Shown here: positions 1 to 64,000 of the stretch, in pieces | How positions within the stretch are numbered: position 1 is the stretch's first letter | How the letters are laid out: each line of letters opens with the position of its first letter | From: Nitrospirales bacterium | Lineage (GTDB): Bacteria; Nitrospirota; Nitrospiria; Nitrospirales; UBA8639 | Direction: 5' to 3' | DNA: 64,000 nt | Assembly (NCBI GenBank): GCA_963555755.3 | Contig: OY820905.2 | Coordinates: 2,752,001-2,816,000 of the forward strand | Program-made: the position numbers and the translations under genes | Notes under the pieces: model-generated | The model's database searches: none | What the model saw: only the letters and a program-made list of their open reading frames with translations | What the model was told of the DNA's origin: nothing

Positions 1-2
1 GC

Positions 3-338
3 ATTCAACGTGCCCTGGCATCTGTCGTCTCAGAGGGAACGGCGCGACGAGCCAATTCCCCACTGGTCACCATTGCCGGGAAAACCGGGACGTCTCAAGT
101 TGTGGCACTTCGCGCAGACAAAAAAAAAGAAACGCCAAAGCAGTTTCGTGATCATGCCTGGTTTGTCTCGTATGCTCCCTTTGACAATCCCCAAATCGCG
201 GTGGCCGTCCTGGCCGAGCATGCTGGACATGGTGGTTCTGCCGCCGCACCTCTGGCAAGAAAATTAATCGAAGCCTTTATCAAAAAAACCAGTGAGAAGA
301 CGCGGCTCGGCCAGAAACGCGAGAGGCCAATTTTGTGA
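3..338 (+). CDS. mrdA: Penicillin-binding protein 2, C-terminal part (truncated by window start)
   Basis: Frame from nt 3 reads ...EGTARRANSPLVTIAGKTGTSQVV...DHAWFVSYAPFDNPQIAVAVLAEHAGHGGSAAAP: KTG motif and class B PBP C-terminus; directly upstream of rodA. Confidence 0.9.
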   Translation: MQRALASVVSEGTARRANSPLVTIAGKTGTSQVVALRADKKKETPKQFRDHAWFVSYAPFDNPQIAVAVLAEHAGHGGSAAAPLARKLIEAFIKKTSEKTRLGQKRERPIL

Positions 339-402
339 TGCGTATCTCCTGAAAGGACGAGATACGAACGACGAGAGACGCTATACTTTCCAAGGGAATT
401 AC

Positions 403-1512
403 GTGACCAGAAGTCGAAGATTCGATGGTGTTGATTGGGGCTTGCTTGGGGTGATTCTATCCCTCTTGGTTATCGGGATTGTCACGATCTATAGCGTGAC
501 CTCGAATGGCCAGGGTGGCACATTCCCCATCTTTGCCAAGCAGGCTGTGTGGATGGGTGTTGGCGCATTAGCCTTTGTGATCATCGCCAGCATGGATTAC
601 CATAAGCTGGCCCGATTGTCCTATATTCTCTACGGGTTGGGATTACTCCTACTCGTGATCGTGATGTTTAGCGGCAAAAGCAGTCGAGGCGCTCAACGGT
701 GGATTGCATTAGGTCCTGTGGCCATCCAGCCATCTGAATTTATTAAAATACCGCTCCTCCTGATGCTGGCCTCATATTATGCGACACAGACACGAAGCGG
801 GTGGCTCTATCGGGTGATTGTTCCAGGTCTGTTGGCCTTGCCAGGGTTCTTCTTAATTCTCAACCAGCCTGATTTAGGGAGTAGCCTGAGTTTTCTCGCA
901 ATCTATATTACCCTACTGCTTGCGGTGGGCGTGAAGTCTAAAGCATTTGGCCTGGTCTTGCTTTCCGCACTCATGATGTTTCCTTTTGCCTGGGGCGGGC
1001 TGTGGGGATCGCTCCATGATTATCAGAAAGAACGAATAATAAGTTTTGTTGACCCGGCCTATGATCCGGGCGGGAAAGGTTATCAAGGATTGCAGTCTCG
1101 CATTGCTGTGGGCTCTGGAGAATTCATGGGCAAAGGCCTTTATGGCGGAACCCAAACCCAATTTAAATTTCTCCCGGAGGGCCATACGGATTTTGTGTTT
1201 GCCGTGTTTGCCGAAGAGTGGGGATTTTTAGGTGCGGTCGTGCTCATCATGCTATTTCTGACCTTATTTCTTCTCGGCCTCGACATCGCCTCGAAAGCCA
1301 AGGATATGTTAGGTGCGCTGTTGGCTGTAGGAGTGGTGGGCATGATGGCTTTTAATGTGGTGGTCAATATCGGGATGACCGTTGGCCTTGCGCCCATTGT
1401 TGGAATTCCGCTGCCCTTATTGAGTTATGGGGGCAGCGCCACAATTATGACAATGGCCGCCCTGGGCTTGTTGCTCAGTGTGAAACGGCGCCGAATGACC
1501 TTGATTCAATAA
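403..1512 (+). CDS. rodA: Rod shape-determining SEDS glycosyltransferase RodA
   Basis: Multi-TM protein with GAQRWI, QPSEF, QPDLG, LPEGHTDF and SYGGS SEDS motifs; start moved from 292 to in-frame GTG 403. Confidence 0.93.
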   Translation: MTRSRRFDGVDWGLLGVILSLLVIGIVTIYSVTSNGQGGTFPIFAKQAVWMGVGALAFVIIASMDYHKLARLSYILYGLGLLLLVIVMFSGKSSRGAQRWIALGPVAIQPSEFIKIPLLLMLASYYATQTRSGWLYRVIVPGLLALPGFFLILNQPDLGSSLSFLAIYITLLLAVGVKSKAFGLVLLSALMMFPFAWGGLWGSLHDYQKERIISFVDPAYDPGGKGYQGLQSRIAVGSGEFMGKGLYGGTQTQFKFLPEGHTDFVFAVFAEEWGFLGAVVLIMLFLTLFLLGLDIASKAKDMLGALLAVGVVGMMAFNVVVNIGMTVGLAPIVGIPLPLLSYGGSATIMTMAALGLLLSVKRRRMTLIQ

Positions 1513-1653
1513 TCTCAACTGATTTCTGAGTCGTTCAGGAACGAATGCATGCAACGATGAGGTCTTCAATCAACACCTCATCTACCGGTCACACCATTAC
1601 GGTTCAGCCGATCTGCTCGTTGCCATGACGCACTCAAAATTTAAGGAGTTACC

Positions 1654-3174
1654 ATGGGTGTAGAAATAGCCATTAATGTCACCCCGCAAGAGACGAGGGT
1701 GGCGGTATTAGAAAACAAAGTGGTCACGGAGTTGTATGTGGACCGGGCCAAAAAAAAGGATTTTGTCGGAGATGTGTATAAAGGAAAAGTCGTCAAAGTA
1801 TTGCCCGGAATGCAAGCAGCGTTCATCGATATCGGGTTAGACAAGGCCGCCTTTGTGCATGTCTCGGACCTCTCCGTTGGCACCGAACCTGGAGATATCC
1901 TGGTCGATAGCGATGAAGACGACAAAGGCCCTGAGCTTCCTCGTCCCCGACGACAAAACATTCGCCCCATTGAAGAGTTGCTCAGTGAGGGGCAAGAACT
2001 CACGGTCCAAATATCGAAAGGCCCGATTGGGACGAAGGGACCACGCGTCACATCCTACTGTTCGTTGCCCGGACGTTTTTTGGTGCTGATGCCTAATGTG
2101 GACCATGTTGGCATTTCACGACGCATTGCCAAGGACGAAGAGCGCGGGCGCTTGAAGGAGATCATGCGACGGAACCGGGAACCCGGCTTCGGCTATATCG
2201 TTCGAACCGTGAGCGAGGGCGTGAGTGAAGATGATCTGCGATCCGACGTGAATTTTCTGACCGCTCTATGGAAGGACATTTTGAAAAAACAGGAACACTC
2301 TCCTGCTCCGGCTCCCTTGCATACGGATCTCAGCCTGACCCTTCGGGTGGTCCGGGACTTATTCACCAAAAAGGTTGATCGGCTCGTGATCGATTCCAAA
2401 GAAGAATGCGCTGCAGTTCGGGAGTTTGTCAAACGCTATCTTCCGGAACAGACGTCCCGGATTTACCATTACGATAAAGAGGAAGGCTTATTCGACCATC
2501 TCGGGGTTGAGATGGAAATTTCTCGTGCATTGAGCCGGAAGGTGTGGCTGAAATCAGGTGGACATATTGTGATTGACCATACCGAAGCCATGACCGTGGT
2601 AGACGTGAATACCGGTCGATTTGTCGGAAAACGGGACCAAGAAGAAACGATTCTGAAAACCAATCTGGAAGCCGCGCGAGAAGTGGCCTATCAGATCAAG
2701 CTTCGAGGAATTGGTGGTATCATCACTATCGATTTCATTGATATGGAACGCGAACGTAATCGCGAGAAGGTGTACCATGCCATGGTCGATGCCATGGCCA
2801 ATGACAAAGCCCGAACGAGGATTTCACGCATTACGGATTTGGGACTCATTGAGATTTCTCGTGAGCGTGTGCGCGAGGATATCTTGCGGACCTTATCGGA
2901 TCTGTGTTCCGATTGTGATGGTCGCGGATATACCAAATCAGCCACCACCGTAGTGTATGACATTTTTCGCGACCTTCGTCGTATTGGCAGAGGACCTGGC
3001 CAACAGAAAATCATGGTTGGGGCGAACCCCATTGTCGTGGACATGCTTCGAGACACCGAGCATGAGGGGCTTGAACAACTGGAACGTCAAAGCCATCATC
3101 ATATCATGGTCCAAGCTGACCCCCTCCTGCACCTCGAACAATATGATATTGTGGTTATGGGCGGGTGGTCATGA
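1654..3174 (+). CDS. rng: Ribonuclease G (RNase E/G family)
   Basis: S1 domain (GDVYKGKVVKVLPGMQAAFIDIG), DVNTG and IDFIDM catalytic motifs, CxxCxGxG zinc link; 506 aa with no long RNase E tail; AAGGAG SD. Confidence 0.92.
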   Translation: MGVEIAINVTPQETRVAVLENKVVTELYVDRAKKKDFVGDVYKGKVVKVLPGMQAAFIDIGLDKAAFVHVSDLSVGTEPGDILVDSDEDDKGPELPRPRRQNIRPIEELLSEGQELTVQISKGPIGTKGPRVTSYCSLPGRFLVLMPNVDHVGISRRIAKDEERGRLKEIMRRNREPGFGYIVRTVSEGVSEDDLRSDVNFLTALWKDILKKQEHSPAPAPLHTDLSLTLRVVRDLFTKKVDRLVIDSKEECAAVREFVKRYLPEQTSRIYHYDKEEGLFDHLGVEMEISRALSRKVWLKSGGHIVIDHTEAMTVVDVNTGRFVGKRDQEETILKTNLEAAREVAYQIKLRGIGGIITIDFIDMERERNREKVYHAMVDAMANDKARTRISRITDLGLIEISRERVREDILRTLSDLCSDCDGRGYTKSATTVVYDIFRDLRRIGRGPGQQKIMVGANPIVVDMLRDTEHEGLEQLERQSHHHIMVQADPLLHLEQYDIVVMGGWS

Positions 3175-3360
3175 GTGGGATAAATTCGACTATCGTGGAA
3201 TACATCCGAAACTCGAATATCGAAATCCTAAACACATTTACATGATCAAAAGGTAAAGAACCAAAACGATTCTTTCTATTGGTCGGCATGACCCTTTGAA
3301 GCATTCGAGTTTTGTATTTAAGATTTGTTTCGGATTTCGATATTCGAATTTCAGATTTAA

Positions 3361-3501
3361 GGGCACCTCTAAAAACCAGGCATTTTTTGTGAGGGCAAGG
3401 AAGCCGCGCGCGGAAAACCGGAGTGTATGGGCGAATACATGAGGATTTGAGCACGCGGCTGACGCCGCCATCACGGAAAAGGACGGTTTTTAGAGGTGCC
3501 C
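3361..3501. mobile_element. MITE family B, copy 1 (141 bp)
   Basis: TIR GGGCACCTCTAAAAACC...GGTTTTTAGAGGTGCCC with TTAA on both flanks; near-identical copies at 35538 and 37550. Confidence 0.85.
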
Positions 3502-3534
3502 TTAAGGTACGAATTTGCCAGAATAGGACCGTCA

Positions 3535-4653
3535 GTGGAATCTCTCGAACCGTGGCTTCTGTTACGAGCAGTCAACGGTTTGAGCGATGGAACCCTCACG
3601 AGACTCGTTCGCGAATTCGGTTCCCCTCAGGCCGTCACGGTCGCTTCCATGCCAGAGCTGCAGAACCGAGGGGGCATCAGTCGTAATGTGGCGACGGCCA
3701 TTCATCATGGCCCCAATCCTCAAGCCCGGGCAAATGCTGAGAACGAGGCCTGTCGCATTGCACAGCAGGGGGTCTGTGTTCTCACCGTACTCGATCCGTT
3801 CTACCCCCAGAAACTTTCAAGAATTGCCGATCCGCCGCCCCTTCTCTATTTGAGCGGGGCATTCGCCCCGAGTGATGATCGGGCCATTGCTATTGTTGGA
3901 GCGCGTAAAGCTACACCAACCGGGATGGCCTTTACAGAAGAGTTGAGCCATACACTTGCCACGCTAGGTTTTACTATCGTGAGCGGGCTGGCCAGAGGCA
4001 TCGATGCCGCAGCGCATCGTGGAGCCCTCAAGGCTAATGGGCGAACCGTGGCAGTATTGGGGTGTGGCATTGACACCACCTACCCTCCTGAACATCGAAA
4101 ACTTCGAGAAGCCATCGAAACCCAAGGTGCCGTAGTATCCGAATTTCCATTAGGAACGCCCCCACGGCCATTTAATTTTCCCCGACGGAATCGTATCATC
4201 AGCGGATTGTCCTTTGGCGTGGTTGTCACACAAGCCAGTCGTAAAAGCGGATCGCTCATTACCGCGCGCTTTGCGCTTGAGCAGAATCGTGAGGTGTTTG
4301 CCGTACCGGGATCCGTCAAAGAAGGCAACCATAAAGGGCCACATGGGCTCATCCAACAAGGGGCCAAACTCGTTGAAAACGTGGGAGATATCATTGAGGA
4401 GCTGCTCCCCCAACTTGACGAATCGTTTCAGAATGAAGTAAAGAATGCGGCTTCCGGACCGGTTCCAGCACCACCGGACCTCAGTACGCAGGAAAAGGAA
4501 ATATTTGACTTAGTCACGGACAGTCCCATTTCGGTCGATGAAGTCTTAGCTCAAGCTCGTTATTTTCCTGCCGAGGTAATGGGTATCTTGCTGGCCCTCG
4601 AGCTAAAAGGAGTGGTAAAGCCAGCACCAGGTTCTTGTTATATTCGATTATAG
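3535..4653 (+). CDS. dprA: DNA-processing protein DprA (Smf)
   Basis: DPPPLLY, AIVGAR, IVSGLARGID, FPRRNRIISGLS, SGSLITA motifs and C-terminal winged helix; the ORF-track start 3496 lies inside a MITE TIR, so GTG 3535 is preferred. Confidence 0.92.
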   Translation: MESLEPWLLLRAVNGLSDGTLTRLVREFGSPQAVTVASMPELQNRGGISRNVATAIHHGPNPQARANAENEACRIAQQGVCVLTVLDPFYPQKLSRIADPPPLLYLSGAFAPSDDRAIAIVGARKATPTGMAFTEELSHTLATLGFTIVSGLARGIDAAAHRGALKANGRTVAVLGCGIDTTYPPEHRKLREAIETQGAVVSEFPLGTPPRPFNFPRRNRIISGLSFGVVVTQASRKSGSLITARFALEQNREVFAVPGSVKEGNHKGPHGLIQQGAKLVENVGDIIEELLPQLDESFQNEVKNAASGPVPAPPDLSTQEKEIFDLVTDSPISVDEVLAQARYFPAEVMGILLALELKGVVKPAPGSCYIRL

Positions 4654-4723
4654 GCGTGACTGAAGAACGGGAGTTCAGGATAGCAGCGGGTCCCAACATC
4701 CGAGAAACAAGGAACAACTGATT

Positions 4724-7021
4724 GTGGCGAAATCGTTAATTATTGTGGAGTCTCCGGCCAAGGCCCGAACCATTTCGAAGTATTTAGGTCGCGGGTATCA
4801 GGTGCTAGCCTCTGTGGGACATGTCAAGGATTTACCCAAGAACAAGTTGGGGATAGATGTCGAAAATAACTTCCAACCGCAATATGTCGTCATCCGAGGA
4901 AAAAGTAAAACTCTCACAGAGATCAAAGCGCAAGCGAAGAAGGCGGATAAAGTGTTCCTGGCACCAGACCCCGACCGAGAAGGTGAAGCCATTGCCTGGC
5001 ACATTGCCGAAGAACTGAATGGCCAATCCAACAAGGTGTACCGAGTCCTCTTTAACGAAATCACCGAGAGCGCGATCAAGCGAGCACTGGAATCTCCCGG
5101 CACCATCAACATGAATAAGGTGAATGCGCAACAAGCGCGCCGGGTGCTGGATCGTATTGTCGGATATATGTTGAGCCCCTTACTCTGGAAGAAAGTTCGG
5201 CGTGGGCTGAGTGCCGGTCGAGTGCAATCCGTGGCCGTACGGATCATCTGTGAACGGGAAGCGGAGCGTGATGCGTTTGAAACTGTTGAGTATTGGACCA
5301 TAACCGCAAACCTGCAAGGGCAAAAACCGCCCATGTTTGAGGCGCGATTGCAGGAGTTCCAAGGCACGTCGATTGAGATTCATACGCAAGAAGAAGCCGA
5401 TCGGGCGTTGCAGGCGATTCAACAATCCAGTTTTTCCGTTTCTGCTGTTGAAAAAACAGAAAAGCGTCGAAACCCTCAACCACCGTTTATCACCAGTCGT
5501 CTTCAGCAGGAAGCCTCCAGAAAACTGCGCTTCACCGCGAAGAAGACCATGATGCTGGCTCAGCGTCTGTATGAAGGGATTGAGATTGGGAAAGAAGGTC
5601 CGGTCGGGTTGATCACCTATATGAGGACTGATTCGACACGGATTTCCAATGAGGCGCAAGCCGAAGCCGCGGAAGTCATTCGAGCACGGTTCGGTGACCA
5701 GTATCTCCCAGCAAAGCCTAACGTGTATAAAGCACCCAAGGCCGCGCAGGAAGCTCACGAAGCCATTCGCCCCACTTCCGCCCAACGCGACCCTGAAGCC
5801 GTAAAACAATTTTTGGAAAATGACCTATATAAGCTGTACAAACTGATTTGGAACCGCTTGCTAGCATCTCAAATGTCCAAGGGTTTTGATGAAGCCACCA
5901 AAGTAGACATCCAGGCTGGCGAGTATCTTTTCCGAGCAACCGGGACGGTAGAAAAATTCGATGGGTTTCGCCGAGTCTATGTCGAAGGGACCGACACAAC
6001 AGAGTCGGAGCAGGGCACACCAGGACGTCAAGTAGCGACTGATGACGAAGAGGGCAAACGATTGCCGGAATTGTCTGTGGGTGAATCTCTCACGGTAGTG
6101 GATGGCGAAGGATTGGGCATTCTCCCCAAACAACATTTTACGCAACCATCCCCACGGTATAACGAGCCCTTGTTGATTCGCGAACTCGAAGATAAGGGAA
6201 TTGGTCGCCCATCCACCTACGCCGCGATAATATCCACCATCCAAGATCGTCAATATGTCGAAAAGGACGAGGGCCGGTTTAAGCCGACGGAATTAGGCCT
6301 GACGGTGAATGACCGATTGGTGACGTATTTTCCGCGGATCTTTGATGTGGCGTTTACTGCACAAATGGAGTCCGAGCTGGATGATATCGAAGCAGGCGAC
6401 AAGAACTGGGTCACGACGGTTTCTGAATTCTACACCCCGTTTTCCAAGGACCTTGGAAACGCCGAAGTCAACATGGAGGACCTCAAGGGGAAGGAAGAGC
6501 CCACGGATATTGTGTGCGATAAATGTGGGCAAAACATGGTCATTAAATGGGGACGCCACGGTCACTTTTTGGCCTGTCCCGGATATCCGACCTGCAAAAA
6601 TACCAAGCCGTTTACGAAAGACGAATCAGGAACCATTACGGTTATTGAAAAGCCCGTAGAGAGTACTGGAGAAGTGTGTGAGAAATGTGGAAATCCGATG
6701 GTGCTCAAACAGGGACGATTCGGAGAATTCCTGGCATGCTCCAATTACCCCGATTGTAAAACAACCAAACCGTTATCCCTTGGAGTGAAGTGTGCAGCAG
6801 ATGGGTGCAACGGCGATTTGGTGCAACGCCGAACGAAAAAAAACCGCGTGTTTTATTCCTGCAGCCAGTACCCAAAATGTTCCTTTGCCATTTGGAGCAA
6901 GCCGGTCAATCGCGCCTGTCCACAATGTCAAACCCCATTTCTTATCGAGAAATTTAGCAAGCAGGCTGGAAAAAGTATTCAATGCCACCAGGAGAGCTGC
7001 GATTATCAAGAAGCGGGGTAG
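4724..7021 (+). CDS. topA: DNA topoisomerase I
   Basis: IVESPAKA TOPRIM, DPDREGE, SAGRVQS, ITYMRTDS (catalytic Tyr), C-terminal Cys zinc ribbons. Confidence 0.97.
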   Translation: MAKSLIIVESPAKARTISKYLGRGYQVLASVGHVKDLPKNKLGIDVENNFQPQYVVIRGKSKTLTEIKAQAKKADKVFLAPDPDREGEAIAWHIAEELNGQSNKVYRVLFNEITESAIKRALESPGTINMNKVNAQQARRVLDRIVGYMLSPLLWKKVRRGLSAGRVQSVAVRIICEREAERDAFETVEYWTITANLQGQKPPMFEARLQEFQGTSIEIHTQEEADRALQAIQQSSFSVSAVEKTEKRRNPQPPFITSRLQQEASRKLRFTAKKTMMLAQRLYEGIEIGKEGPVGLITYMRTDSTRISNEAQAEAAEVIRARFGDQYLPAKPNVYKAPKAAQEAHEAIRPTSAQRDPEAVKQFLENDLYKLYKLIWNRLLASQMSKGFDEATKVDIQAGEYLFRATGTVEKFDGFRRVYVEGTDTTESEQGTPGRQVATDDEEGKRLPELSVGESLTVVDGEGLGILPKQHFTQPSPRYNEPLLIRELEDKGIGRPSTYAAIISTIQDRQYVEKDEGRFKPTELGLTVNDRLVTYFPRIFDVAFTAQMESELDDIEAGDKNWVTTVSEFYTPFSKDLGNAEVNMEDLKGKEEPTDIVCDKCGQNMVIKWGRHGHFLACPGYPTCKNTKPFTKDESGTITVIEKPVESTGEVCEKCGNPMVLKQGRFGEFLACSNYPDCKTTKPLSLGVKCAADGCNGDLVQRRTKKNRVFYSCSQYPKCSFAIWSKPVNRACPQCQTPFLIEKFSKQAGKSIQCHQESCDYQEAG

Positions 7022-7036
7022 GACTGCGGGGAGTGA

Positions 7037-7116
7037 AGAACGTGATGCGTAATGCGTGAAGCGAAAAAACCGTATTTTTTAACGCATTACGGATAACGCA
7101 TCACCCATCACGATTC
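7037..7116. terminator. Heptamer-built inverted repeat between convergent topA and clpX, probable bidirectional terminator
   Basis: GAACGTGATGCGTAATGCGTGAAGCG...CGCATTACGGATAACGCATCACCCATCACGATTC; imperfect complementary arms. Confidence 0.45.
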
Positions 7117-7117
7117 T

Positions 7118-8377
7118 TTAAGAGCCCACAGCCGGTTTCATGGCTGTTGGTTGTTCGAATATTTTCAGGGCTTCGCTCTTCTTCAGAATCACATCTTCCG
7201 TAATGAGCACTTCTCTGATTTCACTCTGAGAGGGAATTTCGTACATGATATCGAGCATGACTTCTTCGAGTATGGCGCGAAGGCCACGAGCTCCTGTTTT
7301 TTGAGCATGGGCCTTACGGGCAATCGCAACAAGCGCCCCATCAGTAAACTTCAGTTTGACTTTGTCGAAAGAGAGCAATTTTTGGTACTGCTTCGATAAG
7401 GCATTTCGTGGTTCTGTTAAAATCTGTACCAGAGCTTTCTCATCAAGTTCATTCAGAGTCGTCACCACGGGCAATCGTCCGATAAACTCCGGAATCAGCC
7501 CATATTGAAGGAAATCTTCTGGTTGGACGTGGGCCAACAATGACCCCGATCTTTCCTTCCGCGTCTTTTTACCATCAGACCGGAAACCCATCCGCTTCTG
7601 ATTCAAGCGACGCTCAATGATATCTTCCAATCCAACAAAGGCTCCACCGCAAATCACTAAAATATTCTTCGTATCAACTTGAATGAATTCTTGATGAGGA
7701 TGCTTGCGCCCACCCTGAGGCGGCACATTGGCCACGGTTCCCTCAATCAATTTCAATAACGCCTGCTGGACGCCTTCTCCGGATACATCCCGCGTAATCG
7801 AGGGGCTATCGGACTTCCGGGTAATCTTGTCGATTTCATCGATATAGATAATCCCACGCTCTGCCCGCTCAACCTCATAATCAGCAGCTTGTAACAATTT
7901 CAAGATAATGTTTTCGACATCTTCACCGACATATCCAGCTTCGGTGAGAGTGGTGGCATCAGCCAGTGTAAATGGCACGTCTAAATAATCGGCCAACGTT
8001 TGGGCAAGGAGTGTCTTGCCGGTTCCCGTCGGCCCGACCATAAGGATGTTTCCCTTTTGGAGCTCAACATCTCCGGTATCAGTCGCGGCAATTCGCTTGT
8101 AGTGGTTGTGAACAGCGACGGAGAGAATTTTTTTTGCACGATCCTGCCCAATGATATATTGATCGAGGTGGCGATTAATCTCGACAGGCTTCCGAAGTTT
8201 TGACGAAATCTCTTCCTTGGTCTCTTGCCACTCCTCGGCCATAATCTCATTGCACAACCCCACACATTCGTCACAAATATAGACGGTGGGGCCCGCAATG
8301 AGCTTCCGGACCTGATCGCGGTTTTTCCCGCAAAAAGAGCACCGAAGGTTCGCCTCGGTTTTGACTTGTTTGGCCAT
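7118..8377 (-). CDS. clpX: ATP-dependent Clp protease ATP-binding subunit ClpX
   Basis: CSFCGK zinc finger, GPTGTGKT Walker [21 protein letters not shown]. Confidence 0.98.
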
Positions 8378-8410
8378 ACGTCCCTTAAGACTTTCTCCTA
8401 AGACATGGCG

Positions 8411-9025
8411 TCACGACGACTTTCCGTTCGTCGCTTTATCCTTTTCTGGCACTCGAATAATCACTTCGTCAATCAGCCCATATTCTTTGGCCTCATCAGC
8501 AGACATAAAATAATCCCGTTCCGTATCCTGGGCAATTTTTTCTAAGGGCTGACCGGTGTGGTGAGATAAAATCTGGTTCAGCCGTTCACGGATTTTTAAA
8601 ATTTCCCTGGCATGAATATCAATTTCGGTGGCCTGGCCTTGGAAGCCCCCCATCGGTTGATGAATCATCACACGGGCATTCGGGAGAGCATACCGTTTAC
8701 CCTTCGTTCCCCCGCTAAGCAGAAAGGCTCCCATGCTGGCGGCCTGTCCCATGCAAATAGTGGTAATCGGAGGTTTGACATATTGCATGGTATCATAAAT
8801 TCCAAGCCCTGCCGTCACGCTCCCACCAGGGGTATTGATATAGAGATTAATGTCTTTTTCAGGATCTTCCGCTTCTAAAAACAGCAACTGAGCAATGATG
8901 AGGTTCGAAAAGACATCGTCAATCGGAGTCCCAAGGAAGATAATCCGATCTTTCAACAGGCGGGAGTAAATATCATAGGCCCGCTCACCGCGGTTCGTCG
9001 TTTCAATGACCATTGGAACTAACAT
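8411..9025 (-). CDS. clpP: ATP-dependent Clp protease proteolytic subunit
   Basis: [20 protein letters not shown] (catalytic Ser), MIHQP. Confidence 0.98.
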
Positions 9026-9141
9026 ACAGATCTGCCCTTTCTTTTCGGTATAGAATTCAGATTGTCGGTGTACCAGGGCCCCACAGACAAGAAGGAACCT
9101 TCAGAACGGTACTCGATGCCTCGACCCAATTTCTCCAAAGC

Positions 9142-10467
9142 TTATCCTTGAATCACAGCAAATTGATACACCTGCTGCAACGCTCGTTCTGAACGAATCC
9201 GGTCTTCAAACTCTTGACGGGAAGTATCCCCGCCGGATGTGATCATATCCTGGATATTCTCAACAGGAATTCGAAGGCTGTGCGCCAATTTGGTAATTTC
9301 CTCTTGAATGTCTTGATCGGAAACAGACACCCCTTCTTTGTCGGCAATGGCCTCAAGGATCAGCGCGAGTTTGACGCGTTTTTTGGCATCGGGTGCGAGG
9401 TCTTGTTGCAAGCGTTTCACTTCCGCTTCCCAATACGTTTGATCATCAGGGGAAGGCCCGCCACCTTTTTTACGCTGCTCGCTCATTAAGCGTTGACGAA
9501 CCATGGCTTTGACTTCCCGTTCCACTAGCACTTCAGGGAGATCGAAATGATGCATTGACACGAGCCGCTCAATGATTTGATCTTTATGCGCCTCTTCCAC
9601 CTCTCGTTTCAGTGCACTCTCCAATTCTGTGCGTACTTTGTCTTTGAGTACATCCAGGGTTTCATAGGGGCCGCAGTCTTTGGCGAATTCGTCATCCAAC
9701 GCTGGGACGTTTTTTTGCTTCACCCCCACGATAGCAATCCGAAACGTGACAGACTTTCCTGCCAATCGTTCGTCGGGGTGAGTCGCCGGATATTCTTGAA
9801 CCACTTCCGCGGTTTGTCCTTCGGATAACCCCATCAACGCTTCGTCAATCTTGATACCCAAAACTGGTTCGTTTGAGCCCACCGTGTGGAGATGACCATC
9901 TTTTTTCGACCCATCAACTGGCTCACCATCAAGGAGCCCTTCGATATTGACAACGGCGTAGAGGCCTTCATCCAGAGGGGTACCCTTCGGCGCCACATCA
10001 ATCTGTGCTTGTGACTCCCGTAGCTTTTCCAAGGCCTTGTCCACATCTTCATCAGAAATCGATCGTGTATCAGGCTTTAAAGAAATAGGATTGGGCGGAC
10101 GGTAATCCCGCAATTCGAATGTTGGCTTGATTTCGACCGTGGCGGTAAATGTCAACGAGGTATCGCGTTGGGCTTTCATCCGGTCGAGCGGGGGAATTTC
10201 TACCAAGACCGGAGAGACACCGGCCTCTTTCATCGCCCGTTGGTAGTAATTCGGTACTAGGCTTTGGATGACATCTTGCTCTACGGCTTTCGCATACCGC
10301 TTTACCAGCATGGCCATGGGGGCTTTACCTGGACGAAATCCAGGGATACGGACTTGCCGTTTCAGGTTAGTGTAAACCCGATCAAATTCTTGGTTAACCA
10401 CATCTTCAGGAACTTCAATTTTGATCGCCCGTTTAACCGGACCCAGTTCTGTCACTTCCAATTTCAT
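9142..10467 (-). CDS. tig: Trigger factor
   Basis: IPGFRPGKAP ribosome-binding motif, LDDEFAK; tRNA-Leu-tig-clpP-clpX synteny. Confidence 0.95.
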   Translation of the reverse strand: MKLEVTELGPVKRAIKIEVPEDVVNQEFDRVYTNLKRQVRIPGFRPGKAPMAMLVKRYAKAVEQDVIQSLVPNYYQRAMKEAGVSPVLVEIPPLDRMKAQRDTSLTFTATVEIKPTFELRDYRPPNPISLKPDTRSISDEDVDKALEKLRESQAQIDVAPKGTPLDEGLYAVVNIEGLLDGEPVDGSKKDGHLHTVGSNEPVLGIKIDEALMGLSEGQTAEVVQEYPATHPDERLAGKSVTFRIAIVGVKQKNVPALDDEFAKDCGPYETLDVLKDKVRTELESALKREVEEAHKDQIIERLVSMHHFDLPEVLVEREVKAMVRQRLMSEQRKKGGGPSPDDQTYWEAEVKRLQQDLAPDAKKRVKLALILEAIADKEGVSVSDQDIQEEITKLAHSLRIPVENIQDMITSGGDTSRQEFEDRIRSERALQQVYQFAVIQG

Positions 10468-10528
10468 GATACGTCTCTGCCTTTTAATAATGTATTAATG
10501 AGTCGATGCGAAGAACCCCACCGAAACG

Positions 10529-10611
10529 TGGTGCGAGAGGGGGGACTTGAACCCCCACGGTCTCCCACGAGATCCTAAATCTCGCGCGTCTGCCGGTTCC
10601 GCCACTCTCGC
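10529..10611 (-). tRNA. tRNA-Leu (anticodon TAG)
   Basis: Reverse strand GCGAGAG...CGAGA-TT-TAG-GA-TCTCG...GTTCAAGTC...CTCTCGC-ACCA; variable arm, encoded CCA. Confidence 0.95.
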
Positions 10612-10847
10612 ATCGATGGCCTTCGTCATTCGCTATCTGTTATGAGAATGAATCGAATTGTGATCCACGTGAATCGAGGTAAACAAGGGCTCTTTCATGC
10701 ATCATAGACTCTTGTATGTTAAGCTGTTTTCCCTATTTACCCACACCTTGCATGCAGTGTCAACGACTATAGATATGATTCCGTAGTTCGTATTTCGGGA
10801 TTCGTATTTCGTCATTCCTTTTCCGTTCTTTCACGCTTGCACGCCGG

Positions 10848-10920
10848 GCCTACTTCGCCGGAGTAGCTACGAAGGCTGAAAGCGCTCCCGGCCGTCGTAG
10901 CCAAGAGGCTACTATGGCGG
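10848..10920. repeat. REP-like palindrome doublet within heptamer-repeat flanks
   Basis: CCTACTTCGCC-GGAGTA-GCTACGAAGG facing CCGTCGTAGC-CAAGAG-GCTACTATGGCGG; flanked by TTCGTAT/ATACGAA heptamers. Confidence 0.4.
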
Positions 10921-11025
10921 AGTCGGCACAGCCCGCAGGCACCAGATACGAATGACGAGATACGAATGACGAATTTCCATTCTCTTCTTGCCAGAATCGC
11001 GACAACTGAGCTAAGGTAAAGAGTT

Positions 11026-11286
11026 ATGGGACTCAAGAAACTCTACCTCGATATTTACGAACAGTTTTCCCAAAAACAGGGAACCGCTAAGGGCTACAAC
11101 TTTCAGGAAAGCAGTCAAGGTAGTACGCGGCCCAAAATGGTCACCTTCAAAGACCGGGTCAAATGGTGGACCCTTAATCGCCCCAAGCGATTAACCATGA
11201 TCACGCAAGAACGGGACCGACAGCAACAGGAAATCCTTGCGATCAAACAGCAGCCGAAGTCCACACCTCAAAACCCTCAAGCCTGA
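11026..11286 (+). CDS. Hypothetical protein (86 aa)
   Basis: ATG ORF with AAGG upstream, 18 nt before the next gene; no recognisable motif. Confidence 0.55.
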   Translation: MGLKKLYLDIYEQFSQKQGTAKGYNFQESSQGSTRPKMVTFKDRVKWWTLNRPKRLTMITQERDRQQQEILAIKQQPKSTPQNPQA

Positions 11287-11304
11287 TTCTCTACACGACC
11301 ACAC

Positions 11305-12111
11305 ATGTTCGAGCTCGTCCGAGCGACCCTTGAGTTATATCGACAGGCCTTGCGTGCCACCTTTTCCTCCTTGACCAGGAATTGGACCCTTATTGCAGCC
11401 ATTGTCGTACTCGCCATCTTGATGTTCCTCATCACGGGCGTGGCCATGTCACTAGGTATGCTCGGCGGATTTTTGTTGGGAGCCGCCAATGCCTTCGCGG
11501 TGGGAACGCTGTTGAGTCTGGTAGAGCAAGCCGTGATGACAACACGCCGAATAACCTGGGAAGATCTGTGGAAGGCAGCCGGTCAATATTTTTGGGATGT
11601 CATTTCCATTGGGTTTATTGTCTGGGTGCCATTGCAGTTTTTGGAAATCGGGATGCAAGCCAATCCCAACGGGCCTGCCATCGTCTCGGCGGTGTTTTTT
11701 CTGCTTTTTCTTTTGCTGAATCCCGTCCCGGAAATTATCTATCAAGTCCGCCTTGGTTCGCCCCTCGACAGCCTAAAGGAAAGCTATGAATTTGTACTAG
11801 AAAACTGGATTGAATGGTTTGTGCCATTAGCGGTGATTCTCGCGCCGTTTGGGCTGTCGTTCTTCTTTGTGATTTCAGGCCAAGGAGGCCGGCTCATCGG
11901 CTTGGACTTTTTGCACTTGTTGCAGCTGCCGTTTGCTGTACTGGCTCAGCTATTCCAACTTCTCGGCTTTTCCTCATCTCTCGCCACAGTGATCATCCTC
12001 ATCCTTACACCGATAGGCGTGGTCGCAATGATGTTATTTCGCGGGTTCCTCTTTTCGGCATTGCATGGATCGTCGAGACGACAACGGCAATTTCGTGCCA
12101 GGGGTTGTTGA
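11305..12111 (+). CDS. Conserved-type integral membrane protein
   Basis: About 6-7 hydrophobic segments; stop codon lies inside MITE A1. Confidence 0.8.
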   Translation: MFELVRATLELYRQALRATFSSLTRNWTLIAAIVVLAILMFLITGVAMSLGMLGGFLLGAANAFAVGTLLSLVEQAVMTTRRITWEDLWKAAGQYFWDVISIGFIVWVPLQFLEIGMQANPNGPAIVSAVFFLLFLLLNPVPEIIYQVRLGSPLDSLKESYEFVLENWIEWFVPLAVILAPFGLSFFFVISGQGGRLIGLDFLHLLQLPFAVLAQLFQLLGFSSSLATVIILILTPIGVVAMMLFRGFLFSALHGSSRRQRQFRARGC

Positions 12112-12317
12112 AAAAGCATGCCCTGAGTCTTTCCGAAGGGTCCCAGCGGCGTTCTCGGGCCTTTGTCGTGCTCACGTACTCACGTACGCTCCGCGCGCCA
12201 AAGCCCCTGCGGCCTTGCTGGAGGGCCTTTTTGAACAACCCCCTTTCCTTCTGACAATTGAAGCGGTTAGACCGTCCCTGGAAAACTCACAAAAAATATG
12301 AATTATTCAACAGTCCC
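12101..12317 (+). mobile_element. MITE family A, long form, copy A1
   Basis: Ends GGGGTTGTTGAA...TTCAACAGTCCC; TGCCA duplicated at 12096-12100 and 12318-12322; core CAGCGGCGTTCTCG...GCGGCCTTGCTGG. Confidence 0.85.
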
Positions 12318-12592
12318 TGCCAGGTCTCTTGGGTCCTAGTAGATATGAAGCGTCATGCGTAAAGCGTGATACGCAGGAGAAAAACGCGATGGAATTTCTT
12401 CCTCGCTTCACGCATGACGCTTCACGTTTCACGAAATAGACCTTAATCCAACACGTTACGGACAGGTCCTGAACAGCCCATTTTAGCGATCCTTGTGGAC
12501 CGGAAAGGCCCGTGATAATATGTCGAACCTTGCTGAAAATAGGAGAAAAAAGCTTCTTGATCAGCCTAAAATTTCACTAGTTGATATGGTTT

Positions 12593-12682
12593 GGAGAGGT
12601 GCGAGAGTGGCCGATTCGGCGTGCTTGGAAAGCACGTGTACCGGCAACGGTACCATGGGTTCGAATCCCATCCTCTCCGCCA
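12593..12682 (+). tRNA. tRNA-Ser (anticodon GGA)
   Basis: GGAGAGG...CGTGC-TT-GGA-AA-GCACG, long variable arm, GGTTCGAATCC, CCA end. Confidence 0.95.
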
Positions 12683-12726
12683 TTAGCTTGATAACTAACA
12701 GAAATGATTCGCCTCAGAGAGTCATT

Positions 12727-12858
12727 TATGGATCAAAATTCAAGCCTTGGAAGCTGATCAGTTTTGTTGGATTTTCTGAAGCTTCAAAGGCCGTTGAATT
12801 TGAACGTTACCTTAAGACGGGATCTGGGCGAGCCTTTGCTAGAAAAAGATTATTGTAA
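12727..12858 (+). pseudogene. C-terminal fragment of a small GIY-YIG nuclease-family protein
   Basis: SKFKPWKLISFVGFSEASKAVEFERYLKTGSGRAFARKRLL* resembles the end of UPF0213-like GIY-YIG proteins; N-terminal GIY/YIG half absent. Confidence 0.6.
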
Positions 12859-12916
12859 TACGACCAGATGTAGGAGGATTGTTCCAGAGCACGGAATAAT
12901 CATAAATACTCGAAAA

Positions 12917-13017
12917 GGGGCTGGGCCCTGTGCAACAGAATCTTGTGAACCCCGCCAGGTCCGGAAGGAAGCAACGGTAAGCAGGCGAGTCTGGGTGCCG
13001 CAGGATCACCTGGCCCC
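12917..13017 (+). ncRNA. ffs: Signal recognition particle RNA (4.5S)
   Basis: Conserved CCAGGTCCGGAAGGAAGCAACGG helix-8 motif, terminal GGGGC/GCCCC pairing, upstream of dnaX. Confidence 0.92.
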
Positions 13018-13026
13018 GGTTTTTAT

Positions 13027-13213
13027 GGAAATGTTCACAAAACCCCGCCAGCGGCGTTCTCGCCATTTTGCCGTGCTCACGTACTGAGAGTACGCTCCGC
13101 TCGTCAAAATGGCTGCGGCCTTGCTGGACAGGATTTTTTGAGCATTTCCAGTTGATAATGCCCATCAGAGCTTGGGCATTGATTGATCATTGAAGTAAAA
13201 TTTTCAACCGTCC
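13027..13213 (+). mobile_element. MITE family A, long form, copy A2 (degenerate ends)
   Basis: Family A core; outer end TTTTCAACCGTCC; flanks TTTAT/TTAAT. Confidence 0.7.
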
Positions 13214-13309
13214 TTAATCTCTATGCGTGAGACGTGATCCGAAATGTGTAAAGAACAATCCGTTTTCACATTCTTCGCTTCACGCTTCACGCTTCACGCT
13301 TAACGAACG

Positions 13310-15166
13310 ATGGAATACCAAGTCTCCGCTAGAAAATTTCGCCCGGGTACGTTTGACGAACTGATTGGTCAACCCCACGTCGTCCAAACGTTGCGGAATG
13401 CGATTCTGCGCAAACAAGTGGCTCATGCCTATTTGTTCTCAGGGATGCGTGGCGTGGGTAAGACAACAGTGGCCCGCATTCTCGCCAAAGCTCTCAATTG
13501 TGAAAATGGACCGACCGCCGATCCCTGCGAACAATGCGAAAGTTGCAAGGAAATCAGCCGTGGCAATTCTGTTGATGTTATTGAGATAGACGGCGCATCG
13601 AATACTGGAGTCGATGATGTCCGCGAACTTCGGGAAAATGTGAAATATGCCCCGTTTCGCGGCACCTACCGGATTTACATCATCGACGAAGTCCACATGC
13701 TTTCCAATGCTGCGTTTAACGCTTTACTGAAAACGCTGGAAGAACCGCCGGCTCATGCCATCTTTGTCTTTGCCACCACCGAAATTCATAAAATTCCCGC
13801 TACCATCACGTCACGGTGCCAGCATTTTAATTTTCGCCGCATTCCCCGCCGGGAAATTATCGCACGCCTTCAAGAGGTGGCCACACGGAATGACGTGACC
13901 ATTGAGGAGCGGAGCTTGGGCGCAATTGCTCAAGCCAGCGAAGGCAGCATGCGCGACGCGTTAAGCTTGCTGGATCAAGCCGTGGCTTTTGGTGGGAAGT
14001 CGATCGGCGATCAGGACATTGAAGACATGCTCGGCTCGGTGCCGGATGAACTGGTTCGCCGGTTGGTGGAAACCGTTGTTGGCCAAGACGCGGCAGCGGC
14101 GGTAGAGTTAGTCGGCGAAGTTATCGACCACGGGTATGATCTTCGCGTGTATTGCGGAGCCGTGGTAGAACGAATGCGCAACCTCATGATCGCTGCCGTG
14201 GTGCCTGGAGCAGCGCAAGCCGAAGGGTTGATGGACTTACCGAGTGAAGATGTTCAACACCTGATGACGGAAGCCAAAGCATTTTCCGTTGAACAATTAC
14301 AGGAGCTGTTTCAGTTGTTTGCCCAAGCGGAAGATCGGCTTCGCGTCACAGCCCATCCACGTTTTGCCTTTGAAGTGGCAGCGGTTCGAGCAGCTCGGTT
14401 GTTTCAACATAAACCGGCTGCCTCTAGCAGCCAACCCATAGACGTGGCTCCGAAACCTACGGCCCATAGGACTGGTACGGCTCAGCCAGAAGTGCCAAGG
14501 AAGCTGATTCCGGCAGGAGCCCCCTCGCCAAAGCCTCTGCCAACCCAGTCAGAACGCAGGCCTGAAACAACAGCCACTCTTGCCCAAGAAGAGCCCAGCC
14601 CGGCTCAAAAGCCGCCGCAAAAATCGAATGAGCCGCAACGAACTTCAGGGGCCACTCGAACAACCGAACGACCGCAAGTAGTATCCAAAGGGCCATTGCC
14701 AAGTCCGGCTCTGCCCAAGGGCAAACCATCGCCAGCCCTAACCCCAGCCCTTCAACCGGACGATTGGCGAAAAGTCGTCGAGTCGATGATTAAAAAATAT
14801 CCGAACATCGGCACGTTTCTGGAGATGGGTATGTTGGTCAAGGTTGAAGGGAACCAAGTCATCATCGGATTTCCGAAAACTGCGTCTGTAGCATGCTCTC
14901 GCATTCAAAAAGAAGAGAATCGGGTGCTGATCTCGACAATTTGCCAAGAGGTGGTTGGAGCCACGATCCAGCTTCGCGTGGTCGAGTTAGCAGAAAATCA
15001 GGAAAGTGGTCTGACCATCAAGCAGATGCGGGTTCAACGGCAGAAACACGATGATGACGCGTTGCTTGAAGAAGCAAAAGCCAACTCATTAGTAAAGCAA
15101 ACGATGGAGCTGTTTGGCGGAGAGGTGATCAAAGCCAGCCGCATGGTGGAGAAAAAGGAGGCATAA
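13310..15166 (+). CDS. dnaX: DNA polymerase III subunit gamma/tau
   Basis: ARKFRP, GMRGVGKTT, EIDGAS, IIDEVHML, SRCQ; Pro-rich linker and C-terminal domain. Confidence 0.97.
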   Translation: MEYQVSARKFRPGTFDELIGQPHVVQTLRNAILRKQVAHAYLFSGMRGVGKTTVARILAKALNCENGPTADPCEQCESCKEISRGNSVDVIEIDGASNTGVDDVRELRENVKYAPFRGTYRIYIIDEVHMLSNAAFNALLKTLEEPPAHAIFVFATTEIHKIPATITSRCQHFNFRRIPRREIIARLQEVATRNDVTIEERSLGAIAQASEGSMRDALSLLDQAVAFGGKSIGDQDIEDMLGSVPDELVRRLVETVVGQDAAAAVELVGEVIDHGYDLRVYCGAVVERMRNLMIAAVVPGAAQAEGLMDLPSEDVQHLMTEAKAFSVEQLQELFQLFAQAEDRLRVTAHPRFAFEVAAVRAARLFQHKPAASSSQPIDVAPKPTAHRTGTAQPEVPRKLIPAGAPSPKPLPTQSERRPETTATLAQEEPSPAQKPPQKSNEPQRTSGATRTTERPQVVSKGPLPSPALPKGKPSPALTPALQPDDWRKVVESMIKKYPNIGTFLEMGMLVKVEGNQVIIGFPKTASVACSRIQKEENRVLISTICQEVVGATIQLRVVELAENQESGLTIKQMRVQRQKHDDDALLEEAKANSLVKQTMELFGGEVIKASRMVEKKEA

Positions 15167-15168
15167 GC

Positions 15169-15495
15169 ATGTCGAAGAATCCATTTGGAAATATGGCCGA
15201 TATGATGAAACAGGCGCAGGCCATGCAGGAGCGGTTAGGCAAGATTCAAGAAGAGGCCGAGACCAAAACAGTGGAGGCTTCAGCTGGCGGCGGCATGGTC
15301 ACGATCACGGCCAATGGTGGCATGAAGATTATCAAAATCGCCATCGATCCTGAGGTCTTAAAATCCGAGGATCCCGAGATGCTTCAGGATTTATTGGTGG
15401 CGGCCACGAACGAAGCCCTTCGCAAAGCCAAAGAACTCATGGCTGAAGAGGTAAAAGGGCTCACCGGCGGAATGGGCATCCCAGGCATGTTCTAG
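15169..15495 (+). CDS. ybaB: YbaB/EbfC nucleoid-associated protein
   Basis: MKQAQAMQ, AGGGMV, EMLQDL; dnaX-ybaB-recR synteny. Confidence 0.95.
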   Translation: MSKNPFGNMADMMKQAQAMQERLGKIQEEAETKTVEASAGGGMVTITANGGMKIIKIAIDPEVLKSEDPEMLQDLLVAATNEALRKAKELMAEEVKGLTGGMGIPGMF

Positions 15496-15496
15496 C

Positions 15497-15616
15497 CAGG
15501 ATGTTCAAAATGTCCACCAGCGGCGTTCTCGGGCCTTTGTCGTGCTCACGTACTGGTGTACGCTCCGCGCGCCAAAGTCCCTGCGGCCTTGCTGGACGGC
15601 CATTTTGAACATCCTG
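15497..15616 (+). mobile_element. MITE family A, short form, copy A3
   Basis: Perfect IR CAGGATGTTCAAAATG...CATTTTGAACATCCTG around the family A core, just after the ybaB TAG stop. Confidence 0.8.
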
Positions 15617-15656
15617 AATGAATGACATAATACGGATGAAGGTTTGGTGAAGGCGC

Positions 15657-16265
15657 ATGAGTATTCAGCAACAGGAACAAGGGCTTCTAGCAAAACTCGT
15701 GAAAGAGTTTGTCCGCTTGCCGGGTATCGGGCAAAAGACCGCTCAGCGGTTAGCGTTTCATATGATGAAGGCGAATACAGACGACGCGCTACGATTAGCC
15801 AACGCCATTCGCGATGTCAAAGAATTCGTGACCTTTTGCGTGCAATGCCGCAACATTGCGGAAAGCGAGTTGTGCGAGATCTGCCAAGATCCGAAACGGG
15901 ACCGCACAAAAATCCTGGTTGTCGAAGAACCCAGCACGCTGTATGCAATTGATCAAAGCCGAAGTTACAAAGGCTTGTATCACGTATTGATGGGATCGCT
16001 CTCACCGCTGGATGGCGTGGGGCCATCCGATATTCGCCTAAAAGAGTTGGAACTGCGAGTCCAAGGTGGGGGGATAGAGGAAATCATCGTGGCCACCAAC
16101 CCCACCATTGAAGGTGAGGCTACGGCCATCTATCTCACCAAAGTGCTCAAGCCTTACGGGGTCAAAGTGTCTCGGATTGCCTATGGCATTCCCGTTGGCA
16201 TGGATATCGAATACGCCGACGAAGTCACGCTGACCAAATCAATCGAAGGCCGCCGAGAACTCTAG
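15657..16265 (+). CDS. recR: Recombination mediator RecR
   Basis: LPGIGQKTAQRLA HhH, C4 zinc finger, TOPRIM ATNPTIEGEATA. Confidence 0.97.
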   Translation: MSIQQQEQGLLAKLVKEFVRLPGIGQKTAQRLAFHMMKANTDDALRLANAIRDVKEFVTFCVQCRNIAESELCEICQDPKRDRTKILVVEEPSTLYAIDQSRSYKGLYHVLMGSLSPLDGVGPSDIRLKELELRVQGGGIEEIIVATNPTIEGEATAIYLTKVLKPYGVKVSRIAYGIPVGMDIEYADEVTLTKSIEGRREL

Positions 16266-16400
16266 GAGCCATTCCAAGATTAGACGGATCTACTGCGGGC
16301 GCCGGATTCGTTATCCGTGATGCGTAATGCGTGGAAGAAACTCCATTACGGTCTTTTCCCTTCGCTTCACGGATTACGCTTCACACATGACGTGCCCCTC

Positions 16401-17105
16401 TTAAGCCCCCAATAATCTCGCAAAATCTTCCAAATCGGTTTTCCAGCGCTTACCTGATGGATCATCGGCTTTTGCAAATTGGGAAAGTCCTTTAAGGACG
16501 CTGCGTCGAGTCCCCTCGCCTGCCAACCCATCAGCAAACAGTTTCGGGATTCGTAACCCTTGTGAAACGCGGAACAAATTCGCTTGTTCCAATTTCGAAA
16601 GACCAAGATGCGTCACCATACGTTTCAGACGACCTTGCCCTTCTTTCGTAAAGGTCTCAATCACGCACGCACACAAACCGCCGACGTTGTAGCATTCTGA
16701 AGGCGACAGTTGGCTCAGCCCCTTCAAAGACGTGTTCGTTTTTGCCGGCTGTGCACCCTTCGACTTGACCGTGTTCTTTGCGGTCGGAGTTTTTGATGGA
16801 GCCACTTTCTGCGCGGTTTTTTGTTTTGTGGCCGTAGCGTTCTTTTTCTTACTTTGAGAGGATGACGCAACTTTTTTCTTTTTCGAAGAAGGAGCTGGTT
16901 GAGCCTTCTTGGCGGACGAAGAAGATTTCATAGACTTGGCCACAGGTTTTTTCTGGGAGATAGCCTTTTTACTCTGAGCTGTTTTGGCTTTGGTTGTGCC
17001 TTTTGCGATGCTGGATTTTTTCTTGGTCGAAGGCCGGCTTTTGGCGACGACCCTTGAGGCTTTGGCTTTTCCAGAAGATTTGCTAGGTTTCTTTTTTGTG
17101 GCCAT
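16401..17105 (-). CDS. Lys/Ser/Ala-rich histone H1-like protein with folded C-terminal domain
   Basis: MATKKKPSKSSGK... about 130 aa basic low-complexity region, then ECYNVGGLCAC domain; GAGG SD upstream of ATG 17105. Confidence 0.75.
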   Translation of the reverse strand: MATKKKPSKSSGKAKASRVVAKSRPSTKKKSSIAKGTTKAKTAQSKKAISQKKPVAKSMKSSSSAKKAQPAPSSKKKKVASSSQSKKKNATATKQKTAQKVAPSKTPTAKNTVKSKGAQPAKTNTSLKGLSQLSPSECYNVGGLCACVIETFTKEGQGRLKRMVTHLGLSKLEQANLFRVSQGLRIPKLFADGLAGEGTRRSVLKGLSQFAKADDPSGKRWKTDLEDFARLLGA

Positions 17106-17200
17106 AAGTAATTCCTCTCTATAGTAACAGTCGATGAACGAGCGAAGAAAAATAATCCGGTCAGGGAATATAGCCCTTTGCCAATGGTGGAGCAAGAATA

Positions 17201-18787
17201 CCCAAGATCCGCGATGGATTTATTTTGGGCATAAAAAAACCTCGTTGATTTGCTAAGATACGGGTGCCCACCCACTTAGCCACTCCTCACCAACGAGGTG
17301 AAACGAATGATGCCACAAACCGTTCTTCCGTTCAAGCTTGAGCCCACCGACGAACAGCTCACCGCTCATGGCGGGCTGGCGCTGTTCGGGGAGTTTCTCC
17401 AAGCCATGAATGTGCCCCGGCAACTCAATGCGGCCTTGCCCGCGCCCGGGAGCCGCATCGGCTATCACCCCGCCCAATTTGTCGAGCCCCTGCTGCTGAT
17501 GTTGCATGGCGGGGGCCGGACGCTGGAGGATCTGCGCCAGATTCGCGAGGATGCGGGCTTGCGGGCCGTGCTGCGACTCCCCGTGGTTCCCAGTGCCGAT
17601 GCCACGGGCGATTGGCTGCGACGCATGGGGGAGAAGGATGGTTTAGCAAGTTTAGCCGTCGTCAATCAGCAGCAGATCCGGCGGGCGTTGAAGCGGGAAC
17701 CGCGCACGGACTATACCCTCGATCTTGATGCCACGCAGATTGTCGCGGAGAAGCAGGCAGCCAAATGGACGTACAAGGGGGAGCGAGGCTATCTGCCGAT
17801 GCTGGGGCACCTGGCGGAAAATGGGCTGGTGCTTGGGGAGGAGTTTCGTGAAGGGAATGAGGCTCCGGCGTCCCGCAATCTTGAATTCACCCAGGCGTGT
17901 GCGGCGCAGATGCCCAAAGGCAAACGGATTGCTCATGTGCGGGCGGATAGTGCGGCGTACCAAGCGGAGTTGTTCAATTGGTGCGAGGAGCACAACGTGA
18001 CGTTTGCGATTGGGGGCGTGCAGGATACGGCCGTGCAGGCCGCCATTGCCGCCATCCCTGAGAGCCAGTGGCAACCCTACCGAGATGGCCATCTCGCTGA
18101 AACGGTACATTGTATGGCGAAGACCAAGCAAGCCTTTCGCCTCATCGTATTGCGACGGCCCGTGCAACAGGATCTGTTTGCCCCCGAGGCCCCCAGCCTG
18201 CGCTACACGCTGATTGCGACGAACCGAGATGGAACCCCTGAGGAGATTGTACGATGGTACAACCAGCGGGGCGAGACCAGCGAGAATCGCATCAAAGAAC
18301 TGAAGAGTGGCTTTGGCATGGAACGGCTTCCGTGTGGGACCTTCGCGGCCAATGCCGTCTTCTTTCGCATTGGCGTGTTAGCCTACAACCTGTTTGTGTT
18401 GTTCAAGTTGTTGGCGTTGCCCTATGCCTGGAGCCAGTGCCAAGTGCGCACGGTGCGTTGGCGGCTGTATCAGGTGGCGGGCAAAGTGGTCCGGCATGCT
18501 GGTGCCGTGATCCTCAAAGTGCAACAACAGCTGTGGGGCTTGTGTGAGGAGATTCGGACGCGCTGTGCAGAAGCTGCCCAGCCTTATTAAGCCGGGGCAG
18601 GGGACAGCACAAGAGAAGAAGGAAGCAGGAAGGGAGTGGTCTGCCCAAAAGGCTGGTCGATCCCATGTCAGGACAGGCAACTCTGGGAGGTGGCTCAAAT
18701 CCAGCCAGACCATTGACTAAGCAACGGCGCGAACACGTGGGTTTTGCCAAAGGACCTCTGTTGACCAAACCCATCGCGGATCTTGGG
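17201..18787 (+). mobile_element. IS1380-family insertion sequence, apparently intact
   Basis: Perfect 17-bp TIR CCCAAGATCCGCGATGG, 5-bp target duplication GAATA, single transposase ORF. Confidence 0.93.
17298..18590 (+). CDS. IS1380-family DDE transposase
   Basis: LTAHGGL, TLDLDAT, VRADSA, YNQRGETSENRIKELK motifs. Confidence 0.9.
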   Translation: MKRMMPQTVLPFKLEPTDEQLTAHGGLALFGEFLQAMNVPRQLNAALPAPGSRIGYHPAQFVEPLLLMLHGGGRTLEDLRQIREDAGLRAVLRLPVVPSADATGDWLRRMGEKDGLASLAVVNQQQIRRALKREPRTDYTLDLDATQIVAEKQAAKWTYKGERGYLPMLGHLAENGLVLGEEFREGNEAPASRNLEFTQACAAQMPKGKRIAHVRADSAAYQAELFNWCEEHNVTFAIGGVQDTAVQAAIAAIPESQWQPYRDGHLAETVHCMAKTKQAFRLIVLRRPVQQDLFAPEAPSLRYTLIATNRDGTPEEIVRWYNQRGETSENRIKELKSGFGMERLPCGTFAANAVFFRIGVLAYNLFVLFKLLALPYAWSQCQVRTVRWRLYQVAGKVVRHAGAVILKVQQQLWGLCEEIRTRCAEAAQPY

Positions 18788-18835
18788 GAATAACATCGGG
18801 TGGCCTTTTTGTCGCGGTATGGTAGGATGCCCTTC

Positions 18836-19648
18836 ATGCCAATTATCAACCTGCCTTCACCTTCCGAGCTGCAGGCGTTCAAGAAAATCGCCATTGAAGC
18901 AGCCCAGGTTGGCGGCGAGATTCTGCAAAAATACGCCAAGGCAGGCTTTGCTATCGAACACAAAACTCGGTTGAGTCTGGTGACCGATGCCGACAAAGAA
19001 TCGGAACACACCATTGTCGCCTTGATCAAGAACGCCTATCCCACCCATCAAATTTTGGCCGAAGAAGAAGGGATACATTCCGATCAGCAGTCCCCGTATA
19101 AATGGGTTATTGATCCTTTGGATGGCACCACAAACTTCACCCATGGCTTCCCGTTGTATAACGTCTCGATAGGGTTGGAATATGAGGGAACATGTATTGT
19201 GGGGGTGGTGCTAGACCCGACTCGCCCCGAACTGTTTGTGGGAGTGCGAAACGAAGGGGCCACGTGCAATGGGCAACCCATTCGAGTATCTCAAGTTTCC
19301 GAGCTTGGCAAATCGTTACTCGTCACCGGATTCGGATACGATGTGGCAGAGACAGCCGACAACAATCTCGATGAGTTTTGCCGCTTCACCCTCAGAACCC
19401 AAGGCATCCGACGAACCGGCTCCGCAGCCATAGACCTATGCTACGTCGCCAGTGGGCGATTTGACGGATTTTGGGAAATGAAACTCAACCCCTGGGACAC
19501 CGCCGCTGGAGTCGTGATTCTCGAAGAAGCCGGGGGGAAACTCACGAACTACGACGGCGGGCCCTACTCCATTTACAGCAAAAAAATGATCGCCAGTAAT
19601 GGGTTGGTGCATGAACAAATCATTAAAGTATTGCAGTCGCCTGGGTAA
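18836..19648 (+). CDS. suhB: Inositol monophosphatase family protein
   Basis: WVIDPLDGTTNF, RRTGSAAIDLCYVA, WDTAAG; start uncertain (18827 or 18836). Confidence 0.9.
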   Translation: MPIINLPSPSELQAFKKIAIEAAQVGGEILQKYAKAGFAIEHKTRLSLVTDADKESEHTIVALIKNAYPTHQILAEEEGIHSDQQSPYKWVIDPLDGTTNFTHGFPLYNVSIGLEYEGTCIVGVVLDPTRPELFVGVRNEGATCNGQPIRVSQVSELGKSLLVTGFGYDVAETADNNLDEFCRFTLRTQGIRRTGSAAIDLCYVASGRFDGFWEMKLNPWDTAAGVVILEEAGGKLTNYDGGPYSIYSKKMIASNGLVHEQIIKVLQSPG

Positions 19649-19698
19649 CATGCATCGAAAGATCATCCGCCCTTAACTACTTATATAGTAGGTGAGAA

Positions 19699-19932
19699 AT
19701 GGAGCAACGATTTCGGGATATGATCCTCGCCCACTCTGGGGAAGACCGATTAAAGATGGGATGTTCCATGCATGCAATGGCGCAAGCACGAGTTAAAGCA
19801 TCACTAAAAGAAAGAAACCCAAATTTTACGCTGAGTGAACTACGGCAAGAACTCTTTCTCCGATTTTATGAAAAAGATTTTGATTCAAAAACGATTGAGA
19901 AAATATTAACTTATTTGGAAATTTCAAAATGA
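19699..19932 (+). CDS. Small helical hypothetical protein
   Basis: AT-rich 77-aa ORF with AGGTGAG upstream; SGEDRLKMGCSM...LFLRFY. Confidence 0.55.
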   Translation: MEQRFRDMILAHSGEDRLKMGCSMHAMAQARVKASLKERNPNFTLSELRQELFLRFYEKDFDSKTIEKILTYLEISK

Positions 19933-19940
19933 TTTTCCTG

Positions 19941-20046
19941 CTTCGACTGGCCTATCCTGAGCAAAGTCGAAGGGCTCAGCACGAACGGATGTTTTTCCTC
20001 TTCGTCCTGCCGCCCTCGAAACCTATCCAGAACTTTGTCGAAGGGG
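19941..20046. repeat. REP-like units (CTTCGAC...GCTCAG / CTGAGC...GTCGAAGGG type)
   Basis: CTTCGACTGGCCTATCCTGAGCAAAGTCGAAGGGCTCAGCACGAACGG ... CTATCCAGAACTTTGTCGAAGGG; nested palindromic units. Confidence 0.5.
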
Positions 20047-20089
20047 ACAAACCGGGATCTTTAAATCTGAAACGTAAGGGCCCTTGCAC

Positions 20090-20902
20090 ATGAAATACTT
20101 GGTAAAATTTCTTCTTTTAATCGTAGGACTTGGCATTATCGCGATCATCGTTGTGAGTATGTCGTTAAATGGACTCGTCAAATCCGGCGTCGAGACTATG
20201 GGCCCGAAAATGATGGGAGTCCCAGTTACCTTGGGCGAGGTGGACATCTCCCTACTGTCTGGTGGTACAGACATGCGGGCCAGTCTCAACGAACTCATCA
20301 TTAAAAATCCTGAAGAGTATGAGACCGACTATGCATTTTCCCTCCCAAGCATTCGCATCAGGGTGAATCGCAACTCTGTGTTGACTGATACCGTCATCGT
20401 CGAAGAAATATTGATCGAAGGCCCGGCCATCACTTTCGAAGGTTCATTGCTGGGCAGTAATCTTGGCGATATTCAAGACAACCTCACACGCAACACTCGA
20501 CCTGTTTCAAATCACGAAGCGAAAGAGGAAGAGAAGGATGAAAAGCATGAGGAAGGGGACGAACCAGAGCCAGAGCCAGAGAAAAAGGTTCACATAAAAA
20601 AAGTAACCATAAAAAATGCCACGATCAACCTGAGCCTCTTCGGCGGGAAAATCGATCCCATTCAATTGACCTTGCCAGATTTTGAACTACACGATATTGG
20701 CAAAGAATCCGGTGGCACCAGCTTCCAAAAAGCGTCAGCCAAAATTTTCGATGCGATTTATGCCTCCACCATCAAAGCCGTCATGAAGTCCGGCAAGCTC
20801 ATTCCCAAGAGCCTGGAGGAGTTCGGAAAAACAGCTGAGGAATTGGGGGAGTCGGCGGAGAAGGTGGGGAAGGAACTATTAAAAGGTTTATTTAATAAAT
20901 AA
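20090..20902 (+). CDS. Membrane-anchored AsmA/DUF748-like protein
   Basis: N-terminal TM anchor, GVPVTLGEVDISLL, IKNPEEY, SNL motif, acidic linker. Confidence 0.6.
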   Translation: MKYLVKFLLLIVGLGIIAIIVVSMSLNGLVKSGVETMGPKMMGVPVTLGEVDISLLSGGTDMRASLNELIIKNPEEYETDYAFSLPSIRIRVNRNSVLTDTVIVEEILIEGPAITFEGSLLGSNLGDIQDNLTRNTRPVSNHEAKEEEKDEKHEEGDEPEPEPEKKVHIKKVTIKNATINLSLFGGKIDPIQLTLPDFELHDIGKESGGTSFQKASAKIFDAIYASTIKAVMKSGKLIPKSLEEFGKTAEELGESAEKVGKELLKGLFNK

Positions 20903-21101
20903 TGATAAGCAACAGGCTTTACGAATTGTCATTTCGACCAGAGGGAGAAATCTAGTTTTTTCTTACCCCTTGGTCACAATTTGAAAGATTAAAACTAATA
21001 GGATTTCGCTGAAATTTATCTTTGCCGGGTTTCGCCCCGGCATATAATAAAACTGGATTCCGATTTTGGGAAATAGTGGAGTGACGTGCTAGAAAATAAA
21101 C

Positions 21102-21431
21102 TTAGGGAGCAAACGTTTCAGCAAGAACCGCCAAAACTTTTTGCGCGGCGGAAGATTTAATTTTCCCCAGTCGCCTCACCAACCGTTTTTTGTCTACCGT
21201 CCGAATTTGATCAAGGACGATGTAGCCTTTCTTTCCTTGGAAGGTCACGGGCACACGAGTAGGATAGGCACGGCCCTTGGTAGTCATCGGGGCAATAATC
21301 ACGGTATCAATGGTGTGGATCATCTCATCGGGAGAGATAACCAATCCGGGGCGGGTTTTACGAAGTTCGCGGCCAACGGTAGGATCTAACGTGACAAGGT
21401 GAACCTCAAAACGAGAAACTACCAAGTCCAT
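21102..21431 (-). CDS. mazF: Type II TA toxin, PemK/MazF endoribonuclease
   Basis: LDPTVGRELRKTRPGLVISPD, DQIRTVDKKRL; overlaps antitoxin 3' end. Confidence 0.92.
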   Translation of the reverse strand: MDLVVSRFEVHLVTLDPTVGRELRKTRPGLVISPDEMIHTIDTVIIAPMTTKGRAYPTRVPVTFQGKKGYIVLDQIRTVDKKRLVRRLGKIKSSAAQKVLAVLAETFAP

Positions 21432-21673
21432 TCAGTCCTATCCCATTCAGAATCGGAAGGTAGGAAAGGATAGAGAAGCTGGTCTTCATTCTTAGAAGCC
21501 ATTTGCTCAAATGACTGTTTCCAGCCTGTTCTTGGTTTAGTCAGAGACCGGATCACGAGTTGCCCGTTTTGTACTTCCAATTCAATGGAATCCTCTAATT
21601 GGCATTGTTTTAAAAGGGTTTTAGGGATCCGAATGCCACGAGAATTTCCGATTTTGACAACATGGGTTTTCAT
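21419..21673 (-). CDS. mazE: Type II TA antitoxin, AbrB/MazE family
   Basis: MKTHVVKIGNSRGIRIPK AbrB fold; C-terminal EWDRTEWTW. Confidence 0.9.
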   Translation of the reverse strand: MKTHVVKIGNSRGIRIPKTLLKQCQLEDSIELEVQNGQLVIRSLTKPRTGWKQSFEQMASKNEDQLLYPFLPSDSEWDRTEWTW

Positions 21674-21805
21674 GAAATCCACCAATAAAGTTTTTTTAAT
21701 AATTACTTTGTAATTACATCAGAAACCCGTAAGTGTCAAGGCAAGCCAAGAACCACACTTTTTTAAGTGGTTGGTCATCCAATTCATATCAAATCTTTGG
21801 ATGCT

Positions 21806-22016
21806 CCCGCCTTCTGCGTGGCCGAGAAGCGCACCCGAGCCCGGCAGTTCGGCGAGCACTGTCTGAGCGTAGCGAGTTGCGCAGCCGCCGGGCTCGGGGT
21901 GAATCGCAGGGAATCCGAAGGACCACGCAGGGCGAAAGTGGTTTTGGGTCCTTTTGCCGAAACAAAAGAGCTGAGCCAACGCCGAAGGAACCTCGTCGGC
22001 TGGGGCGAAACCCCGC
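21806..22016 (+). repeat. Structured repeat family E, copy E1
   Basis: TCGGCGAG..CTGTCTGAGCGTAGCGAGTT core, GGTTTTGGGTCCTTTTGCCGAAACAAAAG hairpin, terminal GGGGCGAAACCCC; homologous to 49011, 49974, 51687. Confidence 0.8.
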
Positions 22017-22151
22017 ATATACTCACTTTGAACCAATCCTGAATCAAATAGTTCAAAAAACCCCTATCTCCTGCCACCTGACCTTCTTACCCCTCCCCCC
22101 CCTAATTCGGGGGGTGTTTCACCCTATGGTATCGCTTTCCGTTTCGTTCAA

Positions 22152-22181
22152 TTGACCGCTAAAAAAACCGTGTGGTATCGT
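22152..22181 (+). promoter_or_regulatory. Candidate sigma70 promoter for the HEAT-repeat operon
   Basis: TTGACC-N18-TATCGT with TG extended -10. Confidence 0.4.
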
Positions 22182-22322
22182 GGCATGATTAGGTGTTTTC
22201 CCGTTTTTTCGCTGCCTGGGCTTATTTAGCAAATAGTGGCCAGTGCAAGAAATAATGAACGGAAACAAGCCTTATCCAAATTTTTAAAGAAAGTTGCCCC
22301 AAAAACCTAATGGGACTGTTGA

Positions 22323-23417
22323 ATGGCTGATTATGTTGGTGAACAGATTGCGGCGTTACGGGATGAAGATTGGGGTATTCGAGAGGATGCCGCCCTGGCG
22401 TTGGGGCAATCCGGTGATTCACGAGGAGTTCGCCCGTTGATTGAGGCATTACGAGATTCTGACAAAGCGGTTCAAACGGCTGCCACATCAGCTCTTAGCT
22501 CCATTGGGGCATCGGCTGTCGTGGATTTGGGAAGTTGCTTGCGTGATCCGGACTTGTCGGTTCAAGAAGCTGCGGCTTCCATTTTATCATCGATTGCGGA
22601 TGAACGAGTCGTTGAGCCCTTAATGTCGGCCTTGTTAAGTGAAGACTGGGTCGTCCGCATGCACGCGGCACGTGCAATTGGTCGCATGGCCAGTTCACAG
22701 GCGGTGGACACGTTGGTCCTGCTCCTTCAGGACAAAGTCCCCTCCGTTCGTGATGAGGCCATGATTGCGCTGAAAGCGATCGGGGAACAGGCTGTGTTAC
22801 CCCTGCTGACCGCCCTTAGGGATAAGAACTGGCGAGTGCGGCTCAAGGCCACCGAGGCCTTAGGTGTGTTGGGATCGAAAACGACAGTGCAGCCGCTTTT
22901 GGATATCGTCAAAGAGGATCCGGATACCGCTGTTCGTCAAGATGCAATTCGAGCACTTGGCACTATCGGTGATCCGTCCGCGACGGAACCGTTACTACGA
23001 GAACTGGACACACCTCGCCACCAGATACAAGCGATAGAAGCGTTAGGCAAAATTGGTGACCGGCGAACGGTGCCGACTCTCATGAAGTTGGTCACCCTTT
23101 TGGACCCAAGCCAGTATGAAGGACGGGCTCCTTCCTGTGAGGATGAACGGTATGAGAGGGATTTGCCTGTAGTGGAATCGGCCATTCGTTCGCTGGCGCA
23201 ATTAAAGGATGATCGAGCCATTCCGGTACTCATTCAGGCACTTCAAAGTACGCTCGTTCGAAAAGAAGCAGCAGAAGCGCTAAGCGCATTGGGCAGCAAG
23301 GCAGCGATTCCCCCTCTGTTCGAGCTTTTTAAGAAGGAACCGGACGAAAACATACGATTTTATGTAAAAGATACCCTCATGCGTCTGGGTTGGAACCCCA
23401 ATCGGATCCGACTCTAG
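22323..23417 (+). CDS. HEAT-repeat (PBS lyase HEAT-like) protein
   Basis: Repeated L-x-D-x-x-W-x-VR-x-x-AA-x-ALG units. Confidence 0.9.
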   Translation: MADYVGEQIAALRDEDWGIREDAALALGQSGDSRGVRPLIEALRDSDKAVQTAATSALSSIGASAVVDLGSCLRDPDLSVQEAAASILSSIADERVVEPLMSALLSEDWVVRMHAARAIGRMASSQAVDTLVLLLQDKVPSVRDEAMIALKAIGEQAVLPLLTALRDKNWRVRLKATEALGVLGSKTTVQPLLDIVKEDPDTAVRQDAIRALGTIGDPSATEPLLRELDTPRHQIQAIEALGKIGDRRTVPTLMKLVTLLDPSQYEGRAPSCEDERYERDLPVVESAIRSLAQLKDDRAIPVLIQALQSTLVRKEAAEALSALGSKAAIPPLFELFKKEPDENIRFYVKDTLMRLGWNPNRIRL

Positions 23418-23451
23418 AGTTAAGGACAGGTAGGGGACCCAGGATAATACG

Positions 23452-24549
23452 ATGCCAAAAGAAACCGTTGAAATTATCATCACCGAGTTGGCCCATGAAG
23501 AAGATTGGCGCCGAATGCGAGCCACAGCCACCAGTTTAAAAGGTGGCCCCAAAGTCGTGGATCTCATCATTAAGGAAATTCAGGTCGGATCCCCTTCCTA
23601 TAAAGTTGCCGCAGCGAAAATGTTGGCACGAATTCGAGACCCCAGGGCTGGAGTCCCTCTGGTGAACTTATTGGGCGGGGAAGAGGAAGGCGTTCGGGAT
23701 GCGGTCGTTGAGTCCTTAGAGCAGATGGCCGGGATTCTTGATGAACCCACCGCAGCAGCTCTTGTTGATCTGTTAAAAACCGAAGCCCTTCGATCGGTCG
23801 TGACGTCCTTATTGGGAGTGATTCCAACCTCTATTGGTCCGTTAACCGCAATGTTGAAAGATCCTGATGAAGAGGCACGGGTACAGGCTGCGGATATTCT
23901 CGACCATTTACTGGATCCCCGGTCCGCGGATGCGTTAGTTGATGCGATGGCTGATCCGGCGATTCAGAATACGGCAGTCCAGACATTGAAAAAGCTTGGG
24001 GCGGTTCGCGATCGCATTGATCAGGTGATGAACCGATTAAGCAGCGTAGAAGAAACTGAACTTCGGGAAGGCGCTCGGCAGGAAGCTGTGTTTAGCCTCC
24101 ATCCGATTGGCCGTCCGAGTGTCGAGATCCTCATTGAATATCTTGAAGATGACGATTGGGTCGTGCGTGAGGCCGCCGCTGATGTTTTGGGAAAAATCGG
24201 GGATGTGCGAGCTGTGGAACCGCTTATTGAACGGTTGCGGAATGACCAGGATACCGGCGTGAAAGAATTAGCCGCGAAAGGGTTGGGGCTCATTGGTGAT
24301 TCCCGACCCGTTGACTTGCTCGTTGAAATGATTCCCATCAAAGTTCTTCGTATACTCGCGGTGGAAGCGTTGGAAAAGATCAAAGATATTGAAGCCTTGC
24401 GGCCTCATGCCGAGATCTTTAAACGATTAAAAACTGATCGTGATGGCTTGGTGTCCTATAATTCCGGAATAATTGTGGATAAGTTGGAAGCCGCTGCGGC
24501 TCAATTGGACGAAGATTTTTGGCTAGCGAAGGAGAATGTGAATGGCTGA
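23452..24549 (+). CDS. HEAT-repeat protein
   Basis: LEDDDWVVREAAADVLGKIGD and related repeats; overlaps next gene. Confidence 0.9.
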   Translation: MPKETVEIIITELAHEEDWRRMRATATSLKGGPKVVDLIIKEIQVGSPSYKVAAAKMLARIRDPRAGVPLVNLLGGEEEGVRDAVVESLEQMAGILDEPTAAALVDLLKTEALRSVVTSLLGVIPTSIGPLTAMLKDPDEEARVQAADILDHLLDPRSADALVDAMADPAIQNTAVQTLKKLGAVRDRIDQVMNRLSSVEETELREGARQEAVFSLHPIGRPSVEILIEYLEDDDWVVREAAADVLGKIGDVRAVEPLIERLRNDQDTGVKELAAKGLGLIGDSRPVDLLVEMIPIKVLRILAVEALEKIKDIEALRPHAEIFKRLKTDRDGLVSYNSGIIVDKLEAAAAQLDEDFWLAKENVNG

Positions 24550-25297
24550 TAGTGATCGGATAGAACAACTGTTATTATCGCTCCGCGATGAGAATGAAGG
24601 TTTGAGAAATCATGCGGCTACAGGACTTGGGCAAGTCGGAGAGTCCGCAATTCCTAAATTGATTGAGTTGTTTGAGGATGATGATTTAGTGATACGGGAG
24701 GCCGCAGTGAGCGCCGTTGTCCAAGTCGGCGAACCGGCTATTGCCCCGCTCATTGAAGCGCTTGAGGAAGATGGATGGGCCATTCGCGAACAAGCCGCCT
24801 CGGCATTGGGAAAGCTGAAAACTCCTGAAGCGGTGGATCCATTGGTGAAAGCGCTGAAGGATAAAGATGGTGGGGTGCGAACAGCAGCCGTCTGGGCATT
24901 AGAACGGATCGGGGATGCTCGCGCGGTTCCTGGCTTGGTTGAATGTCTGATGGATAAAATGCTCAGCGAAGATGTTGCCCGCGTCTTGAAAAAAATTGGC
25001 GATGAGCGCGCCACGGATGCCTTGATTGATGGGTTGCAAGGACCGAATTGGATCGTGCGTCGCCATGCAGCGGAGGCACTTGGTAAGATTGGCGATGCCA
25101 AGGGATATGGTGCGCTGGTTGAAGCGCTGTCTGACGAAGACTGGTTGGTCCGGCGGAATGCCGTCGAAGCCTTGGCGCGGTTTGGTGATACACGGGCGAT
25201 CGAGCCCGTGGTTCTGTTACTTGAAGACGAAAACGAAATGGTTCGAGATACCGCAGAAGGTGTGTTGGTAAGCTTGGGATGGAAGCCCAAGACGTGA
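24542..25297 (+). CDS. HEAT-repeat protein
   Basis: About 7 tandem HEAT-like repeats; AAGGAG SD. Confidence 0.9.
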   Translation: MADSDRIEQLLLSLRDENEGLRNHAATGLGQVGESAIPKLIELFEDDDLVIREAAVSAVVQVGEPAIAPLIEALEEDGWAIREQAASALGKLKTPEAVDPLVKALKDKDGGVRTAAVWALERIGDARAVPGLVECLMDKMLSEDVARVLKKIGDERATDALIDGLQGPNWIVRRHAAEALGKIGDAKGYGALVEALSDEDWLVRRNAVEALARFGDTRAIEPVVLLLEDENEMVRDTAEGVLVSLGWKPKT

Positions 25298-25398
25298 TAG
25301 AAAAGACTATTCGGTTAAGAGACAATTCAGAACAAGAAATTGCAAGGTAGTCAACACGGTGGTGTTCGGCACCTGAATATGAGGGAGGAGAAGTACCC

Positions 25399-26073
25399 AT
25401 GGCAGATCCAGTAAAGCTTTTTCAAATATCTCCGAAGCACGCCAAAAAAGGCGAGGGGTTCAATATTGTGACAGAAAATGTCACGGCGATTAATCTGGAG
25501 GCACATCAAATTGAGATTGAGTTGTTAGCCTACGATGGCAAGACCGTATTGCTCGATGTGGCAGAGGAAGCGTGGGAAGATCTTCAGCGGATCAAAACCG
25601 GTGACGGGGCCACGCTTCGGGTCATTGAAGTAGAAGGCAAACGGTTTGTGAACCAATTCCGTATTCGTACCAAAGACCCCAACATGGTTAAATTGGATTC
25701 GGCATTGATGGATCTCAAGGATACCCATTGGCTCAACCGCAAATATGCCGTAGAAGTATTGGGCGAACTCAAAGCTGTCGAAGCTGTTGATGAATTAGTG
25801 GCCTGTCTGGAAGATGATGTGGGGGATGTGCGGAACCGATCATATGATGCGCTGATCAAAATCGGAGCCCCCTCGGTTTCAAAAATCATTCCGTTGTTGG
25901 TCTCTGAAGAAGATGAGCTACGTCAAAATGCCACGGAAATCCTTCGGAAGATTGGCAAGCCGGCTGTGGAGCCTTTGGCCACAGCGCTCGTGGATGCAGA
26001 CGCCGCCCTGAAAAAACGGATTATGAAAGTCTTGGATCGAATGGGATATAAACCGAAGGAAGCCACTGCGTGA
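25399..26073 (+). CDS. Protein with N-terminal beta-rich domain and C-terminal HEAT repeats
   Basis: Strong GGAGG SD; first ~90 aa beta-rich, then LKDTHWLNRKYAVEVLG and LEDDVGDVRNRSYDAL repeats. Confidence 0.85.
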   Translation: MADPVKLFQISPKHAKKGEGFNIVTENVTAINLEAHQIEIELLAYDGKTVLLDVAEEAWEDLQRIKTGDGATLRVIEVEGKRFVNQFRIRTKDPNMVKLDSALMDLKDTHWLNRKYAVEVLGELKAVEAVDELVACLEDDVGDVRNRSYDALIKIGAPSVSKIIPLLVSEEDELRQNATEILRKIGKPAVEPLATALVDADAALKKRIMKVLDRMGYKPKEATA

Positions 26074-26146
26074 GGCGTAAGATGGAACCCCGTAAGGGGT
26101 AAGGACCTTTCTTTATTCCTTACCCTTCCGGGGTTCGTCAACTATC

Positions 26147-27478
26147 TTAGGATGACTTCAGCGGATTGATTCCTGCTGAGGCCCGTCCTACCGAGACATA
26201 GTAAAAACCTTTTTCTGCCACTTTCTCCGGTTCGTAGACATTCCGAAGGTCAATCAAAATTGGTGCCCGAAGCAGTGTTTTCATTTGGTCAAAGTCTAGG
26301 TTTCGGAATTGGTTCCATTCCGTAGCGAGGACAATGGCATCAGCTCCATCTGCGGCATCGTAGGCATCTTTACATCCTATCAGTCCTGTGAGGTTTTTCA
26401 CCGATTCCTCTTGGCCTTCAGGATCGTGGGCTCGCACGGTACAGCCTTCCTTCATCAGATGTTCGGCAATCATGAGTGCCGGGGAATCGCGTAAATCGTC
26501 CGTGTTGGGTTTAAAAGACAGCCCCAACAATGCGATCGTTTTCCCTTGCACACCATCCAGGGTCTCTCGAATCTTATCAACCATCCGGCCGCCTTGTTGT
26601 TCATTCACGCGTTGGGCAGTGGCGGCCAACTTCATTTCATAGCCAGCTTGTTCTCCAATGTGCACGAGGGCTGCCGTGTCCTTACCAAAACACGATCCAC
26701 CATAACCAGGACCCGCGTGCAAAAACTTTGAACCAATCCGTTTATCCAACCCCATGGCTTTCGCCACGGTTTGCACATTGGCATCCACCAATTCGCACAA
26801 ATTGGCCACTTCGTTGATAAAGGAAATTTTGGTCGCCAAGAATACGTTAGACGCATACTTGATCATTTCCGCGGTAGGAACATTCGTAATAACTATTGGG
26901 GTCTCAAGCAAGTACAAGGGGCGATACAGATCCTTCATGATCGCGGCTGCCTGATCGCTATCCACGCCAATGACGACACGATCCGGTCGCATGAAGTCTC
27001 CAATTGCCGAACCCTCGCGTAAGAATTCAGGATTCGAGGCCACATCAAAATTAATGGGTCTGGCTTGATTGCTCTTGATCAATTCCCGCACACGTTTGGC
27101 TGTACCCACCGGAACGGTCGATTTCGTCACCACGACCTTATACCCAGTCATCCGGCTGCCGATGCTTCGCGCCACTTCATCCACGTAGGAGAGGTCGGCA
27201 GAACCGTCAGGCCTGGAAGGGGTCCCGACCGCGATAAAGATCACCAGTGCGGTATCCAGAGCGGAATTCAAATCCGTGGAAAATTTCAAGTGTCCTGATT
27301 TGCGACCTTTGGCCACCAATTCGGCTAACCCAGGTTCATAAAACGGCACTTCGCCATTTTCTAATTTTTCAATACGTGTCGGGTCTACATCCATGCACGT
27401 GACGGTTAAACCGAATTCTGCAAAGCAGGCCCCTGTCACTAATCCCACATACCCCGTTCCAAGTACGCTAATATGCAT
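26147..27478 (-). CDS. ugd: UDP-glucose/GDP-mannose dehydrogenase family (UDP-glucose 6-dehydrogenase)
   Basis: GTGYVG, KSTVPVGT, SNPEFLREG, GYGGSCFGKD (catalytic Cys), FKPNTDDLR. Confidence 0.93.
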   Translation of the reverse strand: MHISVLGTGYVGLVTGACFAEFGLTVTCMDVDPTRIEKLENGEVPFYEPGLAELVAKGRKSGHLKFSTDLNSALDTALVIFIAVGTPSRPDGSADLSYVDEVARSIGSRMTGYKVVVTKSTVPVGTAKRVRELIKSNQARPINFDVASNPEFLREGSAIGDFMRPDRVVIGVDSDQAAAIMKDLYRPLYLLETPIVITNVPTAEMIKYASNVFLATKISFINEVANLCELVDANVQTVAKAMGLDKRIGSKFLHAGPGYGGSCFGKDTAALVHIGEQAGYEMKLAATAQRVNEQQGGRMVDKIRETLDGVQGKTIALLGLSFKPNTDDLRDSPALMIAEHLMKEGCTVRAHDPEGQEESVKNLTGLIGCKDAYDAADGADAIVLATEWNQFRNLDFDQMKTLLRAPILIDLRNVYEPEKVAEKGFYYVSVGRASAGINPLKSS

Positions 27479-27702
27479 AACAACCTCTTAAAAAGTGAGA
27501 ACTAATAGAAACACTGTACTAATTCCAATGGTTTATTCAAAAACTGAGAACGACAATTCCAGGTTCCCATTCAGATCCCCTTAAGTCAATGCCTTGGGGC
27601 TTTGGTCTCCGAGGAAACACTCAATAAATCGGCATCAGGGTGTCGAAACTTAAGCAAACAAGCATGTACCTGAAATTACGGCCAAAAGACCCTGATCCCT
27701 CC

Positions 27703-27732
27703 TTGACACGGTATTATTACGGAAACTAGAAT
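27703..27732 (+). promoter_or_regulatory. Sigma70 promoter of tRNA-Gly
   Basis: TTGACA-N18-TAGAAT upstream of the tRNA. Confidence 0.6.
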
Positions 27733-27759
27733 CGAAATCTACCTAACTTTATCTGGAGA

Positions 27760-27834
27760 GCGGGAATAGCTCAGTGGTAGAGCATCGCCTTGCCAAGGCG
27801 AGGGTCGAGGGTTCAAATCCCTTTTCCCGCTCCA
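27760..27834 (+). tRNA. tRNA-Gly (anticodon GCC)
   Basis: GCGGGAA...CGCCT-T-GCC-AAGGCG...GGTTCAAATCC...TTCCCGC-TCCA. Confidence 0.96.
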
Positions 27835-27840
27835 ATCTTT

Positions 27841-28032
27841 TCAAGGACTTCCAGTGGAAGAAGAGAAAGCCGAATCGGTAGGGGTTAGATAGGTGTTAAG
27901 TTTGGAAGCGGCTTTGAGAAGATCGCCTTCAGAAATGCCGTTATAACGCCTGTGCATCTGCTCAGATTTATGGCCCACAATTTTCATGGCCGTAATCGTG
28001 TCTGCCCCAGCTCGCCGAAGGTTTGTAGCTGC
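27841..28032 (-). pseudogene. Tyrosine integrase C-terminal remnant
   Basis: AATNLRRAGADTITAMKIVGHKSEQMHRRYN...* has the GH and catalytic Tyr box; cut off at an IS5-type end at 28034. Confidence 0.8.
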
Positions 28033-28033
28033 A

Positions 28034-28941
28034 GGCGTTGTTGCATAATTGGCCTGTAATGTTGGGTGTCGTTACAATGGCTCATGACACACAACGCATA
28101 TAATTTCCGATACCGTGTTTGTCAATGGCACCACTATAATCAGGCCCTCATAGGTCGGGGCGGAATTACCTTCTGGATCGACAAAGCCGCACTAACGACG
28201 TGGCCAAACACCCAGGGTCACAGTGGAGCTGGTGCACCTAGGATCCACTCGGATACGGCGATACCATGCGCAGTGGTTGTGAAGAGTGTTTACCACTTCA
28301 TCCTGCGGGCCGCTCAAGGGTTTGTATCCTCGGTGATGAGTCTCATGAGACTCGACCTGCCGGTGCCGAACTATAGCACAGTTTGTCGGCGACAAGGCTC
28401 ACTCAAAGTCCCAATTTTATCCTCACCAAATAACAGGCCCCGTCACATTGTCATTGATGCCACAGGTCTTCGGGTCTACGGAGCAGGGGAGTGGTCCGTC
28501 CACGAGCATCGAGGCAGTCGACGACGGATCTGGCGCAAACTTCATCTGGGATTCGATAAACACACTAAAGAGATTGTGGCTGTTGAGATTACCGCAAGCC
28601 ACGTTCATGATAGCCTGATGCTTCCTTCGTTGTTGATGCAGATTCCCGGTAAGGTGTATCAGGATTCCGGGGATGAGGCCTACGACACCAAGGCCTGCTA
28701 TGAATCCGTTGGCCAGAGCCGAGCGAAAGCCACAATTCCCCCTCGGCGTATCGCGAAGCGGATGAAGTGTTCTCACCCTCCCGAAAAGCTCGCCCTCCGG
28801 GATACCAATCTTCGTCATATTCAGCAGCAAGGCCGGTATGGCTGGTGCCTAGCCAGTGGTGGTACACAACAGAGTTTGGCGGAGAATGCCGTGTTTCCGT
28901 TTAACCTAGAAACGGCAGTTGGGCGCAAAAAAGCCGTGTAA
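28034..28941 (+). pseudogene. Degenerate IS5-family (IS903-like) element, left end plus C-terminally truncated transposase
   Basis: Left end GGCGTTGTTGCA; VPNYSTVCRR, IDATGLRVYGAGEW, WRKLHLG, GDEAYDT, SLAEN motifs; no right TIR found. Confidence 0.75.
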
Positions 28942-29277
28942 GGTATTGGCGTACATGGTGAAATAAAAAAAGTCGAGGTCACCTCGGTGGTGATGAGACA
29001 TTTTTTTATTTTGCCAGGTGCGTCAAGAACTTGCGCGGACTTTTGTGATCCAACTGCTGTTTCTAGGTTTAATGCTCTCTTCGGCCCAAAACTGCAAGCT
29101 CGGCGGTTTAAAATCAGAAGGGGGAAGGACTGATGAAACGCGACATTTTAAATCGAATGACGAGTTTGGGTATGCCGATGTCAGAGAGAATTTATTGAGC
29201 CGGCGAACGAGGCCGCAAAACCAGCTGCGATTGTGAAGTATGCAACAACGCCTCCTTTCAAGGAAAGGAAACTTGCA

Positions 29278-29937
29278 ATGAGCCACGCGTACTGTGACCA
29301 GGTCACTTCTCTCTGCAGAGGGAAGCGTTTCCCCGTTTTGTCTTTCCTGACGTGTCTTTTTGTGTTGTTCATGCATCAAGGTTCTGTTACGGCCGTAGAA
29401 TCGGGTTCAGCTACCGAAGCCGTCAAGGAAACGATCGATCAGGTCTTGGTCATTCTTGGTGATGAAAAAATCAAAAAACCTGAGCATACCGATGAACGTC
29501 TCGCAGCTCTGGAAAAAGTGATAGCCAAACGGTTTGACTATGAAGAAATGGGGAAGCGCACGCTAGGCCGTACATGGAAAACGTTGAACGCCGCCCAACA
29601 GAAGGAGTTTGTAGAATTGTTCCAAGTATTCCTGTCGAATACGTATGCCGGAAATGTAGATGGATACTCAGGAGAGCGGGTGGAGTATATTAAGGAGCGT
29701 CGCAAGGGAAAATTCGCGGAGGTCCAAACCAAGGTCATTTCGGAAAAGTCTGAAGTGCGGCTTGATTATCGCCTTCTGAAGAATTCTAACTCATGGCGTG
29801 TCTATGATGTGGTCATCGACGGAGTCAGTTTGGTCAAGAATTTCCGTGGACAGTTTGCCCGGATCATCAAAACGACTGGACTTGAGGGTCTCCTAAAAAA
29901 ACTTCGTTCTAAGATCGCTAAAACAGCAGTGAAATAA
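29278..29937 (+). CDS. mlaC: MlaC/Ttg2D family periplasmic phospholipid-binding protein
   Basis: Signal-like N-terminus, FDYEEMGKRTLG, WRVYDVVIDGVSLVKNFRGQF. Confidence 0.85.
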   Translation: MSHAYCDQVTSLCRGKRFPVLSFLTCLFVLFMHQGSVTAVESGSATEAVKETIDQVLVILGDEKIKKPEHTDERLAALEKVIAKRFDYEEMGKRTLGRTWKTLNAAQQKEFVELFQVFLSNTYAGNVDGYSGERVEYIKERRKGKFAEVQTKVISEKSEVRLDYRLLKNSNSWRVYDVVIDGVSLVKNFRGQFARIIKTTGLEGLLKKLRSKIAKTAVK

Positions 29938-30327
29938 TTTCTCTTCTGCAGGCGTTGTTGCACAATTGGCCAGTCGTTTTGGATGTGTGTCTCGAATTTC
30001 TGGTCTTCCCCAAATAGTGAGAAATTTTAATGGACTTTTGAGGGGAAGGAATTTATAGAAAGGACAGGCTTGGCCCCCTATGCAGGAGCTGGCGAGGCTC
30101 TCGTTTTGCCGAGCCGGTGAGGGCCGAGGGTTCAAATCCCTTTTCCCGCTCCAAATTTCCTTCATTGCGTTTCCGAACTACTTACATTTCACCATGAGCT
30201 AGAAAATTTTCTGGATTTGAACCCACGACCGTGGATTTGAAAAGGGGTGTGTCCCCGTTGCGGAGTGTTCAGGGGGTCAGCCAATACTCTGAACCTCAAA
30301 GGCTTCCTCAATGGGTGTAGCTTTGTC

Positions 30328-30483
30328 CTAAAGACTGCCCGGAGGGCCGAGAATATTCTGAGTGTCCTGTGGGCAACTCATGGCAGCCTGTTCAGGTCCA
30401 TCAGGAACCCATCGTTTGAGCATGGTAGCCAAAACTTCTGCCGTAATCGGTTTCGCGATATAATCATCCATCCCAGCTTCCAA
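30328..30483 (-). pseudogene. Receiver-domain C-terminal fragment (hybrid kinase/response regulator)
   Basis: LEAGMDDYIAKPITAEVLATMLKRW...*; upstream part replaced by repeat DNA. Confidence 0.7.
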
Positions 30484-30485
30484 AT

Positions 30486-30633
30486 TCTCGGCCTTCGGGC
30501 TCACCGACTTGGCGCTCTTCGCACCGTTCGCGTGGCGAGCGCCCTTTTTGAACAGTCCCTTCTCCTTCTGCCGCTTGAGGGTAGGTGTCAGGGAAGCCTG
30601 CTATCGGGAATTTTTTGAATTATTCAACAGGCC
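30486..30633 (+). repeat. Truncated relative of MITE family A
   Basis: CTTTTTGAACAGTCCC inner end and GAATTATTCAACAGGCCC outer end as in A1/A6; different interior. Confidence 0.55.
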
Positions 30634-30803
30634 CATTCAGCCTGAATTTCGCAGTAGGAGATGTGATCTGTTACTCATCGCTCGTGGTCCATATCTCGCT
30701 GTTAGCGAGCGACGAACGACAAAATGATGAAGCACCATCAAGGCGAGTTCAACTGCCATTTCTTAGGTTGAAGCACGGCGGAAAAGAATCTAAGGACCTG
30801 AGG

Positions 30804-32272
30804 CAATACTGTTCACTTAGATATCTTCGGTGGTTTGATGGATGGTGTCCAGTCAATTTGCGCAACGGGCGGTCTCGGACGTTTGTACGGTGCGTATGGA
30901 GAGTTTCGGCGTTTCACCATCCTCGGCTTGATTTTTCCACGACTGGATTCACACAACAGTTTCGCCGTCGCCTCAAACAGCAGCCGATACCATGTTTTTT
31001 GGCGCTCAGGGGGGAAGGGCCCCAGATTGGGGCAGGGTTCGACGCACTAACTGCACCGTGGCCGTAAAAGATACCGTGCGGTCAGGGATGTCTGCCTGGG
31101 TGGCCCCTTGATACATCAACCAGCGCACGGCGTAGTGGGCCATCACCCATCCGTAGAACTCTTGACGCACCAACTCTGGCGTTTTACTGCGCAGGACGCG
31201 ACGACGTTGCCTCAGGTGCGTCTTCAGCTCATCAAACACCAATTCCACCTCCCAGCGCTCGTGATACAGTTGAGCCAGGTCCTGGGCGGGTGCGCCTTGG
31301 TCATCCAGCAGCGTGGTGACGAGACGGTACAGCGGTTCGCTATTGGGCCCCTGCGGTAAGACATACTCAATCACCCTGATGGCGATCCCATCAATTCGCT
31401 TTCTTCTGGCGCGTTCACTGGGATACAGATGGCTCAGGTACGAGCCATCGTCCAACAGCTTGTCAACTGGAAGGATCAAGCTCTTCGGCATGCGCCAGAG
31501 TAGTTGCGCTCCGGTCTGAAGGCCGGCCTGCCAATGGGCGTACCCGACAAAGCCGCGATCGGCCATGCAGAGCATGTCGGGCGTGAGGCGACGCACCAAG
31601 GGCGCGGCCACCTCCCATTCGGCCTGCTTATAGGCCCCTAGTTCGGCATCCAAAATGGCGTGACTGGCACATTCCGTCAAAATGGCGCACTGGGCTTGGG
31701 GGTAGCCGGCCTGCCCGGTTCGGCTCCCTGGGTACCCAAAGGCTTGCACATTGGCTTCCTCATCCGGGACCTCAAAGTTGGAGCCATCTATCGCGACGAG
31801 TCGGTAGCCTGCAAAAAAGGCGTGGGCATGCTCTGGACGAGCCAACGGGCGCAAGCAGCGCTGTCCAATGGCTTTCAGCGCCTTCCACGTCAGCCGTGAG
31901 CGGGCTTTGCTGATGGCTGATTTGACAACGGTCACGGGAGCAACGGGTTTGTGGTCTTTCCATGCCAGCCCTTGGGCCACAGCGGCAAACACCGCTTCGT
32001 ACGCGGCCTCGCTGTATAAGCTCAACGCCATGGTGTAGTACACCACGGCAGAAGCGGGAAAGGTGCGGACACGTTCACTGTTACAATGATGTGCGTCAAG
32101 TTCTTCGTTGATGATGGCCACCGGAAAGGCACGAGCCAGTAATCCCGTGCTCAAATAATCCGCCAATCGAGCCCCCGCCCCCAAGCCGACTTTCTTTCTT
32201 GCCATGTTGCCTCCTCCCAGATTACGTGTGGAGGCGAAGTATAACAGATTTTCATCTAAGTGAACAGTATTG
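30804..32272 (-). mobile_element. IS4-family insertion sequence, apparently intact
   Basis: Perfect 19-bp TIR CAATACTGTTCACTTAGAT, 10-bp target duplication GGACCTGAGG. Confidence 0.94.
31006..32205 (-). CDS. IS4-family DDE transposase
   Basis: VAIDGS, MADRGF, YHERWEVELVFDELK (YREK signature); GGAGG SD. Confidence 0.92.
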   Translation of the reverse strand: MARKKVGLGAGARLADYLSTGLLARAFPVAIINEELDAHHCNSERVRTFPASAVVYYTMALSLYSEAAYEAVFAAVAQGLAWKDHKPVAPVTVVKSAISKARSRLTWKALKAIGQRCLRPLARPEHAHAFFAGYRLVAIDGSNFEVPDEEANVQAFGYPGSRTGQAGYPQAQCAILTECASHAILDAELGAYKQAEWEVAAPLVRRLTPDMLCMADRGFVGYAHWQAGLQTGAQLLWRMPKSLILPVDKLLDDGSYLSHLYPSERARRKRIDGIAIRVIEYVLPQGPNSEPLYRLVTTLLDDQGAPAQDLAQLYHERWEVELVFDELKTHLRQRRRVLRSKTPELVRQEFYGWVMAHYAVRWLMYQGATQADIPDRTVSFTATVQLVRRTLPQSGALPP

Positions 32273-32290
32273 GGACCTGAGGGGAATTCT

Positions 32291-32665
32291 TTATCTCTTG
32301 TTTTTAGAAGTCTGCAAGTGCTGTTGAAGACTAGGAGAATTTTGAATGAACGGATTCAGTCGTCCAAATTTCGAAGCTTTTTGAAAATGACGAGAGGCTT
32401 TTTCCCGTTGGCCCATTTGATTATAGGCGAGGGCTAAATTGTAGTGGGCGACCGCGGATCGCGGATTCGTCTTTAGGGACTTTTGAAAGTGTGAGATCGC
32501 GGAATCAAAGTTGCGTTGATTATATTGACCAACCCCATCATTGATGGAAACAGCCCCTTTAGTGCCTGACAACGGCATGATAGCCTGACCCCAGGAAAGT
32601 GAACAGACCGCGATACTCCATATGGTGGCCATTCCAATGAACAGGATTTTACGTAAACTTGGCAT
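32291..32665 (-). CDS. Secreted TPR-repeat protein
   Basis: Signal peptide, AHYNLALAY TPR; AAGGAGG SD before ATG 32665. Confidence 0.8.
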   Translation of the reverse strand: MPSLRKILFIGMATIWSIAVCSLSWGQAIMPLSGTKGAVSINDGVGQYNQRNFDSAISHFQKSLKTNPRSAVAHYNLALAYNQMGQREKASRHFQKASKFGRLNPFIQNSPSLQQHLQTSKNKR

Positions 32666-32745
32666 AGCTTCCTCCTTGATTAGTCTATTCGTTACATCGG
32701 AGAAGCAAAGCAATTTATTGAGGATAGACGAAAAGGCCTCGGCTA

Positions 32746-32931
32746 GGAGCCTGTGAAAGATTAAACAGTTCTACTGTGGATGCGCCGGATTTGGCCGGAT
32801 TTTCCAATCCTTTTCGTTGAATAGCTCACCTATTCGTGCCTCCAATGATCGATCTGACTCAAACCAGCACAATCTCGCGACAATCCCAAATCTGGGCCTC
32901 CCAATTGTACCGATTATTTCGTGACGGACCC
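32746..32931. repeat. Chimeric MITE: family D right end joined to an unrelated left end
   Basis: CAAATCTGGGCCTCCCAATTGTACCGATTATTTCGTGACGGACCC matches the 35760-36022 right end; left part AGGAGCCTGTGAAAGATT differs. Confidence 0.55.
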
Positions 32932-32934
32932 TTA

Positions 32935-33091
32935 GGGTTCGCCCAAGAATAACTTCCCATGTTTGGGTGCTGAGACGCCTGTCTGGCAAGGCGCGAGGAC
33001 TGCGCATACTCCGCGTATGGAAAGGACGAGCAACGCCGGCAGACGGGATGGATCGACGCCCAAACATGGGAAGTTATTCTTGGGCGAACCC
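32935..33091. mobile_element. MITE family C (157 bp)
   Basis: Long perfect TIR GGGTTCGCCCAAGAATAACTTCCCATGTTTGGG; flanks TTA/TAA. Confidence 0.8.
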
Positions 33092-34438
33092 TAAGTCAGG
33101 GATAAGAATAAGGCACCAGGGTGGAGGCTCTTCGCTCATCTGAGAGAATTGCTGGGCGGTGAAACTGGCAGGCATGTCTGAAAACACTGCACCCCGTCGA
33201 ACTTCAACATAGCCAAATCGAAACCCTTCTGAGCCACGAGGGTGTGGGGTGAGCGTGTGTGGCAACTGGATCCTCAAGGGTGTCACATTCGACAGACAGC
33301 AGCGCTCGCCTTCTTTCAACGATGAAAGCGATTCATACACCTGCTTGAAGATCCCCGGTAGATTCTCCTGAGTAAATACGACATTGGATGGGCGCATGGA
33401 CTCATCGTCGACAAGCTGGGACAGGATTTCCCAAAATACTTCGGCATCGATGGACGACAGTATGCAGAGTTGCCCCCTTCGGGCCATGAGATCCAGCAGG
33501 GCAAGCGGGCCGCGAATGGCAAACTTCCAGGACGGAAAGAGGAGCGTTCGCCCTCGGTGATGGACCTCTAAGGCCTCTTCACCATTCACGTGAACGGTTT
33601 TGAAATCTCCCTTTGTTCGCTTCAAATGCTCCTGGATTGTATTCTGCGAAAGGCGTGTTGGTTCAAAAGCAAACGTGGGAGTGGCGGGAGCATGACAGGT
33701 GACAATGGAATACGTGTTCAGTAACTCGCGGGGCGTGGTGAGATCCAGCATATCCTTCGCGCCCCAAAATCGAAAGTGGAGGTACTCGAGCGGGTGTTGA
33801 GACAAGCGAGCCAAACGTTCCTGGCTGGCATGATACACTCCTCCAAACTGAGATCCAGTTTGAAGACGATCAAGCGCATGGAGTGTCAGCAATTGACCGG
33901 CATTCTGGATTTGTGGGAGATACTGAGTGAGCAGTGCTTCCTCAAACGATAAATCCCCAGCGCCAAGGTCTAGTAATGATGGGTCGCCAACTTTAAGGAG
34001 CCAATCGTATGGATTGGTGTGGGTCCGAACAAAATCTTCCAGTTCTTGTGGATCGAAGGTGTCATCACGCTGGCTCTCCTGGTCAACCAGGTCGAAGTAG
34101 AGACAGAGTACCCGAATGGCTTTGGTTGCTGGAAGACCCGTCAACTCTTTGAGGCGATCGGCATGCACATTCGACTTTGATGAAGTGTTTCCTGGTGATG
34201 GCAGGGCGGCAAGCAACATTTCTTGGATCGCCGGTTGGCAGCTACTCTGGGGAATGCGTTCGATCAGCTGCTCAAGTGTTGCGGGAAGGGAACGTGGCTC
34301 GACCAATTTTCTGGTCAATTCCCAGCCTAAGGCGTGTTCCTGCTTGGCCTGCTTTACTTGGTGACGGAATTGGCTCAAGGCGTTCTTCTGAGAAGAATCG
34401 TTAGAAGATGGTGTATGCGTGCGAGGGTCGAGTGCCAC
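33074..34438 (-). CDS. Hypothetical protein with possible SAM-binding motif
   Basis: 454-aa ORF; SLLDLGAGD glycine-rich motif; stop inside MITE C. Confidence 0.7.
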   Translation of the reverse strand: MALDPRTHTPSSNDSSQKNALSQFRHQVKQAKQEHALGWELTRKLVEPRSLPATLEQLIERIPQSSCQPAIQEMLLAALPSPGNTSSKSNVHADRLKELTGLPATKAIRVLCLYFDLVDQESQRDDTFDPQELEDFVRTHTNPYDWLLKVGDPSLLDLGAGDLSFEEALLTQYLPQIQNAGQLLTLHALDRLQTGSQFGGVYHASQERLARLSQHPLEYLHFRFWGAKDMLDLTTPRELLNTYSIVTCHAPATPTFAFEPTRLSQNTIQEHLKRTKGDFKTVHVNGEEALEVHHRGRTLLFPSWKFAIRGPLALLDLMARRGQLCILSSIDAEVFWEILSQLVDDESMRPSNVVFTQENLPGIFKQVYESLSSLKEGERCCLSNVTPLRIQLPHTLTPHPRGSEGFRFGYVEVRRGAVFSDMPASFTAQQFSQMSEEPPPWCLILIPDLGFAQE

Positions 34439-34521
34439 GATCGGAGCCTATCCATCGCCTTGATGATGCGTCAAGCGTACGATATCGTTAAGTTGCGGAG
34501 GAGGACCCCCTGTGTTACATC

Positions 34522-35505
34522 ATGGCCATGCTGCGACCGATTCCGTGGGTGTTTCGAAACGTTTTTGTGTGCACGGTTTTCGCTGTTGGGGCAATTTTAT
34601 CGACAACGGCCTGTGCCACCACGCCATCCCACCCGGCCTATCAACAGGGTCAGATTATTGATCCTGCCAAAAACGTCACCATGTCTTTTTCTGAGTTCCG
34701 GTCTGTACTGTTAGGAACCGATGTCATTTATATCGGTGAAGCCCATTACACCCCCTCCCATATTGAAGCAGCGCTTCAAGTGCTGCAGACCCTCCTTGAC
34801 GAGGGCCGAACTCCTATTTTAGGGATGGAAATGTTTAGCTGGGACGGACAGGGTGGCCTGGATCGTTACTTGAATGGAGAAGTGACCAGGATCGAGGAAT
34901 TTTTGGCCGAATCACAATGGAAAAATAATTGGGGTGGGAAATATGCAGACTACTCCCCACTCGTCGATTTTGCCAAAACGCATGAATTGAAATTGCTGGG
35001 CCTCAATCCTCCTCGCCCGCTCGTGCGTAAAGTCGTTCAAAAAGGGTTAAGTGGAATTGGGGGCGATCCGGATGTGAAAAAATGGAATATTCCCGATCCA
35101 TTCCCTGCTGACGATCCTGAGTACCGTGGAATTATTTTCGAGCAAATTGAAAAGTGTCATGGAGGCATGTCTCAGGAGGTCTACCAAAAAATCTATGAAG
35201 CCTCAGTCTTTCGAGATGAGGGAATGGCCTCTGTTATTACCACCACGATGTCCAGATTAGGAACTTCGGGCCCCAGGACTTTTGTGAGTTACACGGGTGC
35301 CGGGCATATTCAATATGGGCTGCCCATTCCAAAACGGGTTCAACGACAATTAGGGACACCCGTTCGGCAGGTGACAGTGTACCTCCACGCACTAGACCCT
35401 GAATACTCCGAAGATGTCGACCATTTGATCGATGAACAGATCGCGGATTTCGTGTGGCTCACTTCCTTGGGCCCTCAAGGAAGGCAACCTGGCTGTGGGG
35501 AATAG
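34522..35505 (+). CDS. ChaN family (heme-uptake-associated) lipoprotein
   Basis: Lipobox-like TTAC, VIYIGEAH, LGMEMF, FRDEGMA, GAGHIQYGLPIP. Confidence 0.8.
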   Translation: MAMLRPIPWVFRNVFVCTVFAVGAILSTTACATTPSHPAYQQGQIIDPAKNVTMSFSEFRSVLLGTDVIYIGEAHYTPSHIEAALQVLQTLLDEGRTPILGMEMFSWDGQGGLDRYLNGEVTRIEEFLAESQWKNNWGGKYADYSPLVDFAKTHELKLLGLNPPRPLVRKVVQKGLSGIGGDPDVKKWNIPDPFPADDPEYRGIIFEQIEKCHGGMSQEVYQKIYEASVFRDEGMASVITTTMSRLGTSGPRTFVSYTGAGHIQYGLPIPKRVQRQLGTPVRQVTVYLHALDPEYSEDVDHLIDEQIADFVWLTSLGPQGRQPGCGE

Positions 35506-35537
35506 ACGGTATTGTGAAACAAGGATAACGGACATGT

Positions 35538-35678
35538 GGGCACCTCTAAAAACCAGGCATTTTTTGTGAGGGCAAGGAAGCCGCGCGCGGAAAACCCGAG
35601 TGTATGGGCGAATACATGAGGATGTGAGCATGCGGCTGACGCCGCCATCACGAAAAAGGACGGTTTTTAGAGGTGCCC
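35538..35678. mobile_element. MITE family B, copy 2 (141 bp)
   Basis: Same TIR as 3361; ATGT duplicated on both flanks. Confidence 0.85.
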
Positions 35679-35759
35679 ATGTGTATATTCTTCACGAAAT
35701 ACGAGATGCGAATGACGGTTTTTTCACGAGCCACAAACTTTGAGACGCAGATTTTCTTA

Positions 35760-36022
35760 GGGTCCGTCACGAAATAACCAGTACAATTGGCCGAGACGAT
35801 TTTGGAGCGAGTCAAGGAGCAAAGAGCGCGCATACCGGGAGTATGGAAGCAATGCTCGACGCCGGCGGAGCCCAAAAGCGTCCGGCCCTCCGGGGAGGCC
35901 CATCTTTGGCCCGGGGCGGCGTTGCTCCCCGGTCATAGAGCCCCGCTAGGCTCCCTCGTCGGGCCTTGCCCCGATCACAAATCTGGGCCGCCCAATTGTA
36001 CCGATGATTTCGTGACGGACCC
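35760..36022. mobile_element. MITE family D (263 bp)
   Basis: TIR GGGTCCGTCACGAAAT...ATTTCGTGACGGACCC; TTA duplicated; two inverted core hairpin modules. Confidence 0.8.
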
Positions 36023-36050
36023 TTAACCAAGAAAACCAAAGGAGAACACC

Positions 36051-36296
36051 ATGAGCGATCCCATAATTATTGCGCAACGCATGCCGTATGTTATGGAAAT
36101 GGAGCCGGGCAAGTATTATTGGTGCCGGTGCGGAAGGTCCCAAACCCAGCCTTTTTGTGATGGATCACACACAGGAACGGAGCATTCGCCAGTGGAAGTC
36201 GAGTTAACGAAAAAGAAAAAGGTGGCGTGGTGTGGCTGCAAGCATACGAAAAATCCACCATTTTGCGATGGTACGCATTCCCAACTGGAGGAATAA
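36051..36296 (+). CDS. CDGSH iron-sulfur domain protein (two CDGSH motifs)
   Basis: WCRCGRSQTQPFCDGSH and WCGCKHTKNPPFCDGTH; AAGGAG SD. Confidence 0.93.
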   Translation: MSDPIIIAQRMPYVMEMEPGKYYWCRCGRSQTQPFCDGSHTGTEHSPVEVELTKKKKVAWCGCKHTKNPPFCDGTHSQLEE

Positions 36297-36418
36297 CTGC
36301 GAGAAGGCGAGAATTTTGCTTGCGTCTTCCCTAGGAATTTTTATAAAATTGCAATCCGGTGAATTCTCGGACAATATTTTGAAATTATTTTCAAAGTGAC
36401 CATAAGGAGGGCCAGAGA

Positions 36419-36589
36419 ATGAAAAAGACAATTCAAGGACTACTCGGTGGAGCTTTATTGCTAACCAGTGCGACCCCAGCGTTGGCCAATCCTGGTGGTG
36501 GGTATGAAGGTATCACCGGGTTGTACTATTCGATCATTGCCTGCATTTTGGCTTACGGTTGCTACGACATTTTCTTTAAAAAAGAGTAG
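36419..36589 (+). CDS. Small exported/membrane protein (56 aa), missing from the ORF track
   Basis: AAGGAGG SD; MKKTIQGLLGGALLLTSATPALA-NPGGGYEGITGLYYSIIACILAYGCYDIFFKKE*; followed by a terminator. Confidence 0.8.
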   Translation: MKKTIQGLLGGALLLTSATPALANPGGGYEGITGLYYSIIACILAYGCYDIFFKKE

Positions 36590-36626
36590 TCCAGGCTGAA
36601 GCCCTGTCAAACTGTGAATTTGACTG

Positions 36627-36679
36627 AAACCCCTTGTTATTCTGGAGACAAAGTGTCCCAGGGTAACAGGGGGTTTTTT
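36627..36679 (+). terminator. Rho-independent terminator
   Basis: AAACCCCTTGTTA...TAACAGGGGGTTTTTT hairpin plus U-tract between convergent genes. Confidence 0.7.
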
Positions 36680-36698
36680 GTTCCTGAAGCCAATAGGA

Positions 36699-37457
36699 TT
36701 AGAGGGATCGGCGAAGTTTTAATAATGGTTCCAATGCCGTCATGACGGTATCGGCGACAATGTGGTAGCCAGCGGCCATAGGGTGCATCCCATCTGCTTG
36801 ATTGAGTTCTGGTTTGGCTGCGACCCCTTCGAGCAGAAAAGGAATCAGTGTCACATGGTGTTCACGAGCCAATTGCTCAAACATGGATGAAAAACCCTTG
36901 GTATAGTCCGGCCCATAATTTGGAGGAATCTTCATCCCTGCCAATACCACAGCAGCCTCGGCATCCTTTAATCGTGTAATGATTTCGTCTAAATTGGAAT
37001 ACATACCCTCCAAGGGTTGTCCCCGCATCGCATCGTTCACCCCCAATTCGAGAATGACAATGGATGGCCTGCTTTTGAGCACCCAATTCAAGCGACGCAA
37101 TCCACCCGCCGTGGTGTCGCCGCTCACCCCTGCATTAATCACTTCATAGTGATACCCTGCCTTATTGAGCCGCTGCTGAAGTTGGGCCGGATACGATTGG
37201 TCGGGTGACACCCCAAGACCTGCCGTGAGGCTATTTCCAAATGCGACTATTCTGGGGTAGTCACTTTTGATGTTGGTCTGAGAGGTGGAGGTCGCAGATC
37301 CAGAAACGGGCGCCGAATTGGGCAAAGACAGAGACGGAATTTCTGAATCACACCCTCCAAACACCAAGATAAGCCAAAGGCACAAAATCCACGTTCTGCC
37401 TCGTGGCCAACAGACAGTTGGAGAATGACGTGGCTGCAGTGGAAGTAAATGAGGCAT
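36699..37457 (-). CDS. tesA: Arylesterase/acyl-CoA thioesterase I (SGNH/GDSL hydrolase), probable lipoprotein
   Basis: FGNSLTAG, NAGVSGDTT, LELGVND, QADGMHP; ORF-track extension to 37694 is MITE-derived. Confidence 0.85.
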   Translation of the reverse strand: MPHLLPLQPRHSPTVCWPRGRTWILCLWLILVFGGCDSEIPSLSLPNSAPVSGSATSTSQTNIKSDYPRIVAFGNSLTAGLGVSPDQSYPAQLQQRLNKAGYHYEVINAGVSGDTTAGGLRRLNWVLKSRPSIVILELGVNDAMRGQPLEGMYSNLDEIITRLKDAEAAVVLAGMKIPPNYGPDYTKGFSSMFEQLAREHHVTLIPFLLEGVAAKPELNQADGMHPMAAGYHIVADTVMTALEPLLKLRRSL

Positions 37458-37549
37458 AAGGTTGCAGGCACCAGAGAATGGGACGAAACCCCGCTTCAAA
37501 AAACCCTGCGAGAAAATTAAGGTCAGGATTTTTTTTGAGAGTATCGCAA

Positions 37550-37690
37550 GGGCGCCTCTAAAAACCAGGCATTTTTTGTGAGGGCAAGGAAGCCGCGCGC
37601 GGAAAACCGGAATGTATGGGCGAATACATGAGGATGTGAGCACGCGGCTGACGCCGCCATCACGGAAAAGGACGGTTTTTAGAGGTGCCC
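37550..37690. mobile_element. MITE family B, copy 3 (141 bp)
   Basis: Same TIR with one substitution; flanks GCAA/TCAA. Confidence 0.85.
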
Positions 37691-37765
37691 TCAAGAAAGT
37701 TCAAGAACGGGCATCGAGTGACGAACCAGGAAAACGCCGCCGACCCCCTTTTTCAACATTCCCTA

Positions 37766-38116
37766 TCACGGTCGATATCGGAACAGCCAGGAGAAGTACA
37801 TGCCGGCGATAGCAATCGTGACTAATTCAATCGATTGAAGCAACCGGCTAATCACTGCTCCAGGTTCCGGACGGGACATGATAAAATGCATGCCCAAATA
37901 GGCGGGCGGCTCTCCTGGTGCAGCTTCCCAGGGCGGAAAGAGCACAGCCATAATTAGCAGACCTACCATAATGTAGAGAATGCGGAGGTTTAATATTTCT
38001 TTGGCCCGCTCGGCATACAAAGAATCGCTCGACAAGGGCTTTCCGCAATTGGGACAAAGCCGAACGTGACTTGGCAGACTCTGCCCACATGCCGTGCAAG
38101 ATTTTGGTTCACTCAT
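37766..38116 (-). CDS. Zinc-ribbon membrane protein
   Basis: CTACG...CPNCG plus two hydrophobic helices. Confidence 0.75.
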   Translation of the reverse strand: MSEPKSCTACGQSLPSHVRLCPNCGKPLSSDSLYAERAKEILNLRILYIMVGLLIMAVLFPPWEAAPGEPPAYLGMHFIMSRPEPGAVISRLLQSIELVTIAIAGMYFSWLFRYRP

Positions 38117-38196
38117 TGACCGACCTAAACCGTGTTCTAGTACAGGGCATCACGAACGGAAGGTAGCGAATTAATGTTACGCTGTACCACGTTGAA

Positions 38197-38226
38197 TTGA
38201 CAGTTCTAGGAGTCGATTCTTATAAT
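38197..38226 (+). promoter_or_regulatory. Consensus sigma70 promoter for gpsA-larB
   Basis: Exact TTGACA-N18-TATAAT, 41 nt upstream of the gpsA ATG. Confidence 0.75.
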
Positions 38227-38267
38227 CCCGCACTCTTTTTCCATTCTGCGTTTTTCTGAGGCATTCC

Positions 38268-39326
38268 ATGACTACTACTCCTTCCTCCATCCGTCGCGCC
38301 GCTGTTATTGGCGCTGGGGCCTGGGGAACATCCTTAGCGCGACATTTGGCAGAAAATGCGCTGACCGTCAAGCTCTGGGCCTATGAAGCGGAAGTTGTCG
38401 AGGCCATCAACACCAACAAAGAAAACTCCGTATTTTTGCCTGGCGTTTCCCTCCCGGCTTCGCTCACAGCAACATCTTCGTTCACGGATGCCCTGTGTGA
38501 TGCGGACCTCCTCCTTCTGGCGGTCCCATCTCATGCCATGCGGTCCGTGATCAAAAAAATGAAACCGATTCCTTCCGAGGCGTTACCAATCATCGTGGCC
38601 ACCAAAGGGATTGAAGAAGATACCCTTAAACTGATGACCCAGGTGCTCCAGGAATTATTGCCATCAAACTGGGCTCATGGAATTTCTGTGCTGACCGGGC
38701 CAAGTTTTGCCGCGGAGGTGTGTCAATCAAAACCCACGACGGTTCTCTTGGCTGGTCAAGACTCGACCCTCACGACTCAATTGCAATCAGTGTTCATGAC
38801 TTCTTCGTTTCGAGTGTACACGGGAAGCGACCTGATTGGGGCTCAATTAGGCGGCGCCCTCAAAAACGTGATGGCGATTGCCGCCGGCGTGGTCGATGGG
38901 CTCAACCTCGGTGCGAATGCGCGAGCAGCATTAATCACCCGAGGCCTCGCGGAAATCATTCGACTAGGCGTCGCACTCGGTGCAGATGTGCATACGTTTT
39001 ATGGGCTTTCCGGATTGGGTGACCTCGTCCTCACCTGCACCGGATCACTCAGTCGGAATTACTCGGTCGGGCTCAAGCTTGGGCAAGGGGAATCGTTGGA
39101 CAAAATTTTGAAGGATACAATCACCGTAGCAGAAGGCATTCGGACAACTCGTGCGGCCATGAGCCTTGCCACACAACTTCATGTCGAGATGCCGATTGTT
39201 CAGAGTATCCACGCTCTGTTATTTGAAGGCCAATCAGCCCGACAAGCGGTGGAGGATTTGATGACTCGATCGGCCAAAGAAGAAACGTACCGCTCACCCA
39301 CGGAAACCCCCACAAGCGAGAAATAG
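38268..39326 (+). CDS. gpsA: NAD(P)H-dependent glycerol-3-phosphate dehydrogenase
   Basis: GAGAWGT, TKGIE, GPSFA, GALKNV, GLGDLVLTC, SRN. Confidence 0.96.
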   Translation: MTTTPSSIRRAAVIGAGAWGTSLARHLAENALTVKLWAYEAEVVEAINTNKENSVFLPGVSLPASLTATSSFTDALCDADLLLLAVPSHAMRSVIKKMKPIPSEALPIIVATKGIEEDTLKLMTQVLQELLPSNWAHGISVLTGPSFAAEVCQSKPTTVLLAGQDSTLTTQLQSVFMTSSFRVYTGSDLIGAQLGGALKNVMAIAAGVVDGLNLGANARAALITRGLAEIIRLGVALGADVHTFYGLSGLGDLVLTCTGSLSRNYSVGLKLGQGESLDKILKDTITVAEGIRTTRAAMSLATQLHVEMPIVQSIHALLFEGQSARQAVEDLMTRSAKEETYRSPTETPTSEK

Positions 39327-39328
39327 AC

Positions 39329-40108
39329 ATGGATCGCTCGGCCTTACAGTTGCTTCTCCAACAAGTTCAGAAAGGATCGCTTTCTGTCCAACGCGCGCTT
39401 GACCAACTTCAGACCCTTCCATACGAAAATCTTGGATTTGCGAAAATTGATCATCATCGGACGCTCCGCCACGGTGTGCCAGAAGCGATTCTTTGTGAAG
39501 GCAAGACTGAAGCTCAAATCATCGCCATTGCCAAGGGGCTCATGAAAAAAAAGGTCCCTGTGCTGGCCACACGGGCCAATCCCACCATTGCACGAGCCTT
39601 GAAACGGATCAGCCGCCGCGCAGTGTATGAGAAAGATGCCCGCATGGTGGTCATTCAATCGACCGTCCCCCAACCACAAGGAGATGTGTTGATTATCACC
39701 GCCGGCACTGCTGATATTCCGGTGGCGGAAGAAGCCAGAGTGACGGCAAGCGTGATGGGGAGTGCGGTGGAAACGCTCTTCGATGTTGGCGTCGCCGGGA
39801 TGCATCGCTTGCTCGACCATCTGGAGCGCATTCAGCGAGCCCGCGTGTTGATTGTGGTAGCCGGGATGGATGGTGTCTTACCGAGTGTCGTGGGGGGGCT
39901 TGTCAAAACACCGCTCATCGCGGTGCCGACAAGCCAAGGCTACGGCGCGAATTTTGGAGGCGTGGCCCCGCTGCTTACGATGCTAAATGCCTGTTCAGGG
40001 GGAATCGGGGTGATGAATATCGACAATGGCTTTGGTGCAGGCCATCTGGCTCACCGCATCAACTTGCTTACGGACTTGACGAAACCGAGTCGTGTACGTC
40101 CTCGGTAA
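39329..40108 (+). CDS. larB: Nickel pincer cofactor biosynthesis protein LarB
   Basis: FAKIDHHR, AGTADIPVAEEA, DVGVAGMHRL, AVPTSQGYG, NIDNGFGA. Confidence 0.92.
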   Translation: MDRSALQLLLQQVQKGSLSVQRALDQLQTLPYENLGFAKIDHHRTLRHGVPEAILCEGKTEAQIIAIAKGLMKKKVPVLATRANPTIARALKRISRRAVYEKDARMVVIQSTVPQPQGDVLIITAGTADIPVAEEARVTASVMGSAVETLFDVGVAGMHRLLDHLERIQRARVLIVVAGMDGVLPSVVGGLVKTPLIAVPTSQGYGANFGGVAPLLTMLNACSGGIGVMNIDNGFGAGHLAHRINLLTDLTKPSRVRPR

Positions 40109-40766
40109 CCGTTCCTTCCAAGGCCTGTTCCTGAGCAGCAAGACCTTTATTTTCTGACACCTCGGCCTCAGCGATTGAAGGATTACCGCCAGCACCTATT
40201 TCCTCTGAAGGTGTGTCATCAGAGATCAATGGCACATGTTCCAAGTGTATCTCACTGTTTGTCAGGGACTCAGGCGAGGAAACTTCTAATTCCCCGCGTA
40301 CCCGCAGAGATACCATCTTGGTACGAGGAGGACCATCCGTATTCGACATTAACTTGGCTCGGATTTCGTATTTATACGTCCCGGCGCTAACTAATTGATT
40401 GGTCTGATCTTTTCCATCCCATAAGAGGGTGGTGCTGATCTTCGACTTGCCTCCGGAGACCACAGCCTCTTCGATCGGATGACGACTGTATAAGAATCGA
40501 ATCGAACGCTTCGAGGGAAAGCTGATCGTGGAAGACACTTCAAGCAAATCAACGTTGGATAGATTCTTGGGCAACCCCACATCAACTGTGATTGCGAGGG
40601 GTCCATTCCCAGGAGCAAAAGGCGTGGGGGAGGTGGAAATGTCCAGGATTTTTAACGGCGGCGGGCTATAGCGACGTTTTCGCTTGGCGTCTGCATCGCC
40701 CAGTTGCATGACCGGTGAGGCCAACGCAACCATGATCATGAAAATAATAAACCGCTTCCAACGCAT
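40068..40766 (-). CDS. Exported protein with FlgD-like Ig domain
   Basis: Signal peptide; PTPFAP...LWDGKD...VSAGTY motif; acidic tail. Confidence 0.7.
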   Translation of the reverse strand: MRWKRFIIFMIMVALASPVMQLGDADAKRKRRYSPPPLKILDISTSPTPFAPGNGPLAITVDVGLPKNLSNVDLLEVSSTISFPSKRSIRFLYSRHPIEEAVVSGGKSKISTTLLWDGKDQTNQLVSAGTYKYEIRAKLMSNTDGPPRTKMVSLRVRGELEVSSPESLTNSEIHLEHVPLISDDTPSEEIGAGGNPSIAEAEVSENKGLAAQEQALEGTVTEDVHDSVSSSP

Positions 40767-41042
40767 ATGAGGGCAAATTCGGGTCAGTTACACATTCGTG
40801 AAAAGCACAGAGTCTTTGGTCTGGGCTCGGACAAAATCAACACAGGATTCTCAAATATTTCTGATATCCTTATACTTGATTGTACACAAAAAAAATTTTG
40901 CGTCTAGGAGGAATCAAGAAAAAATCATCTGGTTATTCCTAAATAGGTCCTTTTACTAAAAATCCTTGTCATTTTGGGTAAAATTTCGTATGTGCTTACC
41001 CCAAACTCGTGCACTGTTTGTTGACACAAGGAAAGGTCGAGC

Positions 41043-42212
41043 ATGCATCTTCACTTTGACTGTTTTTCAGGAATTAGCGGGGATATGGTCCTTGGAGCGC
41101 TGGTGGATGCTGGCCTTTCACCCACGCAACTAAGGAAGGGCCTTCAAGCCCTGCCTATTGCCGGATACCGTCTCCACACCAAAAAGGTGCATCGTGGCCC
41201 GATCATGGCAACCAAAGTTGATGTCAAAATCCAGTCATCCCATGACAAACCACTCTCCTGGCCACAAATCCGACGCCTGATCCAGCGTAGCACCTTGCCA
41301 CCTTGGGTCAAGAAACACGCGTTAGCGGTGTTTACTCATTTGGCCGAAGCAGAAGGGAAGGTACACGGCCACAAAACAGCGAACATTCACTTCCATGAAG
41401 TCGGGGTTATTGACTCGCTCGTGGATGTGGTGGGTGGGCTTCTGGGGTGCCATCTCATGAAGATTCAGACCTTTAGCGCCACGCCCGTGAATGTCGGTTC
41501 TGGAACCACCAACAGCGCGCACGGCATTCTCCCTGTTCCACCGCCCGCAGTGGCTGAGTTAGCCAAAGGAATTCCTATTTTTTCCAAAGGCCCGGAAATG
41601 GAGTTGACGACCCCAACAGGAATGGCGTTACTGAAGACATTGACTCAGAATTTTCAACCGCTTTCGTCTTTTCACACTCATACGATTGGCTATGGGGCTG
41701 GAAGCGCAAACCCAGATGGATGGATCAATGCGTTGCGTGTCTTGACGTCCACATCGCCGCCAGCGGAAAACATGGAATGTGATCAGGTCATCCAGCTTGA
41801 AACGAATATCGATGACCTGAATCCTCAAATTTATGAAGTCGTGATAGATCGGCTGTTTGAGATTGGCGCGCTGGATGTCACCTTGACCCCCGTGACCATG
41901 AAACGGAGCCGCCCCGGGATTGTGCTTTCGGTCCTGGCCAAGCCGGAACAGGTTGAGATCGTTACTCAAACCATATTCCAAGAAACGAGTACTATTGGCC
42001 TGAGGACCCAACTGATCGACCGCCTGACACTGCCCCGACACAGTACGACAATTCGGTTGCCCCAAGGCAAAGTTCGCGTGAAAACCGTGGGATCGGGAAA
42101 GCACACGAAGCGAACCCCGGAGTTTAAAGACTGCCAGGCTCTCGCGAAAAAAACCGGACGGCCCGTCAGAGAAATCATCGAAGAGGTTATTCGAAAAATG
42201 CCGAATTCATAA
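41043..42212 (+). CDS. larC: Nickel pincer cofactor biosynthesis protein LarC
   Basis: DCFSGISGDM, HFHEVG..DS, AHGILPVP, ELTTPTG, ETNIDD, MKRSRPG. Confidence 0.92.
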   Translation: MHLHFDCFSGISGDMVLGALVDAGLSPTQLRKGLQALPIAGYRLHTKKVHRGPIMATKVDVKIQSSHDKPLSWPQIRRLIQRSTLPPWVKKHALAVFTHLAEAEGKVHGHKTANIHFHEVGVIDSLVDVVGGLLGCHLMKIQTFSATPVNVGSGTTNSAHGILPVPPPAVAELAKGIPIFSKGPEMELTTPTGMALLKTLTQNFQPLSSFHTHTIGYGAGSANPDGWINALRVLTSTSPPAENMECDQVIQLETNIDDLNPQIYEVVIDRLFEIGALDVTLTPVTMKRSRPGIVLSVLAKPEQVEIVTQTIFQETSTIGLRTQLIDRLTLPRHSTTIRLPQGKVRVKTVGSGKHTKRTPEFKDCQALAKKTGRPVREIIEEVIRKMPNS

Positions 42213-42298
42213 TGACGTAATCCGTGATGCGTAACCCGTGATTCGTGGGGAAAAAGGATTATCTTCGCGGGTTACAATTCCTTCTTCAGGCTTCACCC

Positions 42299-43324
42299 AT
42301 GACAATTTCTGCTAAACAACACCGTCCCTATCTGGCCATCACCATGGGTGACCCCGCTGGTATTGGCCCGGAAATCATTGTAAAGGCCTTAGCCTCACCC
42401 ACAGTTTGGCGAATCTGCCGGCCCATTGTCGTTGGGTCTGCCTCGGTATTTGAAAAGGAAGTTGGCCGTTTACACTCTCCCTTAAGAGTTGTGGTCTTGC
42501 AGGGGGATCATAGCCTCATGGAAGGAAAGCAAATCGCCAAAGGGCATATTCCCATTCTTGACCCATTGGAAAAACCTTTGGGCCGGTTCCGGATCGGAAA
42601 GGCCGCACGCGGTCCGGGAGCGGCTTCCGTGCGATGTATCGAAACTGCGGTTTGTCTGGCACAAAGCCGGTGTGTCGCAGGAATCGTCACGGCGCCGATT
42701 AACAAAGAAGCCATTCACCTTGCCGGATGTTCTCACCCCGGACACACGGAGTTACTCGCAGACCTGACCAAGACTAAGGACTTCGGTATGATGCTGTTGG
42801 GAGGCCCGCTCAAAATCCTGTTCGTCACAACACACCTCTCGATTCGAAAACTTCCCCGAGCCTTGACGACGAAACGAATCTTCACAGCTATTCGGCTTGC
42901 TCACAGGGCCATGCGACAATATTTTCAGGTATCCCGTCCCCGAGTCGGAGTCGCAGCGTTGAATCCCCATGCCGGTGAACACGGGCTGTTTGGGAATGAA
43001 GAGCAGACAATCATTGCACCGGCAGTGAAGAAAGCCTCACAAGATGGTATTCGGGTGAGCGGTCCCTGGCCAGCGGATACCCTCTTCGGAGCTGCTGTCC
43101 GTGGTGACTATGACGTGATTGTGGCGATGTACCATGACCAAGGTCTGATTCCATTAAAGACCATTGCCTTCGGGCAATGCATTAACATGACGGTTGGATT
43201 GCCGATTATCAGAACTTCCGTAGACCATGGAACAGCCTACGACATCGCCGGAAAGGGAAAAGCCGATCCTCAAAGTTTGATCCAAGCCATAAAACTGGCC
43301 GCTCGACTTGGTCAACAGTCGTGA
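42299..43324 (+). CDS. pdxA: 4-hydroxythreonine-4-phosphate dehydrogenase
   Basis: TMGDPAGIGPE, PGHTE, LNPHAGE, MYHDQG, RTSVDHGTA. Confidence 0.95.
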   Translation: MTISAKQHRPYLAITMGDPAGIGPEIIVKALASPTVWRICRPIVVGSASVFEKEVGRLHSPLRVVVLQGDHSLMEGKQIAKGHIPILDPLEKPLGRFRIGKAARGPGAASVRCIETAVCLAQSRCVAGIVTAPINKEAIHLAGCSHPGHTELLADLTKTKDFGMMLLGGPLKILFVTTHLSIRKLPRALTTKRIFTAIRLAHRAMRQYFQVSRPRVGVAALNPHAGEHGLFGNEEQTIIAPAVKKASQDGIRVSGPWPADTLFGAAVRGDYDVIVAMYHDQGLIPLKTIAFGQCINMTVGLPIIRTSVDHGTAYDIAGKGKADPQSLIQAIKLAARLGQQS

Positions 43325-43415
43325 GGTACCTTCCGCAGAAGGATTAATGGTTCGAGGACCAACCCCTAACACCTGACTCCGCCTCCCTGAATGTCTAACT
43401 ATTCGACAGTGTATT

Positions 43416-44816
43416 ATGCCCGTCCCTGCCCCATTTAAACCCGAAAAACCAACAACCTGGTCATGTCGGGCGGTGGCGCTCCACACGTTGCTGACAGTGG
43501 AGCGACAGAATGTGTTTGCCGATGAAACGTTTCACGAATTGGCCAATAAGAGTCAACTCTCCAAGGAGGATCGGGCGTTAGGATTCGAACTCGTGAACGG
43601 CGTCCTCCGTCATCGCGGGAATTTGGATTGGCGACTTACTGCGTTGACCAATCGACCCCTTCTTGGCCTTCCGACCATTGTGGTGATGATTCTTCGTCTT
43701 GGTGCCTACCAACTGCTCCATTTGGATCGAGTGCCGGATTCGGCCGCTGTGAATGAATCCGTCAAGCTGGCCAAGCGGGTGAAAGGCCGAGATTGGAGTG
43801 GGGTCGTCAATGGCGTGTTGCGGAATCTGATTCGGCAAACCGAACCTCAGTGGCCTGACCCATCAGAAGATCCGGTCCACGAGCTCTCAATCCGGGACTC
43901 ATGCCCAACCTGGCTTACCCAACGTTGGATTGAGAGGTTGGGACTCGACCAAGCCGGGCGGGTTTGCCAACAAACTATTGGCATTCCTCCGTTGACGCTT
44001 CGGACCAACACGCTTCGCTGTTCACGGGAGGAGTTGAAAGAACGATTACAACAAGAAGGGTATGGCGTAACACCAACAGAAGTAAGCCCTCTCGGCCTGA
44101 CGCTGGATAAATGTGGCTCGCTGACCACACTGGCGCCTTTGCAAGATGGGTGGTGCTATGTCGAGGACGAAGCCGCTCAGTTGGTTCCATTTCTTTTGGA
44201 TGTTCAGCCCGGACATCGGGTGTTGGATGCCTGTGCCGCACCAGGTGGAAAATCCACTCATATAGCGGCACTCATGGGTAATCAGGGGGAAATTGTGGCC
44301 GTTGATCGGAGCGCCAATCGGTTACAGGCCCTGCAAGAAAACGTGGATCGATTGGGCATCACCTGCATTCATGCTATGGTTGGGACCTGGTCCGAGGGCT
44401 TTGGATCCTCATCCCCGGTCGCTCCAATGTTGGAGAACGGTTTCGATCGTATCCTTGTCGATACTCCTTGCTCTGGCTTGGGTATCCTACGACGGCATCC
44501 TGAAGCCAAGTGGCAAAGGTCGGCAGAACAGTTGCCCCAACACCAACAATTACAGATAGAAATCCTCCATCAGGTGTGTACTTACTTGAGACCTGGCGGA
44601 ATCATGGTCTATAGTGCCTGCTCGGTAGAACCGGAGGAGAGCACACAGGTCATCTCACGGTTTTGTTTAGACCATCCAGAGTTTCAGCATGAAAGCTCTG
44701 CCCCGTTTCTTCCTCCTGGGAGCCAAACCTTGACAAGTCCGGAGGGAGATCTTTTGACACTTGGCTCAATCTATGACATGGATGGATTTTTTGCAGCACG
44801 TCTTCGAAAGGCCTAA
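43416..44816 (+). CDS. rsmB: 16S rRNA m5C967 methyltransferase RsmB
   Basis: NusB-like N-domain, LDACAAPGGK, DTPCSGLG, RRHPE, DGFF. Confidence 0.92.
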   Translation: MPVPAPFKPEKPTTWSCRAVALHTLLTVERQNVFADETFHELANKSQLSKEDRALGFELVNGVLRHRGNLDWRLTALTNRPLLGLPTIVVMILRLGAYQLLHLDRVPDSAAVNESVKLAKRVKGRDWSGVVNGVLRNLIRQTEPQWPDPSEDPVHELSIRDSCPTWLTQRWIERLGLDQAGRVCQQTIGIPPLTLRTNTLRCSREELKERLQQEGYGVTPTEVSPLGLTLDKCGSLTTLAPLQDGWCYVEDEAAQLVPFLLDVQPGHRVLDACAAPGGKSTHIAALMGNQGEIVAVDRSANRLQALQENVDRLGITCIHAMVGTWSEGFGSSSPVAPMLENGFDRILVDTPCSGLGILRRHPEAKWQRSAEQLPQHQQLQIEILHQVCTYLRPGGIMVYSACSVEPEESTQVISRFCLDHPEFQHESSAPFLPPGSQTLTSPEGDLLTLGSIYDMDGFFAARLRKA

Positions 44817-44819
44817 CTC

Positions 44820-45503
44820 ATGAGTGCTCGCCCGGTAAAAATTGCTCCGTCTATTCTCTCGGCGGATTTTGCGCGCCTTGCCGATGAAGTCGCGGCCGTG
44901 GAGGCCGCTGGGGCCGACTTCCTTCACGTCGATGTGATGGATGGCCATTTCGTGCCCAACCTGACGGTTGGGCCGCCTATCGTGGAAGCACTCCGCAAGG
45001 TCACGTCGCTACCACTTGATGTCCATCTCATGATCACGAATCCTGATTCCTTTATTCAGGAGTTTGCGGAAGCCGGCGCGAGTTACCTCACGGTTCACAC
45101 GGAAACGTGCCCGCATCTGCATCGCACGATCCAATTGATCAAAGAACATGGGGTAAAAGCCGGGATTACACTCAATCCGTCAACCTCCTTAACCACACTT
45201 GAAGAAGTGATCGCCGATGCCGATCTGGTGTTGATTATGTCGGTCAACCCAGGCTTTGGAGGTCAAACATTTATCCCGGCGATCTTTGATAAAATCACTC
45301 GAACCCGTGAACTTATCACTCGAACGGGTAGTAAGGCGCTGCTTGAAGTAGACGGCGGCGTTAAAATCGATAACGCCGCGGAGGTGGTCAAAGCCGGGGC
45401 CGAAGTCCTGGTGGCTGGATCGGCCATCTTTAACAGTCCCAATTATGCCGACACCATCCAAGCGTTTCGTTCAGCTACGCATGTTCTTTCAGCCCCATTG
45501 TAA
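44820..45503 (+). CDS. rpe: Ribulose-phosphate 3-epimerase
   Basis: [37 protein letters not shown]. Confidence 0.97.
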
Positions 45504-45506
45504 CCC

Positions 45507-47063
45507 ATGAGCGCTAGGGACCTGTATGACAGCCTGCATCCCCTCGAAGTCCATCTCCTTGCGGCGTTGTTTGCACAATCAACTGCCACGTCTGACAGCA
45601 CACTCGCGGAACTGACGCCCCTCGATCCTTCGCAAATCAGCATGGCGCTGGGCTGGCTCCAGGCCAAAGCCCTGATCCAAACCGAATCCGAAACCATCAC
45701 TTTCCTGGTTGGGTTAACCGATGTAGGCCGAGGGTATTTGTCGAGCGGGTCTCCCGCGGAGTGGATTCTTCAATCCTGTGGGGAAGCGACACAAAATAGG
45801 AATTCGCTCACCGTCAAAGACCTGCAAGCCAAAGAACAGTTTCAACCCACTGAGTTGAGCCGGGCCATCGGGCTGTTGAAAAAAGAAGGCGCCATCCAAA
45901 TGGTCGCTGGGGGCGCCATTGAAACGACCGGCACACCCAGTCCAACCACCGAAACGCTCAAGGGTTTACTTCGGCAACTCAAGTCTTCCACCGAGGAGCT
46001 TCCTGCCTTTTCCACCGACAATCAAAACCTGCTGAAACAATATTCCGTGAAACGCGGGAATGCCAAGGAACCTTTCCGGATCGAAGAACGAGTGGAGCGA
46101 GCTTACACGCTCACCTCCGAAGGGCAACACGTGGCCAAACTTTGTCGTCCTGGTGCGACTGAGGAAATCTCTCAACTCACCCCAGACATGCTCAAGGATG
46201 GCACGTGGCGCAACAAACCGTTTAGAAAATACACCATCAATCTTCGACCACCTCGAGTAGCGCCTGGCCGGCGGCATCCTTATCGAGAGTTTCTCGATCT
46301 CGTAAAACGCCGGTTGGTGAGCATGGGATTTCAGGAGATGCGCGGCCCCTTGGTGGAAACCGAATTTTGGAACATGGATGCGCTCTACATGCCTCAGTTT
46401 CATCCGGCTCGCGCGATTCACGACGTGTACTTCGTGAAAAATCCCAGGCATGCTGATAAGATCCCGGAACCCTTTCTCTCTCGCGTTGCAGAAGCCCACG
46501 AACATGGCGGGTCTACGGGATCCACTGGTTGGGGCTATCAATACGACCGAGAACGGGCTAGCCGACTGGTTTTACGAAGCCAGGGCACCGCGGTATCGGC
46601 CCGAACATTAGCAGCCAATCCCTTGGTGCCTGGAAAGTATTTTTCGATTGCCCGGTGCTTTCGATACGACCAGGTGGATGCAACCCATGCCACGGACTTT
46701 TTCCAGGTTGAAGGAATTGTTCTTGGCGAAGACATCAATTTTCGCACGCTTCTCGGCCTTCTCACTCTTTTTGCCAAAGAGATGGCCCAGGCCAAAGAGA
46801 GCAAGTTTTTGCCAGCCTATTTTCCCTTTACGGAACCGTCCGTGGAGTTGCACGTTCGCCATCCTCGGCTGGGATGGATGGAGTTGGGAGGGGCCGGTCT
46901 GTTTCGACCGGAAGTGACTCACCCCCTCGGCGTGACCGTACCCGTGATTGCCTGGGGATTAGGTCTGGATCGAATGGCCATGATGGCGCTCGGACTTCAT
47001 GACATCCGAGATCTATTCTCTGTCGATCTGGAAAAAGTCAGAACCATGCGTGGACGCTTTTAG
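45507..47063 (+). CDS. pheS: Phenylalanine--tRNA ligase alpha subunit (long, archaeal/eukaryotic type)
   Basis: FWNMDALYMPQFHPAR, FRYD, YFPFTEPS, AWGLGLDR; 518 aa with extended N-terminus. Confidence 0.93.
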   Translation: MSARDLYDSLHPLEVHLLAALFAQSTATSDSTLAELTPLDPSQISMALGWLQAKALIQTESETITFLVGLTDVGRGYLSSGSPAEWILQSCGEATQNRNSLTVKDLQAKEQFQPTELSRAIGLLKKEGAIQMVAGGAIETTGTPSPTTETLKGLLRQLKSSTEELPAFSTDNQNLLKQYSVKRGNAKEPFRIEERVERAYTLTSEGQHVAKLCRPGATEEISQLTPDMLKDGTWRNKPFRKYTINLRPPRVAPGRRHPYREFLDLVKRRLVSMGFQEMRGPLVETEFWNMDALYMPQFHPARAIHDVYFVKNPRHADKIPEPFLSRVAEAHEHGGSTGSTGWGYQYDRERASRLVLRSQGTAVSARTLAANPLVPGKYFSIARCFRYDQVDATHATDFFQVEGIVLGEDINFRTLLGLLTLFAKEMAQAKESKFLPAYFPFTEPSVELHVRHPRLGWMELGGAGLFRPEVTHPLGVTVPVIAWGLGLDRMAMMALGLHDIRDLFSVDLEKVRTMRGRF

Positions 47064-47184
47064 CAGGATGCTGAAAAAGTCCGCCAGCGGCGTTCTCGGC
47101 CCCTTGTCGTGCTCACGTACTATGAGTACGCTCCGCGCGCCAAGGCGCCTGCGGCCTTGCTGGACAGCCTTTTTCAGCATCATG
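47064..47184 (+). mobile_element. MITE family A, short form, copy A4
   Basis: CAGGATGCTGAAAAAG...CTTTTTCAGCATCATG around the family A core, right after the pheS TAG stop. Confidence 0.8.
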
Positions 47185-47238
47185 CTTTTGTTAAGGGGTT
47201 CAGAAACTTTTTAAACCATCAAAATTTTTGTTAACGAT

Positions 47239-48945
47239 ATGCCGACTATTTCCATTTTCCACAAAGATTTTGAATCGCTCATTGGCCGGGCTTCGACCAT
47301 TGATCAAATCGAGAACTGGTTGACTCTCGTGAAAGGGGAACTCAAGGATCACACCCCAGCCACTGGCGAAATACGAGTCGAACTGCAGGACAGCAATCGC
47401 CCCGATCTGTGGTGTGTGGAAGGCATCGCCAGACAAATACGCATCAAATTGCAGGAAGCTCCTGTTCCCTACCCATTCCTGCATACCAAGTCGCGTCCCA
47501 AACAAAAAATCACCGTGGCCAAAGGCATGGAGAAGGTTCGCCCCTTTGTCGCCGCATGTTGCTCAACAGGGTACCGGGTCACGGAAGAGGGATTGACGCA
47601 GCTGATTCAGGTTCAAGAAAAACTTGCTGATATTTTTGGGCACAAGCGCCAGACGGTCTCGATCGGCTTGTACCGCCTGAACAAGATTCATTTCCCGGTA
47701 ACCTATGGATTGGTCAAGCCGGAAGAAGCCCGATTCACGCCTCTCGGATTTTCGGAAAAGTTGACCCTCAAAGAAATTCTGACGGTTCATCCCAAAGGGA
47801 TCGAATACAGTTCCATCTTTGCGGATCATCCCTCGCTTCCTCTGTTGTGGGATAAGGAAGGCCAGATTCTTTCCTTTCCTCCGATCATCAATAGCCGCGA
47901 GATCGGAGAAGTCCAAGTTGGCGATTCCGACCTGCTTGTCGAAGTAACGGGAACGGATCTGAGGATGGTGCTGTTGACGTTGAATATCTTTGCCGCAAAT
48001 TTGGCTGATCGTGGAGCCGCCATCGAGCCCATTGAGATCGTCTATCCCTACGCCACCGAACGGGGTAAAACGATTCGGACACCCTGTGATATTAGCGAGG
48101 TTCAAAAAATTCCGCTTCGTGCCGTCGAGTCGGCCTTGGGGCTCCCAATGGGCGTGGAAACTGTTCAACGTGCGTTGACCGCCTATGGCTATCAGGTCAA
48201 AACCAGCCGACATACCCTGGCGGTACGATTACCCAGTTACCGAAGTGATGTGATGCATCCCATTGATGTGGCCGAAGACGTAGCGATTTCCCGAGGATAT
48301 GAATCCTTTGCGCCTATCATGCCGGCGCAATTTACGGTCGGTTCACTTTCAGCTCTTGAACTGACGTCAGACTACGTTCGCGATCAAATGGTGGGCATGG
48401 GATTTCAGGAAATGTTTTCCAATATTCTCATGTCACATGAAGACTTAGTGGAGCGCATGCAACTGACTCCGTCTGGCCACCCCGTGGTTGAAGTCGATAA
48501 TGTCATGTCTTTGAGTTTTTCCTGCCTTCGGTCATGGATCCTTCCCTCGCTCCTTCGTATTGAAACCGCATCCCCCCGAGCGTTCTATCCCCATCGTCTG
48601 TTTGAAATCGGCGAAGTGGCTGTCCCGAATCTCAGCCTCGAACTAGGATCGAAAACCGTCATTAAAATAGCTGGCTTGACGGCCCATCCCCATGCCAACT
48701 TTTCCGAGATTCACACTAGCCTTGATGTACTGATGTATTATCTCGTGAAGGATTACACCCTCGAACCCACAACTCATGGATCTTTCCTGGAAGGACGTGT
48801 GGGAAAAATAATGGTTGGCGGACAGTCAATCGGCCTGATCGGTGAACTCCACCCCGAAGTCCTGGAAGCCTGGCAAATTTCCATGCCCATCTCGGTTTTC
48901 GAACTCGAAGTGGATGCCCTGTGTCGAGAAGATCGCGAAGGGTAA
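47239..48945 (+). CDS. pheT: Phenylalanine--tRNA ligase beta subunit (short, archaeal/eukaryotic type)
   Basis: MPTI start, NRPDLW..EGIAR, SFPPIINS, RSDVMHPIDVAEDVAI, GELHPEVL; 568 aa. Confidence 0.93.
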   Translation: MPTISIFHKDFESLIGRASTIDQIENWLTLVKGELKDHTPATGEIRVELQDSNRPDLWCVEGIARQIRIKLQEAPVPYPFLHTKSRPKQKITVAKGMEKVRPFVAACCSTGYRVTEEGLTQLIQVQEKLADIFGHKRQTVSIGLYRLNKIHFPVTYGLVKPEEARFTPLGFSEKLTLKEILTVHPKGIEYSSIFADHPSLPLLWDKEGQILSFPPIINSREIGEVQVGDSDLLVEVTGTDLRMVLLTLNIFAANLADRGAAIEPIEIVYPYATERGKTIRTPCDISEVQKIPLRAVESALGLPMGVETVQRALTAYGYQVKTSRHTLAVRLPSYRSDVMHPIDVAEDVAISRGYESFAPIMPAQFTVGSLSALELTSDYVRDQMVGMGFQEMFSNILMSHEDLVERMQLTPSGHPVVEVDNVMSLSFSCLRSWILPSLLRIETASPRAFYPHRLFEIGEVAVPNLSLELGSKTVIKIAGLTAHPHANFSEIHTSLDVLMYYLVKDYTLEPTTHGSFLEGRVGKIMVGGQSIGLIGELHPEVLEAWQISMPISVFELEVDALCREDREG

Positions 48946-49010
48946 TTCTTAAAGCGTCCTGCCTGAAGAATCAGAAACACTCCTTTCGGTGTTGCCGAAG
49001 AATTATTTAA

Positions 49011-49204
49011 TGTGGGCTTTCGCGCCCACACGACGAGTCACTTTTGTTCCGGCAAAAGTGACCAAAACCATGTTCGCCCGTGCGCGGCCCTCCGGGTGCC
49101 TCCGCCTCCCTCCCGAATCAAGATGGCTCGGGACCTCGCTCCGCTCAAACAACCCTCGCCGAAAAGTCGATTCGGGATGGAGACTCCGCCGCGCCCAACG
49201 CGGG
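49011..49204 (-). repeat. Structured repeat family E, copy E2
   Basis: Reverse-orientation homologue of E1/E4. Confidence 0.8.
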
Positions 49205-49404
49205 TTGAGGGGAGCTTGTGATATTTTTTGCTTTCCTAAACTCTCAACAAAAGATTTGATAATCAAATTTCCAAATTTGACCACAAATTCCAAATTTCTC
49301 CACAACCTTACCCCTTAACTTGATACCAATAGTTGACAGGTCAATCCATATCGGAAACTGGGGTTTCTCTTGATTTATAATTATCATGACAATATGATGG
49401 CATT

Positions 49405-49695
49405 ATGGTTGAACATTTCTTCACCTGGGATGAAAGCAAAAACCTAGAAAATCAACACAAACACGGGATCTCATTTAAAGAAGCTGCGACGATCTTCACC
49501 GATGAGAACGCGCGCATGATTCATGACCCGGACCATTCGGCAGATGAAGACCGATTCATTCTCCTTGGATTCAGTTCTAAAGCGCGGCTCATTGTTGTGG
49601 CACATACCTATCGGAAGCATGAAACGGAAATCCGAATTATCTCCGCTCGAAAAGCGGAAAAATATGAACGTGAAGAATATGGGAGTTTCCTATGA
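49405..49695 (+). CDS. brnT: Type II TA toxin, BrnT family
   Basis: FTWDESKNLENQHKHGISF, EDRFILLG, IRIISARKA. Confidence 0.92.
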   Translation: MVEHFFTWDESKNLENQHKHGISFKEAATIFTDENARMIHDPDHSADEDRFILLGFSSKARLIVVAHTYRKHETEIRIISARKAEKYEREEYGSFL

Positions 49696-49904
49696 GAAAA
49701 AGATACGATTTTTCCAAATCGGTAAAGAATCCTTATGCGAAGCAATTAAAGAAGCAGGTCACTCTTCGTCTCGGGATCGATGTTATCGCCTACTTCAAAA
49801 CGTTGGCTGAAGAAACAGGGATTCCGTACCAGAATCTGATAAATCTGTACCTTAAGGAGTGCGCGCATTCCGGGAAAAAACTTGGTCTCAAGTGGGCATC
49901 CTGA
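49692..49904 (+). CDS. brnA: Type II TA antitoxin, BrnA family
   Basis: MRKRYDFSK..KNPY, VTLRL, GIPYQNLINLYL; ATGA overlap with toxin. Confidence 0.88.
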   Translation: MRKRYDFSKSVKNPYAKQLKKQVTLRLGIDVIAYFKTLAEETGIPYQNLINLYLKECAHSGKKLGLKWAS

Positions 49905-49973
49905 AAATCTGCACAATAAGGAATGGTTCAACAGGTTGGAGGAAGATAGATTGTTTTTTAGGGAATTATTTTA

Positions 49974-50169
49974 TGCAGGGTTTCGTCCCCGCGCGACGAG
50001 TCACTTTTGTTTCGGCAAAAGTGACCAAAACCAAGTTCGCCCGTGCGCGGCCCCAAGGGGGTCCCTCCGCCTCCGCACCGAATAAGATGGCTCAGGAACT
50101 CGCTCCGCTCAAACAGCCTTCGCCAAAAAAGCCGATTCGGTACTACGGCTCCGCCGCGCCCAACGCGGG
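49974..50169 (-). repeat. Structured repeat family E, copy E3
   Basis: Direct repeat of E2, including a homologous AT-rich tail (AAACTCT.AACAAAAGAT.TG). Confidence 0.8.
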
Positions 50170-50322
50170 TAGAGCTAGACTTTTGATATTCTTACAAAAC
50201 TCTTAACAAAAGATCTGCCTCCAAACCTTAACGACAGCCGATGAGTTTCATTGTATAGGGAATTCTAAGGGCTTATACTACGCAAACAGAAAGCCCAGAT
50301 CTTTCCCTGCACATTCGAATTA

Positions 50323-50536
50323 GGGACTGTTGAATATCTCATACACAGATCCCATAAATACGCCGGGGAAGACGACCAACATCAGTGAGAGGAAATGTTC
50401 AAAAAAGCATGCCCTGAGTCTTTCCGAAGGGTCTATCCAGCAAGGCCGCAGCCCTTTGGACGCGCAGAGCGTACTCTCAGTAGGTGAGCACGGCAAAAGG
50501 GCGAGAACGCCGCTGGTGACTTTTTTCAACATTCCC
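50323..50536 (-). mobile_element. MITE family A, long form, copy A5
   Basis: GGGACTGTTGAA...TTCAACATTCCC; flanks AATTA/AATAA; reverse family A core. Confidence 0.8.
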
Positions 50537-50571
50537 AATAATTAAGTGAAAATTAATCAGGACATATATTA

Positions 50572-51300
50572 ATGAAGGGTGGTTTAACCAAATCCCAGGT
50601 TGACCGACTCGGGGACAAATTAAGAAATAATCTGCATAATGAGACAGACCTAAAATTGCTTGATGAATTTCGTAGATCATTTCATGAGGCGTACAAAACA
50701 GCAATAAATACTATACGTGATCGGACCAATATAGAACCCACTGGCAGACCAGCTAAGTCTACAAGTGCAATTATCGAGAAACTTAAACGAGAAAGTATTC
50801 GGCTCAGCCAAATTCAAGATATCGCGGGATGCAGAATCGTAGTGGCTACAATTATTGAGCAAAACGTGGTCGTCTCTTCCCTATACGAAGCTTTTCCAGA
50901 GAAAATTATAGTTGACCGTCGACTTAAACCCAGTCACGGGTATCGGGGAGTTCATATCATCTCCCAGATCAACGAAAAACCTATTGAAATTCAAGTCCGA
51001 AGCACTTTGCAACACCTATGGGCTGAATTTTCTGAGAAGTTGTCAGACGTTGTTGACCCCAGTATTAAGTATGGGGGTGGAGATGCTATAGTTCGAAAAC
51101 TGCTCCAAGATTGCACCTTACTTGTAGAGGAAATAGAAAGAATCGAATTAGGTATTGCGGGTCGAAAGAAGAAAAAATTAGACAGAAATAACAAAATTCA
51201 GTTGGAGGATTTTCAAGGCAATGTAGGAAAGATTAAAAACAAAATGGCAAAAGAACTCAAGAATTTTATAAGAGAATATTCAGAGTTATCGGAGCAATGA
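50572..51300 (+). CDS. Small alarmone synthetase (RelA/SpoT synthetase domain), CapRel/PhRel-like putative toxin
   Basis: TKSQVDRLG, RPAKS..AIIEKLKR, QDIAGCR, GYRGVH, EIQVRSTLQHLWAE, IKYG; AT-rich. Confidence 0.85.
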   Translation: MKGGLTKSQVDRLGDKLRNNLHNETDLKLLDEFRRSFHEAYKTAINTIRDRTNIEPTGRPAKSTSAIIEKLKRESIRLSQIQDIAGCRIVVATIIEQNVVVSSLYEAFPEKIIVDRRLKPSHGYRGVHIISQINEKPIEIQVRSTLQHLWAEFSEKLSDVVDPSIKYGGGDAIVRKLLQDCTLLVEEIERIELGIAGRKKKKLDRNNKIQLEDFQGNVGKIKNKMAKELKNFIREYSELSEQ

Positions 51301-51303
51301 GAA

Positions 51304-51546
51304 ATGATTTTTTTAATGGAATACGATCGATCAAAAGGAGAGTTAGTGAAATTCACCAGCTTCCAGGATGCTGACCGAACGAAAGCTGAAAATCTAAGGT
51401 TAAAGATTGAGATGGAGCTTCATAAACTTCATCAAGAACGAGAAATAGTATTATTAGAAGCTCCTAGTGAAGACGCCCTCCGTCGTACACATCGACGCTA
51501 CTTTGAAAAAGCAAGTCAGATAGGCCAGTCTGTGAGCGAAGGCTAG
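51304..51546 (+). CDS. Putative antitoxin/sensor resembling the CapRel C-terminal domain
   Basis: FLMEYDR...EIVLLEAPSEDALRRTHRRYF pattern; in frame with the upstream SAS, own GGAG SD. Confidence 0.7.
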   Translation: MIFLMEYDRSKGELVKFTSFQDADRTKAENLRLKIEMELHKLHQEREIVLLEAPSEDALRRTHRRYFEKASQIGQSVSEG

Positions 51547-51686
51547 CAATCTGCTCAAGCTGACTTTTTGAGCAGCGTATGGTTTAGAATGAATGTTGGG
51601 TGAGAAAAAATCTGCATAAATCCCCGTTTGATTTCCCATCTCCGCGCCCCGGTTTAAAAATTTGATTTGTTTCTTGCTTATCTCCT

Positions 51687-51882
51687 CCGCCTTCGGGCGC
51701 GGCGGAGCTGCGGTGCCGAATTCGACTATTCGGCGAGGGCTGTTTGAGCGGAGCGAGTTCCCGAGCCATTTAATTCGGCACCGGGGCGGAGTTCACCCGT
51801 AGGGACGCGCACGGGCGAAAATGGTTTTGGGTCCTTTTGCCGAAACAAAAGTGTCTCGTCGTGCCGGGGCGAAACCCGGCAT
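51687..51882 (+). repeat. Structured repeat family E, copy E4
   Basis: Same orientation as E1, inverted relative to E2/E3. Confidence 0.8.
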
Positions 51883-51950
51883 TAATAAAAACCAAACCAC
51901 TTTGTATACTGAGATGAAATTGAAAAAGATTGAGAAGGGAAAGACTCTAC

Positions 51951-51985
51951 CTCCCCTCACCCCTCCTTACAAAGGAGGGGGGAGA
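51951..51985. repeat. REP-like palindrome / possible terminator
   Basis: CTCCCCTCACCCCTCCTT-ACA-AAGGAGGGGGGAG. Confidence 0.45.
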
Positions 51986-52045
51986 AGAGAGACAGTTTTT
52001 TATAAAGGCCGAGGTTTTACAGGATAAGGCCTCAAAGGTTGAAGC

Positions 52046-52291
52046 TTAATCGTCGTCATCATCATCGTCGTCATCATCGTCGGCTTCCAGCGCTTCCTGC
52101 CGCATTTGCTCTTCCATTGCATTGTGAATCAACAAACGGAAGAACATCGAAATGACTGACCCTTTTTCCAGAGTCCCACCAGGTGGGACAGCAATCCGGC
52201 CTTCTTCCACCATTTTATCCAGCCACTTTTTTTGGTCTGGTGTCACGTGGACCGGTATTTCAATTAAGGGAATTCTCCCAAACATATCCAT
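52046..52291 (-). CDS. Small hypothetical protein with poly-Asp tail
   Basis: AAGGAGG SD; last gene after dapB; ends in a run of Asp codons. Confidence 0.75.
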   Translation of the reverse strand: MDMFGRIPLIEIPVHVTPDQKKWLDKMVEEGRIAVPPGGTLEKGSVISMFFRLLIHNAMEEQMRQEALEADDDDDDDDDDD

Positions 52292-52334
52292 GACAGAAAC
52301 CTCCTTAACAATTCCGTAAAAAAGAAATTAAATT

Positions 52335-53144
52335 TTATAATCCCAGAACATCAGCCATGCCGTACAATCCTGGCGGCTGACTCACTACCCATTCTGCTGC
52401 ACGCAAGGCTCCTCGCGCAAATGGGTCTCGATTATGGGCGCGATGCGTAATTTCAATTCGTTCCCCAGGCCCGCCATACAGCACGGTATGGTCGCCAACG
52501 ATATCACCGGCTCGAATAGTTTGAATGCCGATTTCTTTCTGTGAACGCTCACCAATGATGCCATGGCGTGAATACACGCCGGTTTCTTGGAGATCCCAGC
52601 CCTTGGCTGCAGCCAAGGCTTCTGCGAGTTTCAGAGCGGTTCCGCTTGGGGCATCCTTCTTCTTGTTATGATGCGCATCGATAATTTCCAGGTCATAGTC
52701 GTCGCCTAAGGCTTGGGCCACTTTCCCAATGATCTGGAGCAGCACATTGATCCCCACGCTCATGTTTGGAGCTTGCACACAGGGGATTAACTCGGCGTGC
52801 TCCCGAAGCTGAATCATTTCATCAGGAGAAAATCCTGTGGTGCCGATGACCATGGCGCGTTTGTGCTGGACGGCTTGAGTAAGATGGTTCAGCGTAGCAG
52901 TCGGTGAAGTGAAATCGACTACGACATCGGCCTGAGGCAGCGTCTTGGCTAGATCATCTATTAAAGTTACATTAAGATGTCCACACCCGGCCAAGTCCCC
53001 GGCGTCTTTTCCAAGGTCCAGGTGTCCTTTCGCTTCGGTCGCTCCGGTGAGTTGTAGGCTAGCCGACTCTTTGACAAGGGAAACCAAACGTTTACCCATT
53101 CGCCCGGCGGCTCCGGTGATGATGACTTTGGTTGGGGAAGCCAT
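52335..53144 (-). CDS. dapB: 4-hydroxy-tetrahydrodipicolinate reductase
   Basis: GAAGRMG, DFT, GTTG, HHNKKKDAPSGTA. Confidence 0.96.
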   Translation of the reverse strand: MASPTKVIITGAAGRMGKRLVSLVKESASLQLTGATEAKGHLDLGKDAGDLAGCGHLNVTLIDDLAKTLPQADVVVDFTSPTATLNHLTQAVQHKRAMVIGTTGFSPDEMIQLREHAELIPCVQAPNMSVGINVLLQIIGKVAQALGDDYDLEIIDAHHNKKKDAPSGTALKLAEALAAAKGWDLQETGVYSRHGIIGERSQKEIGIQTIRAGDIVGDHTVLYGGPGERIEITHRAHNRDPFARGALRAAEWVVSQPPGLYGMADVLGL

Positions 53145-53151
53145 AATGGAT

Positions 53152-54024
53152 TTAGATCAGTCCCGATTCTTTCATGACCTGACGAAGGCGTTCACGGTTG
53201 TCTGATGAAAGCGGTGTGAGGGGAAGGCGAAGTTCTGGATCGATTTTGTTCATCATGGCCAAGGCTTCTTTGACAGGGATGGGGTTGGTCTCATAGAACA
53301 AGGCGCTGAACAACGGAGCGAGTTTAAAATGATACGTGCGCGCTTCGGCAAAGTTCCCAGCCAGGGCGGCATTCACCAGGTTCGCCATGTCTTGTGGCGC
53401 CACATTGGCGGTCACCGTAATCACGCCTTTGGCCCCAAGCGCCATCATCGGAAGGGTCAGCGGATCATCCCCAGAAAGAATTAAAAAATCTTCCCCGCAT
53501 TGGTGAATGATCTCGGAGACTTGGCCGAGTGACCCACTGCCTTCTTTAATACCGACCACATTGGGTATTTTTGCGGTACGCGCGATGGTGGCTGGAGTCA
53601 TGTTCACGCTGGTTCGACTCTGAATGTTGTAAAGAATCAAGGGAAGATCCACCGCTCCGGCCACGGCAGCATAATGTTGATACAGGCCTTCCTGTGTGGG
53701 CTTATTGTAATAGGGCGTAATCAGCAGAGCGCCATCTGCGCCTACCTGTTTCGCCTGTTTGGTGAACGCAATCGCTTCATCGGTAGCATTTGATCCGGTG
53801 CCGGCGATGACCGAGACCCGTCGATTTACGATCTCCACGGTCACTGCCACGACGCGTTCGTGCTCCTCGTGCGACAGCGTGGCGGATTCGCCAGTGGTTC
53901 CGCAGGGGACAATGCCATGCGTGCCGTTGGCAATTTGCCATTCAATTAAATCGGCGTATGCTTGTTCATCGAATTTGCCGTTTTTAAACGGGGTGACGAT
54001 GGCGACGAGTGATCCGGTAAACAT
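53152..54024 (-). CDS. dapA: 4-hydroxy-tetrahydrodipicolinate synthase
   Basis: GTTGES, PYYNKP, LYN, GIKE, ETNPIPVK. Confidence 0.97.
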   Translation of the reverse strand: MFTGSLVAIVTPFKNGKFDEQAYADLIEWQIANGTHGIVPCGTTGESATLSHEEHERVVAVTVEIVNRRVSVIAGTGSNATDEAIAFTKQAKQVGADGALLITPYYNKPTQEGLYQHYAAVAGAVDLPLILYNIQSRTSVNMTPATIARTAKIPNVVGIKEGSGSLGQVSEIIHQCGEDFLILSGDDPLTLPMMALGAKGVITVTANVAPQDMANLVNAALAGNFAEARTYHFKLAPLFSALFYETNPIPVKEALAMMNKIDPELRLPLTPLSSDNRERLRQVMKESGLI

Positions 54025-54055
54025 GCGGTATCCTAATCTGTCCTTTTCAAAAGGA

Positions 54056-55315
54056 CTAGTTGAGAAATTCAGGAATCTGCTCTCCGAGTATCAGGTCTTC
54101 ATAACTTTCACGCTTACGAACAACAAAACTTTCGCTTTCTTTCACCAAAATCTCCGGGACCCGTGGTCTCGAATTATAATTGGAAGCCATGGTGAAGGCA
54201 TAGGCTCCAGCGCTCATAACCGCCAGGAGATCTCCGGCTTTGGCCGAGGGCATGGTTCGGTTTTGGGCGAGAAAATCACCGGATTCGCAAATTGGTCCGA
54301 CCACGTCATACACGTCTTCAGGCGCATTGGGCACTTGGTGTACCGGCAAGATATCATGGTGCGCTTCGTACAGGCTTGGGCGAATTAAATCGTTCATCGC
54401 CGCATCGACAATGGCAAACTTTTTCGCGCCGGTATCTTTGATGTACAAGACACGGGTTAGCAGGATACCGGCATTGCCGACGATCACCCGCCCCGGTTCC
54501 AGAATAATTTCACATTCCGATTCTCGAAGCAGGGGCGTAATGGCTTCGGCCAAATCCTTGGGATGAGGTGGCGTTTCGTCTGAATACGTAATTCCCAACC
54601 CTCCACCAATGTTGAGATATTGAATCGGAATTCCCTTGCTCTTCAGGGTGTGGATTAACCCCAACACTTTGGTTAAGGAATCGACGAAAGGACTGATTTT
54701 CGTCAGTTGTGACCCAATGTGTGCATGGAGGCCCACGACTTGGATGTTGGAAAGAGACGCAGCGTGTTGGAATTCCTCTAATGCCCGGTCTGCACCGATC
54801 CCAAATTTACTTTTTTTCATCCCAGTCGAAATGTAGGGATGGGTTTGTGGATCGATATCCGGATTAACCCGAAGGGCCACTCGCGCGCGCATTCCCATTC
54901 CCCTGGCCACCTCGTTGATAGCCTGTAGTTCTGCCGACGATTCCACGTTAAAAAACAGGATATCGGATTCCAGGGCATATTGAATTTCTTCGTAACTTTT
55001 CCCCACCCCCGCAAAGACCATCTTGTTGGGAGGAATGCCGGCTTTTAAGGCGCGAAAAAGCTCCCCGCCCGAAACAATGTCCGCCCCGCTTCCCAGAGAG
55101 GACATGAGTCGCAAGACTGCTAAATTGGAATTGGCCTTCATGGCGAAGGCGATGATATGTGGTACCGATGCAAAGGCTTGGTCATACGCTTGGAAGTGTC
55201 GAGTTAACGTAGCATGGCTATAGATGTAGCAGGGCGTGCCCTGTTCCTTGGCAATTCGTTCGAGCGGAATGTCTTCACAGAACAGGGAATCGTTGTGATA
55301 GTGAAAATGATGCAT
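54056..55315 (-). CDS. lysA: Diaminopimelate decarboxylase
   Basis: AMKAN (PLP Lys), HIGSQ, GGGLG, EPGR, GPICESGD. Confidence 0.97.
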   Translation of the reverse strand: MHHFHYHNDSLFCEDIPLERIAKEQGTPCYIYSHATLTRHFQAYDQAFASVPHIIAFAMKANSNLAVLRLMSSLGSGADIVSGGELFRALKAGIPPNKMVFAGVGKSYEEIQYALESDILFFNVESSAELQAINEVARGMGMRARVALRVNPDIDPQTHPYISTGMKKSKFGIGADRALEEFQHAASLSNIQVVGLHAHIGSQLTKISPFVDSLTKVLGLIHTLKSKGIPIQYLNIGGGLGITYSDETPPHPKDLAEAITPLLRESECEIILEPGRVIVGNAGILLTRVLYIKDTGAKKFAIVDAAMNDLIRPSLYEAHHDILPVHQVPNAPEDVYDVVGPICESGDFLAQNRTMPSAKAGDLLAVMSAGAYAFTMASNYNSRPRVPEILVKESESFVVRKRESYEDLILGEQIPEFLN

Positions 55316-55406
55316 CGTGTGGAAACTCTTCTCAATAATAGTTCGAAGTCAGAGTTGCTTAGGGTCCGCAAAGAAATAAGTAGTACCTTTATTTCTTTAC
55401 GAACCC

Positions 55407-55652
55407 CTATTGTGTGCCAATGGGTCGGAGTGGTGGCAAAGACACATTCTCCTGGTCGATGGGAACTATTTCTTTTTCACCGTTTTCTATTGCGTTTGCC
55501 TCAGCTTTTTCTTGCGAACGGATTTTGGCTTCAATCCCAATGTCTTCGGGGGCAAGCGGTGGCCCCACGACACCACAACTTTGCACGATGAATATCATCC
55601 CGCCAAAAAGCAGGGGAAAAATGATACGTTTCATGGTCAATGGAAATGTCAT
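55407..55652 (-). CDS. Small lipoprotein (LptM/YifL-like)
   Basis: Lipobox VQSC followed by GVVGPP; directly upstream of lysA; ATGA overlap with argH. Confidence 0.65.
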   Translation of the reverse strand: MTFPLTMKRIIFPLLFGGMIFIVQSCGVVGPPLAPEDIGIEAKIRSQEKAEANAIENGEKEIVPIDQENVSLPPLRPIGTQ

Positions 55653-57148
55653 ACGGAGGTTTTTTTCTTCAGACGCTGTTCCCAGGATTTTAACTGTCGA
55701 GCCACTTGTTTTCGAGCGGTTCCGCCAATTTGTGCTTTTCGATCAACGGCTCCCTCAACCGTCAAAAATGTCAAGGCCTTCTTGGTAAAGCGAGGAGAAA
55801 TAACCTGAAGATCCTCAAGAGAAAGGTCCCCAAGTTCTCGCTTATTTTTAATGCAGGTTTGCACCAGTCGCCCCACAATGCTGTGCGCTTCTCGAAAGGG
55901 CACGCCTTGTTGAGCTAAATAGTCGGCTAATTCCGTGGCCAATAGGAAGCCCGACCCTACCGCATTCTTCACCACATCCTGGCGCACACGAATTCGTTGA
56001 ATCAACTCCGCGTAAATCGTGAGCGAATCTACCACAGTTTGGAGGGCATCAAAAAGGGGTTCTTTGTCCTCTTGGAGATCGCGATTATAACTCAAAGGCA
56101 ATCCCTTGAGAGTCGTCAGGAGCGTGATGAGTTGACCGTACACTCTCCCGGTTTTGCCGCGGATGAGCTCAGGCACGTCCGGGTTTTTCTTTTGTGGCAT
56201 CATGCTGCTACCGGTACAAAATGCATCTGGCAATTCCACAAAGGAAAATTCTTGAGACGACCACAAAATAAGTTCTTCACTGAGGCGAGAAAGATGCATC
56301 ATGATCAAGGAGAGGACGCTCAGAGTCTCAGCCACATAGTCGCGGTCGGAAACCGCATCGAGGCTGTTCTGACTCAATGCGGGAAAGTCCAACAGTTTGG
56401 CGGTGAACCTTCGATCAATCGGATAATTTGTCCCCGCAAGGGCCCCGGAACCTAATGGCATGACATTCACACGACGCAAGGCATCGCTAACCCGGGTTTT
56501 ATCTCGTTCAAGCATTTCCACATAGGCTAGGAAATGATGAGCCAAGGACACTGGTTGGGCACGTTGGAGATGGGTATAGCCAGGAATGATGACGTTGATA
56601 TGCTGATTGGCCTGTTGAACAAATGCCGATTGCACGGCCTGTAAATGGCCTTGCAGCACTTGAAGCTGATCCCGCAAATACAAACGCAAATCGAGGGTGA
56701 CTTGGTCGTTCCGACTGCGTCCTGTGTGGAGCTTTCCGCCTAATGGCCCAATAAGTTCCGTTAAACGTCGCTCCACTGCCATATGAATATCTTCATCGCT
56801 GTCGGCAAAGGAAAAGCGATCTTCTCGTAATTCGGTTCGAACGCGGGTCAGGCCACGAGTCAATTTTTGACATTCAATACGAGACAGAACTTTGGCCTTC
56901 TCAAGAGTCTGACAGTGAGCAATGCTCCCTTGAATGTCGTATTCAAAGAGTTTTTTGTCCACAGGCAGAGAAGTGGTAAACCGCTCAACGACCGCATTGG
57001 TGGCCTCGGTGAATCGGCCTCCCCATGCTTTGGATGCCGTGGCCTTTGGTGTGCTGGGTGACAGAGAGGAAGACTTTTTCCGTGAGGTTCGTTTGCCCTT
57101 GGAAGAAGTTGACGCTTTCGTTTGAGGCATCTGATTGGGTGATTTCAT
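55649..57148 (-). CDS. argH: Argininosuccinate lyase
   Basis: [37 protein letters not shown]. Confidence 0.97.
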
Positions 57149-58443
57149 TTTTGCCGCGAGACCTTCTTTTTACCCCCGGCTGGTGAGCGAACCGTGCGTC
57201 GTGTCTTGCCGGTGGCTAATCGCAGGGCATTGAGACGGATAAACCCATTCGCATCGCGTTGATCAAACCCTTTATCTTCCTCAAAGGTCGCGAGATCCTC
57301 CCGGTACAAAGAGAGAGGCGACTGACGTCCGGTAAGCATGCAATTGCCTTTGTACAATTTCAATCGGACAGTGCCGCTCACTCGCCGTTGGGCCTCATCC
57401 ATGGCCTTTTGCAACATCACGCGTTCCGGAGCAAACCAGTATCCGTAGTAGACCAGTTCTGCATACCGTGAGATGAGGCTATCTCGCACATGCAGCACCT
57501 CCCGGTCCATCGTTAAAGACTCAACGCCTCGATGGGCTACATGAAGGATGGTGCCGCCCGGCGTTTCGTACACGCCGCGGGACTTGATCCCCACATACCG
57601 ATTTTCCACTAAATCGACACGGCCAATACCGTGCTTTCCCCCGAGTTGATTAAGATGAGCCAGCAAAGTGGCTGGGGACATCCGCTTGCCATTCACGGCG
57701 ACTGGGTCGCCTCGTTCATACATGATTTCGATGGTCTGCGGTGTATTCGGCGCGTGCTCTGGCGAGACCGTCATCTGAAACATAGATTCAGGTGGCGCTT
57801 TCCAAGGGTCCTCTAAAATGCCCCCCTCGTAGCTTATATGAAATAGATTGAGGTCCATGCTGTAGGGTTTCGCTTTGGTGGCCGTGACCGGGATATGGTG
57901 TTGTCTAGCATACCGAATCAGATCCTGCCGTGAACGGAACGACCAGTCTCGCCACGGGGCAATGATTTTAATAGTGGGATCGACAGTCATATAGGTCAAT
58001 TCGAACCGAACCTGATCATTCCCTTTGCCCGTCGCACCGTGGCTTACCGCCTGCGCGCCTTCCTTTTTGGCAATTTCAATTTGCCGCCGTGCAATGAGTG
58101 GCCGAGCAATGGATGTGCCCAACAAATAGCATCCCTCGTACACCGCGTTCGCACGAAGCATGGGGAATACATAATCTTTGATAAAGGTCTCTCGAAGGTC
58201 TTCAACATACACTTTCGAAGCCCCGACGGCGACGGCTTTCTCTTTGATGGCCTGGAGATCTTCGGCTTGACCAAGGTCCGCACAAAAGGCGATGACCTGA
58301 CACTGATACTCCTCACGAAGCCACTGCAGAATGACCGAGGTATCCAGACCCCCGGAGTAGGCGAGCACCACTTTTTTAATAGGGTTGCCCTCAGATGCGG
58401 ACGAAGGCTTCTTTTTTGAGCCTGATTTCTGACGAGCACTCAT
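57145..58443 (-). CDS. argG: Argininosuccinate synthase
   Basis: [33 protein letters not shown]; start at ATGA overlap with argF. Confidence 0.97.
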
Positions 58444-59441
58444 GACCAGGGTCTTCCCAACCATTCCGTGAGAATGGCTTTTTGAACGTGAAGCCGGTTT
58501 TCTGCTTGATCCAAGACGGCAGATTGTGGGCCATCCAGCACGGATGCGGTGATTTCTTCCCCACGATGAGCCGGCAAGCAGTGCAAGACCATGGCATCCG
58601 GCTTCGCCACGGCCATCAGGGATTCATTGAGTTGGTATGGGGCTAACGCGGTTAGACGCTGAGCCTGCTCTTCTTCCTGACCCATGCTGGTCCAGACATC
58701 GGTATAGAGAACGTCCGCATTGCGAGCAGCTTCAATAGGGTCCGACGTAATGTCAATAGTCGCTCCGGTTTGCGCGGCTTCTTTTCGACTCGATTCAATG
58801 ATCGTGGGGTCGGGTGCATAATTAGGCGGGCAGCCAATGGCCACATGCATGCCGACTTTCGCACCGGCCTCGATGAGGGAATTGGCGATATTGTTTCCAT
58901 CACCCAGATAGGCCAGCTTCAGGCCCTTCAAGGAGCCCTTGTGTTCAAGGACCGTCAAGATGTCAGCGAGGGCTTGGCACGGATGGCTGAGATCTGTCAG
59001 GCCATTGATCACGGGAATCGTGGCATGTCGCGCCCATGCTTCCAACGTCGATTGTTCAAACGTTCGAACAACCAGACCGTCGAGATATCGAGAGAGCACC
59101 AAGGCCGTATCCGCCAGACTTTCGCCTCGGCTCAATTGAATATTTTCAGATGAAAGAAATAAGGCTTGCCCGCCTAATTGGTTCATCCCGGCTTCAAATG
59201 ATACCCGCGTTCTCGTCGAAGGCTTTTCAAAAATCAGCCCAAGCGTCAACCCGGACAGCCATTGCGACGCTCGCCCTGGACGTGGAGCCGCCTTCAATTC
59301 ACGAGCGATTTGGAGAAGTCGCAAGACATGATGACGGGGAACGGTCTCAAGCGTGAGCAAATCTTTCCCCAGCCCTCCGGAGGATGAGTCGGACGGGGAA
59401 GGGAGATGAGTCTTTGGAATCGATTGGCCGAGAATAGTCAT
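58440..59441 (-). CDS. argF: Ornithine carbamoyltransferase
   Basis: [29 protein letters not shown]. Confidence 0.97.
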
Positions 59442-59541
59442 GGTGATTTGGGAACCGTAACGCGTGAAGCGTAAGGCGTTATGCGAAAGACTAAAGTACT
59501 GCTTTTACTCATTACGCATCACGCTTTACGGATCACGGGTT

Positions 59542-60735
59542 TTAGAGTCGCTTAATAAGGACGTCAGAGAGGACCTTTAACAGTTGATCAATTTCTTTTT
59601 GAGTCACGATGAGAGGGGGTATCAAGCGCAAGACACGGTCCATCGTGCAATTGATGAGCACCCTTCTGGTCAAACAATCTTGCACCACGGATTTTCCTTC
59701 AACGGACAGTTCGATTCCCTGTAACAAGCCAACCCCTCGAATATCTTTAATAAGCGGGATCCGGGCTTGCAACTCTTGAAGCCCTTTTTTCAAGTACGAT
59801 CCCACGGTGCGAATTTTTTCCAAAAGCTGACTGTCCAGCAACACGCGAAGCATTGCGAGACTGGCTGCGCAGGCCAGAGGATTCCCGCCAAATGTTGAGC
59901 CATGGGAGCCTGGTCCAAAGGCTTGCGCGACGTTATCCACGGCAATGCACGCGCCAATGGGTACGCCCCCACCCAGTCCCTTGGCTAGCGTCATGACGTC
60001 TGGCTGAATCCCATACTGTTCGTAGGCAAACATGGTCCCGGTTCGTCCGATCCCTGTTTGAATCTCATCGAACATCAGAAGGATTTGGCGTTCCGTGCAG
60101 AGAGTTCGCAGTTCTTGCATGAACGTCTGGTCCGCCACCACCACACCGCCTTCTCCTTGGATGGGTTCGACTAGCACCGCGGCAGTACGGTCGGTGATGT
60201 GGCTTTTGACCGATTCGATATCATTCAAGGTGGCGTAGGTGAACCCAGCCAGTAAGGGCGCAAAGCCTTGATGGACTTTGGTCTGGCCGGTGGCAGTGAG
60301 GGTGGCCAGGGTTCGTCCATGAAACGAGTTGTGCATGGTGATGATTTCAAAACGCTCCGGGCCAAATGTTTCCGTGCTATATTTTCGAGCCAACTTGATG
60401 GCGGCTTCATTAGCTTCCGCCCCGCTGTTACAAAAAAACACTTTTTGGCCAAATGACAATTCGACGAGTTGCTGCGCGAGCTGAACCTGAGGCTCGGAAT
60501 AATATAAATTCGAAGTATGAATGAGGTGCCGGGCCTGCTTCTCGATGGCGGTGACGAGATCGGGGTGGCCATGTCCAAGCGCATTGACCGCGATCCCGGC
60601 CACGAAATCCAGGTATTCGCGCCCTTCGGCATCGTAGACTTTGCATCCCTGCCCCCGGACGATGCTGATCGGTATTCGGGCGTAGGTTTGCATCAAATAC
60701 TGTGAGGAATAGCGTTCGAGTTCTTCAGTGAGCAT
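59542..60735 (-). CDS. argD: Acetylornithine aminotransferase
   Basis: NSGAEANE, FHGRT, EPIQGEGG, DEIQTG, LAKGLGGG, STFGGNP. Confidence 0.95.
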   Translation of the reverse strand: MLTEELERYSSQYLMQTYARIPISIVRGQGCKVYDAEGREYLDFVAGIAVNALGHGHPDLVTAIEKQARHLIHTSNLYYSEPQVQLAQQLVELSFGQKVFFCNSGAEANEAAIKLARKYSTETFGPERFEIITMHNSFHGRTLATLTATGQTKVHQGFAPLLAGFTYATLNDIESVKSHITDRTAAVLVEPIQGEGGVVVADQTFMQELRTLCTERQILLMFDEIQTGIGRTGTMFAYEQYGIQPDVMTLAKGLGGGVPIGACIAVDNVAQAFGPGSHGSTFGGNPLACAASLAMLRVLLDSQLLEKIRTVGSYLKKGLQELQARIPLIKDIRGVGLLQGIELSVEGKSVVQDCLTRRVLINCTMDRVLRLIPPLIVTQKEIDQLLKVLSDVLIKRL

Positions 60736-60921
60736 ATCGTATAAGTCCGCGTCAATAGAGGCGAATCTAACATAGGGGTTCTCAGAGGCGCAATATGAAT
60801 GCCATGGATGATCGTCGTTTGTCTCTCGTCGTCCGTATCTCGTAAAAAACGAAAAACGAAATACGCAAGACGAACCCCCGAACCTTGTTCCTGTTGTGGA
60901 AGGATGCTATAACCCCGCGGG

Positions 60922-61593
60922 ATGAGAAAATGTGACTCTTGCGAGCAACAGAATCCGGATGATGCGAAGTTTTGCCATGGTTGCGGCGTGCCGTTCTCCG
61001 AAGAACCGGTAGCCTCTCCTTCCGTTGACGTTGAGGACGACGAGCATCTCTGGGAAACCTTTATTGGGGACAACCCGACCGTTCATTTTTCCCCATCTCA
61101 TGGTTGGGCCTGGCGGCCCGCGGCTCTCTATTACCTTTCCAAGTTTGCAAAATTTCGTACGGCTCGTGGTCCGAAGTTTGAATTGTCGTGGAACTGGGCT
61201 GCATTTTTGTTTGATTTCCTCTGGTTTCTTTACCGGAAGATGTACCTGTTTGCGCTGTTGTACGCGGTGGGCCCGTTTTTGGCGTTGTATCTGACCGGGA
61301 TCCCCACCATCGGCGTGGTGTGGAAAATCATGGCGGCGGTCAGTGCGAACTATCTGTATTTTTGGCATGTCAAAGATCATCTGCAAAAACTTAAAACCCA
61401 AGGCCTTGTGGATCAAACGTCTCAAGAGGGGTTTTTGAAAGAAGAAGGCGGCGTGCAACCCTATGTAATTTGGTTGGGCGCCCTGTTGATGTTATTCGGT
61501 GTGCTGTTTTCGGATCAGTATATGGATATGTATGGGGACGGGGTACCAATGGAATCGTCGGTGCCCGACTCGCGAATGCATGTAGACGAGTGA
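60922..61593 (+). CDS. Zinc-ribbon plus DUF2628-like membrane protein
   Basis: CDSC...CHGCG; SWNWAAFLF..LWFLYRKMY. Confidence 0.75.
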   Translation: MRKCDSCEQQNPDDAKFCHGCGVPFSEEPVASPSVDVEDDEHLWETFIGDNPTVHFSPSHGWAWRPAALYYLSKFAKFRTARGPKFELSWNWAAFLFDFLWFLYRKMYLFALLYAVGPFLALYLTGIPTIGVVWKIMAAVSANYLYFWHVKDHLQKLKTQGLVDQTSQEGFLKEEGGVQPYVIWLGALLMLFGVLFSDQYMDMYGDGVPMESSVPDSRMHVDE

Positions 61594-61652
61594 GGTTTTT
61601 TCAGGTGGCACCGGATCATCTGTTCGGAGGAGGCGTGGATCGAGTGGGATCG

Positions 61653-62462
61653 TTAGCTTTTTTCCGATACGGAGAGTTGCCAAGCGAACCAGGGCTGAAA
61701 CCATTGATAATCGTTTTGATAGGCTGTGTGGATACCGTGAGTGCCTTCGGCTTTCTCATTTAACGTCGTAAAGGTTCGAGGCCAGTTCTTGGTCCACCAG
61801 GATTTGAGTTCGCCGGCGCTGAAGGGCTGGTCGTTGGGTTGATAGATACCGGCGGCAGCCACGATATCGGCAATGAGCGGCCAATAGCGATCCTTGCCCA
61901 TGCCCAGAGCCCGGAAATGTTCCCGCAATAAAAAGACCACCCAGAGTTCCGCGCTGTGTTTTTTATTATGTTTAAAAGGCTGGGTTTGTCGTAGGGGGAT
62001 CGGGTGAAAGTTTTTGATGATCGAGGTGAAGTCCGGGCCGCCGTAACTGCCGGCGATTTGGGCAATGCCTTCTAGCATTGTCGCCAATTCAACCTCAACA
62101 ATGGGTGAGGCGGCGGGTTCTTGTTCAAACGGGTTGGGTGTCGTGAGAAGATCGATGAGAGGTTTGAGCTCACGCAACCTGACCACAGCCAATTGCAAGA
62201 TGTGCGAAGATTCAAGCCAGTAGTCCGTGTCATGTTTCGAAAGGCGCTCTCGTCCGGCTGGAGGCAAGACCACCGGGATCCAATGCCGCAACAGGACAAA
62301 CAAAATGTAATGGATATCCCCCTTGACCTCGACAATGTGGTCAAGCACTCCGTTGCCCTGGGCCTCATGAAAAAATCGTTGGGCCTTGTCTTCCACCCCA
62401 AGGTGTTGGGCTAACGCCACCCACCAATCAGCTTGAGGCTGAGGAGTTTGAAGGTCAGTCAT
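61653..62462 (-). CDS. Hypothetical protein
   Basis: 269-aa ATG ORF filling the gap; no recognisable motif. Confidence 0.7.
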   Translation of the reverse strand: MTDLQTPQPQADWWVALAQHLGVEDKAQRFFHEAQGNGVLDHIVEVKGDIHYILFVLLRHWIPVVLPPAGRERLSKHDTDYWLESSHILQLAVVRLRELKPLIDLLTTPNPFEQEPAASPIVEVELATMLEGIAQIAGSYGGPDFTSIIKNFHPIPLRQTQPFKHNKKHSAELWVVFLLREHFRALGMGKDRYWPLIADIVAAAGIYQPNDQPFSAGELKSWWTKNWPRTFTTLNEKAEGTHGIHTAYQNDYQWFQPWFAWQLSVSEKS

Positions 62463-62626
62463 AGAGGCTGTTGCGTACTGGCGGATAAATGGTGTGAGGT
62501 CGGTTCATCTCCAAGCGTAAGTGCATGGTACGAGGTGGCTGATGGCAACGCAAGTCAAAGTTGAGGTGTGCTCAGGTTTCTTCGCCAGACCATGGCGAAG
62601 GTTGAATCTGATCGGAGAAAGGTCAC

Positions 62627-63232
62627 ATGAAACAGATGGTGCTGCTTCGACATGGAGAGTCGCAATGGAATCTCGAGAATCGATTCACGGGTTGGGTGGA
62701 TGTGCCCTTGAGTCCTCGTGGTGAGCAGGAAGCCAAGGAGGCTGGCCAAAAATTGCAGACCTTTCGGTTCAACCATGCATTTACCTCAGTCCTGACTCGC
62801 GCCATAAAGACCCTCGAGTTTGTTCTGGAGGTGATCGGGCAAACGGATCTCCAGGTTGTAAAGCATCAGGCGCTGAACGAACGAAAGTATGGGGAACTCC
62901 AAGGGTTAAATAAGGCCGAGACTGTTGAAAAATATGGCGACCACCAGGTCAAACTGTGGCGGAGAAGTTATGATGTGCGGCCACCCGGGGGGGAGAGTTT
63001 GCAGGATACGGCTGAACGTGTGATCCCATATTATCAGGAGAAGATTTGGCCGATTCTTTCAAAAGGCGAGTCTATTTTGGTTGTTGCACATGGGAACAGT
63101 TTGCGCGCATTGGTTATGCATCTTGATCAACTACGCCGGGAAGAGGTTCTGGAATTAAATATTCCAACAGGGGCCCCATTGCTCTATGAACTTGATGATG
63201 AGGGTAAAATTCTGAGTCATCGATATTTATAA
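62627..63232 (+). CDS. gpmA: 2,3-bisphosphoglycerate-dependent phosphoglycerate mutase
   Basis: LLRHGES, RFTGW, LNERKYG, AHGNSLR. Confidence 0.95.
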   Translation: MKQMVLLRHGESQWNLENRFTGWVDVPLSPRGEQEAKEAGQKLQTFRFNHAFTSVLTRAIKTLEFVLEVIGQTDLQVVKHQALNERKYGELQGLNKAETVEKYGDHQVKLWRRSYDVRPPGGESLQDTAERVIPYYQEKIWPILSKGESILVVAHGNSLRALVMHLDQLRREEVLELNIPTGAPLLYELDDEGKILSHRYL

Positions 63233-63252
63233 CGTTGTCGAAACTCCCTCCT

Positions 63253-63759
63253 TCAAGGCAAGTTGTCAGGGCTGAACCCCTCTTCGATCTCGGCGGCGGC
63301 CTGTCCGATTTCTTCCATAGGCACCAAGTCTAGTAGCAGAACCAGGAGCTTGTGTTCTTCTCCTCGGGGAATGGTTCCTTCTGATTCTAAGGTGCCAGCC
63401 ACTTGGGTTAAGATAGCGATAGGCTCACCTCCCTGATTGCCCATGTGGTCCCAGGCTTTGTGCTTCGTCTCTATGTCCGAGAAGAATTGTTCAATGGGCC
63501 GGTGCACGAAGCCAAATCGGCTTTCCCACCGTTCTCGGACCTGTGTTTGAACATGCTCCCAGATTTCCTTTCCTGCCTGCTCGGGGATGCCGACTTGTAT
63601 GGCACGTTTGATCCAGTATGTTGAAAGCAGCACAATTTCCCAGGTGATGGATTGGGCCTGTTCCTGAGATACCGTAAGGCCATAGTCCTCAAAGAAATCT
63701 GGTGCAATGGCGGGAGGGATTACGTTGAATAGGGTTTCAGCGCCTTGTTCGTGGGCCAT
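63253..63759 (-). CDS. Hypothetical protein
   Basis: 168-aa acidic ORF with ATG start. Confidence 0.65.
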   Translation of the reverse strand: MAHEQGAETLFNVIPPAIAPDFFEDYGLTVSQEQAQSITWEIVLLSTYWIKRAIQVGIPEQAGKEIWEHVQTQVRERWESRFGFVHRPIEQFFSDIETKHKAWDHMGNQGGEPIAILTQVAGTLESEGTIPRGEEHKLLVLLLDLVPMEEIGQAAAEIEEGFSPDNLP

Positions 63760-63791
63760 ACAAACGGTGTCCTGGGGAACAAATATATCCA

Positions 63792-63981
63792 GGGAATGTT
63801 GAAAAAAGCCGCCAGCGGCGTTCTCGCCCTTTTGCCGTGCTCACGTACTATGAGTACGCTCCGCGCGTCAAAAGGGCTGCGGCCTTGCTGGACGGACTTT
63901 TTTGAACATTCCCTCTCACTGACGATGTGGGGCTCATCTGGAGCGTGTATTGGCTATTGACGCGAATTATTCAACAGCCCC
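63792..63981 (+). mobile_element. MITE family A, long form, copy A6
   Basis: GGGAATGTTGAA...TTCAACAGCCCC; ATCCA duplicated at 63787-63791 and 63982-63986. Confidence 0.85.
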
Positions 63982-64000
63982 ATCCAGCATACGAAGGTGT

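Follow-up and report, generated by a model that had tools for sequence, protein, structure and literature searches.

We found that two adjacent genes in a Nitrospirales bacterium probably form a PhRel-ATphRel toxin-antitoxin pair, which would target translation and whose two components are kept as separate proteins. The window is the whole stretch of 64,000 nucleotides that was analyzed, and the features of the locus are the following (coordinates of the window).

49000-49230, + strand: copy of dispersed repeat family A, flanking BrnT/BrnA
49405-49904, + strand: BrnT/BrnA toxin-antitoxin pair (PF04365, E 5e-28; PF14384, E 4e-07)
49963..50200, + strand: copy of repeat family A, 5' of the pair (ends approximate)
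50385..50540, no strand assigned: copy of repeat family B, 5' of gene 1 (ends approximate)
50572..51300, + strand: gene 1, predicted PhRel-type toxic small alarmone synthetase, 242 aa (Pfam PF04607, model, tree, conserved residues)
50941..50943, + strand: codon of the G-loop tyrosine Y124 of gene 1 (BLASTP alignment with Y143 of Phrann PhRel)
51291..51294, + strand: GGAG, Shine-Dalgarno-like, for gene 2, within the 3' end of gene 1 (sequence; duplex of -5.8 kcal/mol)
51298..51303, + strand: TGA stop of gene 1 and 3-nt spacer GAA (sequence; unchanged in the contigs of 4/4 runs)
51304..51546, + strand: gene 2, predicted ATphRel-type antitoxin, 80 aa (hhalign to gp30, PHROG 22117, model)
51490..51501, + strand: H63-R-R-Y66 motif of gene 2 (invariant in 65 relatives; alignments)
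51551..51575, + strand: terminator-like hairpin directly 3' of gene 2 (pattern scan; consensus match only)
51680..51885, - strand: inverted copy of repeat family A, 3' of the pair (ends approximate)

Genes 1 and 2 share one reading frame across the junction CAA-TGA-GAA-ATG, and read-through of the gene 1 stop would yield a product with a computed length of 324 aa. The same-frame start of gene 2 had been pointed out in the original prediction, and both ORF lengths agree with it. Also borne out were the AT-rich character of the two-gene unit (39% G+C in gene 1 and 41% in gene 2, versus 51% in the genome) and the GGAG assigned to gene 2 as its own Shine-Dalgarno sequence, which sits 9 nt before the gene 2 ATG. 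A promoter scan gave sites no more commonly than in shuffled sequences (3 versus 3.8). We propose that ribosomes start gene 2 at its own ATG and ribosome-binding site and that this initiation would probably be coupled to the end of gene 1 translation at the TGA.

In the protein encoded by gene 1, a single synthetase domain is accompanied by helices at the N terminus and a helical hairpin at the C terminus. As described at the outset, the protein carries the motifs R59-x-x-K62, QDIAGCR, GYRGVH, and EIQVRS..QHLWAE and corresponds to a stand-alone RelA/SpoT synthetase: PF04607 (RelA_SpoT) was the sole domain in the Pfam search (E 2.5e-13), which returned neither a hydrolase nor a regulatory domain. 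The source genome has one further RelA/SpoT gene, which encodes a long Rel. The AlphaFold model of gene 1 (pLDDT 91.9) had its best fold match in the fused CapRel SJ46 (TM 0.65; PDB 9ERV and 7ZTB; Zhang et al. 2022, PMC9712102), CapRel being the only solved member of the CapRel/PhRel group among the matches, and the FaRel2-ATfaRel2 structure 8PU3 was also matched (E 1.4e-05). K62, D83, R88, Y124, E139, and Q141 were invariant in 98 relatives of gene 1, and R59 was found in 90% or more of them. Y124 aligns in BLASTP with Y143 of Phrann PhRel, and the Y143A variant of that protein is reported to be non-toxic (PMC7229694). Judging from these alignments, the catalytic residues of gene 1 are intact, including the G-loop tyrosine. 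Domain and fold support the proposed toxSAS-type synthetase, and the tree (see below) places it in the PhRel subfamily.

Gene 2 belongs to a large family of stand-alone proteins of 75 to 90 aa (67 matches in one search; 515 antitoxin clusters at E <= 1e-10) that no Pfam or NCBIfam model covers. Comparison of this family with Phrann gp30/ATphRel by hhalign gave a probability of 96.9% (E 1.8e-10), direct BLASTP of gene 2 against gp30 gave E 9e-09, and both proteins fall into PHROG 22117. The gene 2 profile matched the C termini of CapRel SJ46 (5.7%) and of the Nostoc CapRel (4.6%) faintly, and it scored 29 to 38 bits with four PhRel-side antitoxins and at most 15 bits with eleven fused proteins. 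The suggested resemblance of gene 2 to the C-terminal domain of CapRel holds insofar as gene 2 is a homolog of the CapRel/PhRel antitoxin domain, but its match to gp30 is strong and that to the CapRel C terminus faint. The gene 2 model (pLDDT 81.6) consists of a beta-beta-alpha-beta arrangement with short helices, a topology that fits a pseudo-zinc-finger. It aligns to residues 286-348 of 7ZTB, the C-terminal antitoxin part of CapRel SJ46, with a Z of 4.7 (rmsd 3.5, 54 residues) that lies in the background range and is tied with that of a designed protein. Comparison with CapRel SJ46 and Phrann, as had been recommended, thus confirmed homology to gp29/gp30 but yielded little for the SJ46 C terminus. 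Foldseek aligned the model to the CapRel pseudo-ZFD at E 1.7-3.2, with no match at E <= 0.001 and with the ATfaRel2 chain absent among the matches, and PDB sequence searches with gene 2 and its profile gave chance matches only.

The stretch T-H-R-R-Y-F is invariant in the gene 2 family, and gp30 has THSRYF at the corresponding place. HRRY of gene 2 occupies the position of HSRY in ATphRel and of the YXXY neutralization motif (YPNY) in CapRel, and YXXY itself was not found in gene 2. Among ten CapRel-group rows, Y/F-x-x-Y was seen wherever the motif could be extracted (9/10), and PhRel-side antitoxins have H-S-R-Y. Conservation of the antitoxin reaches 0.84-0.91 at strand 1 and at the strand 3/HRRY end, versus 0.45-0.59 between them. 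This variable middle, as read from the alignment, would fit the expectation for a sensor surface; with an identity of 49-62% across phyla, the antitoxin is less variable than an arms-race capsid sensor might be.

In a maximum likelihood tree of the synthetase core, the gene 1 clade was sister to the six-row Phrann group (support 96/84, with long-branch warnings and only six PhRel rows), and a grouping of gene 1 with ten fused CapRels was rejected (p-AU 0.006). This tree comprised 33 rows, after 10 of the 43 rows of a quick tree had been left out (one RelQ-like long branch and nine rows of the clade); in the quick 43-row tree, the PhRel and CapRel groups were unresolved. The toxin profile scored the fused Acetobacter protein (93.6 bits), the fused Nostoc CapRel (92.0 bits), and Phrann gp29 (90.9 bits) alike and on its own does not appear to separate PhRel from CapRel. 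By eye, PhRel-labelled rows of Dataset S5 (PMC7229694), such as those from Herbidospora and Allosalinactinospora, look like gene 1, and a motif search of that dataset found no exact member of the gene 1 clade. The usual state of PhRel is given as unfused in a figure legend (PMC9712102, Extended Data Fig. 1). Since gene 2 matches gp30 and gene 1 groups with PhRel and not with fused CapRel, the sequences indicate a PhRel/ATphRel-type pair and not a CapRel. The CapRel-like assignment of the original prediction is therefore replaced by PhRel, on the strength of the tree, the gp30 match, the PHROG, and the profile scores; CapRel membership was discarded on the faint SJ46 match, the p-AU value, and the gene 2 profile scores. 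We also observed a fused RelA/SpoT protein on an Acetobacter plasmid (L174:1285-2553) that has a PhRel-like THSHYF and ∼100 extra C-terminal residues and branches beside CapRel; a similar sequence, from Nitrospirae, occurs in Dataset S5 (PMC7229694) with the label capRel.

Genes 1 and 2 share with the PhRel-ATphRel pair (gp29-gp30) of Mycobacterium phage Phrann the toxin-then-antitoxin bicistron (as described in Jimmy et al. 2020, PMC7229694, and Kurata et al. 2021, 10.1101/2021.04.30.441581), the PHROGs, and a sister-group position in the tree, and gene 1 is 28% identical to gp29 over 183 aa. Unlike the Phrann pair, which is located in a prophage of Actinobacteria, they are chromosomal, and they also differ in the length of the toxin (242 aa versus 292 aa) and in the spacer (3 nt in frame versus 7 nt out of frame). 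From CapRel SJ46, a single ORF with YPNY, the locus is set apart by its two ORFs and its HRRY motif, and capsid sensing has been shown only for the fused CapRel SJ46.

The TGA between the two genes is real and not an assembly error, because it is unchanged in the contigs of 4/4 runs. Confirmation in raw reads had been called for; our check rests on assembled contigs, and runs X1 and X5 may be the source data. Contigs from X1 (depth 106) and X5 (depth 303) match positions 50489-51700 with 0 differences, and a contig from the RNA-library run X19 equals 51158-51700, also with 0 differences. A variant contig from X8 has 18 differences over 1,212 bases and none at 51291-51306; 3 of its base changes fall in gene 1 and 10 in gene 2, where they affect 9 codons, 6 of them synonymously. 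An assembly error at the TGA was rejected on these contigs, the variant strain included. It is hardly credible that the locus is a pseudogene, with a once-fused CapRel gene split through a recent nonsense mutation or through misassembly. The shared frame would suit such a history, and the PADLOC candidate PDC-S33, a 349-position model of fused proteins, matches gene 1 with its N-terminal part (E 5e-30) and gene 2 with its C-terminal part (E 5e-06); this model represents fused CapRel (290 bits for SJ46 and 422 bits for the Nostoc protein) and would probably miss split pairs. Against a broken gene stand the persistence of the TGA in all runs and in the variant strain, the close relatives, which are all split, and gene 2 itself, with its own conserved start and a majority of synonymous codon changes in the variant.

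The original prediction had also placed the pair at a boundary between fusion and fission and proposed a survey of fused and split homologs. No fused locus was found among 160 antitoxin-selected loci (the best 80 each of 185 loci from genomes and of 462 from metagenomes), a set for which one of the two genome search patterns began with the start Met and favors stand-alone genes, whereas the metagenome patterns did not. Toxin sequence was located upstream in 121/160 of these loci: 90 toxins were intact, 11 were cut by a contig end, 7 were partial, and 13 were in pieces next to a whole antitoxin, in a set chosen by antitoxin. A further 29 loci had no toxin in at least 900 nt upstream, and 10 were too short to judge. 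The antitoxin start codon was at position 1 in 159/160 loci. Evaluation of 93 distinct junctions with an intact or contig-cut toxin, the window included, revealed 56 overlaps (-17 in 28 cases, -4 in 24, -1 in 3, and -23 in 1) and 37 junctions without overlap. Only 10/93 junctions were in frame and 83/93 were out of frame; the 10 in-frame cases among the 37 non-overlapping junctions approach the one third expected by chance. The shared frame of genes 1 and 2 is thus likely incidental. Fused loci were also absent (0/28, with 2 loci in frame) from a toxin-selected set of 251 Pyrinomonadaceae genomes that overlaps the antitoxin-selected one. Of 2,960 toxin-like proteins at E <= 1e-10, a count that takes in other subfamilies, the 120 relatives listed all lacked the antitoxin domain; likewise, the 150 clusters listed for the antitoxin, from a total of 1,222, contained no whole synthetase. 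Because no locus of either set was fused and so few junctions were in frame, the pair does not appear to be poised at a fusion boundary, and the type and position of the stop are not conserved either.

Rare fusions were nevertheless seen, namely, one full-length protein and four deletion-fusions. P0073 (319 aa) is a full-length natural fusion nested in the gene 1 clade, known from one sequence on one contig and unconfirmed. In P0076, P0224, P0246, and P0234, the N-terminal part of the toxin is joined by a deletion to a whole antitoxin and the catalytic C-terminal half is absent; such deletion-fusions are likely a route of toxin loss. In five other proteins (P0071, P0072, P0333, P0070, and P0075), the antitoxin domain is extended C-terminally into other domains, including a pPIWI-associating nuclease (PF18165), DUF5677, a GNAT acetyltransferase, and a CxxC-containing tail. 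These extensions may have arisen by loss of stop codons, or the domain may have been reused to give other effectors a sensor.

Within the Nitrospirales branch, 7/8 junctions that have the toxin C terminus are in frame (spacers of 3, 12, 12, 18, 21, 21, and 21 nt), the remaining spacer being 20 nt, and the frame outlasted a 3-nt deletion and an apparent +1/-1 indel pair. A stop that is leaky by design, so that a self-inhibited, CapRel-like fusion is produced along with the two individual proteins, would account for this record and for the nesting of P0073 in the clade, and we consider it very improbable. The rows of the branch are close kin and amount to about two independent frame-keeping events, P0073 is a single sequence, and the stop varies in type and place (TGA at -3 in the window, TAG at -12 or -18, and TAA at -21, half of the stops being TAA). 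The junctions of three loci from other Nitrospirota, with overlaps of -4 or -17, are among the many that are out of frame. At the window's own junction, no structure was detected 3' of the stop (fold z of -0.06) and no Rfam family reached its gathering score; no Sec or suppressor tRNA was called, from an incomplete list in which ARAGORN also called no tRNA-Asn. Programmed read-through is disfavored by the lack of a conserved in-frame stop or context among relatives. Similarly improbable is a version in which selection keeps the Nitrospirales frames aligned, low-level read-through supplies a fused sensor on the way from PhRel to CapRel, and the regulated stop acts as a switch; if true, the pair would be a living intermediate, with bicistronic PhRel on one side and fused CapRel on the other. 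Among the literature matches listed, none had a title dealing with fusion of a toxSAS pair by read-through. We read the in-frame spacing as inherited within the Nitrospirales branch, the shared frame presumably having no function of its own. The stop is always there in the Nitrospirales junctions, and 3/8 toxins are frameshifted upstream of it. Three of the four nearest genome relatives (L001, L003, and L004) have frameshifted toxins beside intact antitoxins, and in L083 unrelated sequence takes the place of the toxin.

We then looked into the co-occurrence of the two genes. In the 251 Pyrinomonadaceae genomes, the toxin was present in 28 and was directly followed by the antitoxin in 27 of them, the sequence of the exception ending 76 nt past the match; the antitoxin was present in 40 genomes, 13 of which had no toxin match. 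Because nearly all toxins come with the antitoxin and about a third of the antitoxin genomes lack a toxin match, the distribution suggests a one-way dependence, as in a toxin-antitoxin pair, and the bicistronic toxin-then-antitoxin arrangement appears conserved. Upstream of the 29 orphan antitoxins, 38 ORFs were housekeeping, transport, or unassigned, with no recurring alternative toxin that would indicate partner swapping, and five orphans keep short toxin remnants. The clade of genes 1 and 2 has hosts in Nitrospirota, Acidobacteriota, Planctomycetota, Methylomirabilota, and delta-type bacteria. Presence is patchy, with 6/251 genomes of the source order and 0/6 of the congeners searched.

The surroundings of the pair are rich in repeats. 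BrnT/BrnA lies between pheT and the PhRel pair and is flanked by direct copies of repeat A. Repeat A (∼210 bp) has 45-48 near-full copies in the genome and repeat B (∼150 bp) has 177; both are rich in internal hairpins, neither matched an Rfam family at gathering score, and we infer that they are MITE- or REP-like. In the congeners G055 and G182, copies of repeat A surround different ORFs (L218:516-1172, L219:3700-4625, and L222:3466-4107), for which no Pfam or PADLOC match was obtained at the thresholds used. The congener sites correspond to that of the window, after pheT and before the dapB/dapA block, and are likewise repeat-flanked with variable cargo; in G182, 70 kb separate pheT from the dap block. 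A long hairpin located between repeat A and the dap operon end (51925-52000, + strand) is partly repeated 26 times in the genome and weakly matches the Rfam skipping-rope family below gathering score (25.7 versus 36.7 bits). After dapB, an 81-aa ORF (52046-52291, - strand) has an acidic poly-Asp tail and no Pfam match.

We propose that gene 1 pyrophosphorylates the 3' ends of tRNAs and thereby blocks translation, an activity that we regard as probable by analogy with its relatives. PhRel is reported to inhibit translation specifically (10.1101/2021.04.30.441581), it binds tRNA with a KD of 825 nM (PMC11782079), and a pseudo-ZFD-type partner goes with tRNA-targeting toxins (PMC11782079). Gene 2 would, with high probability, neutralize the toxin by direct binding and block its ATP site, HRRY acting in the role of YXXY. 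Block of the ATP site by an antitoxin through YXXY has been described (PMC11782079), and for the Phrann pair a pull-down of the toxin with the antitoxin is reported (PMC7229694). The model for this mechanism is FaRel2-ATfaRel2 (Dominguez-Molina et al. 2024, PMC11782079; see also 10.1101/2024.07.05.602228), which is also unfused and combines a tRNA-pyrophosphorylating FaRel2 with a pseudo-ZFD ATfaRel2, and which belongs to a subfamily other than that of genes 1 and 2. We lean slightly toward a third step, in which a phage product acts on the variable middle of the antitoxin and the released toxin would cause abortive infection. The trigger of unfused toxSAS pairs has been stated to be open (PMC11782079).

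The chemistry and the purpose of the pair each leave room for another reading. Production of (p)ppGpp or (p)ppApp by gene 1 instead of tRNA modification, possibly by a non-toxic small synthetase, is unlikely. The synthetase motifs are common to both kinds of enzyme, RelQ and RelP are the next PDB matches of gene 1, and Kurata et al. (2021) report no clear sequence signature of tRNA-using enzymes; against this, the alignment to CapRel begins at residue 4-6 and that to RelQ/RelP only at 44-57, the partner is of the pseudo-ZFD type, and in the Pyrinomonadaceae loci a toxin of the gene 1 type was not seen without its partner. A role outside phage defense, with the same pair serving as a mobile, selfish, or stress-responsive chromosomal module that would insert next to housekeeping genes and decay by toxin loss, is a more serious contender, although we do not favor it, and it is compatible with the chemistry proposed above. 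The orphan antitoxins and broken toxins described above would fit such a module, as would the position of the pair next to BrnT/BrnA between dispersed repeats. Among 58 flanking ORFs at 31 genome loci, Pfam matches were mostly to transport and metabolism and only two look toxin-antitoxin-related, PADLOC matches of flanking ORFs were to generic ABC, kinase, methylase, and GlgB domains, and two scans of IMG/VR, with gene 2 and with its alignment, found no viral copy. Because of these mostly housekeeping neighbors and the absence of a viral copy, the genomic context does not add support for phage defense. What speaks for defense is that both tested relatives, Phrann gp29/gp30 (reviewed in PMC9262239) and CapRel SJ46 (PMC9712102), are reported to defend against phage and that both genes match PDC-S33.

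Genes 1 and 2, which we take to be a PhRel-ATphRel pair, are a further member of an already described subfamily. Translation-targeting toxSASs have been mentioned in print for Acidobacteria and Planctomycetes, and in the literature found on CapRel, PhRel, toxSAS, and Phrann gp29/gp30 there was no treatment of the branch to which the pair belongs. The H-x-x-Y pair and the fusion P0073 could be used to address the trigger of toxSASs, a test that Phrann gp29/gp30 already offers. The finding carries modest weight in that it would add to PhRel/ATphRel a large clade whose phyla are mostly uncultured, among them Nitrospirota, Acidobacteriota, and Planctomycetota.
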